From assembly GCA_022749895.1 (NCBI GenBank), contig JAKIWS010000005.1:8827-72826 (forward strand): DNA of 64,000 bases, in the 5' to 3' direction. The notes beneath the pieces were generated by a model that was not told the DNA's origin, made no database searches, and was given only the letters and a program-made list of their open reading frames with translations. The stretch is from Thermoplasmata archaeon (GTDB lineage Archaea; Thermoplasmatota; Thermoplasmata; Lutacidiplasmatales; UBA184). Shown one piece after another: positions 1 to 64,000 of this stretch. Position 1 is the first letter of the stretch; each line of letters starts with the position of its first letter. Position numbers and translations under genes: made by a program.

Positions 1-3000
1 AGGCATGCGCGGGCTGATCGACGAGTATCTACTGGCCCACGGCCAATCCCCGTACCTGGGGAACGCGAACCTCGCGGTCTACAAGGTCGGGAACGCCTGG
101 CAGAACGGCAACCTCTCGCTCGTCCCGTACTACGACATCGGGACCGTCCCCTACAACGGGGCCACCGGCGTGCTCGGCAACGGGACCAGTTTCTGGGGCA
201 ACTTCGGCGTCCAGCAGGGCTGGCAGTGGCCCCCCGGTCAGAAGTTCCCCGTCAACGCGCTGGGTCAGACGAACTACGGCGATACGCTCCCCGGATGGGA
301 CTTCCCGACCGGCTGGGGCTCGATCAACGTGTACAACTTCGCGGTCGACCTGCTCAAGCTGGACACGCTGCCCGGGCAGTTCCAAACTACGAACCCCGCC
401 GGCACGTCTTGGAATCCGAGCGGTTGGGCAAATCTAGCGATGAACTCAACGTATACGATTCACGTAAACGCCAGTTCGCAAATTGCACTGTCTAACCCCC
501 ACGTTACCCTGAAGTACATGCCTGAGAACGGTCCAGTCTCGACGTTCCAGCCCGCGTTGACGGCGACGTTAACCCCTACCGCAGGCTACACCTTCACTCT
601 CGACACGTCGACCGGCGTCATCAACGGCCCCGGGACCGTCATTTTCGAGTTCGGGAACGCTTCGAACCCTACTCTTGGGTTCGCCTACTCGTGGATCTCC
701 CTTGACCTGCCGAAGACCGGCGCGCTCGTCGTCACGGTGACGCAACCGTCGAGCAGCTCGATCGTGGGCGGCTTCTCCTGGTTCAACACCGCGCTCGGGT
801 ACAACGCGCCCATCACGCTCTCCCCCGGGCTCGGCCCGAACTACGGGAACGAGTTCACCGTCCACGTCACGATGAACGGAAAGCCCGTCTACAACGTGAA
901 GGTCGACGCCACGATCGCGTCGCCCTCGTTGCTCGCCTTCTCGGGCACCCGCCTCGAGCAGGTGACGAACGGCCTCGGTAACCCGCACTGGGAGCTGCCG
1001 AAGATCGTCTCCGAGTCGTTCACGAACGTTACCGGGGACGCGTTCGTCTACACCTGGAACATGATCAAGCCGACCACGTACTTCGTCAACGCCTCCTACG
1101 GCGGCGCGACCGGGGGCACGACCTACCTGGTCACCCCGGGCCCCAACGTGGGAACTACGGACGCGTACAGCGGGAACTATTCCCAGTTCAGTACGCCGGG
1201 CTTCGTGCTTCGGGCGCTCCGCCAGGTCGTGAACGGCGCGACGATCAACGCGACCGAACCGAACGCGCTCAACCAGACCGCACTCTACAACGTGATCTAC
1301 TCGTGGAAGGGCGAACTGCTCAACGTCACGACCAACGACTGGCAGGGCAACCGGCTCTCCGGTCTCAAGGTCTGGCTGGCGACGCTCGACCTCGGGGGCG
1401 AGAACAAGTTCTATCGGTACGAGGGATCGCGCGGTCTCATGGGCGTGACGAACGTCTCCGGAACCTCCGCCATCACCGACCTGAACGGTCAGGCGCAAGT
1501 CTACGTTCCGGACAACTACAGCGCGCTGCCCTGGTTCCAGTACCCCGACGGGACGATCGCCGAGCTCGGCTTCGTCGCAGCCAGCATCCCCGGGGCGTCG
1601 AACCGGACCTTCTCCTACCAGGAGCCGTGCGCGCCCAACAACCTCGGTAACCCGAGCACCAAGATCACGTGCCAGTACAACGACTCGTATTCCCGGAACT
1701 ATACCGGGGCTCCGATCCTGGTCCTGCCGAACCCGGTCGATGCGTGGACGCAGACGCCCAACCTCGTCCAGCGGGACTTCTTCGGGAACGGGGCGAACAT
1801 CTCCTGGGGGTACGACGTGACCCTCCCGAACAACGACCCGTTCCTGACGGGGATCGGCACGGCGTGGCTGCCGGGGACCGAGCACATCACCGGCGTTCAC
1901 GCGTTCGTCGACGGGGCCCCGGCGGGCGATCTATCGCCGGGCAATCCGCCCAACTACCAGAGCTACACCGCGAACGGCAACCTGACGGGGGTCTACGCCG
2001 ACGGGATCCACACGCTCACGGTCATCGTGACCGACTCGACCGGGCACACGTTCTCGAACCGCCACACGTTCATCGTCGGGTCGATCAAGCTGACCAACCT
2101 CGGCGTGACGAGCACCTACACCGTGCTGCCGTTCAACATGACCTGGCACCTCAGCATCCCGGCCGGCCAGATCAGCAACCACACGTTCAACCAGTCGCTC
2201 CAGATCCGGTACGTGACCGGCGCCTGCGGCGGGATCATCCCCTGCCCGGAGGTCGTCAACTACTCGATCAAGATCAAGGACGGGGTCGCCGATTACCAGC
2301 AGTCGCTCAACATCACGCTGCTCAATCTGAAGCACTTCTACGCCGGGGCCGGCGAGCCTCCGCCGGGCCAGTACCAGCTGATCGTCTGGGTCACGGCGAA
2401 CCATTCGGGGAGCATCGCGACATCGATCACGTCGTACCTCGTCTTCGACTCCGTGGCGGGGACGATCAACGGGCCGACCGCGAACGAGCTTTTGCCGCAG
2501 GGGAACGTCACGATCTCCTACTCGTACTCCGGCCAGTACGTTCAGAACTCGACCCTCGAGATCTTCGCCGTGGGTGCCCCGACGATCCCCGTGTTCACCG
2601 CGCAGGCGTTCGTCCCCGGTATCGGACTGCGGGGTGGTGCCGTCCAGTGGTCGGCGGTTCAGGGCGGGGCGTACCAGATCGTGCTGAGCCTAGGTACTCC
2701 GTACCGTACGTTGAACGCCACCGAGTGGGTCAACGTCTCCGGGGGACCCGGGAACGTCTGGCTCAACCAGAGCCGGCTCGCGTCGCCGCTCATGATCGTC
2801 AATCCGGCGGTGACCGCGACGGTGCTCGCCCTCGTGGTGGGCCTCATCGGGTTGCTCCTCGGACTGTTCCTCGCGCCCGCCCTCCGCTCGCGTCCAAGCG
2901 GGAGTGCGGTCGCCGCGCCGCCGCGTCCGTGGGAGGAGAGTTCCTCCTCGCCCGGCGGGCCGAGCGGCCCCACCGGTCCGCCGCGGTATGCGTGCTCGAC

Positions 3001-3073
3001 GTGCAAGGAGGAGTTCGAGACCTCCTACGCGCTCGCGCAGCACCGGAAGATCGTTCACGGGATCGACGAGTAG
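1..3073 (+). CDS. Giant cell-surface glycoprotein-like protein (5' partial). Beta-rich extracellular region with many N-x-S/T sequons, then a C-terminal TM helix and a cytoplasmic C2H2 zinc finger.
   Basis: The ORF is open from the window edge to the stop at 3071-3073. The protein is dense in N-glycosylation sequons. Hydrophobic helix AVTATVLALVVGLIGLLLGLFLAPAL. The tail YACSTCKEEFETSYALAQHRKIVHG fits C-X2-C-X12-H-X4-H. It shares a G-x-Y-Q-[LFV]-[TI]-[VA]-W motif domain with the protein at 8652-10256. Confidence 0.6.
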   Translation, partial: GMRGLIDEYLLAHGQSPYLGNANLAVYKVGNAWQNGNLSLVPYYDIGTVPYNGATGVLGNGTSFWGNFGVQQGWQWPPGQKFPVNALGQTNYGDTLPGWDFPTGWGSINVYNFAVDLLKLDTLPGQFQTTNPAGTSWNPSGWANLAMNSTYTIHVNASSQIALSNPHVTLKYMPENGPVSTFQPALTATLTPTAGYTFTLDTSTGVINGPGTVIFEFGNASNPTLGFAYSWISLDLPKTGALVVTVTQPSSSSIVGGFSWFNTALGYNAPITLSPGLGPNYGNEFTVHVTMNGKPVYNVKVDATIASPSLLAFSGTRLEQVTNGLGNPHWELPKIVSESFTNVTGDAFVYTWNMIKPTTYFVNASYGGATGGTTYLVTPGPNVGTTDAYSGNYSQFSTPGFVLRALRQVVNGATINATEPNALNQTALYNVIYSWKGELLNVTTNDWQGNRLSGLKVWLATLDLGGENKFYRYEGSRGLMGVTNVSGTSAITDLNGQAQVYVPDNYSALPWFQYPDGTIAELGFVAASIPGASNRTFSYQEPCAPNNLGNPSTKITCQYNDSYSRNYTGAPILVLPNPVDAWTQTPNLVQRDFFGNGANISWGYDVTLPNNDPFLTGIGTAWLPGTEHITGVHAFVDGAPAGDLSPGNPPNYQSYTANGNLTGVYADGIHTLTVIVTDSTGHTFSNRHTFIVGSIKLTNLGVTSTYTVLPFNMTWHLSIPAGQISNHTFNQSLQIRYVTGACGGIIPCPEVVNYSIKIKDGVADYQQSLNITLLNLKHFYAGAGEPPPGQYQLIVWVTANHSGSIATSITSYLVFDSVAGTINGPTANELLPQGNVTISYSYSGQYVQNSTLEIFAVGAPTIPVFTAQAFVPGIGLRGGAVQWSAVQGGAYQIVLSLGTPYRTLNATEWVNVSGGPGNVWLNQSRLASPLMIVNPAVTATVLALVVGLIGLLLGLFLAPALRSRPSGSAVAAPPRPWEESSSSPGGPSGPTGPPRYACSTCKEEFETSYALAQHRKIVHGIDE

Positions 3074-3267
3074 GCCCGAGCTCCGACGGACCGAGCCCCC
3101 CCGGTTTCGGGCGGGCGGTGCGCGGTCAGCGCCCCGTGGACTCGAACGTGAGCTCCGGGTCGCATCCCGGTCTTACCCCCGAGGTCCGGTGTTATCGGCC
3201 CACCGCCGAAATATTTCGCTATTATAACTGACTCAGCTTAAAAGGGGGGAAACGGGGTCGGAGCGAT

Positions 3268-6200
3268 GTGAACGCCCACATTCGCCCCACCGTTGTTCCC
3301 CGAGCGCCGCGCCGATGGCTCGTCCTCCCACTCCTCGTGGCCATCCTTGCGATCACCGTGGTCGGGTCGGTCCCCGCCCTCGGCCGACCTCTCGCGACGG
3401 CCGTCCATCTTCCCACCGCGAACGGACCCGCCTCGGCCGGGGCCGCGCACGCGGCGATCACGGCCGCCCGCGCCTCGCTGGCGTCGGGTCAGGGACCTGC
3501 CGGGCTCCCCGTGCTCTACTCCGGCTCGCCGGCAACCCCGTGGACGCCCGCCTTCCAGCCCAACGTGGCCCCGTCGGCCCGCGCCGCCCTGGCGATGGCG
3601 TACGACCCGAGCGGTCCGTACGTGGTCGCTTTCGGCGGCGGGTGGAACGGCGGGACCTCGACCAACGACACGTGGGTGTTCGCGAACAACTCGTGGACCA
3701 ACATCTCGGCGACGCTCACGACCGCGCCGGGTCCGCGCGAAACCCCGATGATGGCGTACGATGCGGCCGACGGCTATCTCCTCCTGTTCGGGGGGTACAC
3801 GGGCAAGAACCCGAATTCGACCGGTTCCTACACCCTCAACGACACTTGGAAGTTCACGGCCGGGGCGTGGACGAACATCTCCACGTTCTCGTCATCCGCG
3901 CCCTCCCCCCGGTTCGCCGCGGCGATGACGTACGACTACACCGACGGCTACGCGGTGCTGTTCGGCGGGAACACGCTGTTCGGACCGCCCCTGAACGACA
4001 CCTGGACGTTCCACGCCGGAGCCTGGACGAACGTCTCCGCGACCGCCGGGACGGCACCGGCCGGTCGGGACTTCGCCGCGATGGCGGACGACCCGTTCGA
4101 CGGCTACGCCCTCCTGTTCGGCGGCTGGAACTCGACCAGCTCCGCGCTCTACAACGACACCTGGACGTTCGCGGGGGGGCACTGGGGCGCGCTCGCGACG
4201 ACCGTGCAGCCGGTGCCGCTGCGCGGGGAGAGCCTCGCGTACGACGCTTCGCACCACCAGGTGATTCTGTTCGGCGGGGCGGCAGCCGGCCTCGGTGGGC
4301 CGTTCTACCCCCAGGCGCAGACCTGGAGCTTTGCCGGCGGGGTGTGGACCGACCTCACCGCGACGATCGCGAGTCCCCCCCCGGCACGCTACCTGGCCGC
4401 GCTGACCAACGTCTCCGCGAACGGCTCGCTGCTGATGGCGGACGGATGCCTCGGGCAGGGCTGCGCGAACTTCCTCGACCTCTCCGATAGCTGGCTCTTC
4501 AACGCCTCGGGACCCGTGGCGCGGCCCTGGATCGAGGTCGGCGCGGTCGTCCAACCGTCCGAACGGGCGACCCCGGGGATGGTCTACGACGCCGCGGACC
4601 ACTACGTCCTCTACTTCGGCGGCGGGTGGAACGGCGGAACCTCCACGAACGATACCTGGGTGTACGCGAACCACACGTGGAGCAACATCAGCGCGAACGT
4701 GACGACCGCCCCCGCGGCCCGCGAGGACCCGGCGATGACGTACGACGCCCTGGACGGCTACGTGCTCCTGTTCGGTGGATACAGCGCGACGGGTGGCTAC
4801 GGCTCCCCGTCGTACACCCAGAACGACACGTGGACGTTCCACGCCGGGGTCTGGACGAACATCACGGCCTCCTCGCCCACCCACCCGTCCGCGCGCTTTG
4901 CGTCGGTCATGACCTACGACTACAACGACGGCTACGCCGTCCTGTTCAGCGGGAACGTGCTCTTCGGTGGCCCGATCGAGGACACCTGGACGTTCCACGC
5001 CGGGGTCTGGACGGACGTGACCGCGACGGCGGGAGCGCCCCCTGCAGGCCGCGACTTTGCGTCGATGACCGACGACCCGGCCGACGGGTACGTGCTCTTG
5101 TTCGGCGGGTGGAATTCGTCGATCGCCACCGTCTACAACGACACGTGGACGTTCGCCGCCGGGAAGTGGGCGCCGCTCACCCCCGCGGTCTCCCCGATGC
5201 CGATCCGCGGCGCGAACGTCGCGTTCGAGACCGTCGGGAACTACGTCCTCCTGTACGGCGGCCTCACCTACAGCGGCTACGGTTGGCCGTTCGGCTTCGT
5301 CACGGAGACGTGGGCGTTCAAGGCCGGGAACTGGACCAACCTGACGCCGATGATCACGACCGAGCCGCCCCCCCGCATGCTCGGCGGGATCACCAACATC
5401 TCCGGTACCGGGGAGATCGTGATGGCGGACGGCTGCATCTACCAGGGCTGCCCGGTCAACGAGGACCTCGCGGACACGTGGATCTACAACTGGACGAACA
5501 TCAACGGCACGTTCACGTCGCTCGCGCCGGTCGTGCTGCACCAGTCGGCGAAGTTCGCGGTCCACGTCTTCGGCGGCGACGGGGCCTATTCGTACCGGTA
5601 CTCCGGCCTTCCCGGCGGATGCACCTCCGCGAACGTCGCCGTGTTGAACTGCGTCCCGGCCTACGGGGGCAACTACACGATCGTGGCGCAGGTCACCGAC
5701 CGCGCCGGCAAGATGCTCGACCTCCGCCTGAACCTCACCCTCGGGGTCATGCCCCGCTCGCTCGCGCTGAGCGCCTCGGTCCCGGTGCTCGACGTGGGAC
5801 AGTCGGTGACGCTGAGCGCCGTGGCCGGTGGAGGCGCGGGTGCGCCGTGGACGTACGCGTTCACCGGGTTGCCGCCGGGCTGTGCGAGCGCGAACGTCGC
5901 GTCCCTCAGCTGCTCGCCGACGCAGGGCGGGAGCTACACCGTGACGGCGACCGCGACCGACGCCCAGGGTGGGCCGGTCCGCTCGGTCGTCGGCTTGGTC
6001 GTCCACCCGCCGGTGCGCGTCGCCGCGACGGTCTCCGCGGCGACGTTCGACCTCACGGAGTTCGTGACGATGACCGCCGCCGCCAGCCAGGGGTCGTCGG
6101 TCTACACCTACCTCTGGTCGAACCTTCCGACCGGTTGCCAGGCGGGCGCCACGACGACGACGCTCCAGTGCAAGCCGGCAACGGCCGGGACGTTCGCGAC

Positions 6201-6792
6201 CACGCTCCAAGCGACCGACTCCCTCGGGGAATCGGCGGTGACGGCGCCGATCGCCCTCACGGTGAACCCGCTCCCCGGGGTGCAGCTCGCGGCCCCGGTG
6301 GTCTCCACCTCCGACCCGCTCTCGGCAACGCTCGCCGCGCAGACGACGGGCGGGACCGGTCCGTACGCGGTCGCGTGGAACTTCGGCGACGGTCAGGCGG
6401 GTTCCGGGCCCTCGGTCGTCCACATCTACGCGGCCGGCGGCACCTACACCGTGGCCGTGTCGGTGACCGATGCGCGCGGGTTCGTCGCCTCGAGCAGCCA
6501 GAGCGTCACGGTGCAGGCGAGCCAGTCGAACTCACCGCCCCCGAACCACCCGACCGCGACGCACGGGGCGACGCCCTGGTTCGCGACGTTCGCGGGGATG
6601 TTCGGACTCGGCCTCGTGATCGGACTCGTGGCGCTGGCCGTCGTGGTCGTCTGGGGCGCCCGCCGTCGGCGGACGCTCCTCGAAGCCGAGCAGCTCGTGA
6701 CGGCGATCCCGCTCGTCGTGGAAGGTCCCCCAGGGGCCCCCACGATGGGCCCGGCCACGCCGAGCGGACCGTCCCCCCCACCGAAGGTTTAG
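3268..6792 (+). CDS. Large surface protein with a tandemly duplicated Kelch-like beta-propeller region, a PKD domain and a C-terminal membrane anchor.
   Basis: GTG start with an N-terminal signal/TM (WLVLPLLVAILAITVVG). Kelch-type units such as YDxxDGYxLLFGG and NDTW recur. PKD motif WNFGDGQAGSGPSVVHIYAAGGTYTVAVSVTD near the C-terminus. TM FAGMFGLGLVIGLVALAVVVVW followed by RRRR. Many N-x-S/T sequons. Confidence 0.65.
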   Translation: MNAHIRPTVVPRAPRRWLVLPLLVAILAITVVGSVPALGRPLATAVHLPTANGPASAGAAHAAITAARASLASGQGPAGLPVLYSGSPATPWTPAFQPNVAPSARAALAMAYDPSGPYVVAFGGGWNGGTSTNDTWVFANNSWTNISATLTTAPGPRETPMMAYDAADGYLLLFGGYTGKNPNSTGSYTLNDTWKFTAGAWTNISTFSSSAPSPRFAAAMTYDYTDGYAVLFGGNTLFGPPLNDTWTFHAGAWTNVSATAGTAPAGRDFAAMADDPFDGYALLFGGWNSTSSALYNDTWTFAGGHWGALATTVQPVPLRGESLAYDASHHQVILFGGAAAGLGGPFYPQAQTWSFAGGVWTDLTATIASPPPARYLAALTNVSANGSLLMADGCLGQGCANFLDLSDSWLFNASGPVARPWIEVGAVVQPSERATPGMVYDAADHYVLYFGGGWNGGTSTNDTWVYANHTWSNISANVTTAPAAREDPAMTYDALDGYVLLFGGYSATGGYGSPSYTQNDTWTFHAGVWTNITASSPTHPSARFASVMTYDYNDGYAVLFSGNVLFGGPIEDTWTFHAGVWTDVTATAGAPPAGRDFASMTDDPADGYVLLFGGWNSSIATVYNDTWTFAAGKWAPLTPAVSPMPIRGANVAFETVGNYVLLYGGLTYSGYGWPFGFVTETWAFKAGNWTNLTPMITTEPPPRMLGGITNISGTGEIVMADGCIYQGCPVNEDLADTWIYNWTNINGTFTSLAPVVLHQSAKFAVHVFGGDGAYSYRYSGLPGGCTSANVAVLNCVPAYGGNYTIVAQVTDRAGKMLDLRLNLTLGVMPRSLALSASVPVLDVGQSVTLSAVAGGGAGAPWTYAFTGLPPGCASANVASLSCSPTQGGSYTVTATATDAQGGPVRSVVGLVVHPPVRVAATVSAATFDLTEFVTMTAAASQGSSVYTYLWSNLPTGCQAGATTTTLQCKPATAGTFATTLQATDSLGESAVTAPIALTVNPLPGVQLAAPVVSTSDPLSATLAAQTTGGTGPYAVAWNFGDGQAGSGPSVVHIYAAGGTYTVAVSVTDARGFVASSSQSVTVQASQSNSPPPNHPTATHGATPWFATFAGMFGLGLVIGLVALAVVVVWGARRRRTLLEAEQLVTAIPLVVEGPPGAPTMGPATPSGPSPPPKV
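3571..5540. repeat. Internal tandem duplication of about 0.98 kb per unit inside the Kelch-repeat gene (two copies of a whole propeller module).
   Basis: Protein residues about 102-429 and 430-757 align end to end (AMAYDPSGPYVVAFGGGWNGGTSTNDTWVFANNSW versus MVYDAADHYVLYFGGGWNGGTSTNDTWVYANHTW). The DNA is also clearly similar, for example ttcggcggcgggtggaacggcgg.acctc.ac.aacga. Confidence 0.6.
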
Positions 6793-6891
6793 GAGCCACC
6801 GAGGTCTCTCGAGCCTGGGGGGGATGGGATCTCGCCCACCGCATGGGAGTTCTGGGCCGGCCTCGCCGCGGGGCTGGCCCTCGCCGCCGGG

Positions 6892-7479
6892 GTGTACGGC
6901 GCTCTCCGATGGCAGTTCGCCCGGCTTCGGCGCCGGCTTGCGGCGTCGACGCCGGCGCTCGGTGCGACGCGGGGGGCCGGCGCGCCTTCCGCGCCGAGTC
7001 CCTCGCCCCCCGACGATCTAATCGAGCCGGTTGAGGCTCCGGCATCCCGAAACGTCGGAGGAATCCCCCCGACCCCGGCCGCCGCGCCATCCCTGATACC
7101 GGCGGTCCGGCTATCCCGACGCATCCTCGGCCATCTGGCGCGGCTCGGCGATTTCGGGCAGGACCCGTCGCGGGCCGCCGCCGCCACGCAACGGGGGATG
7201 GGGGACGCGCTCGGGGTGACCCAGGGGGCGCTCTCGAGCGTCCTGCGCCGGCTCGAGGATGCGGGCGCCATCGTCTCGGAGAAGGCGCATGTCCGGGGCC
7301 ACGAGCGACGCGTGAAGGTCTACGTGCTCACCCCCCGTGGACAGAAGCTGTGGGCGGCCGTGCCGCCCGATCTACGGAACGGCAGCGTCGCCGTCGAACT
7401 TTCCACCGCCCCGCCGTCGATGAAGCGCGCCCGTCTGTCCACCGAACCGCTCGCTCCGATGGTCGAGCGGCGTCGCTGA
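6892..7479 (+). CDS. Winged-helix (MarR/PadR-like) transcriptional regulator.
   Basis: The central segment GMGDALGVTQGALSSVLRRLEDAGAIVSEKAHVRGHERRVKVYVLTPRGQKL looks like a wHTH recognition helix plus wing. The start is uncertain; GTG at 6889 is possible. Confidence 0.45.
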   Translation: MYGALRWQFARLRRRLAASTPALGATRGAGAPSAPSPSPPDDLIEPVEAPASRNVGGIPPTPAAAPSLIPAVRLSRRILGHLARLGDFGQDPSRAAAATQRGMGDALGVTQGALSSVLRRLEDAGAIVSEKAHVRGHERRVKVYVLTPRGQKLWAAVPPDLRNGSVAVELSTAPPSMKRARLSTEPLAPMVERRR

Positions 7480-7492
7480 ACCCGCGGCCGGG

Positions 7493-8158
7493 CTACCCGG
7501 TCTTGGGCAGGAGGCCGAACGCCTTGCTTTCGGAGACGAGGACGAGGGGGGAGCGGCCGGTGGCCGCCGCAAAGTCCACGAAGGCGTAGCTCCAGTCGAC
7601 GTCGTCGGACGCGAGCCACCCCGCCGCCGAGAGCTTCGACCAGGCGAGAGCGAACTCCAGGCTCTGCCAACGGTACGTGTGGTCGCTGTCGTGGATGAAC
7701 AGGTCGATCGACGGGATCGACGCAAACACGGCCTCGAGGTCCCGGCGCGGTCGTCGCCGCGACAGCAGGCGAAGGTCCCACCCGGCACGCAACTCGGGAG
7801 GGATCAGCGCGCCGACATCCGGTCGGACGTCGATGGAGGTGAGCTGGCCGCCGCCGTTGCGTCGAAGGGCCTCCAGTATGAGGTAGCTCGAGTGGCCGTT
7901 GGCGACCCCGGTCTCGACGACCCGTTGGGGGGCCCGACCCCGGACGATCCCGTAGACCAGGAGCGACTCCGCGCCCGAGAAGGCGGAAACGGTCGGGTAC
8001 GGCAGCGACGACCCATACCGCTTCTTGAGCCCGTCCGACACCTCGCGGAACTCGACGACCAGTTCACCGACGCGGTCCCGGGGGAATCCCGGTATCCGGG
8101 TGAGGATCGCGGCGGCGTCCGTGCTCTGCAGCGTGGCGCGGGCGTACGACTCCATCAT
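7493..8158 (-). CDS. Class I SAM-dependent O-methyltransferase (family 3 / TylF-CmcI-like).
   Basis: VETGVANGHSSYLILEAL with a GGQLTSID SAM-binding fold and a DSDH motif. Start chosen at the internal MMESYA. The longer ORF up to 8545 is probably an upstream read-through of the frame. Confidence 0.6.
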   Translation of the reverse strand: MMESYARATLQSTDAAAILTRIPGFPRDRVGELVVEFREVSDGLKKRYGSSLPYPTVSAFSGAESLLVYGIVRGRAPQRVVETGVANGHSSYLILEALRRNGGGQLTSIDVRPDVGALIPPELRAGWDLRLLSRRRPRRDLEAVFASIPSIDLFIHDSDHTYRWQSLEFALAWSKLSAAGWLASDDVDWSYAFVDFAAATGRSPLVLVSESKAFGLLPKTG

Positions 8159-8651
8159 CCGGGGCGCGACGAACCGGTGGGCGAGACGGCGCACCGCGCC
8201 GGCGTAGCGGTCGGCGACGTAACTCCGCCCGACCTCCCAGACGCCCTCTTGACGCAGGCGCTCACGAACGGTGGAGCGGCGCGGAGCGTTCGGAGGGGGC
8301 GAATTCGCCAACCGTTGGGACCTCCGAAAGCTGAGGTCCGCCTCCCGGTCGAGGACGAGAAGGGCCGGTATATGGCCTGCGCGGCGGGGCGACGCCCGGC
8401 GGGGAGCTCTCGAGGGCGAACGACGCGAAAGTCGAAGACCTTGCCTCGTTCCGATCGTTTCAGCGTCGCCGGATTGAGAGAGGCGCGACGCTCGGCGGAG
8501 GAAGCGCACCCAAAGATGGTGCGTCCGAGTGTGACGAATCCACATCCCTTCGAACGTCGGAGGTAGGTGCCGACGCGGAGGCGCGTCGCCCCGGTTATTC
8601 TTCGCCGGAGCGGAGCTTCGCCCGAGAGCCGTGTTCCGCGAGATTTAAGTA

Positions 8652-10256
8652 ATGAAAGTCGTCACCAAGCTTATGCGCCGAGCTTCGGGTAAGAATGTAG
8701 GTGCGGTAGCGACTACGGCCATACTGGTGCTCGCCGGGGTCGCGGTGTTGGGGTTCGGTCTCCTCAGCACGCACTCGGCGGTCTCCGTGGGGATTCCCCA
8801 CGGGGGTGCGGTCGCGCCGTTCACCAAGGCCGTCCACCCCGCGGCGGCCCCGAAGCCCCTAGCGCCCCCAAGTCCGCCCGTCACCGTGACGGTAGCGATC
8901 ACCGCGCAGCCGCCCACGAGCTCCGACATTCCGCTCTCGTTCAACTTCTCGGTGGTCGTGACGGGGGCCGTCGCGGACCGGCACAACCTCACGCTCACCG
9001 TGGCCGCCTGGGAAGTCGCCCCGAGCACGCTGATCGCGAACTACTCGGTCCACGTCGTCAAGAACCAGGTCGCCTACACCACGACGGTCGACTACGGCAA
9101 GCTCAACACCCAACTGTTCAACGGCGGAAACCTGCCGGGCGGCAACTACCAGTTCACCGTCTGGGGAACGATGGTCAACAGCACCAACGCCTCGGTGGCC
9201 ACGGCCACGGGGAGCGCGACGACGGCGCAGAGCAAGCTCTACGTCATCGACGTCCGCACGAGCCTCGCGAACGGGCTCACCCTCTACGAGACCGTGCCGT
9301 TCAACATCACGTTCAACGTGTCGATCACCGGCAACCAGGGCGTGCCGCTCCGCACGGACAGCGCGGTGCTCTCCGTCGAGGCACGGTACATCGTATCCGG
9401 CTGCGGCAGCGTCTTCGGCTTTGGTGGACCGTGTCCGTCGGTGACGAACGTGACGGTCCCGGTGGTCAACGGGACGACCTCGTACACCTTCACCGTGAAC
9501 GGCGCGTTCCTTACCGCCGGCGGCTTCGGCGCGGCGACCTCGGTCGCCGGACTCCCGCACGGGTCGTACCAGGTCATCGCCTGGGCGACGATCATGAACG
9601 CCAGCAACGCCTCGGCCGAGCCCCGGACGGGAGCGGCGGCGCACAACCAATGGCTCGTGCTCAACCCGCTCGTCGGGGCCGTGCTGTCGCCCGGCGCCAA
9701 CACGACGATCTCGACCGGCAACGTGACGATCTCGGTGGGCTACGGCGGCGACTTCATCAACGGCGCGAACGTGACGGTGACGTCACCCTCGGGCTCGACG
9801 GTGTTCGCGAACCCTGTGTTCGTCCCGGGCACCGGCTATCGGGCGGCGACCACCGTGACGCCGTGGGTCGTGACCACGCCCGGAACGTACACGATCACCC
9901 TGGTCGTGACCTCGATCCCGGGCGGGACGGCCGGAACGCTCACTGCGGTCGAGAAGGTCACGGTCGTGCCCGCGGGCGGAACGGTGTTCCAGAACACGAG
10001 CTCGTTCTCGAACCAAACGGTCATCCCGGGACTCAGCGGGGCGGTCGGCGGTGCGCTGCTGATCGTCATCGGCCTCATCATAGGCATGATCGTCGCGCTC
10101 GCCCTGGGGCGGGCGATGTGGGGCGGAGCGAAGCCCGCGCCGGCCCAGCCGTGGACCGGGACGACGTCGCCGACGGAGTGCCCCGTCTGCCACCAGACGT
10201 TCCCGACCGAAGAGGCGATGAAGGAACACTCCAAGTCCGCCCACGGGATGCAGTAA
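8652..10256 (+). CDS. Cell-surface protein with Ig-like repeat units, a C-terminal TM helix and a cytoplasmic C2H2 zinc finger. Paralogous in domain content to the protein ending at 3073.
   Basis: N-terminal signal/TM (AVATTAILVLAGVAVLGFGLL). Repeated units carry GNYQFTVWGT...NSTNAS and GSYQVIAWAT...NASNAS. TM LLIVIGLIIGMIVALALG. The tail ECPVCHQTFPTEEAMKEHSKSAHG fits C-X2-C-X12-H-X4-H. Confidence 0.6.
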   Translation: MKVVTKLMRRASGKNVGAVATTAILVLAGVAVLGFGLLSTHSAVSVGIPHGGAVAPFTKAVHPAAAPKPLAPPSPPVTVTVAITAQPPTSSDIPLSFNFSVVVTGAVADRHNLTLTVAAWEVAPSTLIANYSVHVVKNQVAYTTTVDYGKLNTQLFNGGNLPGGNYQFTVWGTMVNSTNASVATATGSATTAQSKLYVIDVRTSLANGLTLYETVPFNITFNVSITGNQGVPLRTDSAVLSVEARYIVSGCGSVFGFGGPCPSVTNVTVPVVNGTTSYTFTVNGAFLTAGGFGAATSVAGLPHGSYQVIAWATIMNASNASAEPRTGAAAHNQWLVLNPLVGAVLSPGANTTISTGNVTISVGYGGDFINGANVTVTSPSGSTVFANPVFVPGTGYRAATTVTPWVVTTPGTYTITLVVTSIPGGTAGTLTAVEKVTVVPAGGTVFQNTSSFSNQTVIPGLSGAVGGALLIVIGLIIGMIVALALGRAMWGGAKPAPAQPWTGTTSPTECPVCHQTFPTEEAMKEHSKSAHGMQ

Positions 10257-10296
10257 GCACCTCGGGCCGGCGCCGGTAGGCGCCTCCGGCGAACCC

Positions 10297-10325
10297 CTTC
10301 CTTTCCCTCTTTTCTTTCCTCCCAA
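10297..10325. terminator. Pyrimidine/T-rich tract between two convergent genes. This is an archaeal oligo-T type terminator candidate for both.
   Basis: cccttcctttccctcttttctttcctccc lies immediately after the stop at 10256 (+). Its purine-rich complement lies after the stop of the minus-strand gene ending at 10363. Confidence 0.4.
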
Positions 10326-10362
10326 CGGCGGGCCTACCCGCCGACCCTGCGTCAGCGATTGG

Positions 10363-11145
10363 TCAGGGTCCGTCGGCAGTCGTCGTCCGGGGGGTGCGCG
10401 GTGCGGCCGGTTTCCGAGCGACGAAGACGTCGCAGCGAACTCCTTCCTCCACGCGGCTCGTCCGGCGGGCGACGAGTCCCACGTCGCGTAGGATGCGCAG
10501 CCAGGTCGCTCGAGGGAACAACCCTTCTCGGTGGACGTCGTGGACCGCCCGGACGGAGCCGTTCCTCGCGCGAAGGAGCAGGGCGTAGTGGGTCTCGTTC
10601 TCCGTCGCCTGAGGGGACGCGGGGGGCAGCGTCCATTCGAGGTAGCGGGCGCTCCGACCGGTCCCACCGCCCCGGAGCCGTTCATCGTGGCCACCTTTCC
10701 CGGTGGAGGGGCGGAACGTCTCGCGCGTATGATCGGGGATGACGAGCGCCGCGCCGCCGACGCGAAGGTGCGCGGCGACCGTCGCCATCGCGGCCCGAAG
10801 GTCGGACTCCGTCCGCATGTACATCACCGCGTCGTGGACGAAGACGCCGTCGAACGTGCGGCCGAGCCGGACCGACCGCATGTCGCCGGCCACGTGCCGG
10901 CACTCCGGATTCAGCGCGCGGCTGACCCGGCGCATCCCCGCCGACGGGTCGACCAACGTCATCGAGAACCAGCGCTTGAGATGGCTCGCGTTGTTCCCGC
11001 CCCCGCTGCCGAGCTCGAGGACGTCCCGGACCGGGATGCGGGCCTCGCGACGGAGCCGTAGCGCGGCATCCCCCGCCTCCCCCGCGTAGTCGGCGGGGTC
11101 GGAGATCAGCGGCCAGAAGCTCGCGGCGGCTCGGTACATCTTCAT
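10363..11145 (-). CDS. Class I SAM-dependent methyltransferase (TylM1/DesVI-like N-methyltransferase fold).
   Basis: LELGSGGGNNASHL glycine-rich SAM motif. The later ETHYALL segment and overall length resemble sugar N,N-dimethyltransferases. Confidence 0.55.
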   Translation of the reverse strand: MKMYRAAASFWPLISDPADYAGEAGDAALRLRREARIPVRDVLELGSGGGNNASHLKRWFSMTLVDPSAGMRRVSRALNPECRHVAGDMRSVRLGRTFDGVFVHDAVMYMRTESDLRAAMATVAAHLRVGGAALVIPDHTRETFRPSTGKGGHDERLRGGGTGRSARYLEWTLPPASPQATENETHYALLLRARNGSVRAVHDVHREGLFPRATWLRILRDVGLVARRTSRVEEGVRCDVFVARKPAAPRTPRTTTADGP

Positions 11146-11194
11146 ACACGCCGCGCGCCCGCTCCCGGCCCTCGGGCGCGAGCGGGTTCCCGCC

Positions 11195-12427
11195 TCAAAG
11201 GAACTTGGCGCGGGAGAAGGTCCGGCGCCAGGCGAGGACCTCCTTCCCGACCCGGTCGCGCCCGATCCCTCCGCGCACCAACAGGTCGGCGAGGCGATCC
11301 ATGTCGCCGGGGACGAGGCCCAACCGGGCGATCTCGGCGGTGCCGAGACGTCCGACCAGGTCGGTGATCAACCGATGCCTTTCCCACCGCCGCGCCAGGA
11401 CGGCCGCGGAGACGCCGTGGCGGCGGCGGAGCTCCCCGCGGTCGAGATGGACCTGGTGGGATTCGGTGAAACCGAGCTCGCGGCCGCGGACCGGGACGCC
11501 GCGGCCGTCGAGGGCGCCGGCCATCGCCCGGGCGTTCTCGATCGTCGCCGCGGCGTAGGCGGGGCCCACCCGCTCGAGCTCCAGGAGCGTCTGGGCGACC
11601 CCCGCGATCCGATTCCAGTGGGCGTTGTCGAAGACCCGCCAAACGAGCGCCGGGGCGATCTGGGCGAACAGCTCGGTGCGGTTGGTCAGCAGAAGACCGC
11701 CCTGCGGTCCGGGGAACGACTTGTGGGTGCTGCCGAAGACGACGTCGGCCCCGTCGCGCAGCGGGTCCTGGAACCGGCCGCCGGCGATCAGGCCCAAGAC
11801 GTGGGAGGCGTCGTAGAACAGGAGGGCGTTGTGCCGGTGCAGCTCTTCCGCGAGCGCCCGCACCGGGTAGGGGAACAGGAAGAAGCTCTGGCCGAGCACG
11901 ACGGCGTCGGGACGCTCGCGCCGGACCTCTTCGACCGCGGCCGCCTCGTCGAGCGAGTTGCCGGGTCCCTCCGCCGGAAGGGGCCGGACCGTCCATCCGA
12001 AAAGTGCCGGGATGTATCCGGGTGCGTAGCCATCGTACCCACCTTGTTCCGGTGCGATCGCGAGGATCTTGGCGCCCCGGGGCAGCAGCGGGACGAGGGC
12101 CGAGAGCGCGGCGATATGACCCGATAGGGGCCGCACGGTCGCGTGCTGGGCATGGAACAAGCGTGCGGCGGCGGCATCGGCGAGCGCCTCGATCGCGTCC
12201 GCGTACCGCGTCCCGGCGTAACTGTTGTCGATCGTTTCGCCGTCGAACGGTAGGGGGCCGGGCAACGTGTACCGACCGGCGAGGTCGCTCGCGAGGTATT
12301 TCCGCGCGGTGGGGGAGACGGCGTTCTCGCTCGGGAGGAGGTTGAACACCTCCCGGCCGCGCCACCGGTCGTGGGCGCGGACGAGCTGCCCGAGCCGCTT
12401 CTCCTCAGCGGCGGTGTCGACCGCCAT
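11195..12427 (-). CDS. glyA: Serine hydroxymethyltransferase.
   Basis: FNLLPSENAVSPTARKYLASDLAGRY, the PLP-lysine region GSTHKSFPGPQGG, and a length of 410 aa. Confidence 0.85.
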   Translation of the reverse strand: MAVDTAAEEKRLGQLVRAHDRWRGREVFNLLPSENAVSPTARKYLASDLAGRYTLPGPLPFDGETIDNSYAGTRYADAIEALADAAAARLFHAQHATVRPLSGHIAALSALVPLLPRGAKILAIAPEQGGYDGYAPGYIPALFGWTVRPLPAEGPGNSLDEAAAVEEVRRERPDAVVLGQSFFLFPYPVRALAEELHRHNALLFYDASHVLGLIAGGRFQDPLRDGADVVFGSTHKSFPGPQGGLLLTNRTELFAQIAPALVWRVFDNAHWNRIAGVAQTLLELERVGPAYAAATIENARAMAGALDGRGVPVRGRELGFTESHQVHLDRGELRRRHGVSAAVLARRWERHRLITDLVGRLGTAEIARLGLVPGDMDRLADLLVRGGIGRDRVGKEVLAWRRTFSRAKFL

Positions 12428-13046
12428 GATCCCGACCGCCGTGCTCGCGACGGGCTCCGGGCGGCGGGCCCGAGCTCGTCGGGCCGCCCGAACCCTCGAC
12501 CCCCGCGAGCTTGCGCCGCTCGCGGTTGCCGCACCGCGGGCAGGTGAGATCCTTCCCGGTCGGGGCCAAGAGGGCGTGACAGACCTGGCAGCGGGCGGAG
12601 ACGACGCCGAGTTCCAGGCTCTGGGTGGAGAGCTTGACGGAGCTACCGGTTTGCAGGACCCGCGCGAGGACGATGTCCCCCGGCTGGAACTCGTCCCCGA
12701 GGGTCTCGGTGTAGCCGTCCTTCGCTTTCGAGATGTGAACGGTCCCTTCGGGCGCGCCGGGGACGGTGCGCTTGTTCGATCCCACGGCGATGATCGTGCA
12801 GACCGCCATCGCGCTTTTGACCTCGTCGACGCGCGCGTACACGAGGTCGCCTTCCTTGACCTCCGGGATCGCGTTGATCGCTTCGACGCGGACCGCTCGG
12901 TCCGACGGGTCCACCCGGGCGTGGCCGAGGAGGGCCGCGTAGATCCGACCGCTGTCCTCGTAGGTCCCGCGCCCCGGGACGAACTCTTCCGCGGTGCCGA
13001 GCAGTTCGCCGGGGAGTACCAGCCGGTCGTTGGGGGAATCGCTCAT
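12405..13046 (-). CDS. csl4: Exosome complex component Csl4 (S1 domain plus C-terminal zinc ribbon).
   Basis: The S1-like core is followed by CQVCHALLAPTGKDLTCPRCG. It sits next to a COG2263-type methylase, which is the conserved archaeal exosome neighbourhood. Start taken at MSDSPNDRLVLPGELLG. Confidence 0.7.
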   Translation of the reverse strand: MSDSPNDRLVLPGELLGTAEEFVPGRGTYEDSGRIYAALLGHARVDPSDRAVRVEAINAIPEVKEGDLVYARVDEVKSAMAVCTIIAVGSNKRTVPGAPEGTVHISKAKDGYTETLGDEFQPGDIVLARVLQTGSSVKLSTQSLELGVVSARCQVCHALLAPTGKDLTCPRCGNRERRKLAGVEGSGGPTSSGPPPGARREHGGRDHGGRHRR

Positions 13047-13624
13047 CGATCCTGTCCGCGTCGCAGCACCCACAGGTCGACCGGGATCTCGGCGCGTCGC
13101 TTCCGATGATGCGGAAACGTCCGCGCGAGCTCCCAGCGCACCGGCCGGGTCACCTCGATCCGCGCGGCGCGCGCGACCGCGCGGCGCTCTATAAAGGTTC
13201 GCGACGCCGCCGAAGCGAAGGCGTAGATCGCCCCGTCGGCGAGGGCGAACGCCGCCTCCCAGAACGGAGCGTCGGCGTGCTTCGTCTGCGCCCCGAACGG
13301 CGGGTTCATGATGACCGTGTGGACCGTGGGCCCGCTCGCGTCGACCTCCCGCGTCTCGAAGGCGACGTCGACGCCCTGGCTCATCGCGTTCGACCGTGCC
13401 ACCGCGACGGCGGCGGGGTCGATCTCCACGCCCCGGACGAGGGCGCCCAGGAGGGCCGCTCCGATCGCGAGCACCCCTGTGCCGCTCCCGAGGTCGAGGA
13501 CGTTACGGCCCTCCAGGTCCCCCCGCAGGTCGGCCTCCCCGAGGAGCTCCGTCGCGAGCTCCGCCGGCGTGACGACCTGCTCGAGTTCCGCCTTCGGATC
13601 CGGGTACGGCGCCAGGCGGCCCAA
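13043..13624 (-). CDS. Predicted RNA methyltransferase (COG2263 / METTL5-like, NPPF motif).
   Basis: VLDLGSGTGVLAIGAALLGA and VHTVIMNPPFG. Confidence 0.7.
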   Translation of the reverse strand: MGRLAPYPDPKAELEQVVTPAELATELLGEADLRGDLEGRNVLDLGSGTGVLAIGAALLGALVRGVEIDPAAVAVARSNAMSQGVDVAFETREVDASGPTVHTVIMNPPFGAQTKHADAPFWEAAFALADGAIYAFASAASRTFIERRAVARAARIEVTRPVRWELARTFPHHRKRRAEIPVDLWVLRRGQDR

Positions 13625-13696
13625 CGTTCGACGGAGCTCCCCGGTGCGGGGGGTTCGGGGCTCCGCGGGGGGTACGATCGCCGCGGTCGGGGACGA

Positions 13697-13812
13697 TGCG
13701 GGGAGCCGGATTCGAACCGGCGAACGCCTTCGCGGCAGGATCTCCCGGGTCCGGGCCGGGGCCGCTCGACCGTTTAAGTCCTGCGCCGTTGCCCTGGCTT
13801 GGCTATCCCCGC
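13697..13812 (-). tRNA. tRNA-Leu (anticodon UAA) with a 31-nt intron at the canonical 37/38 position (13742-13772).
   Basis: Folded by hand on the reverse complement. Acceptor GCGGGGA pairs with TCCCCGC, discriminator A. Long class-II D-arm GCC-AAGCCAGGGCAAC-GGC. Anticodon stem CAGGA/TCCTG with loop CTTAAA|intron|A. Variable arm CCGCGAAGGCGTTC. T-arm GCCGG-TTCGAAT-CCGGC. No encoded CCA. Mature length 85 nt. Confidence 0.75.
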
Positions 13813-13816
13813 GCCG

Positions 13817-14116
13817 TTACCGGGCCGCGGGAGCCGCCGCTTCGAGCTCCTTCGCCGCGCGGGCGGGGGCTTTCTTCATCGAGACCCGCTTCGGGAAGTA
13901 CTTGAGGAGCACGACGTCGTTCACGGCGGCGACCCACCGGTAGGGCACGCTGACCGGCTTCGACTCATCGACCAATAAAGGGCTGGATTCCGCGACGAAC
14001 AGACCGTCGATCTTGGCGCCTTCCACGTCGACCACGAGGTTGTCCACTTCGCCCAAGAGGCGCCCGTCGGGGGTGTAGATCTGCCGCCCCACGAGCTCCG
14101 TCATCTCGACCAGCAT
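13817..14116 (-). CDS. PRC-barrel domain protein.
   Basis: A 99-aa protein with the pattern GRQIYTPDGRLLGEVDNLVVDVEGAKIDGLFVAESS typical of archaeal PRC-barrel proteins. Confidence 0.55.
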   Translation of the reverse strand: MLVEMTELVGRQIYTPDGRLLGEVDNLVVDVEGAKIDGLFVAESSPLLVDESKPVSVPYRWVAAVNDVVLLKYFPKRVSMKKAPARAAKELEAAAPAAR

Positions 14117-14183
14117 CGTCGCGCCCTCGGAGCGAGGAGCAGGTCGCCCCCTCTTAATCCTTGGGTCGGAAGCGAACGGAATC

Positions 14184-15971
14184 TCACGACTCGGGCGCCG
14201 CCGGACGCGCCGGGGCCTGCTTGACCTGCGCGCGGTACATCGTCACGAGCTCGTCGGAGGTCGTCGCTTCGGTCGGTCCCTTGTCGTCGCGCCATTTCCC
14301 CGTCGAGCGCGGGAACCGGAGCGCCAAGCCCGCGTCGGGACGGATCTTGCCTACGCCGGCCCGGTGGATCGGGCTCAACGTGAGCTCGGCGCCGCGCACC
14401 TCGAGGACGAAATGGGGTTCGATCCACTGGTCCGGTTCGAGCTCGGTCAGGAGGCCTTTCGGACGCTCGGCGACCTCCTTCGACTTGAGCTTCGCCGGCA
14501 GGCCCGCGACCGTCGCGTCGTCGAAGCCGCCCCCGACCTTGCAGAACGACTCGTACCGGTCCTCCTCGGGGTTGTAGGTGGCCAGGAGGAGCGCGCCGTA
14601 CCCTCCCGCGCGACGACCTCGGCCGTAGAACGCGCCGACGACGACGCCATCGATCGTGTCGCCGAGGGTGTGCGTGTAGTCGCGCTTGTACTTGATCCAC
14701 CAGAAGCCGCGCGCCCCGGCCCGGTACGAGCTTCCGGCGGCGATCGATTTCGCCATGATCCCCTCGCAGCCGTCGGCGATCGCGGCGTCGAACCAGGTCT
14801 GGGCCCCCTCGACATCGTGGACGACCTTCTGCTGGGCGAGTCGAACTCGGTCCGTCGGCCGGACGAGCGTGACGAGTTCCTTCCGCCGATCCGGCAGCGG
14901 CCGATCCATGACCGACGTGCCGCCGGCCATCAGGGTGTCGAACAGGAACAGGCAGACCGGGATCTCGTCCTGAATCTTGTCGAGGTCGTACTTCCGGCCG
15001 CGGCGGCGGGAGACCTCCTGGAACGGACGGATCTCGTCCGTCTCCGGGTCGATCGGAACGCACTCTCCCTCGACGATCGCCGGTTTGTGCCGGATCGCCC
15101 GCGGCAAGTCGGCGACGAGTTCCGGGAATTGTGCGCTGATGTTCTCGAGGCGGCGCGAGAACAGCTTCACGGCCCCTTCGGAGGGGATGTGCGCCTGCAC
15201 GCGCAGGCCGTCGTACTTGTACTCGATCGCCGCCCCCTCGGGCATCCGCTCGAGGATCTCGGCGAGATTCGTCGCCCGCTCGGCGAGCATGGGCCGCACG
15301 GGCCGTCCGACCTCGAGGCCGATCGAGCTGAGGGCGTCGAGCGAGCCGCTCGCGAGCGTCGCGGCCACGTGACCGAGGTCGCTCGAGAGGTTGTACGCCG
15401 CCTCGATGCGGCTGCGGGCCTCCTTCGAACCGTCGGCGAACGCGACGCCCAGGGCGTCCAGAAGGGACATCTCGCGGACGCCGAGCCGGAGCGTTCCCAG
15501 GACGAAGCGAAGCACGTACTTCCCCTCGGCCGGAGTGGCGCGGTTGAGGAGGTCGACGAGCGTGCGGACCTTGACCTCCTGCGAACCTTCCCCCGAGGCG
15601 CGCGCGATGGACGTGAAGCCGGCGTAGACCTCCTCGACCTCGAGCGGCGCCGCGGTGTCGAGCCGCGGTCGCTTTTCGAGCAGCGTCGCCGCCGTCGTCC
15701 CGAGGTCGCCGCTCGCGCGGACCGAGGCGGTCACCTCCGCGGCGGAAGCCCCGGTCGCTTGGACCACCGCCTTGCGCGCGAGGGAGTCCGCGACGCCGAG
15801 CTCGACGCCCTCGTACTCGGGGCGCAACATTCCCTGCGACAAGTAGAGGACGATTGGGAGATCCTTCGACGGCGTGGCGCGGAGGAGCTCTACCAAGATC
15901 GAGCGCATCTCGAGGCGCTTCGACGTCGCCTCGATCCGGTCGTACCAGGCGACCAGGTCAGCGAACCGCAC
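14184..15971 (-). CDS. lig: ATP-dependent DNA ligase.
   Basis: KxDG adenylation motif (AIEYKYDGLRVQAH), EGIMAKS and the WWIKYKRDY OB-fold region. The N-terminus FADLVAWYDRIEATSKRLEM is typical of archaeal Lig. GTG start at 15969-15971, just downstream of the rpe stop. Confidence 0.85.
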   Translation of the reverse strand: MRFADLVAWYDRIEATSKRLEMRSILVELLRATPSKDLPIVLYLSQGMLRPEYEGVELGVADSLARKAVVQATGASAAEVTASVRASGDLGTTAATLLEKRPRLDTAAPLEVEEVYAGFTSIARASGEGSQEVKVRTLVDLLNRATPAEGKYVLRFVLGTLRLGVREMSLLDALGVAFADGSKEARSRIEAAYNLSSDLGHVAATLASGSLDALSSIGLEVGRPVRPMLAERATNLAEILERMPEGAAIEYKYDGLRVQAHIPSEGAVKLFSRRLENISAQFPELVADLPRAIRHKPAIVEGECVPIDPETDEIRPFQEVSRRRGRKYDLDKIQDEIPVCLFLFDTLMAGGTSVMDRPLPDRRKELVTLVRPTDRVRLAQQKVVHDVEGAQTWFDAAIADGCEGIMAKSIAAGSSYRAGARGFWWIKYKRDYTHTLGDTIDGVVVGAFYGRGRRAGGYGALLLATYNPEEDRYESFCKVGGGFDDATVAGLPAKLKSKEVAERPKGLLTELEPDQWIEPHFVLEVRGAELTLSPIHRAGVGKIRPDAGLALRFPRSTGKWRDDKGPTEATTSDELVTMYRAQVKQAPARPAAPES

Positions 15972-16686
15972 GCTTCGCCCCCGCGACGACCGCGTCGCGC
16001 AGCATAGCGAGGTTCGATTCGACGCGCCCGCCCGTGAACACCGAGTTGCCGCAGACAAAGAACGACGCTCCCGCGGCCGCGGCCTCGGCCCCGGTCTCCG
16101 CCGTTACGCCGCCGTCGATCGAGAGCTCCGCGTTCGACCCCATCGTGTCGAGCGCGGCGCGGGCTTGGCGGAGCTTGGGGAGAGCCTCCGTCAGGAACGA
16201 CTGCCCGGAGAAACCGGGATGGACGCTCATCACCAGGAGCTCGTCGAGGTCCCCGAGCCATCGAGCGGCGGCTTCGAGCGGGGTCTCCGGGTTCACGGCG
16301 AGCCCGACCTCCACACCTAGCGCGCGAATCTTCGGAATCAACTCGCGAGGAGATCCGTCCGCCTCGACGTGAAAGACCAGGGTGGAACCACCGGCGGCCG
16401 CGAACGCTTCCACGTACTGGGCCGGCTTTTGGATCATCAGGTGCACGTCGAGCGGGAGCTTCGTACGGGAGCGGACCGCGCGCACGAGCGCCGGGCCGAA
16501 CGAGATGTTCGGGACAAAATGGCCGTCCATCACATCGAGGTGGAGCGCGTCCGCCCCGCCGGCTTCCGCGGCCGCGACCGCGGCCCCGAGTTCGGCGAAA
16601 TCCGCGCTCAGAAGCGACGGGGCGAGCCGAAGCCTCCGGCTCGCCGAGGTCACGAGCGCCCGTGTCCGGTCGAGTATATATATCAC
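15958..16686 (-). CDS. rpe: Ribulose-phosphate 3-epimerase.
   Basis: APSLLSADFAELG, HLDVMDGHFVPNISFG and VMSVHPGFSGQSF. The true start may be internal to this ORF. Confidence 0.8.
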   Translation of the reverse strand: MIYILDRTRALVTSASRRLRLAPSLLSADFAELGAAVAAAEAGGADALHLDVMDGHFVPNISFGPALVRAVRSRTKLPLDVHLMIQKPAQYVEAFAAAGGSTLVFHVEADGSPRELIPKIRALGVEVGLAVNPETPLEAAARWLGDLDELLVMSVHPGFSGQSFLTEALPKLRQARAALDTMGSNAELSIDGGVTAETGAEAAAAGASFFVCGNSVFTGGRVESNLAMLRDAVVAGAKRAVR

Positions 16687-16743
16687 CTACGGGGTCGGAC
16701 CGCTAAGTTTCCGGGGAACCGGGATCTCTTGGGTGAGAACTAC

Positions 16744-19700
16744 ATGGAGCAAGCGAAAGCGTCGTACACGGGTCGTTGGGGAGGCCGCCGAGGGATCGGC
16801 ACGGCCATCGCCGCGGTGGTCATGGTCATCGTGATTGCCCTGGTCGGGGCCGGCACGTATGTCGGTCTCAATTCCCAGCCGCACGGGAACAAGACCGTCA
16901 AGTCGTGCACGCCGGCGAACTCTCCGATCTGTGTCGCTTCCGCACAGACGCACGATGTCGGTCTGCTGGTGCCGTTCAAGGCGTCGCAGACGGGCAATAC
17001 GGTTCCTTTCACCGCCATCCTCCCGGCCGGAGACACGGCCTCCAGTTTTGCGTTCAATTTTGGTGACAGTGGCCCCACGAGCACGGCGACCTCCACCCAG
17101 CCGACCGTGACCCACGTCTACTCGAGCGCGGGCGTCTACCTGATCTCCGTCCAGGCGACGGTCCGCGGCGTCGTGCACGACAACTACCAGAAGCTCACCG
17201 TTGTGACGGTCTCGGCGTTCGCGAGCGCGGGCGCCGCGAACCAGCCCGGCGTGTCGGGCTCGGTCGTGACCAACAGCACGGCGATCACCGGCTCTCCTCC
17301 CACGACGATTCTGCAGCCGGGCGGCTCCGTGACCTTCACGGGCTCCTACACCGCCGCTCCGACGAACCCGCAGTTCGTCTTCGCGTCCCCCACCATCATC
17401 TCCTCGACCGGCGGCACCGTTCAGGGAACGCCCACGAACACCACCACCTCCGCCACGGCCGCCTATTCGTTCGCGGCCTCGGGAACGTATGTGGTGACGT
17501 TCGTCGGGAAGGCCGTCAGCGGAACGGTGAGCGCCTTCCAGAACTACACTTGGACCGTCTTCGTCGCGCCGAGCGGCATCCACGCGGGGGTCGCCGGTAC
17601 GGGGGTCGCAACCAGCCCGCACAAGGGCTCGCTCAACATCTACGAAGAAACCCCCGGCGGCGGCACCAGCGAAGACCCGGCCGTCGACTACGAGACAGCG
17701 GGCTACGAGGTCATCCTCAACGTCTACCAGACCTTGATCGCGTACAACGGCAGCCAGACGGGTCCGACGTACGCGTCGTACGTCCCCCAGCTCGCGACGT
17801 GCGTGCCGGGAAGCCCGGCGTGCGCGCTGCAGTTCAGCGGCAACACGCTGGTCCGCGGCGACAACTACACCTTCGTCCTCGACTCGGCGGCGAAGTTCTT
17901 CGACCCGGCGACCAAGGCGTCCTGGGGCGTCTACCCGACCGACGTCCTGTTCAGCGTCGCGCGCACGATGAGCTTCGCGAACCTGCCGTCGTTCGGCGGC
18001 AACAACGGCTGGATCCTCGAGCAGGCGATGCTGCCCTCCGGGAACAAGAACTGGGACGGGGGCCTCCACGGCGCGCGGAACAACACCCCGGACAACATCT
18101 ACAGCCACGTCATCCTCAACGGGAGCGACTGCCCCGCCGTAGCGATGACCGGGGCGGCCTACCACGGCTGCGTCACCTTCTGGGCGAACGGCGCGGGTCA
18201 TTCCTGGCCGTACTTCCTGGAACTGATCGCGGACAACCTGGGCGCTTCGATCGTTCCGTGCGGCTGGTTCAGCGCGGCACCTCAGGTAGCGGGCATCCCG
18301 TACTGGACGTACAACAACGTCACCGGCTCGGGCGACCACCCGTGCGCCGCGCCCGGAACGCCCGGCTGGGGCCTCTCCCCGACGGCCATCGCGGCGAAGC
18401 CGACGGCGTGGGACAACTACCAGATGGTCGGCTCGGTGCCTCCGTTCTGGGGTAAGGTCCAGTGGGCGTTGGCGGGCAGCGGCCCGTACTACGTCCCGAC
18501 CGGCGGCTACCAGATCGGCTTGAGCTACCTGCTCCAGGCGAACCCCGCGTACGTCCAGCCGTCCTTCTGCCACGGCGCCGGCTGCGAGCCCGCCGCCGGC
18601 CAGTACGCCGCGAAGGTGAGCGTCATCTGGGAAACGACCCAGACGCCCGGCGAGCAGGCGTATGCGACGGGGGTCGCGGACGAAGCGTCGATCCCGGGAA
18701 CGGACACGGCGTTGCTGCTGTCGTTGGTCGCCCAGGGGAAGATCCAGGCGATCACGTTCCCGTCGATCAGCATCGACTTCTTCCCGTTCAACCTGTTGTT
18801 CAACGCCCCGGGGGCCGCGAAGTACACCTCGAACCCGATCACCGTGCAGCCGGACTTCTTCAGCTACCTCGCGGTGCGGCAGTTCTTCGCGCATGCGTAC
18901 CCGTACACGACGATCCAGTCGACGCTGAACACGATCGACGGGATCCAGGGGGCGTTCAACTACGGTGGGGCGATCCCGCAGTTCATGGCGAACTACTACC
19001 CCACCAACGTGAGCTTCCCCAACGCGGACCCGTGTGCGGACAACACGAAGGCCGCGTGCGCGGTGTACTGGTGGGCGCAAGCGACGAGCGCGTCGTCCCC
19101 GTACTACGATAAGGAGCTCGCGGCGTGTTCGTCGTCGAGTCCGTGCGAGGTGCCGCTGTTCGGCCAGACCGGCGCACCGACGCTCGATGAACGGATGGCG
19201 CTGTGGGCCGCCTCGATCAACACGATCTCGGGCGGTGCGGTCAAGGTCGACACGCTCGACATCAACTTCGTCGACGCGGTGATCAACTCTCTGTTCAGCC
19301 CGCCGGGCGCCAACGCGATGCCGTTCTACCGGCTCGGCTGGGCGCCCGACTACCCGGACCCGACGGACTACGTGACGCCGATGTACCTGCCCGACAGCAC
19401 GTACACCTCGGCGGACACCGTCGCGGAGCAGCTCGGGGTCGGCGTCAACACCGCGTTCAACGACAGCAGCTGTGCGACGACGGCGGCGTTCACGAACTAC
19501 GTCAAGTGGGCGTCGATTGCCCAGACGACCGGCGGGATCCCGAACAACTGCCAGGGCATGGCGTACAGCTCCATGACCTACCTCGAGGGCTTGGCGGCCG
19601 TCCAGCCGGCGGGCCCGCAGCGGGTGCTGATGTACAACTGGGTCGAGCAGATCGCGAACGCGCTCGCGCTCTACACCTACTCGTTCCAGAACAACTACAT

Positions 19701-19809
19701 CTACACCTACGCGAGCTGGATCGACGGGTCGACGATCAACAGCAACGTGACGATCGGGGGCGGCGGCGACTCGCTGTGGTACCTGATCGGCGGCAACGGG
19801 GTCTACTGA
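16744..19809 (+). CDS. oppA: Oligopeptide/dipeptide-type ABC substrate-binding protein (SBP family 5) with an N-terminal signal anchor and an inserted PKD domain.
   Basis: N-terminal TM AIAAVVMVIVIALVGAGTY. PKD motif FAFNFGDSGPTSTATSTQPTVTHVYSSAGVYLISVQATV. SBP_bac_5-like core (DPAVDYETAGYEVILNVYQTLIAYN, then GWAPDYPDPTDYVTPMY). About 1020 aa. Paralog of 35291-38305. Confidence 0.75.
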   Translation: MEQAKASYTGRWGGRRGIGTAIAAVVMVIVIALVGAGTYVGLNSQPHGNKTVKSCTPANSPICVASAQTHDVGLLVPFKASQTGNTVPFTAILPAGDTASSFAFNFGDSGPTSTATSTQPTVTHVYSSAGVYLISVQATVRGVVHDNYQKLTVVTVSAFASAGAANQPGVSGSVVTNSTAITGSPPTTILQPGGSVTFTGSYTAAPTNPQFVFASPTIISSTGGTVQGTPTNTTTSATAAYSFAASGTYVVTFVGKAVSGTVSAFQNYTWTVFVAPSGIHAGVAGTGVATSPHKGSLNIYEETPGGGTSEDPAVDYETAGYEVILNVYQTLIAYNGSQTGPTYASYVPQLATCVPGSPACALQFSGNTLVRGDNYTFVLDSAAKFFDPATKASWGVYPTDVLFSVARTMSFANLPSFGGNNGWILEQAMLPSGNKNWDGGLHGARNNTPDNIYSHVILNGSDCPAVAMTGAAYHGCVTFWANGAGHSWPYFLELIADNLGASIVPCGWFSAAPQVAGIPYWTYNNVTGSGDHPCAAPGTPGWGLSPTAIAAKPTAWDNYQMVGSVPPFWGKVQWALAGSGPYYVPTGGYQIGLSYLLQANPAYVQPSFCHGAGCEPAAGQYAAKVSVIWETTQTPGEQAYATGVADEASIPGTDTALLLSLVAQGKIQAITFPSISIDFFPFNLLFNAPGAAKYTSNPITVQPDFFSYLAVRQFFAHAYPYTTIQSTLNTIDGIQGAFNYGGAIPQFMANYYPTNVSFPNADPCADNTKAACAVYWWAQATSASSPYYDKELAACSSSSPCEVPLFGQTGAPTLDERMALWAASINTISGGAVKVDTLDINFVDAVINSLFSPPGANAMPFYRLGWAPDYPDPTDYVTPMYLPDSTYTSADTVAEQLGVGVNTAFNDSSCATTAAFTNYVKWASIAQTTGGIPNNCQGMAYSSMTYLEGLAAVQPAGPQRVLMYNWVEQIANALALYTYSFQNNYIYTYASWIDGSTINSNVTIGGGGDSLWYLIGGNGVY

Positions 19810-19833
19810 GCCGTTCGGTAGCGCGTGACGGGC

Positions 19834-19887
19834 GGGACCCCCCGAGCCCATCGGGGGGTTCCCGGAACCCTTTCCTCCCTTTTATTG
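19834..19887 (+). terminator. GC hairpin followed by a T-rich pyrimidine tract immediately 3' of the substrate-binding protein gene.
   Basis: gggacccccc-gagcccatc-ggggggttccc is an imperfect 10-bp stem. It is followed by ccctttcctcccttttattg. Confidence 0.4.
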
Positions 19888-19943
19888 CCGAAATCCCTGC
19901 GAGGGCCCGGCTAGGCGAGCGACATCGGAGCGGTTCACCGACC

Positions 19944-20288
19944 GTGGACGCCGAAGGGTTCCGTCGTATCGCGCTGAAGCTACCCGAAGCCGAGGAACGG
20001 TTCCACCAAGGCCACCCGGACTTTCGGGTCCGAGGCCGCATCTTCGCGACGCTCGGCTCCCCTCACGAAGGGTGGGGGATGGTGAAGCTCGAGCTGAGCG
20101 ACCAGGCCCAGTTCATCGAGGGGGAGCCACGGGCGTTTGTCCCCGCGAACGGGTCGTGGGGGCAGCGGGGCGCGACCAGCGTGCGTCTCCAAGCTGTCAG
20201 CGGGCCCACGCTCGAGCGGGCCTTGCGGGCGGCGTGGGCGAACGTCGCGGCGAAGGTTGCAGCACCCCGCGTGCGGACCCGTCGCTAG
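19944..20288 (+). CDS. MmcQ/YjbR family DNA-binding protein.
   Basis: FRRIALKLPEAEERFHQGHPDFRVRGRIFATLG matches the family's N-terminal signature. In-frame GTG at 19944. Confidence 0.5.
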   Translation: MDAEGFRRIALKLPEAEERFHQGHPDFRVRGRIFATLGSPHEGWGMVKLELSDQAQFIEGEPRAFVPANGSWGQRGATSVRLQAVSGPTLERALRAAWANVAAKVAAPRVRTRR

Positions 20289-20350
20289 CCGCTCGGTTGC
20301 GCTCGTCGAAGAGATCGAGGCCGAATCGCCGAGGGGCCGTTGGCCCGAGC

Positions 20351-20770
20351 TTAGAGGAACTCTCGGGGGTCGGGGCCTACGCGACCCGGATACGGGTCGA
20401 GACCGGCGCGGATACGGTCGGCTTCGGGGGTCCATCGACCCCAGGGGACCGGCGTGAGCCACGTGCGCCGGAACGGTTGGCCGCTACTCCCCGTCCGCTC
20501 GATCGGAAGCCGGGCCCACAGGTACCGGTAGGCGAGGATCTCGAGGTAGAGGGCGCCGAGGAGCGCCGGAACCATCGCGTAGACGTCGAACGGACGGAGG
20601 AAGGTGGCGACGATCCACGCGTCGGCGATGAAGAAGCCGAGGACGATCCACGCCCGGGCGAAGTCGAAGAGGAACCACTCCCGCCACGTGGGGCCGGGAT
20701 CCGCGAGCGCCGCCTTTCGGCCCTCCTCATCGAGCGGGGGGCCTAGGCCTCGGAGCAGCAAGGGGGGCAT
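20351..20770 (-). CDS. Small integral membrane protein (hypothetical), last gene of the opp operon strand.
   Basis: Two or three hydrophobic helices (WFLFDFARAWIVLGFFIADAWIVATFL; VYAMVPALLGALYLEILAY). Confidence 0.35.
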   Translation of the reverse strand: MPPLLLRGLGPPLDEEGRKAALADPGPTWREWFLFDFARAWIVLGFFIADAWIVATFLRPFDVYAMVPALLGALYLEILAYRYLWARLPIERTGSSGQPFRRTWLTPVPWGRWTPEADRIRAGLDPYPGRVGPDPREFL

Positions 20771-20794
20771 CCTGAGCGCTCGGGTTCGGCGGCT

Positions 20795-21985
20795 TCAAGC
20801 GGTCGTGGCCGCCACGGGCCCCCCCGCGGAGGTGGAGGTCGCCGTGGCGCCGGCGAGCGCCGCCTCCGTCGGAGGGTAGAGGTGGCAGGCGACGAAGTGG
20901 TCCGGCCGGATGGCGATCAGCGGGGGCTCGACCTTCGAGCAGATCGGCATGACGGCCGGGCACCGGGTGTGGAACCGGCACCCGGGCGGCGGCGCCGCCG
21001 GGCTCGGCACGTCCCCCCGGAGGACGATCCGCTCCCGGTGGAGCTGCGGGTCGGGGATCGGGATCGCCGACAGCAGGGCCTGGGTGTAGGGGTGGAGCGG
21101 TCGACCGAACAGCTCCTCGGTGGGAGCGCGCTCGACGACCTTGCCGAGGTACATCACCACGACGCGCCGCGAGACGGCCCGGACGACCGAGAGGTGGTGG
21201 GAGATGAACAGGTAGGCCAGGTTCTGGTCGGCTTGCAGGCGTTTGAGGATGTTGAGGATCTGGGCCTGGACGGAGACGTCGAGAGCGCTCGTGGGCTCGT
21301 CCAGCACGATGAAATCCGGGCGCAGGGCCAGGGCGCGGGCGATGCCGATCCGTTGGCGCTGACCTCCCGAGACTTCGTGGGGGAACCGCCAGAGGTGCTC
21401 GGGGTTGAGCCCCACCGCTTGCATTAGCTCCGCCACGCGCTGGTACCGCGCCTTCGGGGTACCGAGACGATGGATGGCGAGCGGCTCGGCGACGATGTCC
21501 CGCACGAGCATGCGCGGGCTCAAAGAGGAAAACGGGTCCTGGAAGACGATCTGGAGCTTGCCGCGGAGCTTCTGCAGCCGCCGGCCGCTCATCCGGTAGA
21601 TCGAGTACTGCTTCGCGATCTCGTCGAGCTCGGTGAGCAGCGAGGCCGAATTCGCGGGGAGCTCCTCCCCGTCCTCGTCCCCGGCGTACGCGGCGCCGAG
21701 CGACGTGTAGAGGCTCTCGAGCCGGGCGTGGACGTCCGCGGGGGGCTTGTAGAAGGTGTGGCCCGAGGTCGGCTCGATCAGGCGGAGGAGGAGACGTCCG
21801 ACCGTGGTCTTCCCGCATCCGGATTCGCCGACGAGACCGACGGTCTCGCCCTCGTGGACGTCGAACGAGACCCCGTCGACCGCGCGGACGTCCCCGATGT
21901 GGGTCGAGAAGACGCCGCCGCGGATCGGGAAGTATTTGCGGAGGTTGCGGACGGAGAGCAGTACCGAGTCATGGCCGTTGTCCAT
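20795..21985 (-). CDS. oppF: Oligopeptide ABC transporter ATP-binding protein (OppF/DppF type).
   Basis: Walker [10 protein letters not shown], signature LSGGQRQR, Walker [13 protein letters not shown], and a C-terminal oligopeptide-transporter extension with CRFHTRCP. Confidence 0.85.
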
Positions 21986-22006
21986 CCGCCCCGTCCCCCG
22001 TGACCC

Positions 22007-23596
22007 CTAGCCCTTGGCGACCGGTCCGTGGTAGAGGTAGCAGGCCACTTGATGGCCCTCCCCCTCGACCGTCATCGGGGGGCGCACCTCCTTGCAGATC
22101 GGCATCGCGTGGGGGCAGCGGGGATGGAATCGGCAGCCCGAGGGGGGATAAATGAGGTTGGGCACGGACCCGGGGATGGATTCGAGCGGTTTGGTCGGGT
22201 CGTCCATCCGCGGGATCGAGGCGAGCAGACCCTGGGCGTAGGGGTGGAGCGGCCGCAGGTAGAGATCCTTGACGGGGGCGATCTCGACGATGTTGCCCGC
22301 GTACATCACCGCCACCCGGTCCGCGACCTCGGCGATCACGCCCAGGTCGTGGGTGATGAGCATGATCGCGGTGCCGACCCGCTCTTTGAGGTTCTTCATC
22401 AATTCCAGGATCTGCGCCTGGATCGTGACGTCGAGCGCGGTCGTCGGCTCGTCCGCAATCAGGAGCTCCGGGTCGGACGAAAGCGCCATCGCGATCATCA
22501 CGCGCTGGAGCATGCCGCCGGAGAGCTCGTGGGGGTAGCCGCGGGCGACCTGGACGGGGTTGGCGATCCGGACCCCTTCGAGGAGACGCACCGCGTGCCA
22601 GAACGTCTCCTTCCGGATCGGTTTTCGGACATGGCCCCGGACCCCCCAGAGTCCGAAGTAGAACGTTCGGAGCCTGAGCGCCCACGTCCGGAGGGTGATC
22701 CTCCGCCGGGCCAGCGGCTCGGCCTTGCCGTTGCGCATCTCCCGTAGGTAGACCGCCTGCAATTCGCGGGCCAACGTCCGCAACGCCCGCTCGCGCTGGA
22801 GGTACCGGCGTTGGAGTTGGCTCATGTTCAGACGCCGGAACGCCCGCTCGATCTCGGGTCGCCGACTCTCCGGGTCGGCCCACGAGCCCCGGACCGCGTA
22901 GAACGCCTGGGTCCCGAGCGAAGCGAGGCCCGCGACGTCGCCGAGATGCTCCGCCGCGGCCCGCAGCGTATCCTGGTCGTTCTGGCGAGCGACCTTGAAC
23001 AACTGGTCCAAGGCCTCCTCGATCCGACCCGAGGAGAGTCCCGCTTCGGTCGTCCGCTCGGCGCGGAGCCGGCGGGCGCCGTCGGCCGCAAGACCGCGAC
23101 CGTGGCGGCCGGCCGACGCTTGGAGCAGGCCGTCGATGACCACCTCGCCCCGGTGCAGCATCAGCGCCTCCGAGATCTGGTCGGAGATCGAGAAGATCGG
23201 GTTCATCGCCGAGGTCGGCTCCTGGAAGATCATCGAGATGCCGCCGCCGCGGACGGCCGTCATCCTGGCCTGGCCCTGGCGAATCCTCCGGAACCTGCGG
23301 CTGACCTTGACGCGGCCCTTCTTCAGGGTCTTGAACTTCGCTTCCTTATCGAGCCCCCAGAGAAGGTTCGCCCCCTTGAACAGGATCGTCCCGTCCATGA
23401 TGCGTCCCGGCGGGTCCGGGATGAGCTTGGTCACCGAGAACGCCGTGACGCTCTTGCCGCAGCCGGTCTCGCCGACTAGCCCGATCGTCTCTCCGCGACG
23501 GATGTTGAACGTGACGCCGTCGAGCGCCTTGACGACGCCGTCGTAGGTGAAGAAGTAGGTCCGCAGACCGCGGATGTCCAGGACCACGTCGCCCAC
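22007..23596 (-). CDS. oppD: Oligopeptide ABC transporter ATP-binding protein (OppD/DppD type) carrying an insertion of about 190 aa between Walker A and the signature motif.
   Basis: GETGCGKS, signature [20 protein letters not shown] and CRFHPRCP. The total of 529 aa compares with about 330 for typical OppD. Confidence 0.85.
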
Positions 23597-23710
23597 CGGC
23601 TTCGGCGCGCTGGTTGCGACCGCGGACGGCGGTGCCTCCGCTGCGCGGAGCAGGGCGGGCTCGAGCGGGACGGGGGCCGATGACGGGAGGCTCGCGGAGG
23701 CGCTCAGGCG

Positions 23711-24880
23711 CTACCTCCGCAACCTCGGGTCGAGCGCGTCGCGGAGGCCGTCGGACAGGAAGTTCACCGAGATCGCGAACAGGAAGAGGGTGATGCCGGG
23801 GAAGAACAGCTGCCACCACGGGAAGAATTGGCAGGCGGCGACCGCGTTTTCGCAGGTGGTCAGCAAGCCGGGGATAGGGAGCACGGATAGGGCCGACATC
23901 GCCCCCCACTCAGGGAAGTACAGCGTTGGATAGATGTGGAATCCAAGAAAGACAATCGCCCCGATGCCGAGCGGGATCGTCCCCACGTCTAGCGACATCT
24001 GGACGAAAACGGGGTACATGCTGTTCGGCACGATGTGCTTGAGGAGGATGCGCCCCGACTTGGCCCCACTAGCCCGGGCGGCTTCGACATACTTCTGCTC
24101 CCGCGTTACGAGGACCTGGCCCCGGACGATCCGCGTGTAGATGGGCCACCATGTGATGATAAATGCGACCAGAAGGACTACAATCGAGCCGTAATTGGTC
24201 GCCCCGATCTGGATCTTGATCGAGTTGTTCAGGACCGAGAGGAGGACGATGACGAGGAGAAGCCCGGGGATGGAGAGGAAGACATCAGTGACCCGCATGA
24301 TGAATTCGTCCCACAGGCCACCCTTGAACCCCGCTAGGGCCCCCAACAGGAGACCTACGCCGGCCCCACTCGCGACGATCGTTGCCGAGAGCCCAAGTGA
24401 CCACGGCGCGCCCTTAATCAGTCCCGCGTAAATGTTGTAGAAGTAGTTGTTTCCCGGGCTGGCGGTGAGAGCGCCGAGAGGCAGCGGCCCACTCGTGAAA
24501 TGACCGATATTCACGGTCGGAGGTAGAAGCGATGGATTGAACTGATCGACTGGGTAGGCCGTCGGGCCGCACTGAGGAACAATATTCGGCGGGCTCGTAC
24601 ACACACTGATGCACCCAGTACTCGGGCCGCTTGGCTGAGAGTTTCCCGTGTAGGTCCCGCAGTACAACTGGAGCTGGGTCGCGGGTGCAGGATAGGAAAA
24701 CGAGTAAACAGCCACGATGACAAAGAACAGCAGAATGCCGAGGCCAATCATGGCCAGCGTGTTCTTCCGGAGGAAGTAGAACGTCCGCTGCATCTGGGCG
24801 ATGCGCGGGCTTGGGTGGCGGGGGGTACTGCCCCGCCGACGTAGCAGCGCACTGGGCGCGGTTGGGTCGATCGTCGCCAT
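23711..24880 (-). CDS. oppC: Oligopeptide ABC transporter permease (OppC/DppC type).
   Basis: An N-terminal TM is followed by a long Cys-containing loop. The BPD_transp_1 core carries the EAA-like region EAARASGAKSGRILLKHIVPN. Confidence 0.8.
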   Translation of the reverse strand: MATIDPTAPSALLRRRGSTPRHPSPRIAQMQRTFYFLRKNTLAMIGLGILLFFVIVAVYSFSYPAPATQLQLYCGTYTGNSQPSGPSTGCISVCTSPPNIVPQCGPTAYPVDQFNPSLLPPTVNIGHFTSGPLPLGALTASPGNNYFYNIYAGLIKGAPWSLGLSATIVASGAGVGLLLGALAGFKGGLWDEFIMRVTDVFLSIPGLLLVIVLLSVLNNSIKIQIGATNYGSIVVLLVAFIITWWPIYTRIVRGQVLVTREQKYVEAARASGAKSGRILLKHIVPNSMYPVFVQMSLDVGTIPLGIGAIVFLGFHIYPTLYFPEWGAMSALSVLPIPGLLTTCENAVAACQFFPWWQLFFPGITLFLFAISVNFLSDGLRDALDPRLRR

Positions 24881-24884
24881 GGGT

Positions 24885-26075
24885 CTACCCGAGTCGGACC
24901 CTCGGGTCCAGGTAGGCGTATAGAATGTCGACGAGGATGTTCGCCAACACGACGATGATTGTAAACAGCAGTGTGGTGCCGAAGATAAGGCCGTAGTCGA
25001 ACTGCGGCTGGATGGCGTACGTCAGGACCAGCCCAATTCCGCGGAGTCCGAAGATGTTCTCGATGATCGGGAATCCGCCGATGAACCCTGCGAACGTTAG
25101 CCCCAGTACGGTCACCGTGACGTTTAGCGAGTTGCGCCCCGCATGTCGCTTGATCACCTGGCGTTCCGCGACGCCCTTGGCCCGGGCGGTCCGGACGAAA
25201 TCCAGGTTCATGACCTCGAGCATGCTGTTGCGGACGAACCGAAGGATTCCCGCGATGCCCCCGAAGGTGATCACCAACGCGGGGACCAACATCCGCTTCA
25301 CGGACTCCCAGGCGAGGAACCAGTTTTGGTGGAGGGCCGCATCAACCGTGGGGAATCCCGTGGGCGTCGTCTGGAGGTACGGGCCGATCCACGATGGGTA
25401 TCGACCACCGGGAAGACATCCCAAATCCGGCCACGAATTGTGCCACTCCGCGTAGGGGGTCGACGTTCCGTTGCAAACCGCGCCAAAGCCCCCCGAGATA
25501 ACTGTGATTGCGGTCAGAGCGAGAATGGCAAGAAGGAATCCGGGGAGGGCGAAGCCGGAAAAGGAAAGGACCCGGGACGCCTGGTCAATCGGTCGGTTCC
25601 GATACACGGCGGAGTAGTTCCCGAGCGGGATCGCGAGGAGCAGGATCATGAACAGAGATATCGCGGCGAGTTCCAACGTGTAGGGCAGGAAGTAGGACAG
25701 GACCGTGGAGACGGGAGTCTGACCGGTGAGGGCGAAAGCGTGGGACGCCTGACTCTGCGACCCGGTGTACCCCCAGTTCAGCTGCAGGCTGTTGAAGATG
25801 TAATGGCCCCATTGGGTCCAAATCGGTTGGTCATAGCCGAGTTGATGGATGGCCGCCTCATAGGCGGGGTTCGGACACAGCGCCGTACTGCCCTGGGCGC
25901 ATGGGATGGTCGGAGTGCAGGGTGAAGCCGCACCATGACCGCTGCAGAGGTAGTACGACGAGACGCGTTCGCTGACGGGGATGGCCTGGATGATGACGAA
26001 GGTGATCGTCATCACGCCGATAATGACCGGAATGAGAAGCAGGGCTCGGCGAATGATGTACACCGACATCTTCAT
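24885..26075 (-). CDS. oppB: Oligopeptide ABC transporter permease (OppB/DppB type).
   Basis: MSVYIIRRALLLIPVIIGVMTITFVI N-terminus. The EAA-type loop is DFVRTARAKGVAERQVIKRHAGRN. Confidence 0.8.
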   Translation of the reverse strand: MKMSVYIIRRALLLIPVIIGVMTITFVIIQAIPVSERVSSYYLCSGHGAASPCTPTIPCAQGSTALCPNPAYEAAIHQLGYDQPIWTQWGHYIFNSLQLNWGYTGSQSQASHAFALTGQTPVSTVLSYFLPYTLELAAISLFMILLLAIPLGNYSAVYRNRPIDQASRVLSFSGFALPGFLLAILALTAITVISGGFGAVCNGTSTPYAEWHNSWPDLGCLPGGRYPSWIGPYLQTTPTGFPTVDAALHQNWFLAWESVKRMLVPALVITFGGIAGILRFVRNSMLEVMNLDFVRTARAKGVAERQVIKRHAGRNSLNVTVTVLGLTFAGFIGGFPIIENIFGLRGIGLVLTYAIQPQFDYGLIFGTTLLFTIIVVLANILVDILYAYLDPRVRLG

Positions 26076-26124
26076 CGGACGACACCCCGCGGGACGGCCC
26101 CCCGCGACCCAGCGATTCGGGAGG

Positions 26125-26162
26125 GGCTATTTATGGATTTATCAAATCCACCTCGAGGGTGG
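26125..26162 (-). promoter_or_regulatory. Candidate promoter/operator of the oppBCDF operon: a TATA-like element plus two adjacent perfect inverted repeats.
   Basis: ggctatttatgg (TATA-like on the minus strand) overlaps GGATTTatcAAATCC. This is followed by CCACCTCgAGGTGG, a 7+1+7 perfect palindrome. The whole block lies 50-90 bp upstream of the oppB start at 26075. Confidence 0.45.
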
Positions 26163-26227
26163 ACGCCAATCCGGCATCCCCCCAGCGTGGCGGCGCGAGC
26201 CGCCGCGGACGTGGCCGGTAGGGAGCG

Positions 26228-26569
26228 CTAGTAGAGCGGCAACTGGCCGGTGACCGCGTCGATCTCCTCGACGCGCGCGGGACCGAGACCCAGGACGGTC
26301 GTGGTACCGGGCGGAACCTCGGTGAGCCCAGCATCTTGAACGAACACTTCGAGGATCTTCCGGGCCCGGGCTTTCGCGGACAGAGCGTTGAGGTCGTCGA
26401 GGGTCCGGGCCGTCACGACGATCTTCTTCTGACCCTGTCGGAGCCAGGCATCGTGCACCTCTTCCCGGCGACCTCGGGCGAGGTCCGCGAGCATGACGGC
26501 CGCGTGAGCGACCTGGACCGCCGCCTTTCCCGGCGAGAGGCCCAGCTCCCCCCGGAGGACCAGGACCAT
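26228..26569 (-). CDS. pth2: Peptidyl-tRNA hydrolase, archaeal type (Pth2).
   Basis: MVLVLRGELGLSPGKAAVQVAHAAV and the VTGQLPLY C-terminus. About 113 aa. Confidence 0.75.
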   Translation of the reverse strand: MVLVLRGELGLSPGKAAVQVAHAAVMLADLARGRREEVHDAWLRQGQKKIVVTARTLDDLNALSAKARARKILEVFVQDAGLTEVPPGTTTVLGLGPARVEEIDAVTGQLPLY

Positions 26570-26594
26570 CTTGAACTCACCCGAAATTCCTCTC

Positions 26595-27134
26595 CTACCC
26601 GGCAAGCTCCGCCTCCCGCGCCGCCCGTACGGCGGACGCTTCCGTCTGGACCTTTTCGAGCTGATCTCGGATGCGCCGGTCCTCGTCGGATCCGGGCGGA
26701 ATCCGGGTCAGGGAGCGGCGCAGGCCCCGCTCCTGCCGCGCAAGGTCGTCCATGCGACGCATCGCTTCCCACCCCCCGGTCGCCCCGGTATCCTCCTCGG
26801 GATGAGGGGCCGACGGCGGGTTCCGCGCGAAGGCTCCCCGAAGGTACGCGACGGCCAGCCCCACCAGGCTGATGCCCGCGAGCGATAGCTCGAGAGCGGG
26901 GTTGCTCCACGTCGCCTGGAACCCGCTGGGAGCGGCGTTGAGGAGGACGAAGCCGACCAAGACCGTCAGCGTCACGCTGAGGACGAAGCTCAGGGTTGCG
27001 AGCTCGACCGCCGTCAGGAGCGCGCCCGCACCACGGACCCTCCACTCGGGGAACACGGATTTCGCGACCGCATAGCCGGGGAGGGCGAAGACGAGAACCC
27101 CTCCCACGATGGCGAGCGCCAGGTTGACCGCCAC
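26595..27134 (-). CDS. Membrane protein (hypothetical), N-terminal TM helices with a charged coiled C-terminal tail.
   Basis: Helices LALAIVGGVLVFALPGYAV, ALLTAVELATLSFVLSVTLTVLVGFVLL and LSLAGISLVGLAVAYL. It lies between srp54 and pth2 on the same strand. Confidence 0.45.
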   Translation of the reverse strand: MAVNLALAIVGGVLVFALPGYAVAKSVFPEWRVRGAGALLTAVELATLSFVLSVTLTVLVGFVLLNAAPSGFQATWSNPALELSLAGISLVGLAVAYLRGAFARNPPSAPHPEEDTGATGGWEAMRRMDDLARQERGLRRSLTRIPPGSDEDRRIRDQLEKVQTEASAVRAAREAELAG

Positions 27135-27146
27135 GCCGACCTCGCG

Positions 27147-28484
27147 CTACGCCGGTGGGGTTCCGCCGGAGAACTGGCGTTCGAGCTGGCGTCGCAGACG
27201 GCGGTTCGAGGCGATCCCGTGGGCCGCCTTCCGGGTCGTATCGTAGTACTTGAGGAGGGCCCGGACCTCCTGCGATTTCTGGCCGCTCCCGCGGGCGATG
27301 CGGTGGATCCGGTCGCCCTTGATGAGCTGGGGATTCTCGAGCTCCTCCGGGTTTATCGAGTCGAGGATCGCCCGGAACCGCTTGAGCCGTTCTTGGGTCG
27401 CCCCGAGCTGGCCCTCGTCGATCTTCGCGCCCCCGAAACCGGGGAACAAGGAGAGCAGCTTCGAGAACGAGCCCATCTGCCCGATCGAGTCAATCTGGGT
27501 GCGCATGTCCTTGAGCGTGAAGCGCCCCGTCATGAGGTGCTCCGCGGCCTTCTCCGCCTCCTCCTTGTCGGCGAGCTCGTCGAACCGCTCGAGCAGCGTC
27601 TGGATGTCGCCCATGCCGAGCAGGCGGGAGACGAACCTCGTCGGGTCGAACCGCTCGACGTCGTCCATGTGCTCGCCGACGCCGATGAAGACGATCGGGG
27701 CGCCGCTCGTCGCGACCGCGGAGAGTGCACCGCCGCCCTTCGCCGACCCGTCGAGCTTCGTGAGGATCACCCCGGTCAGCCCCACCGCCTCGTGGAACGC
27801 TTTCGCGCTGCGCCCGGCGCTCTGCCCCATCGCCGCGTCGAGGACGAGGAGGACCTCGTCCGGCTTGAGCGCGGTCCGGACCCGCTTCAGCTCCTCGATG
27901 AGATCAGGGTCGATCCCGGAACGACCGGCCGTATCGACGATCACCGTGAAGTGCGGGGGGAAAGCGCTCAGCGCCTCGGTGACGATCACCTCGGCCCGAC
28001 GTTCCGCGCGGTTCGCGTAGAACTCGCAACCGACCTTTTTCGCGACCTGCTCGAGCTGGTCGATCGCGGCCGGGCGGTGCACGTCGGCCGCGACGAGACC
28101 GACCCGGATCCCTTTCTTCTGGAAGAACCGTGCCAGTTTGCCCGCCGTCGTGGTCTTCCCCTGACCGAAGAGACCCGCGAGCAGGATCCGTCGCGGCTTG
28201 AGGTCGAACGCGCGATCCTTCCCGAGGATCCTCCGGATCTCCTCGTAGATGATCCGGACCAGGAAGTCGCGGACGTTCGCGCCGGCGGGGGGCTTCTCAT
28301 CGCGCGCCCGATTGCGGACGCGCTGGGTGAGCTCGATCGCGAGCTGGACGTTGACGTCGGCCTGGAGGAGGGCGCGCTGGATGTCGCGGCTGACCTCGTC
28401 GAGCATCGCCGCGTCGACGGTCGACCCCCGGGCGATCTTCTGGAGGACCCCGCGCAGCGATTTTCCGAGCGCGTCGAGGACCAT
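27147..28484 (-). CDS. srp54: Signal recognition particle protein SRP54.
   Basis: N domain, then G domain (GLFGQGKTTTAGKLA, DTAGR, TKLDG), then an M domain. Confidence 0.85.
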   Translation of the reverse strand: MVLDALGKSLRGVLQKIARGSTVDAAMLDEVSRDIQRALLQADVNVQLAIELTQRVRNRARDEKPPAGANVRDFLVRIIYEEIRRILGKDRAFDLKPRRILLAGLFGQGKTTTAGKLARFFQKKGIRVGLVAADVHRPAAIDQLEQVAKKVGCEFYANRAERRAEVIVTEALSAFPPHFTVIVDTAGRSGIDPDLIEELKRVRTALKPDEVLLVLDAAMGQSAGRSAKAFHEAVGLTGVILTKLDGSAKGGGALSAVATSGAPIVFIGVGEHMDDVERFDPTRFVSRLLGMGDIQTLLERFDELADKEEAEKAAEHLMTGRFTLKDMRTQIDSIGQMGSFSKLLSLFPGFGGAKIDEGQLGATQERLKRFRAILDSINPEELENPQLIKGDRIHRIARGSGQKSQEVRALLKYYDTTRKAAHGIASNRRLRRQLERQFSGGTPPA

Positions 28485-28634
28485 GGTCGGCGTTCCTCGT
28501 CGTACAAGAAGGGCCGCCCCATTTATCGTTGGGGAGCCCGCCGACGGCGCTCCGGTCGGCGTGGGCGTGCGAGGACACCGCATGGCCGCGCAACGTTCTT
28601 ATCGGCACGGGCGGCTCTTTGCGTACGGACGACG

Positions 28635-30092
28635 ATGCCGGACGCTCCCCCTGCCCCCGCACGTCCCACGCCGCCCAAATTGAACCCGGTCCGGGTGCCG
28701 ATCGCCGAGGCCCCGGTCCAGGAACGGATCGTCGATTTCCAGGAGGTGCTGCATGCCTACTCGAAGGAGGACGCGATCCTGGAAGCCAAGCGGTGCATCG
28801 CTTGCCGGCGACCGTGGTGCGTGGAAGCCTGCCCGATCACGCAGGATTGCCGGGAGTACATCCAGCTGATCGCGGACGGCGATTTCAACGGGGCCGCGCG
28901 GGTCACGATCCAGGATAATCCCCTCGCGACGTCGCTCTGCAAGGTCTGCTACCATTACTGCGAGGACGCCTGCGTCGTCAAGAAGAAGGGCGTCCCGATC
29001 GCGATCCGCCACCTGAAGCGCGCGGCGCTCGAGTTTGGCACGAAGGAGATCGCGTACGTCCCGTCGCATCCGAAGGGTCAGCGCGTCGCAGTCGTCGGCG
29101 GCGGACCGGCCGGGTTCCAGGCGGCGTGGGAGCTCGGGATCCGTGGCTACGGCGTCACCGTCTTCGAGCAGGAGAAGCTACTCGGCGGCCTCATGCAGAC
29201 GATCCCCGCGTACCGGATGACGGACGCGGACGTCCAGGAGGACAAGCGACGGTTCCGCGACCTCGACGTGACGTTCTTGACCGAGCACAAGGTTGGCCTC
29301 GACTTCCCGCCGGAGAAGTTGCTCGAGCAGGGGTACCAGGCGGTCTTTCTCTCGATCGGAACGTCGGCGCACCGATCCTTACACGTGCCGGGGGAGGATC
29401 TTCCCGGCGTGGTGCCGGCCCTCAAGCTTCTCCACCAGGTCTCGGAGGGCGAGACCGTCACCCTCGGGAAGAAGATCGTCGTCGTCGGAGGGGGCGATGT
29501 GGCGATGGACGCGGTCCGCAGCTCGCTTCGGCTCTCCCACGGTGGGGAGGTCACGCTCGTCTACCGGCGCGGCCGCGAAGAGATGCCGGCCGACCCCGAG
29601 GAGATCCACGGCGCCGAGTCTGAGGGGATACGGTTCATCTTCCAGAAGGCGCCCGTGCGGATCCTCGGCAACGGTCACGTCGCCGGGCTCGTCGTCCAAT
29701 CGATCGAGCTGGGACCCCCGGATGCCGGCGGCCGTCGCAGCCCGGTGCCGGTTCCCGGGTCCGAACAGACCCTCGACTGCGACACCGTCGTCGTCGCGGT
29801 CGGCCAGAAGGCCGACCTGCGGGGATTCGGACCGGAGCTCGACCTCAAGATCACGTCGCAAGGCTGGCCCGAGGGGAAGGGGCCGGGGTACGCCACCGCG
29901 ATCCCCGGCGTGTTCGCCGCCGGCGGCCGTTCCGTCGTCTACGCGATGGGCACGGCGAGCAAAGCGGCGGAAGCGATCGACGCCTACCTGTGCGGTCTGC
30001 GCGGCGACAAGGTCGCGGCCCGTCCGGACCCGTTCGGCGGGGTCGCGACGTACCACCTTCCGGCCGGCTACACGACCCCGATCCGATCCTGA
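28635..30092 (+). CDS. Glutamate synthase small-subunit-like NAD(P)H-dependent oxidoreductase (GltD/SudA/NfnB family).
   Basis: Two N-terminal Cys clusters (CIACRRPWCVEACP; CKVCYHYCEDAC). Two Rossmann dinucleotide motifs (VAVVGGGPAGFQAA; VVVGGGDVAMD). ATG at 28635 inside the longer 957-aa frame artifact. Confidence 0.75.
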   Translation: MPDAPPAPARPTPPKLNPVRVPIAEAPVQERIVDFQEVLHAYSKEDAILEAKRCIACRRPWCVEACPITQDCREYIQLIADGDFNGAARVTIQDNPLATSLCKVCYHYCEDACVVKKKGVPIAIRHLKRAALEFGTKEIAYVPSHPKGQRVAVVGGGPAGFQAAWELGIRGYGVTVFEQEKLLGGLMQTIPAYRMTDADVQEDKRRFRDLDVTFLTEHKVGLDFPPEKLLEQGYQAVFLSIGTSAHRSLHVPGEDLPGVVPALKLLHQVSEGETVTLGKKIVVVGGGDVAMDAVRSSLRLSHGGEVTLVYRRGREEMPADPEEIHGAESEGIRFIFQKAPVRILGNGHVAGLVVQSIELGPPDAGGRRSPVPVPGSEQTLDCDTVVVAVGQKADLRGFGPELDLKITSQGWPEGKGPGYATAIPGVFAAGGRSVVYAMGTASKAAEAIDAYLCGLRGDKVAARPDPFGGVATYHLPAGYTTPIRS

Positions 30093-30177
30093 GCGGCGGT
30101 CGCGCCTCGCGCCGATCGCTTCCCGTTTTCCGACGGAACTATCTTAGAGACGTCGCAGCCTACTCCGTCGATGACCG

Positions 30178-32883
30178 ATGAAACTCCGTGCACTTCGCCC
30201 GGCGCTGGTGATCCTGCTCGCCGCCGCCACGATCGCTAACTCGGCGCCGTTCGCGCTCGCCGCGGGCCCGCACGAACGAGCTCGCGGCGTGAGTTCTCCA
30301 TCGGCGATGTCACCCGACGCGGCCGCGATCCCCGCCGCGCTGCTGTCACCTTGGGCGGCCCGGGCCGGATATTCGCCCGCGTACGCGGCCGAAGTCGCAG
30401 GCGCCGGACCGGCCAGCGGGAATCTGACCGTCAGCCTCCAGCTCTGGCCGTCGACGACGTCGTTCTTCCGAACCCCGGCGCCCGGCGCCCCGGGCCTCAG
30501 TGTCGGGTCGCTCGCCGACCGGTACGGCCTCTCCCCCGCCGCGTACTCGTCCCTGGTCGCGTACTTCACCCACCGTGGGCTCGCCGTCCTCCACGCGTGG
30601 CCGGATCGCCTGGGGTTGACCGTGTCGGGACCCGCCGCGGCGATGGGCACCGCCTTCGGTACCCAGGTGCTTCAGGGCTCCTTCGAAGGTCGCACGGTCA
30701 CCTTTCCGGCCTCCGTGCCGACGCTCCCCGGGCCGTTCGCTACCGAAGTCGCTGCCGTCTCCGGCCTCACGTACGGCTTTTCCCGGTTCACGATCCCCTT
30801 CGCGACCGCCGCCCTTCCGGCGGGGTTCGGGGTCCACCCCGCGATCACCACCCCGTCGCGGAGCACCGATTTTGTCACTCCAGCGGGCGCCCGGCTCGTC
30901 TACGACTTGAACGGTCTCTACAACGTCTCCGGTACGCCGAAGTACGCGACCGGGATCGGGATCGCCCTGCTCCTGTGGGGGTGGGGGTACGACCCCGCCG
31001 ACATCCAGGGTTTCTTCGGGACGTACTACCCCAGCCAGTTCCCGGCGGTCCAGTACTCGGACGTGGCGGTCGACGGGGCACCGGCGGCCTCCGCACAGGC
31101 GCTCAACGACCCGAGCAACGCCCCCCTCGAGCTGACGCTCGACATCGAGTGGGCCGGCTCGATGGCCCCCGGGGCCAACCTCTACGCCGTCCACGGCCCA
31201 GACGGGCCGGCGAACAACAACTACTCGCCCACCGACGCGACGTTGGAAGACGCGCTCAACACCGCGGTGAACGGACTCTCCGGGGTCCGAGCGATCTCGA
31301 TGTCGTTCGGAACCCCCGACAGCTCGGACGCCTCGTTCCAGGCGGCCTTCTCGCTCCAGTTCGCGAAGGCGGCGAACCGGGGGATCACGCTCCTGGCCGC
31401 TTCCGGCGACAACGCCGGCGACGCGAAAACATCGTGCACGGGCGGACCCTCGCCCCAGTTCCCCGCCGCCTCCCCCGACGTGCTCGCGGTCGGCGGCACG
31501 GCCCCGATCCTAACGGCGGACCCCCTCGGACAGGTCACCGGCCTCTCCAGCGAGCCGGCGTGGAACGATTCCGGCGGCGGCTACTCGGCGACCTATCCCG
31601 CGCCATCGTGGCAGCTGGTGGGTTCGGCGGCCGGCCCGATCGGCGCGCACGGTTTCCGGGGGATCCCGGACGTCGCGGGTCCGTCGAACCGGAACTTCTT
31701 CTACTACGGCGGGCAAGCGCGCGCCGGCCAGGGGACCAGCTTTGCCACGCCGATGTGGGCCGGCCTCGTGACCGAGATGGACGCCGTCTCGGGCGACAAG
31801 CTCGGCTTCGTCAGCCCGCGCGTGTACGTCCTTGGCGCCGCGGAGGCGAACGGCACGGCCGGCGCGGGGCTCGTCGACATCACAAGCGGGGCGAACTGCC
31901 TCGGGAACGCCGTCACCGGTTGGGACCAGGTGACCGGCTGGGGCTCGCCCCGTGCGAAGACGCTCTACCTGGACCTCGTCTCGACGTTCGTCAACGTGTC
32001 GCTCGTCGCGACCCCCGCGCCGGTGCTACCGGGCGGCGCGCTGACGGTGACCGTCCTCGTCCTCAACCTGACCAGCGGGCGGCCGATCTCGACCCTCCCG
32101 GTCCAGTTCGCTCTCGCCGCTTCGAATGGATACACAGGCCCGTGCGGGGGGTCGCTGGCCACCGCGGTCGCCCCGACGAACGCGAGCGGCTTCGCGGTCG
32201 CGACCCTGGGTCTACCGGGGTGTTACTTCGGGAGCCACGCCACCGTCTCCGCCCTCGTGCAGACGAACGGCTTCTTCGGCAGCAACTCGACGAGCGTCGC
32301 GGTCAACCTCGAGAGCCTCGCCGGGTTCCTCGCCGCGCTCCACGTCTACCCGTACAACGTGATCGGGTTCGTGATCATCCTCCTCGTCGCGGTCGGCATC
32401 GCGTATGCGATTGGCGAGTTCCGCCACAAGCGGGCGCGCGCCCGGGCCACCCGAGCCCGTGCAGCGGCCGCTCCACCGGTCCGTCGGGCCGCCCCGCCCG
32501 CGGTCCGACCCGCTCCGCCGAAACCGGCCGCGGTCGTACCGTTGGCATCGAAACCGGCGCCGAGCTCGAGTATTTCCCCTATGACCGCGACCGGGGCCGG
32601 TACGACCCCAGGCCCCCTGGGCGGGAGCTCGTCCACGATGGCGGATCCGATCCCTACGTCGGTTCCTCCGCCCGATCCTCCTCCGTTGTCGGAAGAGACC
32701 GACGTAGAACCGGACCTCCCGACCGACGATCCTGTCCCGTCGACGGTCCCCGACCATGTCCTCGACCCCTCCGGGCCCGCGCCGGCCCCTCTGCCTTCGA
32801 GCGGCGCCTTCGCGTGTCCGGTGTGCCACGCGATCCACCCCGTAGGGACGAGCATCTGTTCCGTATGCGGGACCGCGCTCTAG
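30178..32883 (+). CDS. Sedolisin-type (S53) serine peptidase with signal peptide and pro-domain, a C-terminal TM anchor, a Pro/Ala-rich linker and a C-terminal C4 zinc ribbon.
   Basis: Signal MKLRALRPALVILLAAATIANSA. S53 motifs SGDNAGD and GGQARAGQGTSFATPMWAG. TM VIGFVIILLVAVGIAYAIG followed by RHKRARARA. The tail is CPVCHAIHPVGTSICSVCGTAL (C-X2-C-X10-C-X2-C). Confidence 0.7.
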   Translation: MKLRALRPALVILLAAATIANSAPFALAAGPHERARGVSSPSAMSPDAAAIPAALLSPWAARAGYSPAYAAEVAGAGPASGNLTVSLQLWPSTTSFFRTPAPGAPGLSVGSLADRYGLSPAAYSSLVAYFTHRGLAVLHAWPDRLGLTVSGPAAAMGTAFGTQVLQGSFEGRTVTFPASVPTLPGPFATEVAAVSGLTYGFSRFTIPFATAALPAGFGVHPAITTPSRSTDFVTPAGARLVYDLNGLYNVSGTPKYATGIGIALLLWGWGYDPADIQGFFGTYYPSQFPAVQYSDVAVDGAPAASAQALNDPSNAPLELTLDIEWAGSMAPGANLYAVHGPDGPANNNYSPTDATLEDALNTAVNGLSGVRAISMSFGTPDSSDASFQAAFSLQFAKAANRGITLLAASGDNAGDAKTSCTGGPSPQFPAASPDVLAVGGTAPILTADPLGQVTGLSSEPAWNDSGGGYSATYPAPSWQLVGSAAGPIGAHGFRGIPDVAGPSNRNFFYYGGQARAGQGTSFATPMWAGLVTEMDAVSGDKLGFVSPRVYVLGAAEANGTAGAGLVDITSGANCLGNAVTGWDQVTGWGSPRAKTLYLDLVSTFVNVSLVATPAPVLPGGALTVTVLVLNLTSGRPISTLPVQFALAASNGYTGPCGGSLATAVAPTNASGFAVATLGLPGCYFGSHATVSALVQTNGFFGSNSTSVAVNLESLAGFLAALHVYPYNVIGFVIILLVAVGIAYAIGEFRHKRARARATRARAAAAPPVRRAAPPAVRPAPPKPAAVVPLASKPAPSSSISPMTATGAGTTPGPLGGSSSTMADPIPTSVPPPDPPPLSEETDVEPDLPTDDPVPSTVPDHVLDPSGPAPAPLPSSGAFACPVCHAIHPVGTSICSVCGTAL

Positions 32884-32962
32884 CCGGCGAAGGTTCCCGC
32901 GCCCGCCAACGTTCCTCACGGTCGGGAACGCCGTCCGGTTTCGGGGCCGGTAGGATTCGCGT

Positions 32963-33943
32963 GTGACCGAACCGCGCTCCAAGCATCCGTCGGTGGCCGA
33001 GGTCGCGCGCGATTACATTGGAGCCCATCCGAGCATCCGCGAGGCGTTGCGCGACGACCTGGTCAATTACGCCGCGCTCGCGCGGAAGATCCAGCAGGAG
33101 CAGGGCCTCGCGAGCCTCGAAGCGTTGACTGTCGCGTGCGCGCGCTACCAGCGGGCCGGCCGGGGCGATCCGCCCGGCCTCCTGGCGGTGCGCGCGATTG
33201 TCCGGAAGAGTCACCTGGAGGTGCATTCGCACGTGGCGTTGCTCCGGCTCGATGACGACTGGAGCGTCCTCGACGCCGTGCTCGCCCGGGGCCGCCGCGC
33301 CGTGAAGGAATCGACCGAAAGCCACCTGTTCGAGGTATTCCAAGGTACGCGGTCGGTGACGGTGCTCTGTCAGGAGCACCTCCTCCCGGCGCTCCTCAAC
33401 CTCGTTCCCGAGGCGAAGCGCCTCGGGACGGAGCGCGGGCTCAGTGTCCTCGCCTTCCGGAGCCGGCCCGGGGTCGCGGAAACGCCGGGCGTCCTGGCGT
33501 ACTCGGCCGATGAACTGTTCCGCAACGGGATCAACGCGCTCGAAACCGTCAGCGTTCACGCCGACTCGATCCTCGTGTTCCGGGACCGGGACGTCCTCCC
33601 CGCGTTCGCGACGTTGTCGCGCTTGTTGGCGACGTTGGACGGCCCCTTCGACCACGGTCGACAGGAACCCGCCCGGTTCTCGCGATCCATGGGTCGGGGG
33701 CCGCCAACCGCGAGCGAACCGAGACGGAGATCCCGCCGGCCCTCGTCGACGGGCAGCGAGGGTTCGGTCGACTCAATCGGGAGGGGCGCCCGGGGTCTCC
33801 GCGGGGGGGGGTGTCCCCGAATCCAGGTCAGGCTTCCACGGGTGGGGCTTCGCCCCGGCGCTCGGGGGTCCGGATCGGCTCGGGCGCCGACGGCGCGCTT
33901 TGCAGGGCGCCCTGGAGCAGCACCGATCGTTCGCGGGCATTGA
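32963..33943 (+). CDS. ACT-domain protein (predicted small-molecule-binding regulator). The 3' end is uncertain; it is a paralog of 34471-35166.
   Basis: ETPGVLAYSADELFRNGINALETVSVHADSILVFRDRDVLPAFATLSRL matches the ACT fold pattern. The N-terminus aligns with the paralog (IREALRDDLVNYAALARKI versus IRDCLGYDIVNFTALARKI). The conserved part ends near residue 235; the Arg-rich tail may be non-coding read-through. Confidence 0.5.
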   Translation: MTEPRSKHPSVAEVARDYIGAHPSIREALRDDLVNYAALARKIQQEQGLASLEALTVACARYQRAGRGDPPGLLAVRAIVRKSHLEVHSHVALLRLDDDWSVLDAVLARGRRAVKESTESHLFEVFQGTRSVTVLCQEHLLPALLNLVPEAKRLGTERGLSVLAFRSRPGVAETPGVLAYSADELFRNGINALETVSVHADSILVFRDRDVLPAFATLSRLLATLDGPFDHGRQEPARFSRSMGRGPPTASEPRRRSRRPSSTGSEGSVDSIGRGARGLRGGGCPRIQVRLPRVGLRPGARGSGSARAPTARFAGRPGAAPIVRGH

Positions 33944-34217
33944 GCCCCGGATGCTGGCCGTAGAGGTGAATCTCGAGACTGGCGCGGGTCGCGTACTGGC
34001 GCGCGCAGACCGGGCAGAGGAACGCTTGGGAGTCCCCGATGAAGCGGGAGCATTCGCACCCGACCACGTGGCACGGCATCGGGGTGGTCCGGTCGCGGGG
34101 GCGGCTGAAATGCCGGCGGAGCCGGCCGGTCTGGGGGGAGAGAAGGTAGTGGCTAGCCCGTAGGTGGGTGCAGACTCGGCAGGGGAGTAGGCGCAGATGA
34201 CGTCGCTGGGTGACCAC
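33828..34217 (-). CDS. Small C2H2 zinc-finger protein.
   Basis: FLCPVCARQYATRASLEIHLYGQH fits C-X2-C-X12-H-X4-H. Additional Cys/His pairs lie upstream (CRVCTHLRASH; CHVVGCECSRF). The start is uncertain. Confidence 0.45.
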   Translation of the reverse strand: MVTQRRHLRLLPCRVCTHLRASHYLLSPQTGRLRRHFSRPRDRTTPMPCHVVGCECSRFIGDSQAFLCPVCARQYATRASLEIHLYGQHPGLNARERSVLLQGALQSAPSAPEPIRTPERRGEAPPVEA

Positions 34218-34470
34218 AGGCGGGGTTCTGTCCTCCTTCCGTTGTCGTGCCGTCCGCCAGAACTTCCTCGGGACCCGGCCCGTGTAAGACCCTGGACGGC
34301 TACCGCACGAGGTAGCCTAGAGGCATATATCCTCGGCGTCGCCCGCGCGACATCCGACCCCCCCGCGGTGTCGCCCGGGCGGCACCCGATTCGGCGCCAT
34401 ACCGGCGCCTCTCCGCCGAGCGCAACCCTCTTCCCGCGCGACCCCCCTCGGCTTCCCCACCACAGGGTCG

Positions 34471-35166
34471 ATGCCGGCGGGGAAGGGCGCGGGGCCGACA
34501 ACGGCGGAACTGACCCGGCGGTACATCGACGACCACCCGGCGATCCGCGACTGCTTGGGCTACGACATCGTGAACTTCACGGCCCTCGCCCGCAAGATAC
34601 GGGCCGAGACCGGCGCCCCCAACCAGGAGGCCATCGAGGTGGCCCTCCGCCGGTACCCTCGGTTGATGCGGCCCGAGAGGCCCCTCGAGCTCCGCGTGCT
34701 CGACGTGGTCAAAGGGAGCCGCCTCGAGGTCCGTACTCGCGTCGCGATCATCACGGCGCGCGCCGACTGGGATCTCCTGGGCCGCGTCCTGGAAACCGGT
34801 CGCACGCTGCTCGCCGATCACCGGCACTTGCTGCAGCTCCTCCAGGGACCCGGCGCCCTCACCATCCTCTGCGAGGAGGATCTCGTCGACGCCGTGCTCG
34901 CGGTCCTCGGCAAGCGACCCGTGATCGCGGTTCACCGGCAGCTCTCGGCGCTCACCGTGCGGAGCCCGGAATCGATCGTCGAGACCCCGGGCGTGCTGGC
35001 GTTCCTCGCGGGCGCGCTGTTCCGGGCGGGGATCAACAGCCTCGAACTGATGAGCGTCTACACGGATTCGACGTTCGTGGTACGGGAAGCGGATGTCGTC
35101 CATGCGTTCCAGGTTCTCTCGCGCCTCGTCCACCCCCCGGCCGACGGGGGCCGGGCGCTCGATTGA
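34471..35166 (+). CDS. ACT-domain protein, paralog of 32963-33943.
   Basis: ETPGVLAFLAGALFRAGINSLELMSVYTDSTFVVREADVVHAFQVLSRL. 231 aa. Confidence 0.55.
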   Translation: MPAGKGAGPTTAELTRRYIDDHPAIRDCLGYDIVNFTALARKIRAETGAPNQEAIEVALRRYPRLMRPERPLELRVLDVVKGSRLEVRTRVAIITARADWDLLGRVLETGRTLLADHRHLLQLLQGPGALTILCEEDLVDAVLAVLGKRPVIAVHRQLSALTVRSPESIVETPGVLAFLAGALFRAGINSLELMSVYTDSTFVVREADVVHAFQVLSRLVHPPADGGRALD

Positions 35167-35290
35167 GCCGGCCGATCTTGTCCGCTGTCCCCTCGCGTTC
35201 TCGGCGGAGGAATGCTGGTGAGAGGTATATATGAGCCCGAAGATAGGCGAGGCCTCCGAGAGAGCTTCTCTCCGGAGTCTGGGTTCGACG

Positions 35291-38200
35291 ATGTCGTATG
35301 TAGGTCGCCGTCGCATGGGGTTTAACGGTCCGCGTTCGCGTCGCGGGCTCTCGTCGATCGCCGGCGTGATCGTGATCGTGGTCGTCCTCGCCTTGATGGG
35401 CGTCACGACGTACGCACTTACGGGCGGCTTCTCGAAGACCCCCCCGCCCGCCTGCGCCCCCGCGGCGTCCCCCGTCTGCACGGCCTCCCTGAACCTACAC
35501 GACGTGAGCGTCCTCCTCCCCTACCGGTCGGTCCAGGAGGGGGCGAACGTCCCCGTCACAGCTTCCGTCCCGAACGGCGAGGTCGTCTCGAACTACTTCT
35601 TCAATTTCGGCGATACGTCGAACGTTAGCTCCCGCGACGCGACCAGCACGCACGTCTACGCGGTGCCCGGGATCTACCTCATCGTGGTCCTGGCGAAGGT
35701 CAATGGCGTCTTGCACGACAACATCCAGGGGCTGGTCCAGATCGTGGTCTCCGCCACGTTCACCTCCAACACCGCGGGCAATCTCCCGTCGGTCTCCGGT
35801 TCGATCGTCTCCAACTCCACAACGACCGCATCCCAGAAGGGCGCGACCGCCGTGCTGCTGCCGCAGCAGAGCGTCACGCTCTCGGCCGCCTACACCGCGG
35901 CTCCGACCAACCCCGCCTACACGATCCTGAAGCCGAGCTTCGTCGTCGGGGGCGGGCTCACCTCGACCTTCGTGATCACCAACACTAGCGCCATCGCGAC
36001 CGTCACGGCCGCGACGCCCGGTCTCCATACGGTCACGTTCGTCGGGGGTGCCCAAAGCGGCAACCTGACCGCGTGGCAGAACTTCACCTGGAACGTCTTC
36101 GTCGCGCCGCCCTCGGTCCACGCCGGCGTCACCGGCCAGCAGCACCACAAGAGCCCCCACGCCGGGTCGATCATCGCCTACGAGCTCGTCCCCGGAGGGT
36201 CGGCGAGCGAGGATCCCGCGATCGACTACGAGACCGCCGGCGCGGAAGCGATCTACAACGTCTACCAGCCGCTCATCACCTACAACGGCACGCAGGTCGG
36301 GCCGGACCCGAACAGCTTCGTGCCGGTGCTAGCGACGTGCGTTCCGGGCAGCGCGCAGTGCCAGCGGATGTACAGCTCGACCCTGGTCTCCGGGACCGAC
36401 TACACCTTCGTCATCAACCCGAACTCGAGCTTCTACGACCCGTCGACCCAGAACCACTGGGGCGTCTGGCCGACCGACGTCGTCTTCAGCATCGCGCGGA
36501 CCGTCGGCTTCGCCAACCTGCCGTGCGTCTCGTGCAACCCCGGCTGGATCATCGCCCAGGCGCTGCTCGACCCCGGCAACCCCGGATGGAGCAACCTCCA
36601 CAGCTCGTTCAACAACACCCCGCTCCCCGTGTTCAACTCGATGACGATCAACGAGAGCGGCGTCTGCACCACCGTGATGATGGACCCCGCGACCGGGCAC
36701 GGATGCGTCACGTTCCATGCACACGGCCACGGGAACGCCTGGCCGTACTTCCTCGAGCTGATGGCCGACCCGCTCGGGGGCGGCATCGTGCCGTGCGGAT
36801 GGTTCAGCGCCTCGTCGCAGGGCGCCGGGATCCCGTTCTGGACGGCCGGAAACGTCACCGGCGCGGGCGACCAGCCGTGCGGGGCTCCGGGCAGCCCGGG
36901 CTGGGGTCGCGCGCCGGCCAACATTCCGCCGCTTGGATGGGACCAGTGGGAGCAGCTCGGGAGCGGCGCGTTCGGAACGTACCTCGGGCACGTCCAGTGG
37001 AACATGCTCGGGAGCGGTCCCTACTACATGTCCCAGTTCGTCCTCGGCGTCTCGTTCACCCTGCAGGCGAACCCGGCCTACAGCCAGAACCCGTACTGCA
37101 CGTGGTCCGGCTGTGAGCCCAAGCCCGGGACCTTCGCGAAGACGGTCGACGTCTCGTGGGAGACCTCGGCGACGCCGGGCGAGCAGGCCGCGAGCAGCGG
37201 CGTTGCGGACTTCGCCTCGATACCTTCCGCCGACATCGCGTTGCTCCTCGAGCTGATCCAGCAGGGGAAGGTCCAGACGATCAACGCCCCGACGATCACG
37301 ATCGCGTTCTATCCGTTCAACTTGAACTTCAACTTGGGCGGGGCGCAAAAGTACACCTCGAACCCGATCACGGTCAACAACGACTGGTTCAGCTACCTCG
37401 GCATGCGCCAGCTGTTCGAGCGCGCGTACCCCTACACGACGATCGCGAACACGCTGCAGACGAAGGACGGACTCGTCCTGTCGTTCAACTACGGCGGGGC
37501 GATCCCGCAGTACATGGCGAACTACTACCCGACGAACATTCCGTGGCCGAACACCGACCCGTGCACCGACGCGTCGAAGGTCGCGTGCCCGGCGTACTGG
37601 TGGGCCCAGTTGCACAACACGTCGGGCCCGTACTTCGACCCCGAGGTGCTCCGCTGCTCCTCCGGCAACCCCTGCTCGCTCCCGATGTTCGGTGGCACGG
37701 GCTCCGCGTCCAACGACCAGCGGATGGCGCTCTGGGCGGCGTCCGTCAACACCGTCACCGGCGGCGCGGTCGTGGTCAACCCGGTCGACATCAACTTCGT
37801 CGACATCCTGATCAACGCCGCCGCGGGACCCGGGGTCAATTCGCTGCCGACGTACGCCCTCGGGTGGGCGCCGGACTACCCCGACCCGACCGACTACGTG
37901 AACCCGCTCTACCTCCCCAACGCCACCTACACGTTCGGGGACGCGGTCATGCAGCAGCTCTGGCAGACGCAGTTCGCGTCGAACTGCGCGCACCCGACGT
38001 CGGACTACCTGTACTACGCGAACAACAGCTTCCCGCAGAGCTGCCAGGGGGTCGCCTACAAGGCGATGCTCGTCGCGCTCGGTCTCGCGTCGACGGCGCC
38101 CGCCGGTCCGGCGCGGGTGCTATTGTACGACTACGCGGAGAAGATCGCCTACCAGCTCGCGCTCTACACCTACACGGGTCAGGGGAACCTGATCTACCCG

Positions 38201-38305
38201 TCGGCGACGTGGATCGACTCGTCGACCCTCAACACCAACATCACCATCGGGGGCGGCGGGGACGAGCTGTTCTTCAACGTGCAAGGGAACGGCGTCGCAG
38301 GCTAG
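35291..38305 (+). CDS. Orphan oligopeptide-type ABC substrate-binding protein (SBP family 5) with a signal anchor and a PKD domain; paralog of 16744-19809.
   Basis: TM IAGVIVIVVVLALMGVTTY. PKD motif FFNFGDTSNVSSRDATSTHVYAVPGIYLIVVLAKV. SBP core DPAIDYETAGAEAIYNVYQPLITYN ... GWAPDYPDPTDYVNPLY. No transporter genes lie next to it. The upstream ATG at 35231 sits inside a TATA-like GGTATATATG, so the start was moved to 35291; 35315 is also possible. Confidence 0.7.
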   Translation: MSYVGRRRMGFNGPRSRRGLSSIAGVIVIVVVLALMGVTTYALTGGFSKTPPPACAPAASPVCTASLNLHDVSVLLPYRSVQEGANVPVTASVPNGEVVSNYFFNFGDTSNVSSRDATSTHVYAVPGIYLIVVLAKVNGVLHDNIQGLVQIVVSATFTSNTAGNLPSVSGSIVSNSTTTASQKGATAVLLPQQSVTLSAAYTAAPTNPAYTILKPSFVVGGGLTSTFVITNTSAIATVTAATPGLHTVTFVGGAQSGNLTAWQNFTWNVFVAPPSVHAGVTGQQHHKSPHAGSIIAYELVPGGSASEDPAIDYETAGAEAIYNVYQPLITYNGTQVGPDPNSFVPVLATCVPGSAQCQRMYSSTLVSGTDYTFVINPNSSFYDPSTQNHWGVWPTDVVFSIARTVGFANLPCVSCNPGWIIAQALLDPGNPGWSNLHSSFNNTPLPVFNSMTINESGVCTTVMMDPATGHGCVTFHAHGHGNAWPYFLELMADPLGGGIVPCGWFSASSQGAGIPFWTAGNVTGAGDQPCGAPGSPGWGRAPANIPPLGWDQWEQLGSGAFGTYLGHVQWNMLGSGPYYMSQFVLGVSFTLQANPAYSQNPYCTWSGCEPKPGTFAKTVDVSWETSATPGEQAASSGVADFASIPSADIALLLELIQQGKVQTINAPTITIAFYPFNLNFNLGGAQKYTSNPITVNNDWFSYLGMRQLFERAYPYTTIANTLQTKDGLVLSFNYGGAIPQYMANYYPTNIPWPNTDPCTDASKVACPAYWWAQLHNTSGPYFDPEVLRCSSGNPCSLPMFGGTGSASNDQRMALWAASVNTVTGGAVVVNPVDINFVDILINAAAGPGVNSLPTYALGWAPDYPDPTDYVNPLYLPNATYTFGDAVMQQLWQTQFASNCAHPTSDYLYYANNSFPQSCQGVAYKAMLVALGLASTAPAGPARVLLYDYAEKIAYQLALYTYTGQGNLIYPSATWIDSSTLNTNITIGGGGDELFFNVQGNGVAG

Positions 38306-38350
38306 GCGCGCGCGGATAGGCTCTTAATCCAAAACCCATCTCGCGCGGGC

Positions 38351-39880
38351 GTGGCGGACCCGCCGGACGACCCCGGACCGGCCGCTTCCGCGATCACGCT
38401 CTCCGACAGCGAGCGCCGGCTCCTCGTCGCGCTGCGCGACCTAACACAAGGTCCCGCGAGCGAGGAGGAACTCGCCGCGACGACCGGCCTCCCCGCCGAC
38501 CACGTACGCGGTTCGCTGCAACGGCTCCGGTCGAAGCACCTGGCGGTCGTGGACGAACAACACGCCTCGCGCCCGGTGCTCACGGCCCGTGGGCGGGCGG
38601 CCCAGGAGGTCGGACTCCCGGAACGTCGTCTCCTTCGGTTCTTGACCGACCTGAAGCTGCCGATCGGTCCCGAGGATCTGCCGAGCGGACTCCTAACGCC
38701 GGACGAACGCTCTCCGGCGATCGGCTTGCTCCGGCGCTACGGGTACCTTGCCGAGGGGGTGCCCTTGCGACTCCGGCCGGAATCACCACCGGCCTCTACG
38801 CCGCTGCCGGACGAGATCGCGCTCGAAGCGGTGGCGAGCGGGGGGGTGGACCTGGCCACGGCCGGGTCGGGTTCCCCCCGCCGACGCGGCCTCGTCGAGG
38901 TCGAACGAACGACCGCCCGTCGCTGGGCGGCCTCCGAGGAAGGGCGACAGCTCCCGATGGCCGCGGGGAACGCCACGCTGCAAGGCGCCGTGACCCCGGC
39001 GCTGCTGCGCGACGGGGGGTGGGAGGATGCGGCGTTCCGGCCGTACGACGTCCGCGCGACGGTCCCGTTCGTGACCGGGCCGCGTCCCCATCCGTACGCG
39101 ACCTGGCTCCGACAGTTCGAGGAGATCCTCGTGGGGCTGGGGTTCAGCGAGGCGCGCGGACCGCTGCTCGAGACGGAGTTCTGGAACGGGGATGTCCTGT
39201 TCATGCCGCAGGAACATCCGGCAAGGTCGATCCACGACGTCCTTTCGGTGGAGGGGGTCGTCGGTCATCCGCCCGCGGCCGACCTCCTGGAGAAGGTCGC
39301 GGCGGCGCACGAAGGCCGGCCGCTCCCGGGCGAGAGCCGTCCCATGAGCCCCGGTTGGCGGGCCTCGTACGACCGAGCGTTCGCCGCCCGGCCCGTGTTG
39401 CGGTCCCAGACGACCGCCGTCTCCGCCCGGTTCATGGCCGCCAACCCGGAGCCACCGTTCCGGGTCTACTGCCTCGACCGGAACTTCCGCCGCGACGCGG
39501 TCGACGCTACGCACCACATCGAGTTCGCCCAGTGCGAGGGGATCCTCGGCGAGGAGGGCGTCACGCTGCGCCATCTCGTCGGCGTCTTCCAAGCGCTCAC
39601 GGACGCGCTCGGCCTGGGCGAGCTCAAGATCCGGCCGAGCTATTTCCCGTTCACCGAGCCGTCGATCGAGGGGTACGTCCGCCACCCGCGCTTGGGCTGG
39701 ATCGAGGTGTTCCCGGGCGGCCTCTTCCGGCCGGAGGTGCTGCGGCCGCTCGGCGTCCGCGTGCCGGTCGCGGCCTGGGGGATCGGCGTGATGCGGCTCG
39801 CGATGATCGCCCTCGGCGTCGACGATATCCGGCAGGTCTACGACGACGACTTGGGCCGGCTGCGCGGCGAGGAGTCGTAG
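38351..39880 (+). CDS. pheS: Phenylalanine--tRNA ligase alpha subunit (archaeal type).
   Basis: Class II core motifs (FRPYDVR...; YCLDRNFRRDAVDATHHIEFAQCEG; GIGVMRLAMIALG). 509 aa with an N-terminal wHTH extension. Confidence 0.85.
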   Translation: MADPPDDPGPAASAITLSDSERRLLVALRDLTQGPASEEELAATTGLPADHVRGSLQRLRSKHLAVVDEQHASRPVLTARGRAAQEVGLPERRLLRFLTDLKLPIGPEDLPSGLLTPDERSPAIGLLRRYGYLAEGVPLRLRPESPPASTPLPDEIALEAVASGGVDLATAGSGSPRRRGLVEVERTTARRWAASEEGRQLPMAAGNATLQGAVTPALLRDGGWEDAAFRPYDVRATVPFVTGPRPHPYATWLRQFEEILVGLGFSEARGPLLETEFWNGDVLFMPQEHPARSIHDVLSVEGVVGHPPAADLLEKVAAAHEGRPLPGESRPMSPGWRASYDRAFAARPVLRSQTTAVSARFMAANPEPPFRVYCLDRNFRRDAVDATHHIEFAQCEGILGEEGVTLRHLVGVFQALTDALGLGELKIRPSYFPFTEPSIEGYVRHPRLGWIEVFPGGLFRPEVLRPLGVRVPVAAWGIGVMRLAMIALGVDDIRQVYDDDLGRLRGEES

Positions 39881-39883
39881 GCC

Positions 39884-41593
39884 GTGCCCCGCGCCCAGCT
39901 CTCGGCGGCCCGTCTGCTCGCGGCCGCCGGTACGAGCGACGCCGCGAAGGTGCGCGACCTCCTGGCGACTTCGAAGGCCGAGGTTGACGTCTGGTCGGGC
40001 GATGAGCTGACGATCGAGGCGACGCCGGACCGGCTCGACCTCCTGAACGAGGGCGGACTCGGTCTCGAACTCGCCGGCGCCCTCGGACAGGCGAGCGGGC
40101 TTCCCCCCTTGGAGCTCATCGCGGGCGCCGTCGCGCCCACCATCACGGTGAGTCCGACCGTCGTTCCGTTACGGCCGTACATCGCCGGGGTCGTCGTGGA
40201 GGCGCCCGGAACTTCCCGGCTCGACCAGCCCCTCCTCGACGAGGCGGTCCGGTTCCAGGAGCTGCTCCATACAGCGGCCGCCGGACATCGGCGATGGGCG
40301 AGCTTCGGGATCTACCCGTGGGACCACGGCGCGACCTCGATCCGGTACTCGATGGAGCCGATCTCGGCAGTGACGATCCGGCCCCTCGACGGCGACCGAG
40401 CGATCGCGGGCGAGGAGTTCTTCCGCGACCATGCGATGGCGCTCAAGTTCGGCGATCTCGGACGCCTCGACGGGGCCTGCCTCACCTTGCGGGACGGGGC
40501 CGGCGCGCTCCTCAGCCTGCCCCCGATCCTGAACGCGCGACCGGGCGGGGAGGCCCGCGCCGGGGACCGACGCCTCCTTCTCGAATCGACCGGGACCCGA
40601 CCGGCGCGGGTCACGGACGGTCTCGGGCTCCTGATGAGCGTCTTCGTCGCCCGCGGATGGCGGCTCGCGGCCGTCGCGGTGGAGGGCGGGGCGGCGGGCG
40701 GCGACGGAACGGCGTTCGTCCGACCCCGCGAGCTGCGCCTCTCGTCCGGCGAGCTCGCCGCCGCGACGGGCCTCGACCTACCCGCAGGAGAAGTCGTCCG
40801 CCTCTTCGGTCGCGCGCGGCTCGACGCACAGGCCGATCCGGACGGATGGACCGTCGGGACGCCGCCCTGGCGTCCGGACCTCCTCGCCGCGCCGGATCTC
40901 GTCGAGGAGATCGTCAACGCGCGCGGCGTGGCGCCGAGCGACGCGATCGTCCCCCCGAGCCGCACGCTCGGGCGGCGGCGCGCCGAAACGATGTTCCAGG
41001 ACCAGGTCGAGCTCCTCCTGCTCGGTCTGGGGTTCCAGCCCCTCGTGACCACGGTCATGGTGCCGGAATCGTCGGTCGCGTTGCTCGGACGCACGTCCCC
41101 GATCGCGATCGTGCACCCCGTCTCGGACCTGTTTTCCCGGCTCCGAGATACGATGCTCCTCTCGTTGGTCGGCAGCCTTGCGCGCAACGTCCGCCATCCA
41201 TACCCTCAGCGGATCGCGGAGGTGGGGCCCGTGATCGTACGCGCGGACGCCGAAGAGTCCGGAGCGTCGACGCGCTACCACGCGGGGGCGGTCATCGCGG
41301 CCGACGGGGCCGGGTTTGCCGACGCGGCCGCGCTCGTCGACTATCTTATGGCCCGTCTGGGCGCGCGCGGCGTGCGCGAACCGGCGACGGTTCCGGGAAC
41401 GATCCCCGGCCGGGCGGCGCGGGTGCGCTTGGCCGGGGAGGCGGTGGCCGAGGTCGGAGAGATCGAGCCTCGGGTCATCGCCGCGCTCGGAGTCCCGGTC
41501 CCGGTCGCCTGGGCGGAGCTCGACCTGACGGCGTTGTGGCCCCTCTTCCGCCGAGAACGATCTACCCCGCCCACGCCCTCCTCCACCCGTTAA
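39884..41593 (+). CDS. pheT: Phenylalanine--tRNA ligase beta subunit (archaeal type).
   Basis: Immediately downstream of pheS. 569 aa with B3/4 and B5-like regions. Confidence 0.8.
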   Translation: MPRAQLSAARLLAAAGTSDAAKVRDLLATSKAEVDVWSGDELTIEATPDRLDLLNEGGLGLELAGALGQASGLPPLELIAGAVAPTITVSPTVVPLRPYIAGVVVEAPGTSRLDQPLLDEAVRFQELLHTAAAGHRRWASFGIYPWDHGATSIRYSMEPISAVTIRPLDGDRAIAGEEFFRDHAMALKFGDLGRLDGACLTLRDGAGALLSLPPILNARPGGEARAGDRRLLLESTGTRPARVTDGLGLLMSVFVARGWRLAAVAVEGGAAGGDGTAFVRPRELRLSSGELAAATGLDLPAGEVVRLFGRARLDAQADPDGWTVGTPPWRPDLLAAPDLVEEIVNARGVAPSDAIVPPSRTLGRRRAETMFQDQVELLLLGLGFQPLVTTVMVPESSVALLGRTSPIAIVHPVSDLFSRLRDTMLLSLVGSLARNVRHPYPQRIAEVGPVIVRADAEESGASTRYHAGAVIAADGAGFADAAALVDYLMARLGARGVREPATVPGTIPGRAARVRLAGEAVAEVGEIEPRVIAALGVPVPVAWAELDLTALWPLFRRERSTPPTPSSTR

Positions 41594-41617
41594 ATACGCA
41601 CCCCCGCTCGCAACGCG

Positions 41618-43285
41618 ATGGCACCCCGGACTCGTCGCACCCCGGGGGCCAAAGCGCGCTGGGAGCGGGAAGCGCGGGCCGCGTTGGGCCCGGATTACGA
41701 GGGAGGATCCGTGCCTCTGCTCGTCGACGCCCCCGTCGACCCGAACGAGGAGTACCTGGGGAAGTTGGGCTTTCCCGGTGCGCTACCTCTCACACGCGGT
41801 ATCCAGCCCACAATGTACCGCGGGCGTCTCTGGACGTTCCGGCAGTATTCGGGGTACGGCAGTTCCACCGAGACGAACCGTCGGTTCCGGTACCTGCTCG
41901 AGGGGGGCCAGACCGGGCTCTCCGTCGCGTTCGACCTTCCGACCCAGATCGGCTACGATTCCGACCATGCACGGGCCAAGGGCGAGGTCGGCCGGAGCGG
42001 GGTCGCGATCACCACGGTCGGGGACATGCGGAGCCTGTTCGACCAGATCCCGTTGGATCAGGCGACGGTGTCGATGACGATCAACGCGACGGCGCCGATC
42101 CTGACCGCGCTCCTCGTCGCCGTCGCCGAGGAGCAGGGGGTTCCCCGCGCCCGGCTGGGCGGCACGGTCCAGAACGACATCCTGAAGGAGTACATCGCCC
42201 GCGGGACGTACATCTACCCGCCCGGCCCGTCGATCCGGCTCGCCGTCGACCTGATCGAGTTCGCGACGAAGGAGATGCCGCAATGGAACTACATCTCCGT
42301 CTCGGGCTACCACATGCGGGAGGCCGGGGCGACCGCGGCCCAGGAGGTCGCCTTCACCGTCGCGAACGCGATCGCGTACGTCCGGGCGATCACCGCGCGG
42401 GGCCTCGACCTGGATGAGATCCTCCCGCGCCTCTCGTTCTTCTTCTCCTCCGACCGGAATTTCCTCGAGGAGGTCGCGAAGTTCCGGGCCGCGCGACGCC
42501 TGTGGGCCGACATCGCGAAGAACGAACTGGGGGCGAAGAAGGCCCGCTCGTGGCCGATGCGCTTTCACACCCAGACGGCGGGGTCGTCGCTGACGGCCCA
42601 GCAGCCCGAGCTCAACGTCGTCCGCACGACCTTGGAGGCCCTCGCCGCCGTCCTCGGAGGGACCCAGTCGCTGCACACGAATGCGCTCGATGAGGCGATC
42701 GGGCTCCCGACGGCCCCCGCCGCACGCCTCGCGCTGCGGACGCAACAGCTCGTGGCCGAGGAGTCCGGCGTCCCCTCGACCGTCGACCCGCTCGGGGGCG
42801 CTTACGCGATCGAGTACCTCACCGACCGGGTGGAAAGCGAGGCCCGGGAGTATCTCGCCCGCATCGAGGCGATGGGCGGTTCCCTCGTGGCGGTCGAGCG
42901 CGGCTTCTTCCAATCGGAGATCGCCAACGAGGCGTACCGCGTCGCGCGAGCCCGCGAGGCGAAGACGGAGGTCGTCGTGGGGGTCAACGAGTTCACCGAC
43001 GGCAACTCTCGTTTCTCGCTGGTGGGAAAGCGGGGCCAGGGTCGCCGCCTCAAGATCGGACAGGGGCCGGAGCTCGAACAGAAGCGCCGACTCGCCACGT
43101 GGAAGAGCGAGAGGAACGCGAGCGCGACGGCCGACGCCCTCGCCACGCTCCGCCGGGATACGGAAGCGGGAAAGAACGTGATGAGCCCGCTCCTGGCGGC
43201 GCTCCGGGCCGGCGCGACGCTCGGGGAGGTCGCCGGGCAATGGCGGGAGATCTTCGGTGAGTACACTCCGTCCCGGGCCTTCTAG
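41618..43285 (+). CDS. mcmA: Methylmalonyl-CoA mutase, catalytic (N-terminal / large) subunit.
   Basis: RLWTFRQYSGYGSSTETNRRFRYLLEGGQTGLSVAFDLPTQIGYDSDH and TINATAPILTALL. 555 aa. No B12-binding domain is present. Confidence 0.85.
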   Translation: MAPRTRRTPGAKARWEREARAALGPDYEGGSVPLLVDAPVDPNEEYLGKLGFPGALPLTRGIQPTMYRGRLWTFRQYSGYGSSTETNRRFRYLLEGGQTGLSVAFDLPTQIGYDSDHARAKGEVGRSGVAITTVGDMRSLFDQIPLDQATVSMTINATAPILTALLVAVAEEQGVPRARLGGTVQNDILKEYIARGTYIYPPGPSIRLAVDLIEFATKEMPQWNYISVSGYHMREAGATAAQEVAFTVANAIAYVRAITARGLDLDEILPRLSFFFSSDRNFLEEVAKFRAARRLWADIAKNELGAKKARSWPMRFHTQTAGSSLTAQQPELNVVRTTLEALAAVLGGTQSLHTNALDEAIGLPTAPAARLALRTQQLVAEESGVPSTVDPLGGAYAIEYLTDRVESEAREYLARIEAMGGSLVAVERGFFQSEIANEAYRVARAREAKTEVVVGVNEFTDGNSRFSLVGKRGQGRRLKIGQGPELEQKRRLATWKSERNASATADALATLRRDTEAGKNVMSPLLAALRAGATLGEVAGQWREIFGEYTPSRAF

Positions 43286-43688
43286 GGATGCTGTGAACGT
43301 CGATCATCTTGGCATCGCGGTCCCCGACCTCGCCCGGGCGACCGCCCTCTGGGCCCCCGCGCTCGGAGTGGGGACCCCGCCGGTGGAAGAGGTCGCTTCC
43401 CAGAAGGTGCGCGTCGCCTTCCTCGAGGTGGGTGGAGTCCATTTGGAGCTCCTCGAGCCGACCTCTCCGGATTCCGCGGTCGGTCGGTTCCTGGAAAGTC
43501 GAGGGCCCGGACTCCACCACCTCGCGTTCGCGGTGCCGAGCGTCAACGATGCGCTGGCCGCCGCCGAGCGACGCGGCCAGCGTCTGATCGACCGGACGGC
43601 GCGCGTCGGAGCGCGCGGTCGTCGGGTCGGCTTCGTTCATCCGAGCGGCTTCGAGGGCGTGCTCGTCGAGTACGTGGAGGGTCCCTGA
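43257..43688 (+). CDS. mce: Methylmalonyl-CoA epimerase (glyoxalase/VOC family).
   Basis: VDHLGIAVPDLARATALW...VRVAFLEVGGVHLELLEP...GLHHLAFAV. The start may be GTG at 43293. Confidence 0.7.
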   Translation: MSTLRPGPSRDAVNVDHLGIAVPDLARATALWAPALGVGTPPVEEVASQKVRVAFLEVGGVHLELLEPTSPDSAVGRFLESRGPGLHHLAFAVPSVNDALAAAERRGQRLIDRTARVGARGRRVGFVHPSGFEGVLVEYVEGP

Positions 43689-43702
43689 GCGCGATCAAGC
43701 AC

Positions 43703-44899
43703 GTGAGCTTGCGGCTCATCTACGATAGCCGCGGAGCGGCCACCGTCGAAGCGACCGTGGTGGCCGAGAGCGGCGCGCGATCGAGCGTGGGCGCCCCGAG
43801 CGGAGCCAGCACCGGTACCCACGAGGTCCGCGCGTGGCCAGAGGGTGGCGTGCCCACCGCGTTGGAAGCCTTCCGCCGCTGGGGCACCCCGACGCTCGTC
43901 GGTCTCCCGGTCGACGACCAGGCCCGGGTCGACGCGGCATTGCATGCGGCCGACGGTTCGCGCGATTTCTCCCAGATCGGGGGGAACACGGCGACCGCGC
44001 TCTCCGTCGCCACCGCCGAGGCGGCCGCGCGCGAGCGGGGAATTCCGCTGTGGGAGCTGCTCCAGCGACCGGGGGTCCCGGGGACCGCTTTCCCGGCGAT
44101 CGTCGGCAACTGCCTCAACGGCGGCCGGCACGCGATCGGTGGCCCGGATATCCAGGAGTTCCACGCCGTGGCCCGGGGTCCCCCGGCCGACGCGATCCGC
44201 GGGGCGCTCGCGGTCCACGCGGAGGTCGGGCGCCGTCTCAAGGCCCAGTTCCCGAAGCTCGCGCTCGGTCGGGGCGACGAGGGCGGCTGGGTGGCCCCGA
44301 TCGACAACGTCGAAGCGGTCGAGCTCCTCGCCGCGTCGTGCACGGCGGTGCGCGACCAGCTCAAGGTCGACGTGACGCCGGGGCTCGACCTCGCGGCGAC
44401 CGAGTTCTACCGGGACGGTCGGTACCGGTACCACGGCCACACGGTCGATACCGAAGGCCAGCTCGACTTCGTGACGAAGCTCGTCGAACGGTTCGGCCTC
44501 ACCTACGTCGAGGACCCGTTCGAGGAGGAGGCGTTCGACGCGTTTCACCGTTTGACGGAGGCGGTCGGGCGGAAGGCGCTCATCGTCGGGGACGACCTCT
44601 ACACCACGAGTCTCCCGCGCGTCCTCGAAGGGGACCGACGTCACTCGACGAACGCGGTGCTGATCAAAGTCAACCAGGTCGGCACCCTGACCGATGCGCT
44701 CGCGACCGTCGACTTTGCCCGGGCCCATGGGATGGTGCCGGTCGTTTCGCATCGTTCCGGCGACGTCCCGGACGGGTGGCTCGCCCATCTCGCCCTCGCG
44801 ACGGCGGCGTCGGGGCTGAAATGCGGACTTCTCGGCGGCGAACGGGTGGCAAAGCTAAATGAACTCCTTCGTCTCGGCGCGCCCCCAGAGACCCCTTGA
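43703..44899 (+). CDS. eno: Enolase.
   Basis: SVGAPSGASTGTHE, the metal-binding region DDLYTTS, and LIKVNQVGTLT. Confidence 0.9.
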   Translation: MSLRLIYDSRGAATVEATVVAESGARSSVGAPSGASTGTHEVRAWPEGGVPTALEAFRRWGTPTLVGLPVDDQARVDAALHAADGSRDFSQIGGNTATALSVATAEAAARERGIPLWELLQRPGVPGTAFPAIVGNCLNGGRHAIGGPDIQEFHAVARGPPADAIRGALAVHAEVGRRLKAQFPKLALGRGDEGGWVAPIDNVEAVELLAASCTAVRDQLKVDVTPGLDLAATEFYRDGRYRYHGHTVDTEGQLDFVTKLVERFGLTYVEDPFEEEAFDAFHRLTEAVGRKALIVGDDLYTTSLPRVLEGDRRHSTNAVLIKVNQVGTLTDALATVDFARAHGMVPVVSHRSGDVPDGWLAHLALATAASGLKCGLLGGERVAKLNELLRLGAPPETP

Positions 44900-45553
44900 A
44901 TGAACGGCGACGACGCGATCGGCGAGAACATGGAGGCCCAGAGCGAGGGCCAGGACACGCGTCCCGGAGAGCTCCTCGTTCCCGAAGAGACCTACCTCAC
45001 GTCCGGGGTCCACATCGGCACCCAACAGAAGTCCGCGAGCATGCGGAAGTTCATCTTCAAGATCCGGTACGACGGCCTCCATGTCCTCGACATCCGCGAG
45101 ACCGACCGGAGGATTCGGCTCGCCGCGAAGTTCCTCGCCGCGTACCCACCGGGGAAGATCCTCGCGGTCTCCCAGCGGCAGTACGGGCAGAAACCGGTGC
45201 GGATCTTCGCCAAAGCGATCGGGGCCGTATCGTACGCGGAGCGGTTCGTGCCGGGCTGTCTCACCAATCCGAACCTGGCCGACTACATCGAGCCCAAGGT
45301 GATCGTCGTGACCGACCCGGCGACCGACCAGCAGGCGCTCAGCGAAGCGGTCTCGATCGGCATTCCGGTGGTCGGGCTCTGCGACGTCAACAACGAGACC
45401 CGGAACGTCGACCTGGTAATCCCGGTCAACAACAAAGGACGACTCGCCCTCGCGACGGTCTACTGGCTGCTCGCGCGCGAGATCGTGAACGCCCGCGCCG
45501 AAGGCGGCGAGCCGTTCACGCTCACGATCGAGGATTTCCAAGCGGCCCTTTGA
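44900..45553 (+). CDS. rps2: 30S ribosomal protein S2.
   Basis: [45 protein letters not shown]. The conserved archaeal eno-rps2 adjacency. Confidence 0.9.
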
Positions 45554-45621
45554 CCGCATAAGTCCTCGCCCACGTGTTCGTTCCCCGCCACGGCTTTATG
45601 GCATAGGACGGTCAAAGCGAC

Positions 45622-46896
45622 GTGGGGCGAGGCGGGCGCAGCCTCCACGGGCTCCTGCTGGAGGACGGCGTGCCCGACCGGGGCGCGCGCATCTATCTCG
45701 CCGCCTGCCGTGAAGGTCCGCTGACGGCCTCCGAATTGGCCCGGCGCGCGCAACTCAACCGGGTCGACGCCTACCGGTTCATCCGGCAGCTTGTCGCGAA
45801 CGGTCTCCTCCGGTCGACGAACGGTCGCCCCATGCGCTTTGCGCCGCTTCCCCCGGAGCAGTTCTTGGACCGGGTCCACCACAAAGCCGCCGAGAAGGTC
45901 GAAGAGCTCGAGGGTGAGCGCGAGCGGATCCTCCTCGGTTGGCGGGAAGCCCTCGTCTCCCCGGACGGCGCCGATGACCGGCGGTTCACGGTCCTCGAAG
46001 GCGCCGACGAGGCGTTCCGGTTCTTGAAGCGGAAGGTCGGCGCGGCCGAGAAGGAACTCCAGATGTGCGGCACCCGCGATTCCCTCGGCCGCGTGCTCGA
46101 TTTCGGTCTCGACCGGAGCCTCAAGGAGGCGCGCGCGCGCGGAGTGAAGCTCCGCCTCCTCGTCCACATCGAGGCCGACACCCTCCCCCTCGCGAAACAG
46201 TTCGAAAGTTTCGCCGAGATCCGTCACGCGCCCGTGCCGTTCGGCGTCCCGTCGCTCCAGATCGACCGGAACGGGCTCTTTGTGAACATCTCCGACCATT
46301 ACGCGAACGGAACGGCGGCGAAACCGCTCATCGGACTCTGGACGACCAGTCCGGAGCTGTTGCACAGCGGTCGCGAATTTTTCCGCCACGTCTGGTCGCG
46401 GTCGACCGACTACGCCGCGCGGCAGGTCGCCTTGGAGGCCCCGTCGGGCGCGACCCTGAACATCATCGCCGGGCACGAGGACGAAGGGATGTTCCGTCTC
46501 AAGGAGGTCGCCGAGCTCGGGATGCGGGCCGTCGGGATCGAGGAGCTCCGCCTCGACCTGGTCGGCTTGATCGACACCATCGGTCGTCAGCTCGGACGTG
46601 AAATCGGGGACCGGGTCACCGGCGAGACGCCGCCCGAGGTCGTCCGGGCGCTGACCGAGTACTATGCCTCCCACGCGATGGGCGCGGTCAGCGTGGTCAA
46701 GGACCGACCCCTCACGCTGCGCGTAACAGGATGCTTCGCCTCGCAATCCCCCTCCTCCGAGGTCGGCCGGTTGCTGTGTCCGGCGATCCTTGGAGCGGCC
46801 CTAGAGCGCCGATTGGGCTCGCGGTGGGCGGTATCGTCGAGCGATTTTGGGCGGGGTCGACGCGGCGGCTGTCTGTTCACAATCGTTCCGCCCTGA
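45622..46896 (+). CDS. TrmB-family transcriptional regulator with a C-terminal V4R-like domain.
   Basis: N-terminal wHTH (RIYLAACREGPLTASELARRAQLNRVDAYRFIRQLVANGLL) and the TrmB C-domain. The terminal Cys-containing region LLCPAILGAALERRLG resembles V4R. GTG start. Confidence 0.6.
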   Translation: MGRGGRSLHGLLLEDGVPDRGARIYLAACREGPLTASELARRAQLNRVDAYRFIRQLVANGLLRSTNGRPMRFAPLPPEQFLDRVHHKAAEKVEELEGERERILLGWREALVSPDGADDRRFTVLEGADEAFRFLKRKVGAAEKELQMCGTRDSLGRVLDFGLDRSLKEARARGVKLRLLVHIEADTLPLAKQFESFAEIRHAPVPFGVPSLQIDRNGLFVNISDHYANGTAAKPLIGLWTTSPELLHSGREFFRHVWSRSTDYAARQVALEAPSGATLNIIAGHEDEGMFRLKEVAELGMRAVGIEELRLDLVGLIDTIGRQLGREIGDRVTGETPPEVVRALTEYYASHAMGAVSVVKDRPLTLRVTGCFASQSPSSEVGRLLCPAILGAALERRLGSRWAVSSSDFGRGRRGGCLFTIVPP

Positions 46897-46958
46897 CCGG
46901 CGCCCGGCTGGCGCGGCTCCCTAGTTCGGGAAGTCGCACGGCGTTGACCTGGTCGGCA

Positions 46959-47420
46959 TCACGCCGGACGCGGAGCGGTCGGTGCAGGCCCGGTGACGTA
47001 CAGCAACGTCCCGCAGAGGACCATCGCCCCGAGGAATCCCATCTCCATCCCGAAAGAGAACGCGTTGTTCTGCGTGAAGGTGAAGGCAAAACCTTCCTGG
47101 ACCGCGAACACCACCGAGATGAGCGCGGCGATTGAGATCCATTTCAGTCGCGGCAGCCGGGTACGGAAACCGAAACGGGCCAGAGCCACGCCGCCGATCA
47201 CCAGGAGGAACGCGGTCACGATGTGGACCGTGAGGATCGGTGCGAGGACGAACACCGCACCGAACGAACCGGGGATCGGTAGCGCGACGTAGAGATTCAG
47301 GAACAGACCGGTCGCGTTCTGGACGACGAGCAGGAACAGGGCAATCCACGCGAACCGGCGCAAGGACTGTAGATCGCCGACAGCGGGGTCACGGGGCTCC
47401 GCCGCGGAGATGTCGACCAA
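46959..47420 (-). CDS. Integral membrane protein (hypothetical).
   Basis: Four predicted helices, for example FAWIALFLLVVQNATGLFLNLYVAL and FGAVFVLAPILTVHIVTAFLLVIGGVAL. Confidence 0.4.
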   Translation of the reverse strand: MVDISAAEPRDPAVGDLQSLRRFAWIALFLLVVQNATGLFLNLYVALPIPGSFGAVFVLAPILTVHIVTAFLLVIGGVALARFGFRTRLPRLKWISIAALISVVFAVQEGFAFTFTQNNAFSFGMEMGFLGAMVLCGTLLYVTGPAPTAPRPA

Positions 47421-47464
47421 GCCTCCGGCCGAGATTTCCTTCGTCGCCCTGCTCGACCCGTCCG

Positions 47465-47848
47465 TTACGACTTCGTCCGCCGTCGGGCAGAGTTCTCGGC
47501 CGCCCGAGCCCGCACGATCCGTCGCACAAGGTCGTCGGGCAGCGGCTTCTCCGGGGTGAAGTGCAGGGTACCCTTCCCGGACTCGTACGGCTTCAGTTCC
47601 GCGGAGAATTTCCGCCGGACCTGCGCGCTCGCCACGAAGAGGCTCGCGTGGTCGCTGAACGCCGCGTAGTAGACCAGCATTCCATGGTGCCGGAACGCCG
47701 GCATCTGGTAGCTGATGACCTCGACTGCATCCGGGGCCGCCCCCCGAATGGTCTTGCGAAGTCCACGAAGCGCCGCACGATACTTCGGGGGCAACCGGGC
47801 CAGGTACTCGTCCACCGTCTTCGGGTGCTTTTCCGTGCGCGCGGCCAC
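47465..47848 (-). CDS. DUF1801 (YdhG-like) domain protein.
   Basis: VDEYLARLPPKYRAALRGLRKTIRGAAPDAVEVISYQMPAFRHHGMLVYYAAFSDH. Confidence 0.55.
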   Translation of the reverse strand: MAARTEKHPKTVDEYLARLPPKYRAALRGLRKTIRGAAPDAVEVISYQMPAFRHHGMLVYYAAFSDHASLFVASAQVRRKFSAELKPYESGKGTLHFTPEKPLPDDLVRRIVRARAAENSARRRTKS

Positions 47849-48046
47849 GCGCCGCGACCGGAGCGGCCCTGATTAACAGTATCGATTCCGGCAGGGCCTT
47901 CGACGGAAGATCCTCCTCGAACAGCGTGGGTCGGGCGAGGTTCGAGGGGGAACCCTACCGGTCCGGGCCCTCGGGGGGATCTCTAGCAGAGAGCGAGGAG
48001 CCGGAACGCGCGGGTGGAATCCTCGCGCTCGCTCCGGGCGAAACCG

Positions 48047-48364
48047 TCACCGGGCGACGACGAGCTGCTCGTCGGTCAGGTGAATCCCCGCCTTCACCAG
48101 CGCCTTGAGCTGCGGGGAAGCGACCCGGTAGAGGACGCGGGCGCCGTCTCGGCGTTCCCGCACGAGGCCGGCCTTTCTGAGGATGGAGAGATGCTGACTC
48201 ATGTTGGGCTGCGACGATGGCTGGAGACGCTCACAGCCCCAGAGATCGCCGACGCTTTTTTCTCCCTCGAGCAAGCAACTGAGGATCACGACCCGACGGG
48301 GGTTGCTTAGGGCGGCGAAGACCTCCGCCAGCCGATGGGCCTGCCGCTCATCGTCCAGCGCCAC
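48047..48364 (-). CDS. arsR: ArsR/SmtB-family transcriptional regulator.
   Basis: LSNPRRVVILSCLLEGEKSVGDLWGCERLQPSSQPNMSQHLSILRKAGLVRERRDGARVLYRV. Confidence 0.75.
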   Translation of the reverse strand: MALDDERQAHRLAEVFAALSNPRRVVILSCLLEGEKSVGDLWGCERLQPSSQPNMSQHLSILRKAGLVRERRDGARVLYRVASPQLKALVKAGIHLTDEQLVVAR

Positions 48365-48388
48365 GAAGGGAGGAACGCACCGGGGGTA

Positions 48389-48414
48389 TTAATATATTTA
48401 CATATTCGAATATG
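48389..48414. promoter_or_regulatory. Divergent promoter/operator between arsR (-) and the SRPBCC/arsM-like genes (+): TATA-like box plus a perfect 14-bp palindrome.
   Basis: TTAATATATTTA at 48389-48400. CATATTCGAATATG at 48401-48414 is self-complementary. It sits in the only AT-rich 60 bp for kilobases. The TATA lies about 26 bp upstream of the ATG at 48426, so the mRNA is probably leaderless. Confidence 0.5.
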
Positions 48415-48425
48415 CGAAGATTATT

Positions 48426-49046
48426 ATGTATGGACTCCTTCCCCCGTCCGTGAACGAATCACCGTTGCCGAAGCGGGTGGAGAGTTCGATCGTTGTGAAC
48501 GCACGTCCGGAGCGGGTCTTTCCGCTCCTCGAGAATCCGTACTCGCTTCCGAACTGGATTACGTACCTTCGTCAGGTTGAGTGGGCCCGCGGCTCGGGCC
48601 TGGGCTCCCTGGACGGCTGCCACCTCCGGATCGCCGGGATCAAATTCCACGCGACGGCGCGCGTTCACGCCTTCGAAAAGAACGTCCAGATCGGGCGGAC
48701 GAACGTGGAGGGGATGAAGATGCGGTCCGAATTCCACCTCGTGCCCGATGGCTCCCGCACGATCGTGACATGGGCGGTCTCCTACGAGCCTCCCTTAGGG
48801 CAGCTCGGCTTCCTCCTAGATGCGATGATGTTCCACCGGGTCATCAGGAAGGGAGTCGCGGCATCCCTCCACGAGTTGAAGCGCGTCGCCGAGGCGGGCC
48901 ACGGGCGCTTCTGGACTCCATCGCGGGGGCACGCAGGCGCCACGATAGGGGAGAGGGACCCAACGGTTCACGGGTACGCCGACGTCCGGGGGAACCGCTC
49001 TCGTTCCGACCACCCCGGTCGCATGGAGGTCTCGTTCCGCGCATGA
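48426..49046 (+). CDS. SRPBCC-superfamily protein (polyketide cyclase / AHSA1-like ligand-binding fold).
   Basis: The layout IVVNARPERVFPLLENPYSLPNWITYLRQVEW...GSRTIVTWAVSYEPP fits the SRPBCC pattern. Its stop overlaps the next start in ATGA. Confidence 0.55.
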   Translation: MYGLLPPSVNESPLPKRVESSIVVNARPERVFPLLENPYSLPNWITYLRQVEWARGSGLGSLDGCHLRIAGIKFHATARVHAFEKNVQIGRTNVEGMKMRSEFHLVPDGSRTIVTWAVSYEPPLGQLGFLLDAMMFHRVIRKGVAASLHELKRVAEAGHGRFWTPSRGHAGATIGERDPTVHGYADVRGNRSRSDHPGRMEVSFRA

Positions 49047-49828
49047 CGAGCCAGAAAATGTCCCCCGTGGACCCCACGGAACTTCGGGCGAAGGTCAAGA
49101 CGATGTACCGGCAGGTTGCCCTCAACCCGAAAGGGAAGTTCCACTTCGAGCTCGGGAAGTCGCTGGCGCTTCGACTCGGCTATCCCGCGGCCGCCCTTAA
49201 AAAGGTGCCCGCCGATGCCGTCGACTGATTCGCGGGGGTTGGCTACCACTTCGGCCTGGCCGCCTTGAATCCCGGGGAGAAGGTCGCGGATCTGGGGAGC
49301 GGGTCCGGTATGGACTGTTTCGTCGCCGCCCACCAGGTCGGCGCCCAAGGCCGCGTCGTCGGCGTGGATATGACGGACCCGCAGCGGACCAAGGCGGAGC
49401 GGCTCGCCTCCAGCGCCGGGTTCCGCCACGTTTCGTTCCTCAAGGGCTACATCGAGAACGTGCCGGCCCCCGACGGGGGGTTCGACGTGGTGATGTCGAA
49501 CGGTGTGATCAATCTCTCCCCCGAGAAAGGTCAGGTATTTCGGGAAGCGGCGCGACTCCTACGCCCAGGCGGTCGGCTCGCGATCTCCGATATCATCACC
49601 GAGAAACCGCTCACCCAGGCGATCGTCTGCGACGTAACGCTCTGGGCGTCGTGCATCGGGGGAGCCGCCCAGCGGCAGACGTTCCACCACGAAATCGAAT
49701 CGGCGGGGCTTAGGATCCTGAGCGTGAAGGAAAACCCCGAGTACAACTTCCTCTCGGAATCCGCCCAGTGGGCGACCGGCGAATTCGGTGTCAAGAGTGT
49801 CTCGATCCTGGCCACCAAGCCGTCGTAG
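49043..49828 (+). pseudogene. arsM: Arsenite/SAM-dependent methyltransferase (ArsM-like) interrupted by an in-frame TGA at 49226-49228.
   Basis: The N-terminal part (MYRQVALNPKGKFHFELGKSLALRLGYPAAALKKVPADAVD) and the C-terminal part (FAGVGYHFGLAALNPGEKVADLGSGSGMDCF...VVGVDMTD...GGRLAISD) are in the same frame. A single TGA separates them. The two parts together align colinearly with ArsM. Confidence 0.5.
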
Positions 49829-50038
49829 TTGGCATCGGCCGTCGCTGCCGCGCCTCGACCGTGCCGCGGCCCGGTTGTGGCGAGCGCCGGGACGCGCGAT
49901 CCCTCCCTTCCGACACGACCCTATCCTCGATTGCCCGGCGAGGGTGCCCCCGGCGCGCCAGCAGAGCTTTTTCGATTCGAGGAGCGATCGGGTTCCGGTC
50001 CGGAGCGTCCCGAGTCCGAGGATCAATCCTTGACGGTG

Positions 50039-50923
50039 ATGAGCCGACGCAAGCATTGGGAATCCATCTATCGGACCAAAGGCGAGGGTGAACTGAGCTG
50101 GCATCAGGACGACCCCACCCTTTCCCTTCGCCTGATTCGAGACGTCGTGGGCGATGACGATCGGGTGATTGACGTCGGCGGAGGGACCTCGACCCTTGGC
50201 GCTCGACTCGCCGACGACGGCCGACGGAAGGTGGTCGTGGTCGACCTCGCCAACGCGGCGATCCAACGAAGCCGGAAGCGTTCGGGTCCTGGGAACCATC
50301 CGGTCCGTTGGATGCGGGCGGACATCACCGACGTTCCCCGGTTGGGCCGATTCGACGTTTGGCACGATCGGGCCGTCTTTCACTTTCTCACCAACCCAGG
50401 TGACCGGCGAGCCTACGTGGAACTGGCCCGACGGACGATTCCCGTCGGCGGCCATGTCATCCTTGCGACGTTTGCCCTGGACGGGCCCGAAACCTGCAGC
50501 GGCCTCGACGTTCGACGCTACGATGGTCGGCGGTTGGAATCGGAATTCGCGCCTGGATTCCTTCTAGTTCGGGAGGTCCGGGAGGTCCATCGCACGCCCT
50601 GGGGCGTTCGTCAGCCGTTCACCTACGTCGTCCTCCGGCGAGTGCGAAATCGGGCGCGCCCGACGTCCCCGGCCCAGCGAGCGGACGGTGGATCGGGTTC
50701 GCGACGTTCCGGTCCGCGGCTCGCCGCGCGGCCTCTGCCTCCGCGGAGGCAACGCGTGCGACCCGTCGCTCGCGCTGCCCGCCATTCTCTGCGAGGCGGC
50801 CCCCCAGCTCACGAAAAATCCGAAACCGCTAGGCCCGGCTCGAGTTCCGTGCCCGTGGCGCGGTCCCGGCGACCGCCCGGGCCGGTGCCGAGCCGTTCCA
50901 GCATCCCTCCCTCGGGCATTTGA
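50039..50923 (+). CDS. Class I SAM-dependent methyltransferase (small-molecule MTase). The C-terminal approximately 90 aa are low-complexity and may not be coding.
   Basis: HWESIYRTKGEGELSW and VIDVGGGTSTLGARLADDG with DLANAAI and a WMRADITD-like motif II. Confidence 0.5.
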   Translation: MSRRKHWESIYRTKGEGELSWHQDDPTLSLRLIRDVVGDDDRVIDVGGGTSTLGARLADDGRRKVVVVDLANAAIQRSRKRSGPGNHPVRWMRADITDVPRLGRFDVWHDRAVFHFLTNPGDRRAYVELARRTIPVGGHVILATFALDGPETCSGLDVRRYDGRRLESEFAPGFLLVREVREVHRTPWGVRQPFTYVVLRRVRNRARPTSPAQRADGGSGSRRSGPRLAARPLPPRRQRVRPVARAARHSLRGGPPAHEKSETARPGSSSVPVARSRRPPGPVPSRSSIPPSGI

Positions 50924-51789
50924 GCAGTGGACCCTCTCACGTGCTGATGAGAGATCCGCTCGTCTCGAAGAACCTGGATGTCGCCGGCGGCAAGATCGCC
51001 TACGATGAGGGGGGACGGGGTCGCTCAATCGTACTCTTGCACGAGGGAATCGCGGATCGACGCATGTGGAATCGAGAGTTCCCGCTCCTCGCTCGGGACC
51101 ATCGCGTGGTGCGCTACGACCTGCGCGGGTTCGGGAACTCCGCGCCCGCGACTTCGGAGTACTCTCCCGTCCGAGATCTAGTCGCCCTGCTGGACCACCT
51201 GGGCTTGAAGCGGCCGCTGATCGTCGGGCCGAGCATGGGAGGGAAGATCGCCCTCGACCTGACGCTCGCCTACCCCGAGAGGGTCGGTGCCCTCCTGCTC
51301 ATCGCTCCGGGGTACTCGGGCATGGATTACGACCAGGTCCCTGGAGGGAAGGCCACGTTCGAGCGCGACGAGACGCTCTCCAAGGCGGCGAGCGACGCGT
51401 GGGGGGCTGGAAAGCTCGAGGAGGCCACCGAGTACCTGAGGCAGCTCTGGGCTTCTTCGCTCACAGGAAACGCGTTGGACCTCTTCCGAACGATGGTCCG
51501 GGATAACGCGAAGGAAGTCTTCGAGGAGCGTTCCGGCCGGTACGAAACGAGGGAAGGGGGGCCCGCCGCGGCTCGGCTGAACGAGATCCACCTCCCGACA
51601 CGGATCCTCGTCGGCGACCAGGACAACCCCGCGATGCCACACTGCGCGAACTTCCTCGCGCGAGGGATCGCGGGCGCCAGCGTTCAGCTCGTCCCGGGAG
51701 CGGACCACCTCCTGAACCTCTCCCGGCCGGAAGCCTTCGACGCGGCCCTCCGAGGGTTCGTCGCGAGTCTTCCAAACGCTCCCGGATAG
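50920..51789 (+). CDS. Alpha/beta-hydrolase fold protein.
   Basis: HEGIADRRMW HG-type oxyanion region. Nucleophile elbow GPSMGG. C-terminal PGADHLLNLSRPEAF carrying the His. Confidence 0.7.
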   Translation: MSSGPSHVLMRDPLVSKNLDVAGGKIAYDEGGRGRSIVLLHEGIADRRMWNREFPLLARDHRVVRYDLRGFGNSAPATSEYSPVRDLVALLDHLGLKRPLIVGPSMGGKIALDLTLAYPERVGALLLIAPGYSGMDYDQVPGGKATFERDETLSKAASDAWGAGKLEEATEYLRQLWASSLTGNALDLFRTMVRDNAKEVFEERSGRYETREGGPAAARLNEIHLPTRILVGDQDNPAMPHCANFLARGIAGASVQLVPGADHLLNLSRPEAFDAALRGFVASLPNAPG

Positions 51790-51806
51790 GCGAGGAAGAA
51801 TTCTAG

Positions 51807-52493
51807 ATGGTCGGGGTCTCGAGGGCGTCGTCCAGCCCCGCGAAGGTTCTTCCGGCACATGCCCTAGGGCGCGCTCGTCCGGGGGCCGCGCCGTCGTTCA
51901 CGTCAAGATCTCTCTCCCCGGAGACGTGGCCGGCGTTTGCCCGTCTCGTCGAAAAGCACAACGGAATCTTCGGCGGGTGCTGGTGCATCTCCTTTCATCT
52001 CGAGCCGGGCGAAGAGAAGAGGGGGGCGGCCGCCTACCGCGTCATGAAAGAGGCGCGCGTACGGGAGGGGCGGGCGCACGCCGCGCTCGTCTTCGACGGC
52101 CCGAATGCCGTCGGATGGTGCCAGTTCGGCCCTACCGCAGAACTCCCGAACATCCGTAGCCGGAAGACCTACGAAGAGGGGCTTCGGGAGCTGCCCGATT
52201 GGCGCATCACCTGCTTCTTCATCGACCGGCAACGCAGAGGAGAAGGGGTGGCGAGATACGCCCTGGGCGAGGCCCTCCGAGAGATCGCCCGACTCGGAGG
52301 CGGAACGGTGGAGGCCTACCCTGAAGACGTTGCCGGCCGGAAGGTCTCCCGCTCGTTCCTGTGCAGCGGTACGCTCGGGATGTTCGAGAAGGCGGGATTC
52401 GAGAAGACTCGCAAGATCGCGATGCATCGGTGGGTCGTGGCTCAGAAGATTCCGCCGAAGAGGGCGAAGCGTTCCCTGAACCCACGCCAGTAG
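51807..52493 (+). CDS. GNAT-like acetyltransferase family protein.
   Basis: GCWCISFHLEPGE...ALVFDGPNAVGWCQFGP and a C-terminal FEKAGFEK typical of acyl-CoA N-acyltransferase folds. The start is uncertain. Confidence 0.45.
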   Translation: MVGVSRASSSPAKVLPAHALGRARPGAAPSFTSRSLSPETWPAFARLVEKHNGIFGGCWCISFHLEPGEEKRGAAAYRVMKEARVREGRAHAALVFDGPNAVGWCQFGPTAELPNIRSRKTYEEGLRELPDWRITCFFIDRQRRGEGVARYALGEALREIARLGGGTVEAYPEDVAGRKVSRSFLCSGTLGMFEKAGFEKTRKIAMHRWVVAQKIPPKRAKRSLNPRQ

Positions 52494-52569
52494 GTTGCAC
52501 CCACGGCTCGATCGACCTGAGGCGCCGGATCAGCGCCAATCCCGATGTCGTGCCCCATTTCCAGAGGGC

Positions 52570-52974
52570 TCAAGAGTCGAGAAATGCACCGATCTTCTCC
52601 AGCTCCGAATCCGGGCCGCTCACGGTAAGGAGCAGTCCGGTTTCTCCGCTCGTGACGGTCCAGCTGAGGTGCGAACAGCAGACGTTCTCGAGATCGACCA
52701 GCTCGGCCAGCTCCTTGCGCACCGACACATCTCCCCGAAAACGAATCCTCAGATTTCCGGGTTCCCGATCGTGCCCGAACGCACCCTTCTCCAGCAGCTG
52801 ACTCCATTGCCCCAGTCGGTCCCGAAGCTCGTCCTGGTCCAGGGAACACCGCTGCGGGCCTGACTCCGCCGATCCTCTCGGGAAAGCCGCTGGGTCGGCC
52901 CCTCGCTCGACCTTCGATCCGCCCGCCGATGCTGACCGACTCGACCCGCAACACTCGCACTCCACTTCCTTCAC
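52570..52974 (-). CDS. Cys-rich hypothetical protein (N-terminal CECC cluster, internal VCCSH).
   Basis: A 134-aa ORF transcribed divergently from the HxlR-like regulator. No family recognised. It could be a shadow ORF. Confidence 0.3.
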   Translation of the reverse strand: MKEVECECCGSSRSASAGGSKVERGADPAAFPRGSAESGPQRCSLDQDELRDRLGQWSQLLEKGAFGHDREPGNLRIRFRGDVSVRKELAELVDLENVCCSHLSWTVTSGETGLLLTVSGPDSELEKIGAFLDS

Positions 52975-53029
52975 TTCCGATTCGCTTCAATATCTGAAGC
53001 GATATAAGGGACTGCTACTTCCGCGCATA

Positions 53030-53389
53030 GTGACGGAGTGCTGCTCGGGTCCTCTCGCCTGCCCGTGTCCCCCCGTGGGGCTGGTCGACGTGGTCGGAAA
53101 GAAATGGGGCATCTGTGTCGTGACGCTCATAGGCCATCACCGACAGCTTCGGTTCGGACCGATCCAACGTTCGCTCCCCCGCGTCAGCCCTGCGACCCTC
53201 TCCGCTACGCTCCGGTCACTCGAACAACGGGAGATCGTTTGCAAGGTGCCGATCTCCGGCGACGGCCGCGCGTCGGCCGCCTACACGCTCACCGAATCCG
53301 GGAGCGAGCTGTATCGGAGCATGTTACCCATGGCCAAGTGGTTGCGACGGAACCACAATCTCGAGATTCACTCCAAAGGCCGTTCGTGA
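53030..53389 (+). CDS. HxlR-family winged-helix transcriptional regulator with an unusual N-terminal Cys cluster.
   Basis: MTECCSGPLACPCPP, then VVGKKWGICVVTLI...RFGPIQRSLPRVSPATLSATLRSLEQREIVCKV...AAYTLTESGSEL. This is the HxlR W-x-I/V and LT-x-x-G pattern. Confidence 0.6.
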   Translation: MTECCSGPLACPCPPVGLVDVVGKKWGICVVTLIGHHRQLRFGPIQRSLPRVSPATLSATLRSLEQREIVCKVPISGDGRASAAYTLTESGSELYRSMLPMAKWLRRNHNLEIHSKGRS

Positions 53390-53560
53390 GCTGGGCGACC
53401 TGGGCCCCTTCGCCATTGCCTCCCCGTCTACGCCTTGGACGCTCCCTGAGAATTCTCATGTGCCCGGCATGACCCTCTCGGACTCCCTTCTCTGCCCCGT
53501 GCTATTCTTCGTCATGGTGTAGCACATGTAAGAACAAAGCCGACAGGATTGAGACCAACG

Positions 53561-53571
53561 TATTTATATTA
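53561..53571 (+). promoter_or_regulatory. TATA box of tfb (leaderless arrangement).
   Basis: TATTTATATTA is centred about 33 bp upstream of the tfb ATG at 53599, within a locally AT-rich patch. Confidence 0.5.
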
Positions 53572-53598
53572 GCCTCGCGTAGCCCGAGCTGGTTCACT

Positions 53599-54678
53599 AT
53601 GAGCTCATCTAGCCGTTCCTCCTCACGCCATCGCGCCTCCTCGCCCGCGGTCGGGGCCACCGTTACCGCCGTCCCCGCCCCCCCATCGGGCGATGTCTGC
53701 CCGGAGTGCGGGTCCACACATCTCACCCGCGACGAGATCCGTGGCGAGATCGTCTGCGCCGACTGTGGGCTCGTGGTCGACGCGAGCGCCCTCGTCAGCG
53801 ATCGGGGCCAGCGGGGGAGCAAGGACGATACCGGCCGGGAAGCCCGCGGCTGGGGTCCGGTCATCTCCCCTCTCATGCCCGACAAGGGCCTGTTCAGCGA
53901 GATCGGGGTCCCGACGAGGGACTTCCAGGGCAACAGCCTCTCGCGCAACACCTCGCTCAAGTTCTACCACCTGCGGAAGCTCAACCACCGGCTGCGCGCG
54001 GCCCGAACGCACCAGCGCAACCTGGTCGTTGCCCTCGGCGAGCTCAACCGGCTGGCCGGCGTACTCGGCCTCTCCCGAGAGGTCAAGGAGTCGGCGACCT
54101 ACATCTACCGCCGCGCGCTCGAGCACAAGGCAACCCGCGGCAAGAAGATCGTCGCACTCGTCGCCGCGAGCGTCTACGCGGCGTGCCGGCAGTGCCACGT
54201 CCCGCGGACGATGAAGGAGATCATCGCCCACTCGAAGGCGACCAAGATCGAGGTCGGCCGGGCGTACACCTTGCTCGCTCGCGAGCTCAAGCTCGGGCTC
54301 AAGCCCGTCGAGCCGAGGGACTACCTCGTCCGCTTCACGCAGGACCTGAACCTCTCGAAGGAGGTTCGGCACAAGGTACTCGGGCTCTTGGAGCAGGTCG
54401 AACAGGTCTACTCCACGAGCGGGGTGCTTCCGAACGGCATCCTCGCGACGATCATCTACATCGCCTCCAACCTGATGGGCGAACCCCGCAGCCAGGACCG
54501 GATCGCGGCGGTGGCGAACGTCACGCCGGTGACGATCCGGAACCACTACAAGGAGCTCCTCGACCTCCTCGGTCTCCCGAAGAACCTGACCAACCCGCAG
54601 GCGAGAGGCACCCTGCCCCCGCTCCCCAAGCCGGGAGCGAAGGTCGAGGAAACGGCGGCCGTCGCGGCGGGTCACTAG
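53599..54678 (+). CDS. tfb: Transcription initiation factor IIB (TFB).
   Basis: N-terminal Zn ribbon CPECGS...CADCG, a B-finger/linker, and two cyclin-fold repeats. Helix-turn-helix in GKKIVALVAASVYAACRQCHVPRTMKEI. A Ser-rich N-terminal extension. Confidence 0.9.
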   Translation: MSSSSRSSSRHRASSPAVGATVTAVPAPPSGDVCPECGSTHLTRDEIRGEIVCADCGLVVDASALVSDRGQRGSKDDTGREARGWGPVISPLMPDKGLFSEIGVPTRDFQGNSLSRNTSLKFYHLRKLNHRLRAARTHQRNLVVALGELNRLAGVLGLSREVKESATYIYRRALEHKATRGKKIVALVAASVYAACRQCHVPRTMKEIIAHSKATKIEVGRAYTLLARELKLGLKPVEPRDYLVRFTQDLNLSKEVRHKVLGLLEQVEQVYSTSGVLPNGILATIIYIASNLMGEPRSQDRIAAVANVTPVTIRNHYKELLDLLGLPKNLTNPQARGTLPPLPKPGAKVEETAAVAAGH

Positions 54679-54726
54679 GGTTCCTCCGGCCCCAAACCGC
54701 ATATCCCGCCGGCCGCTCGCTCGGCC

Positions 54727-55917
54727 GTGGCGGCCGTCCCCACGCTCAGCTACTCGTCGGTCCGGGCGTACCTCGAGTGCCCGCTCCGATGGAAGTTCCT
54801 CTACATCGACCGGCTCCCGGAGACCCCCCGCGGGTACTTTTCATTCGGCCGGACCGTACACTCGGTCCTCGAAGAGCTGCTGCGCCCGCTCGTCCTTCCC
54901 GGACGGCGGAGCATGTCCGACCGGGTGAGCCAGGCGACGCTCGACGACTACCCCGGGAGTTCGGGCCGCGCGACGCCGGGCCGACTTCGATCCCGCGAGG
55001 AGATGCTCGAATTCTACCGGGCCAATTGGCTCGGCGAGGGGTACACGACCCCGGACGAGGAACGGCGGTATCGGCAGTTGGGCGAAGAGATCCTGCTCCG
55101 GTTCCACGACACGATTTCGGCCGCCCCGCCGACCCCCATCGCGGTCGAGGCGCACCTGGAGGCGACCTGGGACGACATCCCCGTGCACGGCTACATCGAC
55201 CGGATCGACCGGACGCCGAGTGGCGGGCTCGAGATCGTCGACTACAAGACGTCGCGCGAACTTTCGGCAGAGGACGCCGAGGGCTCCGACCAGCTGGCCC
55301 TCTATCAGGTCCTCGTCGAGAAGAACTTCCGGGACCCGGTCGAGCGGCTTACTCTGTATCATTTGCGGAGCCAGACGCCCCACTCGGTCGCGCGCCGAGC
55401 CCGCCCGGCGCTTTCCGAGCTGCACGAACGCGTTGTCTCCGTGCGCGACGGCATCCGTACAGAGTCGTACGAGCCGACCCCCGGCCGCCAGTGTGCCCGC
55501 TGTGAGTTCCGGGGCATGTGCCCGGAATTCAAGGAGGTGCCCGCCGGCGAACGCGAGCGACTGAAGGAGCTCGTTGACCGGTTCGAGACGCTCCGGGCCG
55601 ACGAGCGGCGGCTCGAGGGTGATCTCGCCCAGGCGGCTCAGGAACTCCACCGAGCCGCCGAGCGTCTCGGAGTCCACCGGATGCCGGGTTCGCGCGGCGT
55701 CGCCATTCGTCGGCGCGAGGAGAACTGGCGATACCCTGAAGACCGGGTCCGCGGGATCTTGACCGAGGGAGGTCAGCCCGAGATGCGCTCCCCCCTCGAC
55801 ACTGAGGCGATCCGGCGACTCTTGCGCGACCCCTCGTTTCCGCCGGAGGTCAAGCGGAAGATCTCCGAGCTCGGAAGCCGCGACGTCCGTTGGTACTGGA
55901 CGCTCGAGGACAGCTAG
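54727..55917 (+). CDS. PD-(D/E)XK nuclease, Cas4/RecB-exonuclease-like, with a C-terminal Fe-S-type Cys cluster.
   Basis: SYSSVRAYLECPLRWKF N-terminus. Nuclease motifs GYIDRID and EIVDYKTS. C-terminal CARCEFRGMCPEFK. Confidence 0.65.
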   Translation: MAAVPTLSYSSVRAYLECPLRWKFLYIDRLPETPRGYFSFGRTVHSVLEELLRPLVLPGRRSMSDRVSQATLDDYPGSSGRATPGRLRSREEMLEFYRANWLGEGYTTPDEERRYRQLGEEILLRFHDTISAAPPTPIAVEAHLEATWDDIPVHGYIDRIDRTPSGGLEIVDYKTSRELSAEDAEGSDQLALYQVLVEKNFRDPVERLTLYHLRSQTPHSVARRARPALSELHERVVSVRDGIRTESYEPTPGRQCARCEFRGMCPEFKEVPAGERERLKELVDRFETLRADERRLEGDLAQAAQELHRAAERLGVHRMPGSRGVAIRRREENWRYPEDRVRGILTEGGQPEMRSPLDTEAIRRLLRDPSFPPEVKRKISELGSRDVRWYWTLEDS

Positions 55918-56008
55918 ACGGCCTTCGGCCCCCCCGGAGGCTCGCGCGGGACCGAGCGCGGGTTCCGCTTCGCGTAACCATTATCTCGGTCGCCCGGTAG
56001 GCGGCCGT

Positions 56009-57076
56009 ATGGGGACGGAGCTCGCCAGCGCGGGGCGGGTGGAACCTCTTTACGATGGCCCGCTGACCGTCGCGACCCTCTGTTCCCACTCGTCACTCCA
56101 GATCTTCCACGGGGCGCGGACGGAGGGACTCCCGAGCCTCGGCATCGCCGTGGGATCCCCTCCCCGGTTCTACGATGCGTTCCCCCTGGCGCGCCCCGAC
56201 CGGTTCCTGTCGGTGGCCAAGGTCGGGGACGTCAGCAAGGAGGCCCGCCGCTTGCGCGAGGTCGGGGCCGTCATCGTCCCGCACGGGTCGTTCGTCGAGT
56301 ACCTCGGGCCGGAAGCCTTCCAGGAACTGGACGTGCCGGTCTTCGGGAATCGGGCGGTGATCGCCTGGGAGTCCGACCGGGAGAAGGAGCGGATGTGGCT
56401 CGAGTCGGCCGGGGTGGAGATGCCGCGGCGGTTCGCGACCCCCCAGGACGTCGAAGGGCCGGCGATCGTGAAGTACTACGGGGCGAAGGGCGGCAAGGGA
56501 TTCTTCCTCGCGAAAAACCGCGAGGCGATGGACGATTTCACCCCGACCGGTCCGTACGTCATCCAGGAGTACGTCCTGGGGACGCGGTACTACGTCCACT
56601 TCTTCTACTCCCCGCTTTCGGACCGCGGCTATCGGGTCGGCGACGGCTCGCTGGAACTCCTCGGGATGGACCGGCGCGACGAGGCGAACATCGACGAGCT
56701 GTACAAGCTCGGGGCCCAGGAGGAGCTGCTCAAGGCAGGGATCCGTCCGACGTTCGTGGTGACCGGGAACGTCTCGGTCGTGCTCCGCGAGTCGCTCCTC
56801 CCCCAGATCTTCGACGTCGGAGCACGGATCGTCGAGCGGTCGATCGAGCTGTTCGGGGGGATGGTCGGACCGTTCTGCGTCGAGGGGATCATGACGGAGG
56901 AGCTAAGGTTCAAGGTCTTCGAAATCTCGACGCGCATCGTTGCGGGGACGAACCTCTTCATCTCGGGCTCGAGCTACTCCGACCTCGTGGCCCCGAACCT
57001 CTCGACGGGTCGCCGCATCGCGCTCGAGATCAAGCGCGCCCGGGCCGAGCATCGACTCCGTGAAGTGCTGAGCTGA
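56009..57076 (+). CDS. purP: 5-formaminoimidazole-4-carboxamide ribonucleotide synthetase (PurP, ATP-grasp, archaeal purine biosynthesis).
   Basis: ATLCSHSSLQIFHGARTEG N-terminus. ATP-grasp core YVIQEYVLGTRYYVHFFYSP and GMVGPFCVEG. Confidence 0.85.
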   Translation: MGTELASAGRVEPLYDGPLTVATLCSHSSLQIFHGARTEGLPSLGIAVGSPPRFYDAFPLARPDRFLSVAKVGDVSKEARRLREVGAVIVPHGSFVEYLGPEAFQELDVPVFGNRAVIAWESDREKERMWLESAGVEMPRRFATPQDVEGPAIVKYYGAKGGKGFFLAKNREAMDDFTPTGPYVIQEYVLGTRYYVHFFYSPLSDRGYRVGDGSLELLGMDRRDEANIDELYKLGAQEELLKAGIRPTFVVTGNVSVVLRESLLPQIFDVGARIVERSIELFGGMVGPFCVEGIMTEELRFKVFEISTRIVAGTNLFISGSSYSDLVAPNLSTGRRIALEIKRARAEHRLREVLS

Positions 57077-57129
57077 GGGGCGGCCTCTGGGCGCGCCGCC
57101 GGGGAGTTCGTGCGCCGTCGCACGCGCGA

Positions 57130-58128
57130 GTGGGAGCCGCAGAACCCAAGAGCCCGGGTGGGTCGAGGCGAGGCCACGGAGGGGGGACTACGGACGCGGC
57201 GGTCGTGACCGAGGGGGTCACGAAGCAGTACCCGAAGAACGTCGGGCGGCCGCCGGCGCTCGACGGCGTCAGCCTCTCGATACGGCCGGGCGGCATCTAC
57301 GGCCTCATCGGACCGAACGGCGCGGGCAAGACCACGATCATCCGGATCTGTTCGACCCAGTTACTCCCCACCGCCGGGACGGTGACGATCCTTGGCCACG
57401 ACGCGATCGCCGATCCCCGGTCCGTCCGCACGCGCATCGCGGTCATCCCGCAGGAGTCCCGGCCGCTCTACTTCCTCAACGTCGACGAGCTCGTCTACCT
57501 GTACCTCAAGATGCGCGGGATGGACCGTGCGGAATCGCGGCGACGGACCAACGCGGTCCTCGAGGAACTCGGGCTCGTCGAGGAGCGTAAGCGCCTCGTG
57601 AGCCGGCTCTCGGGCGGGATGCGCCGGCGCGCGATGGTGGCGATGGTGCTCGCCTCCGACGCCGAGGTCCTGTTCCTCGACGAGCCGACGACCGGCCTCG
57701 ACCCCCTCGCGCGCCGAGAGGTGTGGGGGGCGATCCGCCGGACGATTCGGGACCATCGCACCGTGATCCTGACGACGCATTACCTCGACGAGGCCGAACA
57801 GCTGGCCTCCCGGATTGCTCTCCTCGACCGGGGGAAGGTCCTCCTCGAAGGAACGGCGGACGACCTCCGCGCCCGGGTGCGACGGCCGTACCGCGTTACC
57901 GTGGATTCGCGCGTGCCCCGCACCGAGCTCGAGCGATACGGCGACGTGACCGACGTCGACGGCGGGCACCTCGTGTTCACCCGGGAATCGGACGCGCGGG
58001 AGCTCGCGTTGAAGGCCCTCGGCGCCGGGGCGCGGGTCTCGATGGGCCCGGTAAGTCTGGAGGACGTCTTCCTCCAGGTCGTCGGTCGCCCCATCGATGA
58101 CGGAACGACGGGCGAGGAGGCGGCATGA
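57130..58128 (+). CDS. ABC transporter ATP-binding protein (ABC-2/DrrA-like exporter ATPase).
   Basis: GPNGAGKTT, LSGGMRRR, LFLDEPTTGLD. The start may be the internal GTG near VTEGVTKQY. Confidence 0.8.
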   Translation: MGAAEPKSPGGSRRGHGGGTTDAAVVTEGVTKQYPKNVGRPPALDGVSLSIRPGGIYGLIGPNGAGKTTIIRICSTQLLPTAGTVTILGHDAIADPRSVRTRIAVIPQESRPLYFLNVDELVYLYLKMRGMDRAESRRRTNAVLEELGLVEERKRLVSRLSGGMRRRAMVAMVLASDAEVLFLDEPTTGLDPLARREVWGAIRRTIRDHRTVILTTHYLDEAEQLASRIALLDRGKVLLEGTADDLRARVRRPYRVTVDSRVPRTELERYGDVTDVDGGHLVFTRESDARELALKALGAGARVSMGPVSLEDVFLQVVGRPIDDGTTGEEAA

Positions 58129-58904
58129 CGGAGCGTCACCGGTTGCGGTCGGTCCTCACGCTCGCCTACCTGAACGGCATCGTGCCGATGCGAACCCAAC
58201 CGCTGTTCCTCGTCAGCGTTCTGGCGTCGCCTCTCTCCTTCCTCTTCTTCGTGACGATCGCCTCCCACGGTCTCTACCTGAAGTACGCGGTCACGGGGGG
58301 CATGTTGTTCACGATGCTCTCCATCGGCACCTCGCTCCAGACCGACCTCACGCATTACCGGACCGATCTCAAGCTCCAGGACATGGTCGTGGCCTCCCCC
58401 GTGGAGGGGCCGGTCTACGTCACCGGCCTCGCCTTGTCCGAGCTCCTGTACTCGCTCCCTGGGCTCGCGGTATTCGCCGCGCTCTGGGCGACCGGCGGCC
58501 CGGCCCTGGGGGCGACCGGCACCTACGCGTGGCCGGTCAATCTCCCGAACGCGCTCACGATCGGGTTCACGCTCGTCATCGTCTGGGGGTTCGCCTCCGC
58601 TCTCGGCTTTACACTCGCCACCTACTTCGAGGACGTTCGCGAGATCTTCCTGTTCTCGTCGCTGATCTCGCTCGGCCTCACCGTATTCCCGCCGGTCTAC
58701 TACCCCCTCAGCGCTCTCCCGGCCTGGGCGCAGACGATCGCCTACTTCTCACCGACGACGTACGCCGCCCAGCTTCTCCACGCGACGACCTCCGCCGCGG
58801 CGACGCCGGTCGGGTCGCTCGCCGCCGACTGGGGGGTCCTCATCGCGTTCACCGTGGGCCTCCTGTTCCTGGCGGCGGCGAAGGCGCGATGGCGCGAGCC
58901 GTAG
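58125..58904 (+). CDS. ABC-2 type transporter permease.
   Basis: Six hydrophobic segments. Its start overlaps the ATPase stop in ATGA. Confidence 0.65.
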   Translation: MTERHRLRSVLTLAYLNGIVPMRTQPLFLVSVLASPLSFLFFVTIASHGLYLKYAVTGGMLFTMLSIGTSLQTDLTHYRTDLKLQDMVVASPVEGPVYVTGLALSELLYSLPGLAVFAALWATGGPALGATGTYAWPVNLPNALTIGFTLVIVWGFASALGFTLATYFEDVREIFLFSSLISLGLTVFPPVYYPLSALPAWAQTIAYFSPTTYAAQLLHATTSAAATPVGSLAADWGVLIAFTVGLLFLAAAKARWREP

Positions 58905-58987
58905 CGACCGGATTCGCGTCGAATAACGCTCGGCAACTTGTCGCCGGCCACACGCTTATGTAGACGCTCGCTGGTCGAGCGGCCCGG

Positions 58988-59227
58988 ATGCTCGCGCAGG
59001 CCGATCTCCGTGCGTCGTTCACCTCGGACGAGCGGTACCAGCACTGCACGTTCTGCGGGAAGGAACTCGTCGTTCTCCCGAACGACCGGCGGGGCGGGGC
59101 CTGTTTCGACTGCCTCTCGCTCCTCGGCGGGGACCCCGCGCGGTGCCAGGAATGCGGGGCCGAGATCCCGTCCGCCCGCCGGGGCGAAGAGTGTCCCCGC
59201 TGCGGGGCGCCCGCCCCGGTCGCCTAA
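58988..59227 (+). CDS. Small double zinc-ribbon protein.
   Basis: CTFCGKELV...CFDCLS and CQECGAEIPSARRGEECPRCG: two C-X2-C...C-X2-C units in 79 aa. Confidence 0.4.
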   Translation: MLAQADLRASFTSDERYQHCTFCGKELVVLPNDRRGGACFDCLSLLGGDPARCQECGAEIPSARRGEECPRCGAPAPVA

Positions 59228-59297
59228 GGTCGCCCGCGGCGGCACGACCACGCGCCGCCAAGCTTATTCAACACATCCTCTCGGAGAGCCCGGGCGT

Positions 59298-59415
59298 GCC
59301 GAGGTGGCTCAGTCCGGTACGGCGCGAGTCTGGAAAGCTCGTGGCGGAATACGCTTCGGGAGTTCAAAGACCGGGACCGGTCGCCCCGGCCCGGCGGAAA
59401 TTCTCCCCCTCGGCG
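59298..59415 (+). tRNA. tRNA-Ser (anticodon GGA) interrupted by a non-canonical intron of about 33 nt inside the T-loop (around position 59/60; intron approximately 59369-59401).
   Basis: Hand fold. Acceptor GCCGAGG (59298-59304) pairs perfectly with CCTCGGC (59408-59414), discriminator G. D-stem GCT/GGC. Anticodon stem CGAGT/GCTCG with loop CTGGAAA. Long variable arm with a 4-bp stem (GGCG-GAATA-CGCT). T-stem GGGAG (59358-59362) pairs with CTCCC (59403-59407), flanking TTCAAA...T. Removing the insert gives an 85-nt class-II tRNA. Confidence 0.55.
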
Positions 59416-59446
59416 CTCCCTCCCGCCCGCTCTGGAAGGTGAGCTC

Positions 59447-59938
59447 CTGAGCGTCGAGCCCCGGCGCGCGACGCCCGCGCTGCTGCAGATCGACGCGGTC
59501 CTGACCCGGCTTCGCGGCGCCGACGCGCTGCAAGAGGTCTGTCGATTCCTGCGCGCCGAGTTCGCCCACTACCGGTGGGTGGGGGTCTACCGCCTCAACG
59601 GCGAGGAGCTCAGCCTCGCCGCCTGGGACGGCGCTCAAGCTACCGAGCACACAAAGATACCCGTGGCGGACGGGGTCTGCGGCCGTGCGGTCCGTGAGAA
59701 CCGGACGGTGGTCGTGGATGACGTGCGCACCGCGCCCGAATACCTCGCCTGTTTCCTCGAGACCCGGGCCGAGATCGTGGTGCCCGTCCGGGCCGCCGGT
59801 TCCATCCTCGGGGAGATCGATATTGACGGCAACGAGGTCAAGGCGTTCGACGCGAGCGACGCCCGGTTCCTGGAGACCGTCGCGGCCCGGATCGCCCCCG
59901 CGCTCGGCGCGGTGGCCGCACCATCCCCGAGCGGCTGA
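59447..59938 (+). CDS. GAF-domain protein (free methionine-(R)-sulfoxide reductase-like). The start codon is unresolved.
   Basis: YRWVGVYRLNGEELSLAAWDG...PVADGVCGRAV...ILGEIDIDGNEV aligns with the fRMsr/GAF family including the conserved Cys. The frame is open upstream through the tRNA-Ser. No canonical start exists after the tRNA end other than GTG at 59579, which would truncate conserved sequence. Confidence 0.5.
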   Translation: MSVEPRRATPALLQIDAVLTRLRGADALQEVCRFLRAEFAHYRWVGVYRLNGEELSLAAWDGAQATEHTKIPVADGVCGRAVRENRTVVVDDVRTAPEYLACFLETRAEIVVPVRAAGSILGEIDIDGNEVKAFDASDARFLETVAARIAPALGAVAAPSPSG

Positions 59939-60668
59939 GCCGGCGTCGGATCGACCGAAGGGCGTCCGCGCGAGCGCCGTCGGCGTCGAACGCCGGGAAG
60001 TTTCCGGGCCCGGGAGGCTGGCGGCGCAGGCGGCGGAGCTCGCGCGCGATCGTCGGCAACGCTCGCGTCAACTCGTCGATGATGGGGATGTCGGCGGCCC
60101 CAGCGGTCCGCGATAGCGGGTTCAAATCGATGGCGATGACGCGGACCCTCTGGCGGCGAAGCGCCTCCGCGCGGTCTCCATCCTCCAGCGGAACGACGCA
60201 CACGTCCGCGCGGGCGATGCCCCGCGCGTCGACCCGAGCGCGGTCCGACGGCAGACCGGGAAGACGGGCGGTCGGCCGAACCCCGAGGACTTTTCGGACT
60301 CCGGCGGCGCGGAGCCGCTGGGCGACCGCACGGGCCCGGGCGGGGGTGCGGTGGAAGAGGTTCACCTCGACAAAGAGCCCCGGCCACGCGACGGCGAGCT
60401 CGGCGACCTCCGGGGCGGCGAGCGCGGCGACATTGCCGTTGACGCTCAGCACGGGATGCCGAGCCCGCGCGATGTATTCGGCCGCCATCCGGGCCGCCCG
60501 CATCGCCGACCGCGAAGAGCGCTCGCCCAGAAGGTAGTCGAACGCCTCCGCGCGTCCGTGGGCGATTAGCCCCTCGGGAACGACGAGGCCGTGGCGGAGC
60601 GCGTCCGCGAGGCGAGCGCGGACCACAAGGGACGCGTAGCGTGGGTGCGACCGACTGAGGCGCGTCAT
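59838..60668 (-). CDS. 4-phosphopantoate--beta-alanine ligase (archaeal phosphopantothenate synthetase).
   Basis: GLIAHGRAEAFDYLLGERS and VLSVNGNVAALAAPE match the archaeal PPS family. ATG at 60666-60668. The 3' about 100 bp overlaps the GAF gene convergently. Confidence 0.6.
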   Translation of the reverse strand: MTRLSRSHPRYASLVVRARLADALRHGLVVPEGLIAHGRAEAFDYLLGERSSRSAMRAARMAAEYIARARHPVLSVNGNVAALAAPEVAELAVAWPGLFVEVNLFHRTPARARAVAQRLRAAGVRKVLGVRPTARLPGLPSDRARVDARGIARADVCVVPLEDGDRAEALRRQRVRVIAIDLNPLSRTAGAADIPIIDELTRALPTIARELRRLRRQPPGPGNFPAFDADGARADALRSIRRRLSRSGMVRPPRRARGRSGPRRSPGTGRRSRRTP

Positions 60669-60685
60669 GGCCGGGCGGGACGGGC

Positions 60686-61426
60686 CTACTCGCCTTCCGC
60701 CGGGGTCGTGGGTTTCTCGCCGTTGGTTCGGGCGGTGGGCGCCGGAACCCCGAGCTGACCCTCCATGTGGGCCACACGCTGCTCGAGCGGGGCGAGGTAC
60801 TCCTCGATCGTCTTCGCGACCACCAATTTCAGGCTCTCCTCGAGCGCGACCAGGTCGCGGCCCAGGTCGGTCATCCGTCGTGCGTTCTCGCTGAGCAGAA
60901 GTCGCGTCTGCGTCGCCACGCGGTAGGTGTCGGCGACGTCCTTCGTGACCTGCCGCGAGCCCTGCGCGAACGCCTCGACGGAATCCGAGATCGGGCGCCA
61001 CTTCGCATCGAGGTCCTTCAGGACCTGCTCGCTCACGCGCTGAGCGACCGCGTTCGTGCCGTCCTCGATCCCCTTTCCGAGCTGCGCGCCCAGGTCCGGT
61101 CCGAGACGCTCCAACCGGCCCCGCACCTCTTCTTCGAGCGTCCGGTCCCGCTCCTCGGCGCGGGCGAGTCGGTCGTCCATCGCCTCGAGTCGCGAGACGA
61201 GGTTCGCGTAGGCGGAACCGATGAGCGTGTCGACGTGGCTCTGCTCTTGCTCGAGGGCGCGGAGGGTGAGATGGAGGACCCAGTGCTCCTTGCCCTTGGT
61301 CTCGGCAATGGGGCCCCGGTCGACCCGGTCGCGGGCCTCGCGGTTGTCAATGAGTTGCTGGAGCTCCTTCAGGACCTCGAGGCGGAGGTTCTGCGGCCCG
61401 GTCCCCGGAGCGGGCCTGCCGGCCAT
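60686..61426 (-). CDS. Coiled-coil hypothetical protein.
   Basis: Heptad-rich and charged, for example LEVLKELQQLIDNREARDRVD and ALEESLKLVVAKTIEEYLAPLEQRVAHMEGQL. No recognised domain. Confidence 0.35.
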   Translation of the reverse strand: MAGRPAPGTGPQNLRLEVLKELQQLIDNREARDRVDRGPIAETKGKEHWVLHLTLRALEQEQSHVDTLIGSAYANLVSRLEAMDDRLARAEERDRTLEEEVRGRLERLGPDLGAQLGKGIEDGTNAVAQRVSEQVLKDLDAKWRPISDSVEAFAQGSRQVTKDVADTYRVATQTRLLLSENARRMTDLGRDLVALEESLKLVVAKTIEEYLAPLEQRVAHMEGQLGVPAPTARTNGEKPTTPAEGE

Positions 61427-61534
61427 CGGTTCGTAGATGATTCGCTAGGTCTAAATAGGTACGTCGCGGCGCGGAACGGGCCGGTGGCCCCGCCGGGCCG
61501 GCGGGGCGGCGAGTCCGGCGGTCCCCTGAACCTT

Positions 61535-62689
61535 CTAGGAGTCGAAGCCGGGCCCGAGCAGGTCCCGCGCCACGATGAGACGACGGATTTCGGACGTGCC
61601 GGCGCCGATCTCGAGGAGCTTGGCGTCACGAGCCAGCCGTTCGAGCGGCAGGTCGCGCATGTAGCCGTAGCCTCCGTGGATCTGGATCGCGGCGAGCGCG
61701 ACCCGGGTCGAGGCTTCCGAGGCGTAGGTCAGTGCGGACGCCGCCTCCCGCGCGTTCCGGGGATCGCGCTGCACACTGTCGAGCGCGGCGTACACGAGCA
61801 GCCGGGAACTTTCGAGGTCCGTGTACATGTTGGCGAGCTTCTCCTGGATCAGCTGGAACTCGCCGATCTTCTTTCCGAACTGTTCGCGTTCGCGGGAGTA
61901 CTTGACCGAACGTTCCAGGCATTCGTCCATGATCCCGAGAGGGATGGCGGCGAGCACGGCCCGCTCGACGTTGAGGCCGCTCATCATGACCCCGACCCCC
62001 TCGTTCTCTTTTCCCAGAAGCTGGTCGGCCGGTATCCGGCAGCCGTCGAAGGCGAGTTCGCCGGTCGGGGAACCACGCATCCCCATCTTGTCCAGGCTCT
62101 TCGCGACGGAGAAGCCGGGCGTCGAACGCTCCACGAGGAACGCCGTGATGCCGTGCGCCGCCCGGGCCGGCTCGGTCTTGGCGTAGACGATGAGGAGGTC
62201 CGCGACCGGGCCGTTGGTGATGAACTGCTTGGTGCCGGTCAAACGGTAGCCGTCGCCGTCCCGGACGGCCCGGGTCTGGAGCGAGACCGCGTCCGAGCCG
62301 GCCGAAGGTTCGGTGAGGGCGAGAGCACCGATCCGGTCGCCACTCACGAGGCCCGGGAGATAGGTCTGCTTCTGATGGTTCGTGCCGTTGCGGGCCAGAT
62401 TGTCCGCGCAGAGGTTGGCGTGCGCCCCCACCGAGAGCGCCAGGGCCGGGCTCACCCGGGCGATCTCTTCGAGGACAACGGCCTGCGCGAGGTAGCCCAC
62501 CCCCAGGCCGCCGTACTCCGTCGGGACCGTCATCCCGAGGAACCCCTGGTCGCCGAGCCGACGGAAAAGCTCCCGCGGAAAGTAGTCGTCCCGGTCCATC
62601 CGGTCCGCGAGGGGGGCGAGGTCGCGGTGCACGAACTTTCGGGCGGCCGCGCCGAGCTCTTGGATCTCCGGCGGGACGGCGAAGTCCAC
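61535..62689 (-). CDS. Acyl-CoA dehydrogenase.
   Basis: [12 protein letters not shown], the [11 protein letters not shown] substrate-binding motif, and C-terminal IYEGTSEI-like [14 protein letters not shown]. Confidence 0.85.
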
Positions 62690-62755
62690 GGCGGTTGCAA
62701 AGCCCGGTTTGGATAACGGTTTGGAGGGCGGGATCCACGACGTGCCGCCCGCGGG

Positions 62756-64000
62756 CTAGGCCGGGAGTCGCAACCCCAGGTGCAATCGCCAAGGGGAGCG
62801 CCGACGAGGGTAGTCGGCTCGATAGTGCGCGCCGCGGCTTTCCGTCCGGAGCGCAGCCGCCCGGGCCACCAGGGCCGCGACGAGCGCGGCATTCGCCAGA
62901 GGCGAGGGAGCGGTACCCCCGTCGGGAGGTTCCACGTGCCGGCCCAGCGCCGCGAAATCCCGCTCGGCCCGGCCCAGGCCCCGGGCGTCGCGCACGATGC
63001 CGACATCTTCCCACAGCCGCTCCGCGATGCCACGCCCGGCGTCCGGGGCACCGCCGTCGCCCGACCCCGGTGGCCACGCAAGTTGCTCCACCCGCCGGGG
63101 GGGGTGAGGCCCACCGGGCGAGGGGTGGAGGAGCTGACGCGCCACCCGTTCCCCGAAGACAAGGCCCTCCAGGAGGGAATTGCTCGCGAGGCGGTTCGCG
63201 CCGTGGACGCCGGTCGCCGCCACCTCCCCACAGACCAGGAGTCCAGGGACGGTCGACCTCCCCTCGAGGTCGCTCGTCACGCCCCCGATCATGTAGTGGG
63301 CGACGGGCGTCACCGGGATCCGATCCCGCGACGGGTCGAGGGCGTAGCCGTCCAGCATCCGGCAGATCGTCGGGAACCGGGCGAACAGTCGGTCCCGGGG
63401 GATCGCGGTCGCATCGAGAAAGACGCACGGGTCGCCGGACCGAGCGAGCTCGGTGTGGATGGCGCGGGCCACGACGTCACGGGCCGCCAATTCGGCGTCC
63501 GGATGATAGGTCGGGAGGAATCGACGGCCGTCGCCGTCCCGGATGACGGCGCCCTCCCCCCGGATCGCCTCCGTGATCAAGAACCGGGGGGCGCCCGGGC
63601 GATAGAACGCCGTCGGGTGGAACTGGATGAATTCCATGTCACTTACGAGCGCGCCCGCTCGGGCGGCGATCGCCACGCCCTCGCCCGTGGCGATCGACGG
63701 GTTCGAACTCTCCCGGTACAGCGCCCCTGCGCCGCCCGTCGCGAGGACGACCGCCGACGCGTCGACCTCTTCGGCGCCTCCCCCCACCGCCGCGCCCAAA
63801 AGTGCGATGGGGTGGCCCCTCCGGTCGGGCGTCAGCCGACGGAGGACGGTCCGCTCGCGGATCGCGATGCCGGCGTCCAAGACACGACGCTTGAGCGTCT
63901 CCTCGATCTGGAGACCCGTCGCGTCGCCCCCGGCGTGCAGGATCCGGTCCCGGGAGTGGGCGGCCTCGCGCCCGAGGGCGACCTGGCCGTTCACGGTGTC
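62756..64000 (-). CDS. nadB: L-aspartate oxidase (N-terminus beyond the window edge).
   Basis: HSRDRILHAGGDATG, the FAD-binding region, and RLASNSLLEGLVFG. The ORF runs off the 3' edge of the window. Confidence 0.8.
   Translation of the reverse strand, partial: DTVNGQVALGREAAHSRDRILHAGGDATGLQIEETLKRRVLDAGIAIRERTVLRRLTPDRRGHPIALLGAAVGGGAEEVDASAVVLATGGAGALYRESSNPSIATGEGVAIAARAGALVSDMEFIQFHPTAFYRPGAPRFLITEAIRGEGAVIRDGDGRRFLPTYHPDAELAARDVVARAIHTELARSGDPCVFLDATAIPRDRLFARFPTICRMLDGYALDPSRDRIPVTPVAHYMIGGVTSDLEGRSTVPGLLVCGEVAATGVHGANRLASNSLLEGLVFGERVARQLLHPSPGGPHPPRRVEQLAWPPGSGDGGAPDAGRGIAERLWEDVGIVRDARGLGRAERDFAALGRHVEPPDGGTAPSPLANAALVAALVARAAALRTESRGAHYRADYPRRRSPWRLHLGLRLPA

Follow-up and report, generated by a model that had tools for sequence, protein, structure and literature searches.

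Within the 64,000-nt stretch of DNA analysed here (the window, with a G+C content of 68.5%), which derives from an archaeon of the Lutacidiplasmatales, a group formerly called the 'Terrestrial Miscellaneous Euryarchaeota Group' (TMEG), positions 59298-59415 can be read as a class II tRNA-Ser(GGA) gene when 33 nucleotides are removed from its T-loop. The question raised by this locus is whether it is a functional tRNA gene carrying an archaeal-type intron at a non-canonical position, or whether the insert, or even the tRNA itself, has another explanation. The parts of the gene were assigned as follows.

59298-59415, forward strand: class II tRNA-Ser(GGA) gene, 118 nt including the insert
59298-59368, forward strand: exon 1, tRNA positions 1-59 (ARAGORN on the spliced sequence; little or no variation in its columns over 91 distinct genes)
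59332-59334, forward strand: anticodon GGA of tRNA-Ser (ARAGORN on the spliced sequence)
59369-59401, forward strand: predicted 33-nt intron, GACCGGGACCGGTCGCCCCGGCCCGGCGGAAAT, between tRNA positions 59 and 60 (inserts of 31-33 nt at the same site in 116 relatives)
59402-59415, forward strand: exon 2, with U60, the 3' strands of the T stem and of the acceptor stem, and discriminator G73 (ARAGORN; invariant in 91 genes)

Exon 1 comprises the 5' strand of the acceptor stem, the D arm, the anticodon arm, a long variable arm, the 5' strand of the T stem and the T-loop sequence TTCAAA, giving the locus a layout of GCCGAGG-TG-GCTC...GGGAG-TTCAAA-[GACCGGGACCGGTCGCCCCGGCCCGGCGGAAAT]-T-CTCCC-CCTCGGC-G on the forward strand (59298-59415), and no CCA is encoded. 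Excision of 59369-59401 leaves an 85-nt sequence that is called tRNA-Ser(GGA) by ARAGORN, with an acceptor stem of 7 bp, a D stem of 3 bp, an anticodon stem of 5 bp, a variable-arm stem of 4 bp and a T stem of 5 bp. The acceptor, anticodon and T stems are perfect and the T-loop becomes TTCAAAT, while direct reading identified the tRNA consensus bases T8, A14, the GG of the D-loop and an anticodon loop of CT-GGA-AA. Archaeal tRNA-Ser carries G73 as its discriminator, as opposed to A73 in tRNA-Leu; the discriminator here was found to be G (59415), and the tRNA-Leu gene located at 13697 of the window has a terminal A. The preliminary description, made from the letters of the window, had proposed a class II tRNA-Ser(GGA) with a T-loop split by 33 nt, all of whose stems pair once the insert is excised; both points were borne out, with the coordinates being exact.

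Standard tools did not recognise the gene in its unspliced form. No call was made at the locus by ARAGORN, either in default mode or in its anticodon-loop intron mode with lowered thresholds. Intron mode did return many 'tRNAs' with introns of hundreds of nucleotides elsewhere in the window (e.g. 5823-6640, 7496-8165), which were rejected as spurious. A search of Rfam at the gathering score gave nothing at 59298-59415, and at permissive thresholds family RF00005 scored 20.4 bits against a cut-off of 29, covering only 59298-59361 with a mis-paired acceptor stem. This sub-threshold score is expected due to the T arm being split, and is not evidence against a tRNA.

A GC-rich stretch might come to resemble a tRNA by chance once an arbitrary piece is removed from it. 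A deletion scan was performed in which 33 nt were removed at each position in turn, both in the window and in five dinucleotide-shuffled versions of it, with ARAGORN being run on every construct. The real window gave three loci, namely the tRNA-Ser, the tRNA at 13.7 kb and a poor match near 14970 that was dismissed as a false positive. The shuffles gave 0, 0, 1 and, in each of the remaining two, at least one locus, which amounts to approximately one spurious locus per shuffled window, so excision followed by a tRNA call is not significant by itself. A strict matcher (acceptor stem 7/7, U8, T stem 5/5, TTCRA and 10-60 extra nucleotides in the loop) matched the real window twice and the shuffled windows 0.09 times each on average. 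One of these two (1536-1662, reverse strand) was found to be false, with ARAGORN seeing no tRNA at any splice position tried. As excision tests of this kind are weak alone, the case for the gene rests on comparative evidence.

For this comparison, an exon-only 21-mer (the 3' strand of the D stem plus the anticodon arm) was used to probe the GTDB species, each represented by one genome. This 21-mer was found at no fewer than 119 genome loci, nearly all of them in Thermoplasmata MAGs and including Ca. Lutacidiplasma silvani and one Ca. Lutacidiplasmatales MAG, with one copy per genome wherever this was visible in the scan. In at least 116 extracted genes, 116-118 nt in length, an insert of 31-33 nt was always located directly after TTCAAA. 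Six or seven of the extracted relatives possess uninterrupted genes of 84-85 nt (L014, L023, L034, L038, L065, L066, L126), and these belong mostly to lower-GC lineages, an example being L014, a low-GC archaeon from horse faeces. Among 91 distinct genes of 118 nt that were aligned (alignment A1), mean pairwise identity was 98.5% for the exons and 70.2% for the introns (90 of which are distinct), with the variable exon columns confined to the D-loop and the variable arm.

The predicted spliced T arm and acceptor (25 nt) is the same as the contiguous sequence of L023, L034, L065 and L066, and these uninterrupted genes act as natural controls for the spliced form. Furthermore, two contigs encoding a GAF-domain protein 71-74% identical to that found downstream of the tRNA in the window share its gene order (ABC ATPase, ABC-2 permease, small zinc-ribbon protein, a gap, GAF, phosphopantothenate synthetase), and both carry the same tRNA-Ser(GGA) in the gap, with nearly identical exons and a 33-nt insert of very different sequence at the same place. 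Chance resemblance does not produce identical exons in at least 116 independent genomes with an insert at exactly the same site, nor a spliced product equal to real uninterrupted genes of sister lineages, and it can be considered already refuted by these data, its probability being practically nil. It is this conservation across related genomes that we regard as decisive in placing the observation beyond chance. A single gain in the clade's ancestor is the most likely origin of the intron, which would since have been inherited vertically, its sequence drifting with its structure retained.

The same comparison bears on whether the locus may be a decaying or disrupted tRNA pseudogene, in which the insert is junk and the UCC and UCU codons are read by another tRNA. 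Such a reading would be in keeping with the lack of a call by standard finders and with the imperfect 5' bulge of the window gene described below. However, the stems are invariant and the exons almost identical in the 91 genes, the insert retains its pairing through compensatory changes despite an identity of 70%, the promoter-like box is conserved, and the gene was seen as a single copy wherever the scan made this visible. Constraint of this kind across more than 100 species is not expected of a pseudogene, and this explanation is considered very improbable.

[quoted passage not shown] An explicit precursor structure consisting of the cloverleaf stems, a central helix, two bulges and an intron hairpin was counted on alignment A1, and the following elements were predicted (n being the last intron base).

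59363-59365, forward strand: 5' strand of the central BHB helix, U54 U55 C56 (paired with 59397-59399 in 100% of the 91 genes)
59397-59399, forward strand: 3' strand of the central BHB helix, G-A-A (G-R-R in the clade), intron positions n-4 to n-2 (A1 counts)
59367-59369, forward strand: 5' splice-site bulge, A58 A59 / G (intron base 1), with the predicted cut at 59368/59369 (alignment geometry)
59400-59402, forward strand: 3' splice-site bulge, A U / U60, with the predicted cut at 59401/59402 (A1, 91/91)
59371-59394, forward strand: intron hairpin, inner helix h' (CCGGG-A-CCGG, loop TCGCC, CCGG-CCCGG; local fold and covariation)

The exon stems were found to be 100% paired and invariant, the outer helix h being the T stem of 5 bp. 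In the central helix, C56 always faces a G, and the partners of U54 and U55 are only A or G (49 UG and 42 UA for the former, 69 UA and 22 UG for the latter), with the fourth pair being an A57.G mismatch in 88 of the 91 genes (59366 with 59396 in the window). At the 3' site, a strict arrangement of helix, 3-nt bulge and helix, the two helices being the T stem and the central helix, was present in all 91 genes, and the first bulge base is A in all but one of them. The 5' site is more variable. Intron base 2 and base n-6, which make up the first inner pair, form a standard pair in approximately 68 of the 91 genes and are mismatched in 23, and a clean 5' bulge of 3 nt is accordingly seen in about 68 relatives. 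In the window gene this pair is A.C (59370 with 59395), as it is in the closest relative, L108, and the 5' bulge lies within a 5x2 internal loop formed with the A.C and A57.G mismatches.

In the intron hairpin, compensatory double changes were identified at eight of ten pairs, with 88% of cells paired. The observed percentage of pairing together with the covariation score was reached by none of 500 shuffles, and sliding the 3' partners by 1-3 columns lowered pairing to 44-56%. When the T arm and the insert were folded locally, a structure of this kind lay no more than 0.9 kcal/mol above the optimum. For the precursor as a whole, the minimum-free-energy fold departs from the cloverleaf, as often happens with GC-rich tRNAs, and is uninformative. 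From these alignments and folds, the motif appears to be a near-canonical hBHBh' in the clade consensus that is relaxed on the 5' side in the window gene, with both predicted junctions lying in bulges on opposite strands, approximately four base-pair steps apart. The BHB-compatible structure anticipated in the preliminary description was thus found, strictly so at the 3' junction and in a loosened form at the 5' junction of the window gene.

The exact placement of the junctions was also considered, as a real intron in a real tRNA could be bounded one base away, at 58/59 or 60/61. The last intron base is T in 52 of the 91 genes and the first is T in nine, and a shift of one base would leave an equally valid 7-nt T-loop. 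Only junctions at 59/60, however, yield the loop UUCAAAU in all 91 genes, which is that of the intron-less relatives, and only with these do both cuts fall after the second base of a 3-nt bulge. The symmetric rule of cutting between the second and third bulge base comes from the canonical 37/38 geometry. A shifted junction is therefore held to be unlikely.

It could further be proposed that the insert is not removed through a BHB, with the enlarged T-loop being tolerated, the tRNA functioning as two halves, or the insert serving as a guide or regulatory module such as a C/D-box RNA. The conservation of both the intron length (31-33 nt) and the hairpin would suit such a role, and the conserved A.G could signify a function beyond splicing. 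On the other hand, tRNA architecture requires an elbow formed by the D-loop and the T-loop, with which a T-loop of 40 nt is incompatible, and the features conserved are exactly those that a BHB requires. A C/D-box guide is known from the tRNA-Trp intron of haloarchaea, and such a guide takes up some 50 nt or more; the 33-nt insert is too short for this and possesses neither a C box (RUGAUGA) nor a D box (CUGA). Retention of the insert, or its use for such purposes, is accordingly judged very unlikely. Self-splicing group I and group II introns were also rejected, as these elements span hundreds of nucleotides with a ribozyme core and the insert measures only 31-33 nt in at least 116 genes, with no match to an Rfam intron family.

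Taken together, 59298-59415 is very probably a functional tRNA-Ser(GGA) gene of a Lutacidiplasmatales-type, high-GC member of the Thermoplasmata, with an archaeal-type intron at 59/60 that would be spliced via a BHB.

The surroundings of the gene were examined for signals and for the possibility of coding sequence. The following features were identified.

59264-59268, forward strand: TATA-like box, TTATT within AAGCTTATTCAA, approximately 30-34 nt upstream of the tRNA 5' end
59292-59297, forward strand: 5' leader GGGCGT, positions -6 to -1, almost invariant across the clade
59447-59938, forward strand: GAF-domain gene (free Met-R-sulfoxide reductase-like), with a probable CTG start (homologue alignment)

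Among 109 distinct upstream regions, the fraction of A+T was 0.95-0.99 at positions -34 to -32 and 0.8 at -39/-38, against approximately 0.2 elsewhere, and the TATA-like box (cTTATt) is a putative archaeal promoter of the tRNA-Ser gene. The GGGCGT leader may provide context for leader processing.

Downstream, the GAF protein has a 99%-identical database entry (P0006, 'Thermoplasmata archaeon') and many homologues at 65-74% identity. The frame that runs across the tRNA is free of stop codons from before 59231 to 59938, which is what favours reading the region as an N-terminal extension of the GAF protein. This frame does not offer an ATG, GTG or TTG before 59579, however, which explains the 119-aa length under which P0006 is annotated. 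The GAF homologues (n=120) are mostly 161-176 aa long, typically 163, and begin M/V-S/T-V-x-P-R, and the N-termini inspected align to 59447, which is 31 nt after the tRNA. At 69 syntenic loci the aligned start codon follows the tRNA at a median distance of 31 nt and is ATG in 36, GTG in 27, TTG in one and CTG in two, the latter being the window and L108. A frameshift of the GAF gene, caused by 8 inserted nucleotides behind a GTG at 59439, was contemplated and dropped following comparison with L108 and with the homologue N-termini. As the DNA upstream of this start is conserved as RNA structure and not as codons, a coding origin is refuted for practical purposes and is deemed exceedingly improbable. 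The view that the open reading frame spanning the tRNA into the GAF gene is spurious, already put forward with the initial reading of the window, is thus upheld.

Processing of the tRNA-Ser(GGA) precursor can be outlined on this basis. In the precursor, U54-U55-C56 would pair with G-R-R near the 3' end of the intron, with the T stem on one side and the hairpin on the other. The archaeal splicing endonuclease EndA, which recognises the BHB independently of its position in the established archaeal pathway, would then cut both bulges (59368/59369 and 59401/59402). The exons would be joined by an RtcB-type ligase to give an 85-nt tRNA with the T-loop UUCAAAU and a predicted spliced junction of ...GGGAGUUCAAA/UCUCCC... 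(AAA/U), and CCA would be added after splicing, since none is encoded. That the gene is spliced in this manner is inferred from that pathway, and is supported by the clade-wide conservation of the TATA-like box and the GGGCGT leader, as well as by the occurrence of the same kind of motif in the canonical intron of a tRNA-Leu gene in the same window.

13697-13812, reverse strand: tRNA-Leu(UAA) gene with a canonical 37/38 intron at 13742-13772 and discriminator A73 (ARAGORN with introns)

ARAGORN in intron mode wrongly labels this gene Ser(TGA); spliced at 37/38 it is Leu(UAA), in agreement with the canonical-intron tRNA-Leu originally proposed there. The motif of its intron has a central helix of C-G, U.G and U.G with an A.C mismatch, a 5' bulge AA/C and a 3' bulge AG/A. 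The two introns are alike in length (31 nt in tRNA-Leu and 33 nt in tRNA-Ser), in their GC-rich hairpins, in a central helix of three pairs and one mismatch, and in a 5' bulge that starts with AA. They differ in that the tRNA-Leu intron is situated in the anticodon loop with the anticodon stem as its outer helix, whereas that of tRNA-Ser is situated in the T-loop with the T stem in this role. Both are presumably cut by the same enzyme. A 12-mer, GCCCCGGCCCGG, was observed to be common to both introns, with its score being reached by 20 of 2000 shuffles; this is suggestive of either relatedness or convergence of GC-rich hairpins.

The type of endonuclease involved is of interest, as Cluster II Euryarchaeota reportedly possess only the narrow-specificity alpha'2 EndA, which performs poorly on relaxed motifs (PMC5829648), and the EndA of T. 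acidophilum is of this alpha'2, narrow-specificity type (PMC5829648, PMC6379350). A tblastn search with the EndA of M. jannaschii as query (identical to PDB 1A79 over residues 9-179) identified no real EndA in the window and 126 loci, which together represent approximately 1 Mb. One match in L015 (E = 0.23) was spurious and corresponds to a coiled-coil protein. It could be imagined that the 59/60 intron has been fixed since the origin of an order-level clade, being cut by an alpha'2 EndA under selection for a near-strict BHB and retained for a function, though we consider this full scenario rather doubtful. Features kept by selection under it would be the almost invariant A57.G and the A that stands first in both bulges. 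Possible functions of the intron include delaying T-loop modification or folding until splicing, and breaking up the 3' half of the tRNA as an integration target. If true, the scenario would be a counter-example to the tie between non-canonical introns and the broad-specificity (alpha-beta)2 or epsilon2 enzymes.

The site itself is known, 59/60 being a type of intron position already encountered in ARMAN-2 and Thermoproteales. In ARMAN-2, introns at 59/60 have been described in pre-tRNA-Cys (an hBH motif) and pre-tRNA-Pro (53/54 plus 59/60, strict BHB) (PMC3239211). They share with the present intron a short length, a place in the T-loop at 59/60 and the BHB-type structure predicted for it, with the tRNA-Pro example being a strict hBHBh'. 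They differ in belonging to the phylum DPANN, in affecting other tRNAs and in being served by a broad-specificity epsilon2 EndA. Moreover, the reports on the ARMAN-2 introns concern single genomes, in contrast to the fixation seen here of one intron in the same tRNA of over 100 Thermoplasmata species. Thermoproteales and Thaumarchaeota likewise have introns at sites other than 37/38, the T-loop among them, which form BHB or relaxed-BHB motifs and are removed by EndA (PMC8450103; PMC6379350). Those groups, however, carry many such introns per genome (0.84 per gene in Thermoproteales), which are gained and lost rapidly, and possess an (alpha-beta)2 EndA, in contrast to the single, anciently fixed intron of the window clade and the alpha'2 enzyme reported as the only type in Cluster II Euryarchaeota.

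Closer relatives are covered by tRNAscan-SE 2.0, which has a dedicated routine for non-canonical introns (PMC8450103). Its Table S7 lists 25 non-canonical and 520 canonical introns in 144 euryarchaeal genomes, with six of the non-canonical ones in three genomes of Methanomassiliicoccales and one in five of Thermoplasmatales (PMC8450103). These orders belong to the same class, Thermoplasmata, and are represented in the table by counts only, with no positions or tRNA identities. The tallies show that the splicing machinery of Thermoplasmata copes with non-canonical positions. Introns outside 37/38 had been presented in the preliminary description as known mainly from Thermoproteota, and the occurrence of one here as noteworthy; the non-canonical position is indeed real, but the find is less exceptional than was implied, given that such introns have already been tallied in related orders (PMC8450103, Table S7). 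The Lutacidiplasmatales have been described as soil archaea of approximately 69% GC and 2.1 Mb, formerly TMEG, in a description that makes no mention of tRNA introns (PMC9287336). A literature search found no paper describing this intron in Lutacidiplasmatales or Thermoplasmatota.

No new mechanism is shown by these results; what they reveal is a 59/60 intron in tRNA-Ser(GGA), of probable BHB type, that has become fixed in a large soil-dwelling clade of the Thermoplasmata. The codons read by this tRNA, UCC and UCU, are expected to be frequent at a G+C content of 68.5%. As ARAGORN and Rfam are blind to the gene in this clade, annotations relying on them will report a missing tRNA, and may in addition give the neighbouring GAF gene a truncated form or a wrong start, or let an ORF run across the tRNA. 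The 91 distinct natural variants of one non-canonical intron constitute a ready-made mutational series for the indispensable features of a BHB. Across this series the 3' bulge is preserved, as are the A.G and the three pairs made by U54-U55-C56, and loosening is tolerated at the 5' bulge. For the clade itself the intron is a datable marker of a probable single gain, and if the endonuclease of these archaea is of the alpha'2 type, it would offer a good case on which to examine the co-evolution that has been proposed between endonuclease architecture and intron motifs.

Run in intron mode, ARAGORN labelled the minus-strand gene at 13697-13812 as a tRNA-Ser(TGA) with a misplaced intron. Once spliced at position 37/38, this gene was identified as a tRNA-Leu(UAA) with discriminator A73. 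The bulge-helix-bulge central helix of its intron was found to consist of only three pairs and a mismatch (A35.C), and it resembles in this the intron of the tRNA-Ser(GGA) gene, the central helix of which also has only three pairs and a mismatch. Two further calls were returned in the same mode, and these look like artefacts of a permissive intron search in GC-rich DNA:

5823-6640, plus strand, called as tRNA-Ala with an intron of 726 nt
7496-8165, plus strand, called as tRNA-Arg with an intron of 583 nt

Comparison of the T-loop intron of tRNA-Ser with the anticodon-loop intron of tRNA-Leu showed that an exact 12-mer, GCCCCGGCCCGG, is common to both:

59383-59394, plus strand, copy in the tRNA-Ser intron
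13751-13762, minus strand, copy in the tRNA-Leu intron

The alignment score of this match was reached in only 20 of 2000 shuffles, and the 11-mer CCCCGGCCCGG was found to occur only three times in the window, with both strands counted. Common origin of the introns, gene conversion between them or the convergence of GC-rich hairpins could each account for the match.

The six bases abutting the mature 5’ end of tRNA-Ser, GGGCGT (59292-59297), are nearly invariant across the clade; among about 109 related loci this motif was conserved at the same position, while the remaining leader was variable. The motif may have a part in leader processing, or it may pair with the 3’ trailer. One related locus (L065, JAKBKR010000055.1) is titled ‘MAG: bacterium isolate DX1.bin10’. 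Its intron-less tRNA-Ser(GGA) gene is, in all parts compared, identical to that of L023 and L034, two Thermoplasmata MAGs in which this gene likewise has no intron, and the bin may therefore be mislabelled or mixed.

Two conserved proteins are encoded nearby, with no Pfam match on record for either:

58988-59227, plus strand, cysteine-rich protein (counterpart in relative L002, 2532-2798)
60686-61426, minus strand, conserved protein (counterparts in relatives L015, 825-1556, and L001, 4227-4958)

The former (79-88 aa) is zinc-ribbon-like, with two CxxC...CxxC motifs, and is kept immediately upstream of tRNA-Ser in relatives. The latter (243-246 aa) looks to be a coiled-coil protein and adjoins the phosphopantothenate synthetase gene in the clade; a weak match to the splicing endonuclease (EndA) probe derived from it and was rejected as spurious.

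For the GAF / free-Met-R-sulfoxide-reductase-like gene, the aligned start position is occupied by CTG (59447-59449), as it also is in the window's closest relative, L108. The start codon is ATG, GTG or TTG in 64 of 69 syntenic relatives. Because CTG stands at the usual start, the public annotation (P0006) begins at an internal GTG (59579), giving a truncated product of 119 aa as opposed to about 163 aa. In the lineage of the window and L108, this gene is either translated from a near-cognate CTG or impaired.
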